A stretch of 20,000 nucleotides of DNA from Alloascoidea hylecoeti (lineage: Eukaryota), in contig BCKZ01000022.1 in assembly GCA_001600815.1 (NCBI GenBank), forward strand, positions 331,855-351,854, written 5' to 3'. Position numbers and translations under genes: made by a program. This document shows, piece by piece, positions 1 to 20,000 of this stretch. The stretch's first letter is position 1, and every line of letters starts with the position of its first letter. The notes under the pieces were generated by a model. It was given only the letters and a program-made list of their open reading frames with translations, was not told the origin of the DNA and searched no databases.

Positions 1-219
1 TATGCTGCTTTGGCCATATGGATCAAATGAAGCACCATTAGACGACTGATAAACGTTGAATCCTTGAAGTGCATAAGGGTTAAAATTTTGAGCTCCTTGA
101 AGTGCATAAGGATTAATTGGAGGTCTGTATGCAGTAGTACTCTTAGCACGTATTTTATCCGTTTCTTGTTGGATTTTTGGATCCACTCCAGAAGGTTTAG
201 ATGAGTTATTAGAAGACAT
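1..219 (-). CDS. 5' part of an unknown protein running off the window edge (73 codons visible)
   Basis: ATG at 219-217 in an AAAAATG context; frame open to position 1: MSSNNSSKPSGVDPKIQQETDKIRAKSTTAYRPPINPYALQGAQNFNPYALQGFNVYQSSNGASFDPYGQSSI. The internal repeat has an in-frame 33-nt period. Confidence 0.6.
   Translation of the reverse strand, partial: MSSNNSSKPSGVDPKIQQETDKIRAKSTTAYRPPINPYALQGAQNFNPYALQGFNVYQSSNGASFDPYGQSSI
61..111. repeat. Direct repeat TCCTTGAAGTGCATAAGG x2 (period 33) encoding the NPYALQG repeats
   Basis: Identical 18-mers at 61-78 and 94-111. Confidence 0.9.
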
Positions 220-2664
220 TTTTAGAAAATATTTCGTTGATTTGTTTTGAATATGAAGTAAGGAACTTCTGGATATTTGAGCAAAGGCGTGGATTTATGG
301 AGTATTTATGTTATTTGGGAATAATAATAAAAGAGGCAGTGGGTATCAAGTCGAAGTTACAATTAAAATCTATTCAATTTTGATTTTTTAGAAAGCTAAT
401 TATTGTTTCATTAATGTTATTTAGGTAGTAAATTAGTAATTCTGTAAAAAAAGAATCATATACCGGTATATGTTTACAGCAGGTCTTGTAATTTGATACC
501 CCGCAACATATTTTTATAAAAATAAATAGTCTCCCCCTTATTTAAGAAAGAGGACTGAATTTTTATTTTTTATATATTTTTGTTATAATTCATCATTTTC
601 ATTCAGTATTATTCTGATTAATTATAGATTTTTATTCATTCATTAGTAGTATTAGTCTTATTATCAGTATTATCCGTTCTCAGTTTAGTTTATTACTCTT
701 TATCTATTTATAATTTTATATATACACATTACTTTTTGTAAATTTTGTTCTATACGTATTTATTAGGAAATACTATAGTAATAAACGAGGCAGTGGAAAA
801 TGGCGTCATATTGATAATCAAAAAAACTCTGCTCTCATGAGAACCAATAATATTAATATTTATTTCACCACTTTTCAGATCTACTAGCTAGACGTCATAT
901 TTCTATAAAAAACATATTTTTATATTACACTAATTTTTCTCATATCATTATATTTACACACTTTTGATATATCTTTATTGTACACAATTTTTATTATATC
1001 TTGTTAACAACTTTGTATTAGCATAATTGTTATATATTTTTAAACATTTTTAATACACTTATTTGTATTGTTATACTTTTGTTGTTATTTATGAACTATA
1101 AGTATTAAAACTTGATGGTTCCGTAGAATTAAATTGAATTTTAGCCTTATAAGATCTAATTCTCACAATATCAAGTTGGAATTATAATTAAAGTGTACTC
1201 AATCTTGGCTTTTTGGATGTTGTAAATTAATATACTGGGTTGGATTTGAACTAAATATTTGGCCAATGTACATATGTGTCAGCATATTTCAAGCTCTAGC
1301 TATAGACACATTAACTTAAGTGTCATAGATTACCATGGGGACATATCATTTTTAATAGTCTTTGAAAAAGAAAAAAAGAGTAGTGTGGTATTTTTGAACT
1401 TGTCACGAATATAACGTGGGTAAATATAATTTTCGTCTCTAAATGATCGAATATTTAATGTAGAATGGCCCACTTATAAGTGTAAATATTAAGCTTGAAT
1501 TTTCTCATCTTCGCTTTTATACTAAGGACTCAAAAGAAAGCCATCAGCTAAATCAATTAACAGCACCGGAAATAATCCTATGATGGAATTGACTGAGAGT
1601 ATTAACTCTGTGAATATTGAAGAAGACTGTGCTTCACATTATGGTGCAACGGGAAGATTGAGTATTATTATAAAAGATCCTATATTGGCACAGGTTTATT
1701 TTTTAACAAATTCCGATATTTTCAATTTAAAACAACTGATACTAAAAAGAAAAACGAGCCAGACCTTATTTACGGACACACTATTGATTTTCAGTCGATT
1801 TTGCATCAAATATATGAAAGTATTCCTTCGTCATTTGCTTCCTATTACAGTGTACTCTTTTAATTGATGTTTTTGATAAAGTAATGTAAAGTAACGAAAA
1901 CTAAAAGTAAAATATTAAAAGATTAAATTGAAAAGATTAATAATGAGATTAGAGAGTTTAATACTGCCAAATATAGGAAGGTGATAATGCTTCTAGTCGG
2001 TAGAATAATGGTATTAAAGAGATTGAATACTGGATGACGTACCCTAAGCTAAACAGACGATCCCATTGTGAAAACTGTGCACGGAAAGTTGTTAACGCCC
2101 GAGCTGCAGCCGCCATTATTGGAATATGCATATGCATATCATATTTCCTTACTTCTCTGTAAAGTAGCAATGGTACAGTTGTGAGTAAGTCTCTCAGAAC
2201 AAGTAATCAGATGGTTTAAGTCGTATGAGTTTTCCTTTTAAACCCCTTTTATATATTCTTATCCTTTATCCCTTTAACGATTTCAACCATCGAACAACTA
2301 AATTATATTATTCTGAATATTATTATCGTTATACATTATTATTATTTGCTCATTCTATAATTATATACATTCAATACGCATTTTTTATTTTATATTAAAA
2401 ACACTTATTACAAGAAGATTAGCAGTTGTTAGACTTTTAGTCACAACAGTACTATGCATATAAATCTTTTTTCCTTCATAAAAATAATTTTTCTGAACAT
2501 GATCAGGAACATAGAATTACAACTTCTTCCATTACTAATTCTTATTGTGAACTTAAGTACTTTTAGTTTTGGGCTATCACACAGAAAGGTGGATCTGATT
2601 TTATTTCCTATAAATATCATCAACTTTAATTTCATTTCATGTTTGTATACATGGTATAAGGTTA

Positions 2665-2748
2665 TATTAAAAAATACGGCAGTTCATAGTTTTATTAAAA
2701 AATACGGCAGTTCATAGTTTTATTAAAAAATACGGCAGTTCATAGTTT
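2665..2748. repeat. Perfect tandem repeat, 3 x 28 bp TATTAAAAAATACGGCAGTTCATAGTTT
   Basis: Identical copies at 2665-2692, 2693-2720 and 2721-2748. Confidence 0.95.
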
Positions 2749-3390
2749 TTGTTTCTTATTTCTCTGATGAATTATCTCTAGTAATATTCTCACATTTGCC
2801 ACCTACAACTTTACTCGGTTGTAGAATAGTATATCTAATTCATGGAAACAAATAGTTGACAGCTATAGTGATGATATATGTAGATCAAAGTTTCAAGATC
2901 AAAAATATTAGAAATATTATAATGATAATTCAGAAACTGATTCATGGTATGAATTATATAAGGAACTTCGTCTTTAAATCAAATTGGAAAAAAATGATAA
3001 ATTTACAAAGAATAAATTAATTGGTCATACTAATAATACAGTTTGTATTAAATTTTTTAAAAATTAGATTTTGACTCGTTCAGCAGATTACACAATAAGA
3101 ATTTGGGACAGTGAAACATTTTTAAGAGTTATAAGTGAACCAAATATCGAGTTTTTATTACAGTTAGGAGTAGATATTGGTTTCTGGTTCATGGGATGGG
3201 ACTTGTATAATTCGGAGTTTACCAGATTTTGAGCTAATAGATCGTTTCATAATTCCAAAAGTTAGAGCTTCCTCTTCTGTCGATAGTCTCGCTTTATACA
3301 ATGGTTATACTGTATGTTGTAATCATTCTATTACGATTTAGAAACCAAGTCTTGATAATTTAAAACACAATTTTAAAGGAGATGGTTAAT
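2736..3390 (+). pseudogene. Decayed F-box/WD40-repeat protein gene
   Basis: F-box-like FVSYFSDELSLVIFSHLPPTTLLGCRIV, frameshift (~2832), then SNSWKQIVDSYSDDI. Linker SWYELYKE. WD40 repeats LIGHTNNTVCIKFFKN*ILTRSADYTIRIWD and, after another frameshift, ILVSGSWDGTCII. In-frame TAG at 2909-2911 and 3065-3067. Confidence 0.8.
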
Positions 3391-3576
3391 ATCCAAGTAA
3401 TCAGATAAACTGCTTTTAGTTTGCGGAGATGACGTTACACAAAATATGCCGGCAATGCTTATATAGAATAAACTTGACCCTCGTTGCCCACTGAATGGAA
3501 TCAATCTTCAGTAATAATATCTTTGGAGTAAATATCATACCGTAATGTGTAAATTAAATCACTAAGTATATACCTA

Positions 3577-3655
3577 TTACCCGGCTCTTACGTAGAAAAG
3601 TGAAATTTTTCTTGTTAGTGTTAAATTATACTCATCTCTGTACCGTGAAAATTTT
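3577..3655 (+). promoter_or_regulatory. Ribosome-biogenesis-type promoter of UTP21: Reb1-like site, RRPE and PAC-core motifs
   Basis: TTACCCGG 3577-3584; TGAAATTTTT 3601-3610; CTCATC (reverse GATGAG) 3631-3636; TGAAAATTTT 3646-3655, all just upstream of ATG 3688. Confidence 0.7.
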
Positions 3656-3687
3656 ACTGATTTTACCTAAATTCTTTTTTTCATATC

Positions 3688-6613
3688 ATGGTTTCTGAAA
3701 TAGTTAATCATACTGATGATGATCAAGTATCAAAAAAGAGAAAAGTTGAACAAGACATTGTGAAAAAGGAATCTCGTCCTTCAAGAATATTTGCTCCATT
3801 TAGGGTAAGTGAAAAATAATCATAGATTTAAAAATATTATATTGATATGATTTATTAAAACTAATAATGATTATTAGGTGATAGGAAATGTAACAAATGA
3901 AATACCATTTGCTGTAGCTTCTCTAGGTGATCAATTTTATATTACAACAAGTGTTGGTCGTTCTTTCCAAATATATGATGCTGCAACATTAAGATTATTA
4001 TTTGTTTCAAATACACAAACAAGTTCAAAAATAACTTGTTTACATGCTCATTTCCATTATGTATTTGCAGCATGGGATAATACCATTGGTATCTATAAAA
4101 GAGGTAAATTAGAACATACTTTAATATGTGGTGAAGATGAAGATGATGAAATTTCAATTAAAAATAATGGCCCAATTAAAAATTTATTATTACTTGGTGA
4201 ATATTTAATTGCAACAACTTTACATAAGATTTTTATTTTTAAAAAAAATCCATCAAAATCTGATTTAAAATATCCAACTGATTTATATACAATAATAAAT
4301 GTTTCTTCATTAAATGGTGATATTAAAGGAATTTCTCATCCACCAACATATTTAAATAAAATTGTTATAATGACAACTAATAATTTATTAATATTTAATA
4401 TACGAACCGGGAAATTATTATTTACATCTTCTGAAATTTCACCAAATTCTATTTTAACATGTATTGAATCTTCACCAATGCTTGATATAATTGCATTAGG
4501 TACATCAAAAGGTGAAATAATTTTTTACAATATTAAAAAAGGAAAAATCACAAGAAAAATAGATACAAGGGAAGCAGTTAGTTCAATTTCTTTTAGAACA
4601 GATGGTTCCAGTCATATTGCAGTTGGTTTAAATAATGGTGATTTATTATTTTATGATTTAGATCGTAAAAAAAGAGTTCATTTATTATCAAATGCTCATA
4701 AAGAACATTTTGGTGGAATTATAAAAGTACAATTTTTAAATGGTCAACCAATTATTGTTACAACAGGTGGTGATAATCATTTAAAAGAATATGTTTTTGA
4801 TCCTCCTTTATCAAATGGTGATATTTCAATTTCTTCTCCTCCAAGATTATTAAGATTTCGTGGTGGTCATTGTTCACCCCCATCAAGAATATTATTTTCA
4901 GATTTAGAATCACATTTTTTATTATCTTCTTCAAGAGATCAATCATTTTGGGGTTTTTCTTTAAGAAAAGATGCTCAAAGTCATGAATTTTCTCAAAAAT
5001 TACAAAAAACTGGTGGTCAACGTGTGGCAGGACTAACAAATAATTTAAAACAAAAATTTAATGAAATTATTGATATTGCTTATGAAGGTACTCGTGAAGG
5101 TGAATGGGAAAATATTATAACCGCTCATTTAGATGAAACTTTTGCAAGAACATGGGATAGACAAAAAGCAAGAGTTGGTAGATGGACTTTACCAACTGTT
5201 GATGGTAGTTTTGCTAAAGCCGTTGCCATATCTTCATGTGGTAACTTTGGTATAGTTGGTTCAGCTCAAGGTGGAATTGGTGTTTATAATTTACAAAGTG
5301 GTATCTTAAGGAAAAAATTTGTAAATGTTCATAAAAGCTCAATTACTGGTGTTGCAATTGATGGATTAAATCGAGTAATGATATCTACTTCTTTAGATGG
5401 AACAATTAATTTTTATGATTTTGGTCGAGGTGTTCATACTACAAGAATGCGTTTATTAGCTCCTATTAATTCAATGGTATATCATAGATCATCAGATTTA
5501 TTAGCAGTAGCTTTGGATAATTTATCCGTTACTGTTATTGACTTAACTACAAAGAAGAAGATTAGAGAATTATGGGGTCATTCAAATAGAATAACATCAC
5601 TTGATTTTACACCAAATGGTCGATGGATCATATCGGCATCTTTAGATTCCACAATTAGAACTTGGGATTTACCCACTGGTGGATGTATTGATGCTGTTAA
5701 AGTTGATAATGTTGTTACACAATTAAAAGTTAGTCCTACTGGTGATATGTTAGCAACTATCCATGTTAGCGGTGTTGGAATTGGTTTATGGACTAATAGA
5801 GCTCAATTTAAAAATATTTCTACAAGACAAGTTAATGAAGATGAAATAAATGAAATCACATTACCTAACGTTTCAGGTGAAGGATCCAAAGGAATACTAG
5901 ATGGTGTTTTTGATAATGATGAAGATGCAGAAAATTTTATTACAAGTAATCCTATAGATAATCAAATTGAACAACTTCATGATGATTTAATTACATTATC
6001 AGTTGGACCAAGAATAAAATTCAATACACTTGTTCATTTAGATGCAATTAGATTGAGATCGAAACCAAAAGAAGCACCAAAGAAACCTGAAAAGTTACCT
6101 TTTTTCTTACAATTTGGTGATAAAAATAAAATTGGAACTATAAATGGCGCTGATACTGGAAAGAAAGATGAACCATTTTCCATTACACAAGGTGTTAAAC
6201 CAACGAATAATGAATCTCTTAGATTTGAATCAGAATTTACTAAAAAATTGCGACTTGGAAATGATACTGGATCATTTAAACAATTTTTAGATTATTTGAA
6301 AGGATTATCTCCATCTTCAACAGATATGGAAATTAGAACCATTAATCCTTTAGAATCATTAGATGAATTAATTTGGTTTATTAAGGCAATGTCTAATGGA
6401 TTAAAATCAAATATAAATTTTGAATTAATTGAAGCTTGGATAAGAATACTTTTAAAATGTCATGGTGATGCTATATTAGAAAATTATAATAAAAATAAAG
6501 AATTGAAGGAAACAATAAGTGAATGGGAAACATTACAAGAAAATTCTATTAATAGATTGGATTATCTTGTAAAATATACTTCAACAGTTTCAAACTTTTT
6601 ATCATCATTTTAG
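3688..6613 (+). CDS. UTP21: U3 snoRNP/SSU processome WD40 protein Utp21 (WDR36); exons 3688-3804 and 3878-6613, 950 aa
   Basis: Exon 1 MVSEIV...SRIFAPFR joins in frame to VIGNVTNEIPF, the conserved Utp21 N-terminus. Multiple WD40 repeats and the Utp21 C-terminal motif KPKEAPKKPEKLPFFL. Confidence 0.95.
3805..3877 (+). other. Spliceosomal intron of UTP21 (73 nt)
   Basis: GTAAGT donor, AACTAAT branch point (~3859-3865), TAG acceptor; phase 0 restores the frame. Confidence 0.9.
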
Positions 6614-8080
6614 TCAAAATTTAAATACTGTATAACTAGGCTAGTATGATAGAGATATAACTATAGATTTTTAACGGGTACTGCTCTAATTTTTATGATA
6701 CATTTTCTTTCTTTTCTGGATAATGTATTGTTCAATTCATTAATGTACGGAATAAATGAAGAAACATGTAAAGTAAAAGAAAATATAGCTAGCTAACTTA
6801 TAATGATGTAACCTATAGCTGTAATCCATTAATTTAATTGCTCTTTTTATGATAATTCTTCTCATATTATATAATTTTTAAATTTTCGAAACATTTTTTT
6901 TAATTGAAAGTTAATTTTAGTGTAATATGCATACATATATCACTTATAAATGTTTTTTTTTGGTAAGCTTCGACCTAGTGCAGGGTATTCAAATCATCAG
7001 AACATCCAAATGGTAATTTTAGCAAATATTTTTTGCTTAGCACCGATAGTTGGTACCGAAAAACATGTACTTAATGTAATTATAAAATCAAAAAAAGATT
7101 ATAAATTTAGCATGGACGAATAGTTTCTCAAATGGGGGCGAATATAACGCAAACTACTATATATTTAATCAATAGTATGGAAACCAATAGTATAGTAACC
7201 TGTCTATAGAAATAAATCAAATAGAAAATTAGTTATTTTCTTTTTTTGCCAAATTGCCACTGACTCATTAATTGAAGATTATATTTGAAGTTCGATTAAA
7301 CGCTTATTGCAAATGCTTTTTCAAATTATGATGATCAATTAAATATATAAATCTCTATATATATTAAATAATTCAAAGCTAGTATCTAATTAATATATTA
7401 ATTCATCAGAATAAATGGTTATTTCATTGCTCTGTCCCAAGAATTCAATATACTGTATTTGGTAACGTTTTCAAAACTTTCCTGCATATGAACTCACACT
7501 TACAGCCGTATCAAGATTAACCGGACGCTTTTTTCTCCTGTTCTACTCTAAAAGCCCATCCGAAGAACGCTTATAAAAATCATGGATAAAAGACTTTGCT
7601 TTGAATTTAAAGGGCCTTTTCTGATTGTAAATAATCAAGGGAATAGAATTATGTGGTATATGCATACAAATATGTTATGCTTAAGCAGGAGAATCACCTA
7701 TACTGAAGGATGTAAGAACTTTTGGATTTTACCATCGTTGGTGTTTGTGGAGTAGTGAAGAAGACTATGAATCATACGTTCTAGAGAAGATACTTGTAAA
7801 GAATACGTCTATTTTTATAGGAGTAAATTAATTAATTATATCTATAGGTCAAAAATAATATACAAAAATGAAGAGAAATTGAATAATCAAGATTATAATT
7901 CATCTATATAATGAAACCTTCAAACTCCAACCTTTTTAGAAGTAAAATTTAAAAGGTTTATACTTAGTATTACCATTAAAAAATTGCATTCATATGGTGA
8001 TTTCATATTTAGAAAGATCATATATCTGAATTAGTAGAAAGATCAAATATATGTTATAGAAAGTGTCTGGTGGAGTATGA

Positions 8081-8306
8081 TTAAGCAATGACACAATTCT
8101 TTGGCATAATATTTCCGTCGTAATTAGAATGGTAATCTATAATTAGATATCTCATTAGTTATATAATCAAATATATTGAATATAGCTAGTGCTAGATTGT
8201 GTATTGAGAATAGTTTCAAAGAATATAATTATAACTTACTTTGCCACCAGAACATGTCTTTATCCTCTGGGGCTTCTTTTCTAGATGAATCATTTCTGTA
8301 GGCCAT
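8081..8306 (-). CDS. Putative a-factor-type (CAAX lipopeptide) mating pheromone precursor, 40 aa; exons 8306-8240 and 8136-8081
   Basis: ATG in a CAAAAATG context. Exon 1 ends at GTAAGT (8239); AACTAAT branch point (8160-8154); TATAG acceptor (8137). Spliced product MAYRNDSSRKEAPEDKDMFWWQNYHSNYDGNIMPKNCVIA* ends in the CVIA CAAX box and contains N|Y sites. Confidence 0.85.
8137..8239 (-). other. Spliceosomal intron of the putative pheromone gene (103 nt, phase 1)
   Basis: GTAAGT...AACTAAT...TAG, the same signals as the UTP21 intron. Confidence 0.85.
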
Positions 8307-8416
8307 TTTTGTAGTAGTGGTTGATATAATTAAATTGTTTTTAATTTTAATTTAATAAATAAAAGAAGGGAATTAGTCTCTTATTAATAATTAATCACAA
8401 CAGTGATAAAACTACA

Positions 8417-8542
8417 TTTATAACCATAATAGGATTACAATTAATCTTATAATTATTATAATTATTATAATTAATTCTATATATGTCTCGAAACAATTGA
8501 ATATAGAAGACACATAAACGGAATTGTAAAATTCTTGAAACA
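8417..8542 (-). promoter_or_regulatory. Putative mating-gene promoter: TATA, Mcm1 CArG box, HMG-type ACAAT motifs, Ste12 PRE
   Basis: TATAAA (minus) 8422-8417; CCATAATAGG = CC(A/T)6GG at 8424-8433; ACAAT 8437-8441; AACAAT 8492-8497; TGAAACA 8536-8542; near-PRE CGAAACA 8489-8495. Confidence 0.6.
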
Positions 8543-8834
8543 GAAATTTAGGTGATTTTTAAAACCTTAAGCTATAATTGTATTCAAATGAGCTTAGGGT
8601 TAAACTTATAAATCTGATATGCATACATCAATTTGTTGTTAGTTATACATATTTACTATGATGGATATTCTAAATTACATTCAAATAAAAGTTAAGAAGA
8701 TGTAGAAATAATAAAAAAAAAAAAGGGTTTTCACATACTTAAGAGTTAAACGCAGGTGGTGCTCAATCGCCGAAGTAGGTAATTATGGACTCTTTCATGC
8801 ATACTACTGCATATTTGAATAAACCATCTACTCA

Positions 8835-10272
8835 GCACTAACCAATAAAAATATACAATATTGTTGGTGTAAGATTCATATATCTTTCAAATGGGTTAAA
8901 TCAACATATAGACACATTACTATACCTCAAAAATTATCAAGCTTAATGTTCAGACAGTAATTCAACTCACAATCTTCCAATTTTGCTGTTACAACACGTA
9001 TATATAATAATAATTGCAAATATGTAATTATATACTTGAATTGGTTCAAACTGAGATGGGGTTTGCATTTGTTAAAACAATGTCCTTCATCTCCATTGGT
9101 ACCACACAAGTCAAATGATTTCATACGTATTTGAAAACATTCCTTTGGAAGAAGCACCGTTAACACTATTCCCTACTTTAAAAGAAACAATATATAATCA
9201 ACTTAATTTCGGCGGCTATTTAAACTAAATATTCGGCCGTATACTATTCTATTTTGAGTGGCTTAATCAATTTCAATCTAAATTGGGTCGATTATCTAAT
9301 GCGATACTGTTCTGTCACCATTGAGAGGCACTATCACACTGTTGACTTGGATTCTATAAGCCGAGTATTTAGGTTATGGGGAATATTATCACACGGTGCA
9401 TCACGTGTGATAATATTTAGCCTAACGTCCTCGTGGCTGGAATTAAGTGGAATGAGTGGATACTAGTGTACGATCACGAAGTTAAGCTTAGTGGAATTAT
9501 CCTGAGCCTTTTTCTATATTACAATTTCCCCCACCCTTATAAATACGTACAAGTATACCCCTATTTTCAATATAATAAGAAGATGCTATGCACTTACGGG
9601 TATTATTAATATAGTTGTATCTTTATTAGCTACGGAAAATGGTAGCTTTTAATTGTAACAATATGGAATGAGTTATTCATTTGTTCATTGGATTTTATAA
9701 CTATAAAATAACAAGTACATACTATGAACATCTGAAATATATGGACCTAACTAATAGTTTAATCTTACCCTTAAAGGTTAAGATCACAATATTAGTTGAG
9801 ATAAGAGTCAGACGCGAAATTAAGCTTTTTGCAAATAAATCAGATAACAGATTGCAAACAATCTAGCTGTAATTCAATCAAGATAAGTAATTTTACATTT
9901 AACATTGTATAAGCTTACATAATATATGGTATATCTAACTAGACATGATGCTACCTATAGGTGATCACTACTATGATCATATAATTAATAGTGGGGTATA
10001 TCATTTAATTCATTCGTGATATCTCAATTACATCAATTGTATAATATACAATGTAGGTATAAATTTAAAGGATAACATTCTCCTAAAGCTTAAGTAAGAA
10101 TATTGAGTAATGAAATCACTTAACCATGACTTAATGGCTCTCCATTGATGCTTACAACATTATCAAAAAGATTATATCTAATAGGTATAGCCATTATATT
10201 GACTTGATGTTGTTATATGGTACTTATGTTAGCGATCGTAAAGATTAGCATTAGCATATCATACTAATGCTA
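8835..10272 (+). ncRNA. Candidate long structured non-coding RNA (telomerase RNA hypothesis); boundaries approximate
   Basis: No credible CDS. Many stems with plus-strand G-U pairs, including a ~140-nt rod (9328-9469) with a perfect 14-bp core AATATTATCACACG/CGTGTGATAATATT. Confidence 0.4.
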
Positions 10273-10623
10273 GTTGTGGGCATGATGATGATAAAAAACT
10301 TATCTATAGTTTTTGTGAATCAAAACAGGTAAAAAAAGCGTACAAGCAAAAACATCCATACAAGCAATAGTAATAATAATAGCATAACATAACATAACAA
10401 ATAAATACACATGTACAGCTCCGCCCAAAATATATCCAAACAAAATAAAACATCAAATAATAATAAATTGTCAAATATACGTATAAAAAAAAAAAAAAAA
10501 AAAAAAAATTCCAACATNAAANNCAAGTATTATATATGATGTCATTCGCTGGTTGATTATAATAGAAAATATTAAGTGAATAAAAAAGAACAATTATAAT
10601 AAAAGTCATTCAATGAGGGTTAA

Positions 10624-11754
10624 CTATGCACGTATTCGTCGATGATGTCTGTTTTCACTTTTAATGAATGAAGGAGAATGCTTTGATTTTCTATATTTTC
10701 TTGTTGATCCATTAGAATGATAAGAACCTGATAATGAACTAGAAGAAGAATTTGTTGTAGTTGGTAAGCTAGGTGGAACTGAAAGTTGTTTCTTTGAAAA
10801 AGATTCAAGAAGTTCCAAACTATTTTGAGTACTTCTTGGAGTTTCTTCGAAACTTCTATTATTTCCATTAATTTTATAATTTGAGGAAATTCCGTCGACC
10901 AAAAGAGAATGTTGAGGAATGATAAAGTCATAACTATTTTCATCTGAATCAGAAGAATCTAAAGAATCTAAAGAATCCGAAGAATCCGACGTATTTGGAT
11001 TCCCAATTTCATCATCTGAAATATTTTCCCATTCATCATTTTCATTACCATGTTCCTTGTCATGAGAATTGTCATTTTCTTTGAAAGAAGCAATAATTTC
11101 AGCAAATGAAACATTTTTATTACTACCGTGTCTTTCAATATCATGAGTATTATAGTCATAAAATTTAGATAAACTTTGTTTTTCGGAAAGAGTCCTATAA
11201 GGAATTTCATAATGTTTAGCGTATGTAATATGTTCCAAAATATCATCAAGAGTTCGACCGTTATAATTACATCCAAGACATTTGTAGTCAACACGTATTT
11301 TGGAATAAAGATGTTCGAGTAAAGAAGGCAAATCAATAAGGAATTCTCTATCAGGGATGATTAAAGAATGTGACTTCAACATATGTGCGAGATTAGTTTC
11401 TATTGACCTAGTAGCGTGCTTACAATAGAGACAGTGGACCTTATAAGGTAATTTGAGAGTATCCAGATCCACAAAGGGGTCTTTAAAAGTGATATGACCA
11501 TCATCAGCCATGACAGGAGTTGAGTTATCGACCTTTAATATGCTGTTTTTGATTTTTGTCTTGCAAGGGATTTCAGTGGGAAGATGGGATTTGGCATTAA
11601 CCTCGGAGGTACAACTAGTTGCAGACACTGGAGGTAAATCAGCAATTTTCCTCTTTGAGTTATAACGGTGCAGATCAGACTTCATATGTTGACGTTGACT
11701 ATCTCCAGTCTCAAACGACAAATCACACGTCTTACAAGTAAACAACAAAAACAT
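10624..11754 (-). CDS. Rei1/Reh1 (ZNF622)-family C2H2 zinc-finger pre-60S factor, divergent
   Basis: N-terminal FTCKTC...QRQHMKSDLHRYNSKRKIADLPPVS. Central CLYC...NLAHMLKSHSLIIPDREFLIDL and KCLGCN...EHI...KHYEIPY, matching the family's zinc-finger blocks. Confidence 0.8.
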   Translation of the reverse strand: MFLLFTCKTCDLSFETGDSQRQHMKSDLHRYNSKRKIADLPPVSATSCTSEVNAKSHLPTEIPCKTKIKNSILKVDNSTPVMADDGHITFKDPFVDLDTLKLPYKVHCLYCKHATRSIETNLAHMLKSHSLIIPDREFLIDLPSLLEHLYSKIRVDYKCLGCNYNGRTLDDILEHITYAKHYEIPYRTLSEKQSLSKFYDYNTHDIERHGSNKNVSFAEIIASFKENDNSHDKEHGNENDEWENISDDEIGNPNTSDSSDSLDSLDSSDSDENSYDFIIPQHSLLVDGISSNYKINGNNRSFEETPRSTQNSLELLESFSKKQLSVPPSLPTTTNSSSSSLSGSYHSNGSTRKYRKSKHSPSFIKSENRHHRRIRA

Positions 11755-12013
11755 TGGACGATAAAAAAATGAGGAAGACGAAGAGAAGTAGAAATAAATA
11801 AAAATGAGGTAAACTTTCTATGGGGCAGCAGGATGACCCACGTGTTCATGCAGCTGCTATTTTCGGCACTGTTTCCGCGCGTTATGTAAGCACTACGCAC
11901 GTGATGCATCAGGGTTTGGCCCTGCTCGTGAAAATCGGAATTTTTCATTCACATAATAATAATCTTTTTTCAACTCCAAAATCTAAAATTTTCAAACTTT
12001 TGATTAAACAGAA
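11755..12013. promoter_or_regulatory. Bidirectional promoter between the REI1-like gene and TSR1, with two E-boxes and RRPE motifs
   Basis: CACGTG 11839-11844; GCACGTGAT (reverse ATCACGTG, Cbf1-type) 11897-11905; AATTTTTCA 11939-11947; AAAATTTTCA 11985-11994. Confidence 0.6.
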
Positions 12014-14419
12014 ATGTCTTCTCAACATAGATCCACTTTGAAACATGGCCATAAACCTTTTAAATCAAAGCATTCAACTAAGAGTGCTTTGAAAGCTCAA
12101 AATAAAGGTAAAGTTGAAAAATCATCTGATTCAGATAAATCTCAAAGATCCTTAAATAAAAGAGAAAGAAGAATTTTTGCAAAACAATTAAGAATTAAAA
12201 AAACAACGGCAAGTCAAATATCTAGAAAATTATTTGAAGGAACAAATGGTGTTGAAAAAATTGTTACTATTGTTACATTAACAGATGATATTAAAGCATC
12301 AGATATATTAATAAAATTAATTAAAAATAATAATAATGAAAATGAAAATGATGAAATTATGATTAATGAAGACGATTTTGAGACAGGAGGAATTTATAAT
12401 ATTGAATTTAAAAAATTTAAATCAAAATTCAAATTTATTTTACCAGATATGAATAATATTTTAAGTATTTTAGATTCAACAAAAGTATCAGATTTTGTTA
12501 TATTTGGTATATCATCAATTAAGGAAATTAATCCAGAGATTGGTGAACAATTAATTAGATCAATTGAAAATCAAGGTGTTTCAAATGTTTTAGCAATAAT
12601 ACCAAATTTAAATTCAAAATTATCAGAAGATAATACTTTAAAAAAAAAATTATATAAAAAAAATACTTTATTAAGTTATTTCAATCATTTTTTCCCAAAT
12701 GAAGATAAAATTTATGATTTAGAAAATGATATTTTAAATATTGAAAGATTATTATGTCAAAAATTCCCAAAGGGGATTAATTGGAGAGATTCAAGAGGTT
12801 ATTTAATGGCTGATAAATTATATTATGAAGAAAATAATAATATAACAATAAATTCTGATGGAAATTCTAATGGATTTCTTGTTGTTGAAGGTGCTGTTAG
12901 AGGTAGAGGATTTAATGCAAATAGATTAATTCATATTCCTGGATATGGTGACTTTCAAATTGATAGAATTGAAAAATTAGAAAATTTTTATAATCATAAG
13001 AAAAAAAATATAAACGAAAATGATATGATAATAGATGATGAAAAATCAAATATTTTATCAATTTCTGATATAAATCTTCAAGATGATTTAAATGAACTTG
13101 CACCAATTGATTTAAATGATATGAATATTGATAATAATAGTACTATTTCAAATGATAATATTAATAATAATAATGGTTCTGAATTTCAAAATAAAGCTGT
13201 TAGATTAGATGGTCATGGTTATTTTTTTAATAATAAAGAAGAAAAGAAAAGAAGAATAAAGGGAATGTCTGAATATCAATCAAGATGGATTATCGATGAA
13301 CAATCAGATGATGATTTTGAAAGTAGTGAAGGAGAAGAAGAAAATGAACAAGAAGAAGATAATGACAATGATAATGATATGATTATTGATGATGAATCAG
13401 AATATGGAACAGCAAGTGAAATGCATATTGAATTATCTCCAGAAGAAGAAGCAAGACAATTAAAAGAATTTAGAGATAAAGAAAATGATGAATTAGAATT
13501 CCCTGATGAAATTGAATTATTACCAAATGAATCTGGAAAAGAAAGATTAAAACGTTATCGTGGTATTAAAAATTTACGTAATTATGATTGGGATATTGAT
13601 GAAAATGATGAAAGAAAACCATTAGAATGGAATAAATTATTAAGAATTAATAATTTTAAATCAACAAAAAATAGAGTTAATAAAAATTCAATTAAAGAAA
13701 TTGAAGTATTCCCTGGTACAAGAGTTAAAATATTTATAAAAACTTCAAAAATTATATTAAATTCAATACCAAATATTAATAAAATACCATTTGTTATTTA
13801 TAGTTTATTGGATTATGAACATAAATTAGCAGTTGTTAATTTTTCAATTTCAAGATGGGAAGCTTTTGATGAACCAATACCATCAAAAGACACAATTATT
13901 GTACAATATGGTTTTAGAAGACAAATTATTCAACCATTATTTTCACAACCATCAAATGGTAAAGTTCAAAAATACGATAGATTTTTACATCCTTATAATT
14001 TAAGTATTGCAACTACAATTGCACCTGTTATGATAACTCAAGCACCTGCAATTTTTTTTAAACAAACAAATGGAGAAGGTTTAAATAAGTATAAATTTAT
14101 TGGTCAAGGTTCATTTTTAGATGCTGATTATAAGCGAGTATTAGCTAAAAGAGTTGTTCTTACCGGTCATCCAATTAGTATGCATAAAAGAATTTTTACA
14201 ATTCGTTTTATGTTTTTTAATGCTGATGATGTTAATTGGTTTAAAGCAATTCCATTGTTTACAAAAATGGGTAGAACTGGTTTCATTAAAGAAAGTTTAG
14301 GTACTCATGGTTATTTTAAAGCAACTTTTGATAATACAATAAATTCTCAGGATACTATAGGAATGGCATTATATAAAAGAATTTGGCCAAGAAATTCAAT
14401 TCTTTTTACTGAAAAATAA
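12014..14419 (+). CDS. TSR1: Pre-40S ribosome biogenesis factor Tsr1, 801 aa
   Basis: N-terminal HRSTLKHGHKPFKSKHSTK; WRDSRGY; RLIHIPGYGDFQI; MSEYQSRW; FPDEIEL; C-terminal GFIKESLGTHGYFKATFD...LYKRIWP. Confidence 0.96.
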   Translation: MSSQHRSTLKHGHKPFKSKHSTKSALKAQNKGKVEKSSDSDKSQRSLNKRERRIFAKQLRIKKTTASQISRKLFEGTNGVEKIVTIVTLTDDIKASDILIKLIKNNNNENENDEIMINEDDFETGGIYNIEFKKFKSKFKFILPDMNNILSILDSTKVSDFVIFGISSIKEINPEIGEQLIRSIENQGVSNVLAIIPNLNSKLSEDNTLKKKLYKKNTLLSYFNHFFPNEDKIYDLENDILNIERLLCQKFPKGINWRDSRGYLMADKLYYEENNNITINSDGNSNGFLVVEGAVRGRGFNANRLIHIPGYGDFQIDRIEKLENFYNHKKKNINENDMIIDDEKSNILSISDINLQDDLNELAPIDLNDMNIDNNSTISNDNINNNNGSEFQNKAVRLDGHGYFFNNKEEKKRRIKGMSEYQSRWIIDEQSDDDFESSEGEEENEQEEDNDNDNDMIIDDESEYGTASEMHIELSPEEEARQLKEFRDKENDELEFPDEIELLPNESGKERLKRYRGIKNLRNYDWDIDENDERKPLEWNKLLRINNFKSTKNRVNKNSIKEIEVFPGTRVKIFIKTSKIILNSIPNINKIPFVIYSLLDYEHKLAVVNFSISRWEAFDEPIPSKDTIIVQYGFRRQIIQPLFSQPSNGKVQKYDRFLHPYNLSIATTIAPVMITQAPAIFFKQTNGEGLNKYKFIGQGSFLDADYKRVLAKRVVLTGHPISMHKRIFTIRFMFFNADDVNWFKAIPLFTKMGRTGFIKESLGTHGYFKATFDNTINSQDTIGMALYKRIWPRNSILFTEK

Positions 14420-14472
14420 ATAAATCATTTACCATAACTATATAGGACGTTATATATAATATTATATCATTA

Positions 14473-15831
14473 TTACAGAATATTCCCACTATTATAAGTA
14501 AATCTTTTTGATTTTGGTAATTCATCTGCTCTTTCTAAAATTCTTGATCTTCTTTCATCACCACCAAATGAATCCAATGTATTAAACGATCTTAATGATT
14601 CTGCAGTATCTGATGATCGTAATGTATTTCTATAAGGTGATGGTGGTTTTAAACTATCATTATCATCATCAAATCTTAATTCATTAAAAATATTATCATC
14701 TTTATTAATATCCTTAAAACGACTTGTACTACTTTCTGGTTGTTGATCTGAATAACTTAATGGAGTAGTTTCCCCATTATCAATATCATCTTCAACTTCA
14801 ACAACTTCATTATGTGTATCTTTTTTAGATGATGAACTGTTATTACTTGTATTTGTTGTATCTCCTAATAATGTTTTACCTTCTGGTTGATCATCTTCTG
14901 TCATTACACACCAAACAGGACCAGCCCATGCTAAAAATGATACAAAACTTAAACCACAACATACCCAAATTGTTGTGAAAACTCGTTTACCCAAATAAAC
15001 TTTAATATTAAAAGCTCCTAATTCATCTATTATATTTTGTCTTAAATCAGCATTTAAAACAGTTGCAGCAATACAACCGAATAATAAAGAAGTGAAAAAG
15101 AATAAACTCATTATTGTATTTATCCATTTACTCCATTTACTATAATATGAACCGATACCTGTCAATAGAGTAAGTATAGGGAATATTAAACCACCAGTTA
15201 AAAGACCCCAATTACTTGCATAAGTCCAATAAACTGTAGTTTCTGATGGGGTTTCAATATTTTCAATATTTCCTGAATAGGCATATAGTAGAATAATAGA
15301 TAATCCAGAAGAAGCTAATGTAGTTTTATAATTGAACGAATAATGAAGTTTTGGATCTGAACAATAATCAAAATATCTTTTCTCTTCATGTACAGAAACA
15401 TCCGAAGAACTTTCAACTTTTGGACTTGAGCTTAAAGTTGAATTTAAACTTGAAGTTGATGTTGCTGTTGAATTTGATAATTTATATTCACCGGAACACC
15501 AAGACCACATTCCACTAACAATAAATTGAGGAGATTCTTTAACTTGGCTATCAGCATAACTTGTTAAAGCTAAAATTTCACTAGTTGTTAAACCAATACC
15601 TCCATTATTTGTATCTGATTTAACATTATTAACTTCATTTTTTAACGTTGTGAAAATACCATTTGCAATATCTGTATGTAAAACATCTAATCTTAAAAAA
15701 TACCATTTATTACTTGTATTTGTACAACCACTTATTACTATACACATTAATATAATTGATAGGATTATTGTTAAATATCTTAAAACAATTTGGAATATTT
15801 GTTTCCATGTCATTGAAGTTTTAAGAACCAT
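14473..15831 (-). CDS. ECM7: SUR7/PalI (claudin-like) four-TM membrane protein, Ecm7-like, 452 aa
   Basis: N-terminal TM ending in SGC; LTTSEILALTSYADSQVKESPQFI (Ecm7-like block); GMWSWC claudin-like motif; three further TM segments; long acidic/Ser-rich tail. Confidence 0.65.
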   Translation of the reverse strand: MVLKTSMTWKQIFQIVLRYLTIILSIILMCIVISGCTNTSNKWYFLRLDVLHTDIANGIFTTLKNEVNNVKSDTNNGGIGLTTSEILALTSYADSQVKESPQFIVSGMWSWCSGEYKLSNSTATSTSSLNSTLSSSPKVESSSDVSVHEEKRYFDYCSDPKLHYSFNYKTTLASSGLSIILLYAYSGNIENIETPSETTVYWTYASNWGLLTGGLIFPILTLLTGIGSYYSKWSKWINTIMSLFFFTSLLFGCIAATVLNADLRQNIIDELGAFNIKVYLGKRVFTTIWVCCGLSFVSFLAWAGPVWCVMTEDDQPEGKTLLGDTTNTSNNSSSSKKDTHNEVVEVEDDIDNGETTPLSYSDQQPESSTSRFKDINKDDNIFNELRFDDDNDSLKPPSPYRNTLRSSDTAESLRSFNTLDSFGGDERRSRILERADELPKSKRFTYNSGNIL

Positions 15832-15916
15832 TTTAATGATATTTTAGAGATGAGTTTTTCATAAATATTTATATTGAATGTATTTTTAGGCTTCTCAGAT
15901 ATTGAAAGTATTGAAA

Positions 15917-15924
15917 CCGGGTAA
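15917..15924 (+). promoter_or_regulatory. Reb1-type site in the 157-bp divergent ECM7-like/ORC1 promoter
   Basis: CCGGGTAA, an exact match to the Reb1 consensus. Confidence 0.55.
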
Positions 15925-15988
15925 CAATTTTCTAAACATTCAAAAATTATATTATGAATTTGTTTACACTTTATGAATATTTTTATAA

Positions 15989-18357
15989 ATGAGTTTAATA
16001 GATGAAGATGATGGATTTAAATTTATATATCCCGAAGATAAAAATGAAAATAAAAATGTGTCAAAAAGTCCAAGAAAATCAAGAAGAACAATAATTAATC
16101 CAATTAAAATTATAAGAAAAGATGATAATCAAATGTTTAAACCTGGTGATATTGTAACTGTTACTTCAAGTGATGGAGAAGAATCTTATTTAGCAATGAT
16201 TAAAAATTTTGAATATAATTCAAGAGGTGTTATGATGGCAATGATGATTTGGTTCGTTACTGAAAGTGATAAAGAAGTTGAATTAAAAGATGATTGGTTT
16301 AAGGTATTTTAAAACATAATAATATTTAAAGATGATAAATTACTAATTAACTAATGTTTTATTTATTGTAGAATGAAGTTTATATTACTGGTGATGCAGA
16401 TAGAAATCCACTTGATGTAATTGAAGATTTAGTTAAAATTATATCAATTAAACAATTTAAAATTGATTATGATCATCATTTAAATGATGAAGAATTAGAA
16501 TCAATTTTTATTTGTAGATATGCTGTTAATAGAGAATCAAAAATTTATTCAAAAAAATTTGATTGGAATGAAATTTTTAAATTAAATGATGAAAATAAAA
16601 ATGAAATATATGAAAATGAAATTGAGAATTTTATGAAATATATTCAAAATATAACAATTGATATTAATAAGTCACCAAGAAGAGGTAAGAAAATAATAAA
16701 AACTCCAATGAAATCAAATAATCATAATACACCATTTAAATCACAAGATAGAAGGAAATCAAAACCAACTCCAAAGTTAAAACTTCAAGATGAAGTAAAT
16801 GATCCAGATATTGAATTTTCAGATGATTCTTCTGATGAATATCAAAATAATAATGATGATGATTCAGAAGATGAAACAGATGATTCAGAAATTTATGATA
16901 GTGATTATTATAAAGAACAAAAGAAAAAAATTCAACAAACTCCAAAACATAAAAGACATCTGAGTAATCCAAATACACCATCTCCTAAAAAACAAAAATT
17001 AGAAAAAATTATGTTAACACCACATAGATCAATTTATGCAAGATCACAATTATCAACACCAAATTTACCAAATAGATTAACATCACCGATTAAGAATTTA
17101 ATATCACCATCAAAATCACCATTTGTATCAACAAGATATAAACTACAAATTGGTAAAACAATAAATTCATTACCATGTCGTGAAGAACAATTTTCAACAT
17201 TATATTATAGATTAGAATCATCAATAAATTCATTAACTGGTTCATGTATTTATATAAGTGGTACACCAGGTACTGGTAAAACAGCAACAGTTAGAGAAGT
17301 TATAAATCAATTATTAATTAAAATGAATCAAAATGAAATAAATCAATTTAATTATATTGAAATTAATGGATTAAAATTAACTTCACCTTATGATGCTTAT
17401 GAAATGTTATGGTATAAGTTACATAATCAAAGAGTTAGTTCAGCAAATGCAATATTATTATTAGAAAAGCAATTTAAATTTGGAAGTTCATCAAATTCAA
17501 AGATGAAGAATGATTTACCATTAGTTGTTTTAATGGATGAATTAGATCAAGTTATAACGAAAAATCAATCAATTATGTATAATTTTTTTAATTGGCCAAC
17601 TTATAAAAATTCAAAATTAATTATTATTGCAGTTGCAAATACAATGGATTTACCAGAAAGAATATTAACAAATAAAATATCAAGTAGAATTGGATTAACA
17701 AGAATTCAATTTCCTGGTTATAATTATAAACAATTAGAAACAATAATAAAAACAAGATTAAAAAGTTTTGAAAATGATGGGTTGGAAATTGGTGATGATT
17801 CAATTGGTTTTGCAAGTAGGAAAGTTGCAAGTGTTAGTGGTGATGCAAGAAGAGCGTTAACATTTTGTCGTAGAGCAATTGAAATTGCAGAATTAGAATA
17901 TAATAATTCAAAATCAACTAATAAAAATAAAAAAGTTAAAGTTATTGTTAAACATATTCAAAAAGCAATTAATGAATCAACAAATTCACCAATTTCAATA
18001 TATTTAAAACATTTACCATTATCATATAAAATTTTTTTATCGGCAATTTTAGGAAGATATAGAAAAACTGGAATAATTGAATGTTCAATTGGTGATGTTA
18101 TTGATGAAATGTATCAATTAATAAATATTAATTTATTATCAAGTTCAAAATTTAAAATTAAAAAATTTTTATATGAATCAAATAAAAAAATTAGAATTAA
18201 TGGATTTTTTAAAATTATTTCTGAATTAATTGATTGTGGAATAATTATTGTTCAAAATAATAATATTGAAAGAAGTAGTTTTTTAAAATTAATTATTCGT
18301 GATGAAGAAATTAAAAGTGCTTTTAAAGGTGATCCTGATTTAGCAGGTATGGTATAG
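15989..18357 (+). CDS. ORC1: Origin recognition complex subunit 1; exons 15989-16303 and 16372-18357, 766 aa
   Basis: BAH domain split by an intron (...DDWFK|NEVYITG...FICRYA). AAA+ domain: SLPCREEQF, Walker A YISGTPGTGKT, Walker B VLMDELD, ANTMDLPER, VSGDARRAL. Confidence 0.95.
16304..16371 (+). other. Spliceosomal intron of ORC1 (68 nt)
   Basis: GTATTT donor, TACTAAT/AACTAAT branch candidates, TAG acceptor; joins two ORF-track ORFs in frame. Confidence 0.85.
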
Positions 18358-18533
18358 AGTTTTCATTTTTATATTCATATATTATATATTGTTTATTGTT
18401 TATAATTCGAAGAGTATCAGAGAATTGAATTGAAAGACTATATAAAAACGTGTACAAAGAATCTAAAAGGGAAAATAACAGAATTAAAATAAACAACAAT
18501 TTCGTGATTCATATATAAATATAACGTTTTTAG

Positions 18534-19331
18534 TTACCAATGTTGATAAACAAGTAAAGGTTCTCCAATGTTAACAATTTCTGGTATAGTTAATTTAAGA
18601 TCGAATGCTTTTGATAGGACAATTTTAAAAATCTAACAATTTCGATATGAGTTAGTAAACAAATGTAAAAGATAAATAAATAAATAAAAAAATTGCATAC
18701 CTTTTGAACATTTATAGAATGACTTGTTGAACAAAAAATAAGACTTCCTTTCATAGCTTCAGCATATCTTTGAGCTTGCCTACTAATTTCTTCTTGTTCA
18801 TCTTGTGGTAATTCAATAAAAATATCATATTTTGTACCAACTAAAAAAGGTATAGCAGTTTTATTAAAACCTCTTGCTTGTCTATACCATTCTTTAACAC
18901 TATTCAAAGTTGATTTTCTTGTTAAATCAAACATAAATAATATTGCAACAGCATCATTTGATACTAATGGTAACATGTTTATAAATTCTCTTTGACCACC
19001 AAGATCCCAAATTGAAAATGTAATTTCTGTATTTCGTATTGATATGATTTTTTCCATATAATTAACACCTAATGTTTGAATATAATCTTCATCAAATGAT
19101 CCTTCGACATATTTGACCATTAATGAAGTTTTACCGATCTGTGCATCGCCTATTAAACCAACTTTCAACGCGACTCTAAAGATGATGGTTAAATATGAAC
19201 CTGGTAAGATGTGAAACTAGGATGTGATATACGTACGAGTTTTTGCTGGGAGCACTCTGGTTTGAGTGGTGAGAGCGGTGGTGATGGGAGGTCTCGGAGG
19301 TTTGGGTATTTTGAACGACCGCTTCAGACAT
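18534..19331 (-). CDS. TEM1: Mitotic exit/septation GTPase Tem1/Spg1; exons 19331-19237, 19175-18701 and 18632-18534, 222 aa
   Basis: [44 protein letters not shown]. Spliced C-terminus [34 protein letters not shown]. Introns 19236-19176 (GTACGT..TAG) and 18700-18633 (GTATGC..TACTAAC..TAG). Confidence 0.93.
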
Positions 19332-19442
19332 TTCTAAAGATAAGTCTCGATTATAAAAAGGTGGACATAAACATTTAATGAGTGTTGTCGCGCTTCCTGA
19401 TCCAGCGTGGCGCATGACGTAGGAGAGTTGGTATGGCAACTA

Positions 19443-19450
19443 ATCACGTG
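19443..19450 (+). promoter_or_regulatory. Cbf1-type E-box upstream of TEM1
   Basis: ATCACGTG, 112 bp upstream of the TEM1 ATG. Confidence 0.4.
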
Positions 19451-19919
19451 TACCACATTTTAAGTACTCTGGAATTTGGGATATAATGATTACTATGGTG
19501 GACGGTGCATTATGATCTTGTTTTTGGAAGTTCCATTCTTGAAGATACTACGAAGCGTTGAAGTACAACGTCATCTAATTAACATGAAAGAGATGAAGAT
19601 GGGTTATATTGGAAATCACTTGATATAAATATAAAGAGGAACTCAACAAACTGTAATACTTTTAAAATATCCTCAATTACATTGGAAAGCCTTATGCAGA
19701 AGTCGAAAAAAAATTCCCTGATCGTGATAATAAGTTTTAATATAGATATAGAGGTGGTGAATCTTATACTATCATAATTAATTAATACATATTCGTTTAT
19801 TTCATATACGTATAAATAATACATGTCAATAATCAAAAACTACACAAATTCATTAAATAGCAAAATTATTACAAGTAGACAAAAATATAATAACAATAAT
19901 AAATTATTTAATAATCATC

Positions 19920-20000
19920 TCAAAATAAATCATTTAATTTTTGAAAATCTCTTGCTTTTCCAATTTTTAATTGTTCTTCTATTTCTTCATTTGATTCTCC
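19920..20000 (-). CDS. 3' end of an unidentified gene entering from the right edge
   Basis: Open frame GESNEEIEEQLKIGKARDFQKLNDLF* with A/T-ending codon bias like neighbouring genes; TGA at 19922-19920. Confidence 0.5.
   Translation of the reverse strand, partial: GESNEEIEEQLKIGKARDFQKLNDLF

Follow-up and report, generated by a model that had tools for sequence, protein, structure and literature searches.

A predicted two-exon gene for a lipopeptide pheromone precursor of the a-factor/M-factor type ending in CVIA

Detailed sequence analysis of a 20,000-nt stretch of yeast DNA (hereafter the window) revealed, on its minus strand, what is likely a real budding-yeast gene of two spliced exons that encodes the precursor of a lipopeptide pheromone of the a-factor/M-factor type. 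The gene is probably unannotated, and its splicing, expression, processing, mature end and function are inferred. The anatomy of the locus (a short ATG exon, an intron with a complete set of splice signals and a second exon ending in a CaaX box and a stop codon) can be read directly, and its appearance by chance is improbable.

Structure of the candidate gene

Exon 1 begins with an ATG at 8306, preceded by A-rich sequence, and its last base is the A at 8240, after which the sequence continues with GTAAGT (Table 1). The in-frame joining of the two exons (67 + 56 nt) yields 123 nt, corresponding to 40 codons plus a stop, with CVIA-stop at the end. The predicted intron divides the codon of the first Asn-Tyr pair (A/AT) at the junction 8240/8136, and in its unspliced form the exon 1 frame runs into a stop three codons inside the intron. 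An exon-intron-exon gene of this kind had been proposed in an earlier note on the same DNA; its coordinates, GTAAGT donor, branch-point motif, TAG acceptor and in-frame join were all re-derived here, and the joined translation was found to be identical, letter for letter, to the 40-residue product given there.

A single AG lies between the branch A and the proposed 3' site, 4 nt past the branch A, and in yeast splicing an AG at this distance is too near to be used. An alternative intron of 214 nt, ending at 8026, was considered and rejected as implausible because its branch point is only 5 nt from the AG. The intron also contains an ATG (8155), on which the earlier note was silent, opening a 24-codon ORF that shares the CVIA C-terminus with the spliced product; this ATG overlaps the branch-point motif and has a C at position -3. 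With a retained intron, the frame of exon 1 would close at 8241-8228 (minus strand) with Gln-Ser-Lys-Leu-stop, giving a peptide of 25 residues with a peroxisomal-targeting-like SKL tail; this tail probably just reflects the consensus of the donor site.

Table 1. Positions of the candidate gene, its predicted signals and the homology-supported introns in the window
Feature	Position	Strand	Description
Exon 1	8240..8306	-	67 nt; ATG, 22 codons and first base of the split Asn codon
Predicted spliceosomal intron	8137..8239	-	103 nt; GTAAGT ... TAACTAAT ... TAG; predicted from sequence signals
Branch-point motif	8154..8161	-	TAACTAAT; 18 nt from branch A to intron 3' end
Exon 2	8081..8136	-	56 nt; remainder of the Asn codon, predicted mature region, Cys-Val-Ile-Ala, TAA
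Alternative unspliced ORF	8081..8155	-	24 codons from the intronic ATG (8155); rival precursor
TATA-like element	8416..8422	-	TATAAAT, at -116
Mcm1/SRF-type box	8424..8433	.	CC(A/T)6GG, 118-127 bp upstream of the ATG
Second response-like element	8489..8495	+	CGAAACA, 6-of-7 match, about -189
Ste12-type pheromone response element	8536..8542	+	TGAAACA, perfect match, 230-236 bp upstream, reverse to the gene
UTP21 intron	3805-3877	+	73 nt; GTAAGT, AACTAAT, 13 nt from branch A to 3' end, TAG
ORC1 intron	16304-16371	+	68 nt; GTATTT, TAACTAAT, 17 nt, TAG
TEM1 intron	18700-18633	-	68 nt; GTATGC, TTACTAAC, 19 nt, TAG

Downstream of the stop codon, a 23-nt element is present in tandem (8005-8027 and 8030-8052), and it recurs with 78% identity at the branch-point region of the intron (8154-8176); on the gene strand, all copies close with a motif resembling ACTAAT. 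The idea that exon 2 has a decayed duplicate downstream of the gene was considered and rejected, the shared part being this AT-rich element only.

Genomic context and local intron pattern

The window is AT-rich (GC 22-36%) and contains recognizable genes for UTP21, a REI1-type zinc-finger protein, TSR1, a SUR7-family protein, ORC1 and a TEM1-like GTPase. Three of them, UTP21, ORC1 and TEM1, harbor introns whose removal restores both frame and domain continuity, so that these introns are supported by homology (Table 1); the ORC1 donor, GTATTT, is unusual. The candidate intron fits the grammar common to them (GTA-type donor, ACTAAY, 13-19 nt to TAG), with GTAAGT, TAACTAAT, 18 nt and TAG and a GC content of 0.21, although at 103 nt it is longer than the verified introns (68-73 nt). 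Since at least three of the six recognizable genes carry an intron, a proportion high for budding yeast, an intron in the candidate is not unexpected.

Among the best 120 of 378 TSR1 matches, only budding-yeast proteins were found, none of them exceeding 51% identity, and values near 47-49% were shared by Wickerhamomyces, Pachysolen, Cyberlindnera, Scheffersomyces, Komagataella and Saccharomyces. In a quick tree of 26 hand-chosen rows from these best 120 matches together with the window protein, the latter fell outside the three large clades, next to Nadsonia and with a long branch (0.86). Because the tree was rooted at the midpoint and followed a quick search, and because the composition of the window protein was flagged as deviant, nothing more is drawn from it than that the matches include no close sequenced relative. 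The window belongs to an AT-rich, intron-rich budding yeast without a close relative among the TSR1 matches.

The tRNA scan of the window returned no genes, and the Rfam search gave no match at the gathering score over the window and none at E up to 1 over positions 6613-10300. Likewise, no frame in 1-3660 or 6613-10300 was recognizable by Pfam, which was applied to 52 stop-to-stop frames out of the 81 that reach 50 codons or more, the 29 omitted frames overlapping long genes in other frames. These two gene-poor stretches, of about 3.7 kb each, are long for yeast intergenic DNA. Several further features of the window were recorded. Positions 9373-9426 form an inverted repeat with 23-nt arms, 83% complementary and 8 nt apart, with a central CACGTG (E-box/Cbf1-type), the flanks of which are, as we assume, not AT-rich enough for a point centromere. 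Two further CC(A/T)6GG boxes (1679-1688 and 2113-2122), 430 bp apart, lie in the gene-poor stretch 1-3660, near the unassigned ORFs 1580-1867 and 2454-2717. The left edge of the window (1-219, minus strand) is crossed by a Gln/Asn/Pro/Tyr-rich ORF with its ATG at 219, of which the N-terminal 73 residues, carrying repeated Pro-Tyr-Ala-Leu-Gln-Gly motifs, are included. Finally, three N (10518, 10522 and 10523) in the 3' region of the REI1-type gene mark an assembly ambiguity.

Upstream region

The sequence upstream of exon 1 carries a TATA-like element, a box of the Mcm1/SRF type and, further away, one perfect and one imperfect element of the Ste12 type (Table 1), and no ATG intervenes between TATAAAT and the start codon of exon 1. 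An ATTGT core, which may be a Mata2 half-site, lies 4 bp from the CC(A/T)6GG box. In the window as a whole, CC(A/T)6GG occurs four times versus 1.56 expected (11 of 200 shuffles reach four, a mild enrichment), and TGAAACA is at the level of chance (8 versus 7.03 expected); the region upstream of the candidate is the only spot in the window where CC(W)6GG and TGAAACA are less than 300 bp apart. According to the available parts of two preprints, in a-specific genes of budding yeasts, sites for Mata2 or Matalpha2 flank those for Mcm1 (bioRxiv 10.1101/565234), and TGAAACA is the Ste12 motif (bioRxiv 10.1101/2021.09.28.462209). Cell-type-specific transcription was examined here at the level of motifs (CC(W)6GG, TGAAACA and TATA upstream), which are weak predictors; as such promoter motifs discriminate poorly between pheromone candidates (bioRxiv 10.1101/2021.09.28.462209, available part), they are counted as modest support only.

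Positions 8440-8479, which separate the upstream elements from the Mcm1-type box, consist of an AT-only tandem repeat with three copies of a unit of about 9 nt. Just upstream of the promoter, the strand of the candidate carries another strong intron-like signal, of 125 nt, at 8738-8614 (GTATGT, AACTAAC, 25 nt, CAG); it is preceded by a GC-richer patch at about 8760-8830, and no obvious ORF was seen there. This signal may be due to chance, or may be part of a non-coding or tiny gene.

Similarity to lipopeptide pheromone precursors

Every sequence-level feature of a-factor and M-factor precursors that was examined is present at the locus. The CaaX box, CVIA, stands directly before TAA, and M-factor, as we take it, likewise ends in CVIA. 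The length falls within the range of roughly 30-45 residues when the transcript is spliced (40 residues), and is 24 residues if it is unspliced. By composition, the N-terminal extension is hydrophilic, 9 of the 22 residues encoded in exon 1 being charged (GRAVY -1.70). Two Asn-Tyr pairs serve as internal marks of possible cleavage, at distances of 10 and 14 residues counted up to the Cys and with the Cys included. The predicted mature part is rather polar, whereas that of S. cerevisiae a-factor is less so. Only one copy is visible in the 20,000-nt window.

These features correspond to the description of the class in the portions of the literature available to us. CVIA is the CaaX box of a-factor; it is fully farnesylated, Rce1 and Ste24 can both cleave it, and methylation follows (PMC5014548). 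The a-factor precursors, of 36 and 38 codons, are composed of an N-terminal extension, the mature part and CAAX, those of M-factor of extensions of 30 or 32 residues, a nonamer and CAAX, and a hydrophilic extension without signal sequence is a criterion of the class (PMC2134810). An internal Asn a short distance before the Cys marks the final N-terminal cleavage (bioRxiv 10.1101/2021.09.28.462209). The a-factor-type reading of the earlier note is partly supported here, by length, CVIA, charged extension, internal Asn, intron grammar and promoter motifs, while the mature forms that it named are retained as predictions.

A scan of a metagenome collection that excludes the contig of the window, with a degenerate pattern (seven residues through Cys, three free codons and a stop), returned five loci, all of them unrelated, with GC of 0.38-0.47, non-CaaX-like tails and no upstream similarity, three of the five being the same sequence. 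A comparison of three metatranscriptome runs from one study with positions 1-10500 of the window yielded three contigs sharing chance pieces of 18-28 nt, with no joints and none of them over the locus, which are no evidence either way. Among the papers searched, none relevant was found for the peptide motif strings.

Alternative explanations

It is unlikely that the locus is a chance arrangement without a gene, in which an AT-rich intergenic CaaX-stop, intron-like signals and an upstream ATG frame happen to coincide. Single signals are indeed frequent. With a template derived from the three homology-supported introns and a null model of third order (Markov) of the non-coding DNA of the window, seven distinct intron-like signals were counted in the window versus 5.1 expected per 40 kb of strand; beyond the candidate and the supported introns, three of these are unverified, one of which lies inside the REI1 coding sequence. 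Short ORFs ending in any CxxX are also common, at 3.3 per 40 kb of strand in simulation, and 100-700 N...CAAX loci per yeast genome are given in the available part of bioRxiv 10.1101/2021.09.28.462209. The combination, by contrast, is rare: 66.6 Mb of simulated non-coding-like sequence contained 5,488 CxxX loci, 218 of them with a strict CaaX; a compatible ATG exon and intron accompanied 54 of the 5,488, and in just two of these the CaaX was also strict. The resulting rate of two-exon strict CaaX models is about 0.0012 per 40 kb, or about 0.0004 for the approximately 14.6 kb of non-coding strand in the window, a figure from an order-3 Markov null, trained on 7.3 kb, that may understate chance in real genomes. 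The locus stands alone in the window: on either strand, no other short ORF has a strict CaaX end and there is no other two-exon CaaX model. Base composition points the same way, exon 1 (GC 0.42) and exon 2 (0.30) being richer in GC than the intron (0.21) and the flanking DNA (0.21 and 0.27), as does the ordered set of promoter motifs. Among 10,282 simulated open ATG ORFs of 22 codons, the values of exon 1 were reached in 0.64% for charge, 0.11% for GRAVY and 2.2% for GC, and jointly in none, nor were they jointly reached in any of the 54 such ORFs of the real non-coding DNA of the window, the tested features having been picked after the locus was seen. The conjunction of features is not chance, although the single signals are at chance level, and, independently of the conjunction test, exon 1 resembles the kind of coding sequence that such a gene should have.

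A real pheromone gene without splicing, in which the 24-codon ORF from the ATG at 8155 is the precursor and the presumed exon 1 is non-coding, is very improbable. Such an ORF is present, contains an internal Asn and has the same CVIA end, and it is the form that a published single-exon pipeline would report (bioRxiv 10.1101/2021.09.28.462209, available part). Its ATG, however, overlaps the branch-point motif and has a C at -3, its 10-residue lead is hydrophobic, unlike known extensions, and the TATA-like element and Mcm1-type box are positioned upstream of exon 1. Furthermore, since a compatible two-exon extension accompanied just 54 of the 5,488 simulated CxxX loci, the in-frame ATG exon would then be a coincidence of about 1%, its composition not counted. 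Alternatively, the gene may be real and spliced and encode a small prenylated peptide other than a mating pheromone, such as a membrane-tethered micropeptide. CaaX boxes are found on many proteins, at least in the parts of the literature at hand, and the pheromone function proposed here is read from the sequence. The length, Asn sites, CVIA and promoter motifs nevertheless fit the pheromone class, which makes a micropeptide of this kind quite unlikely. To our knowledge, no other yeast class of CaaX peptides of about 40 residues with a charged, removable extension exists.

Prior expectation was also taken into account. In a curated set, an average of 3.2 pheromone loci was obtained per genome of 8-27 Mb (bioRxiv 10.1101/2021.09.28.462209, available part). 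We estimate from this a prior of about 0.005 pheromone loci per 20-kb window, of which perhaps one third would be intron-bearing in this organism. Set against the simulated chance rate, in which exon composition and promoter are not yet counted, this prior on paper strongly favors a real gene; because the features were chosen post hoc, the null was simple and the evidence is that of the sequence, the weighing was cut back, and a spliced a-factor/M-factor-type precursor gene is put forward as likely.

Proposed maturation and significance

By analogy with S. cerevisiae a-factor, the spliced precursor gene would be transcribed from a TATA promoter with an Mcm1-type box and Ste12-type elements, and removal of the 103-nt intron would complete the Asn codon. 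The spliced mRNA would be translated into a cytosolic precursor of 40 residues without signal peptide. Its Cys within CVIA would be farnesylated, proteases of the Rce1/Ste24 type would cut off VIA, and an enzyme of the Ste14 type would methylate the C-terminus thus exposed. Cleavage of the charged extension after one of the two Asn would then release a farnesylated methyl ester of 10 or 14 residues, for which an ABC transporter of the Ste6 type may be the exporter and a Ste3-type protein the receptor.

The codon divided by the intron is that of the Asn at which the first cleavage is predicted, and the unspliced RNA offers ORFs of 25 and 24 codons. There is a slim chance that splicing is built into pheromone maturation in a deep or fast-evolving, intron-rich lineage of budding yeasts that lacks a sequenced close relative, where regulated splicing would gate or diversify the pheromone.

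Homology searches do not reach the genes for lipopeptide pheromones, whose sequences are too short and diverge too quickly. The pipeline applied to 332 budding yeasts cannot see intron-bearing copies, and introns are named as one reason why some species lack candidates (bioRxiv 10.1101/2021.09.28.462209, available part). The candidate is a concrete example of this blind spot of ORF-based searches, from a lineage without close sequenced relative. If real, it would provide a ligand for studying the co-evolution of Ste3-type receptors and Ste6-type exporters in that lineage. Intron-bearing lipopeptide pheromone genes are already known from S. pombe and from YlMFA4, as far as the available sources extend, and the view of pheromone action is unchanged.

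Relation to described pheromone genes

The MFA1 and MFA2 genes of S. cerevisiae have no intron, whereas the candidate has a predicted one; they also encode one Asn-Tyr pair versus two in the candidate. They share with the candidate short precursors (36 and 38 codons versus 40), a three-part layout, the same CaaX box CVIA, an Asn before the mature part and no signal peptide (PMC2134810, PMC5014548 and bioRxiv 10.1101/2021.09.28.462209, available parts). Wickerhamomyces anomalus possesses at least seven MFA paralogues, with Mata2-Mcm1-type elements in its a-specific promoters, according to the available part of bioRxiv 10.1101/565234. The candidate resembles these in its Mcm1-type box, a comparison that concerns the CC(W)6GG core only, while the Wickerhamomyces TSR1 is just about 49% identical to that of the window.

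The mfm1-3 genes of S. pombe are lipopeptide pheromone genes that contain introns (bioRxiv 10.1101/2021.09.28.462209, available part), a precedent that the earlier note had drawn on. These redundant copies encode precursors of 42-44 residues, which mature into a farnesylated, methylated nonapeptide in the description accessible to us. S. pombe differs in belonging to another subphylum, the genes of the window being closest to those of budding yeasts (TSR1, best 120 of 378 matches).

A parallel in gene layout among the budding yeasts is YlMFA4 of Yarrowia lipolytica, a gene of the a-factor type with a canonical intron within its ORF, which for that reason is invisible to the ORF-based pipeline (bioRxiv 10.1101/2021.09.28.462209, available part). 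Paralogues lacking introns led to YlMFA4, and a quadruple deletion validated it, whereas the candidate is known from its sequence alone. As described in the same source, YlMFA4 was recognized by its 5' splice site, branch point and 3' splice site, the same three signals by which the candidate was recognized.
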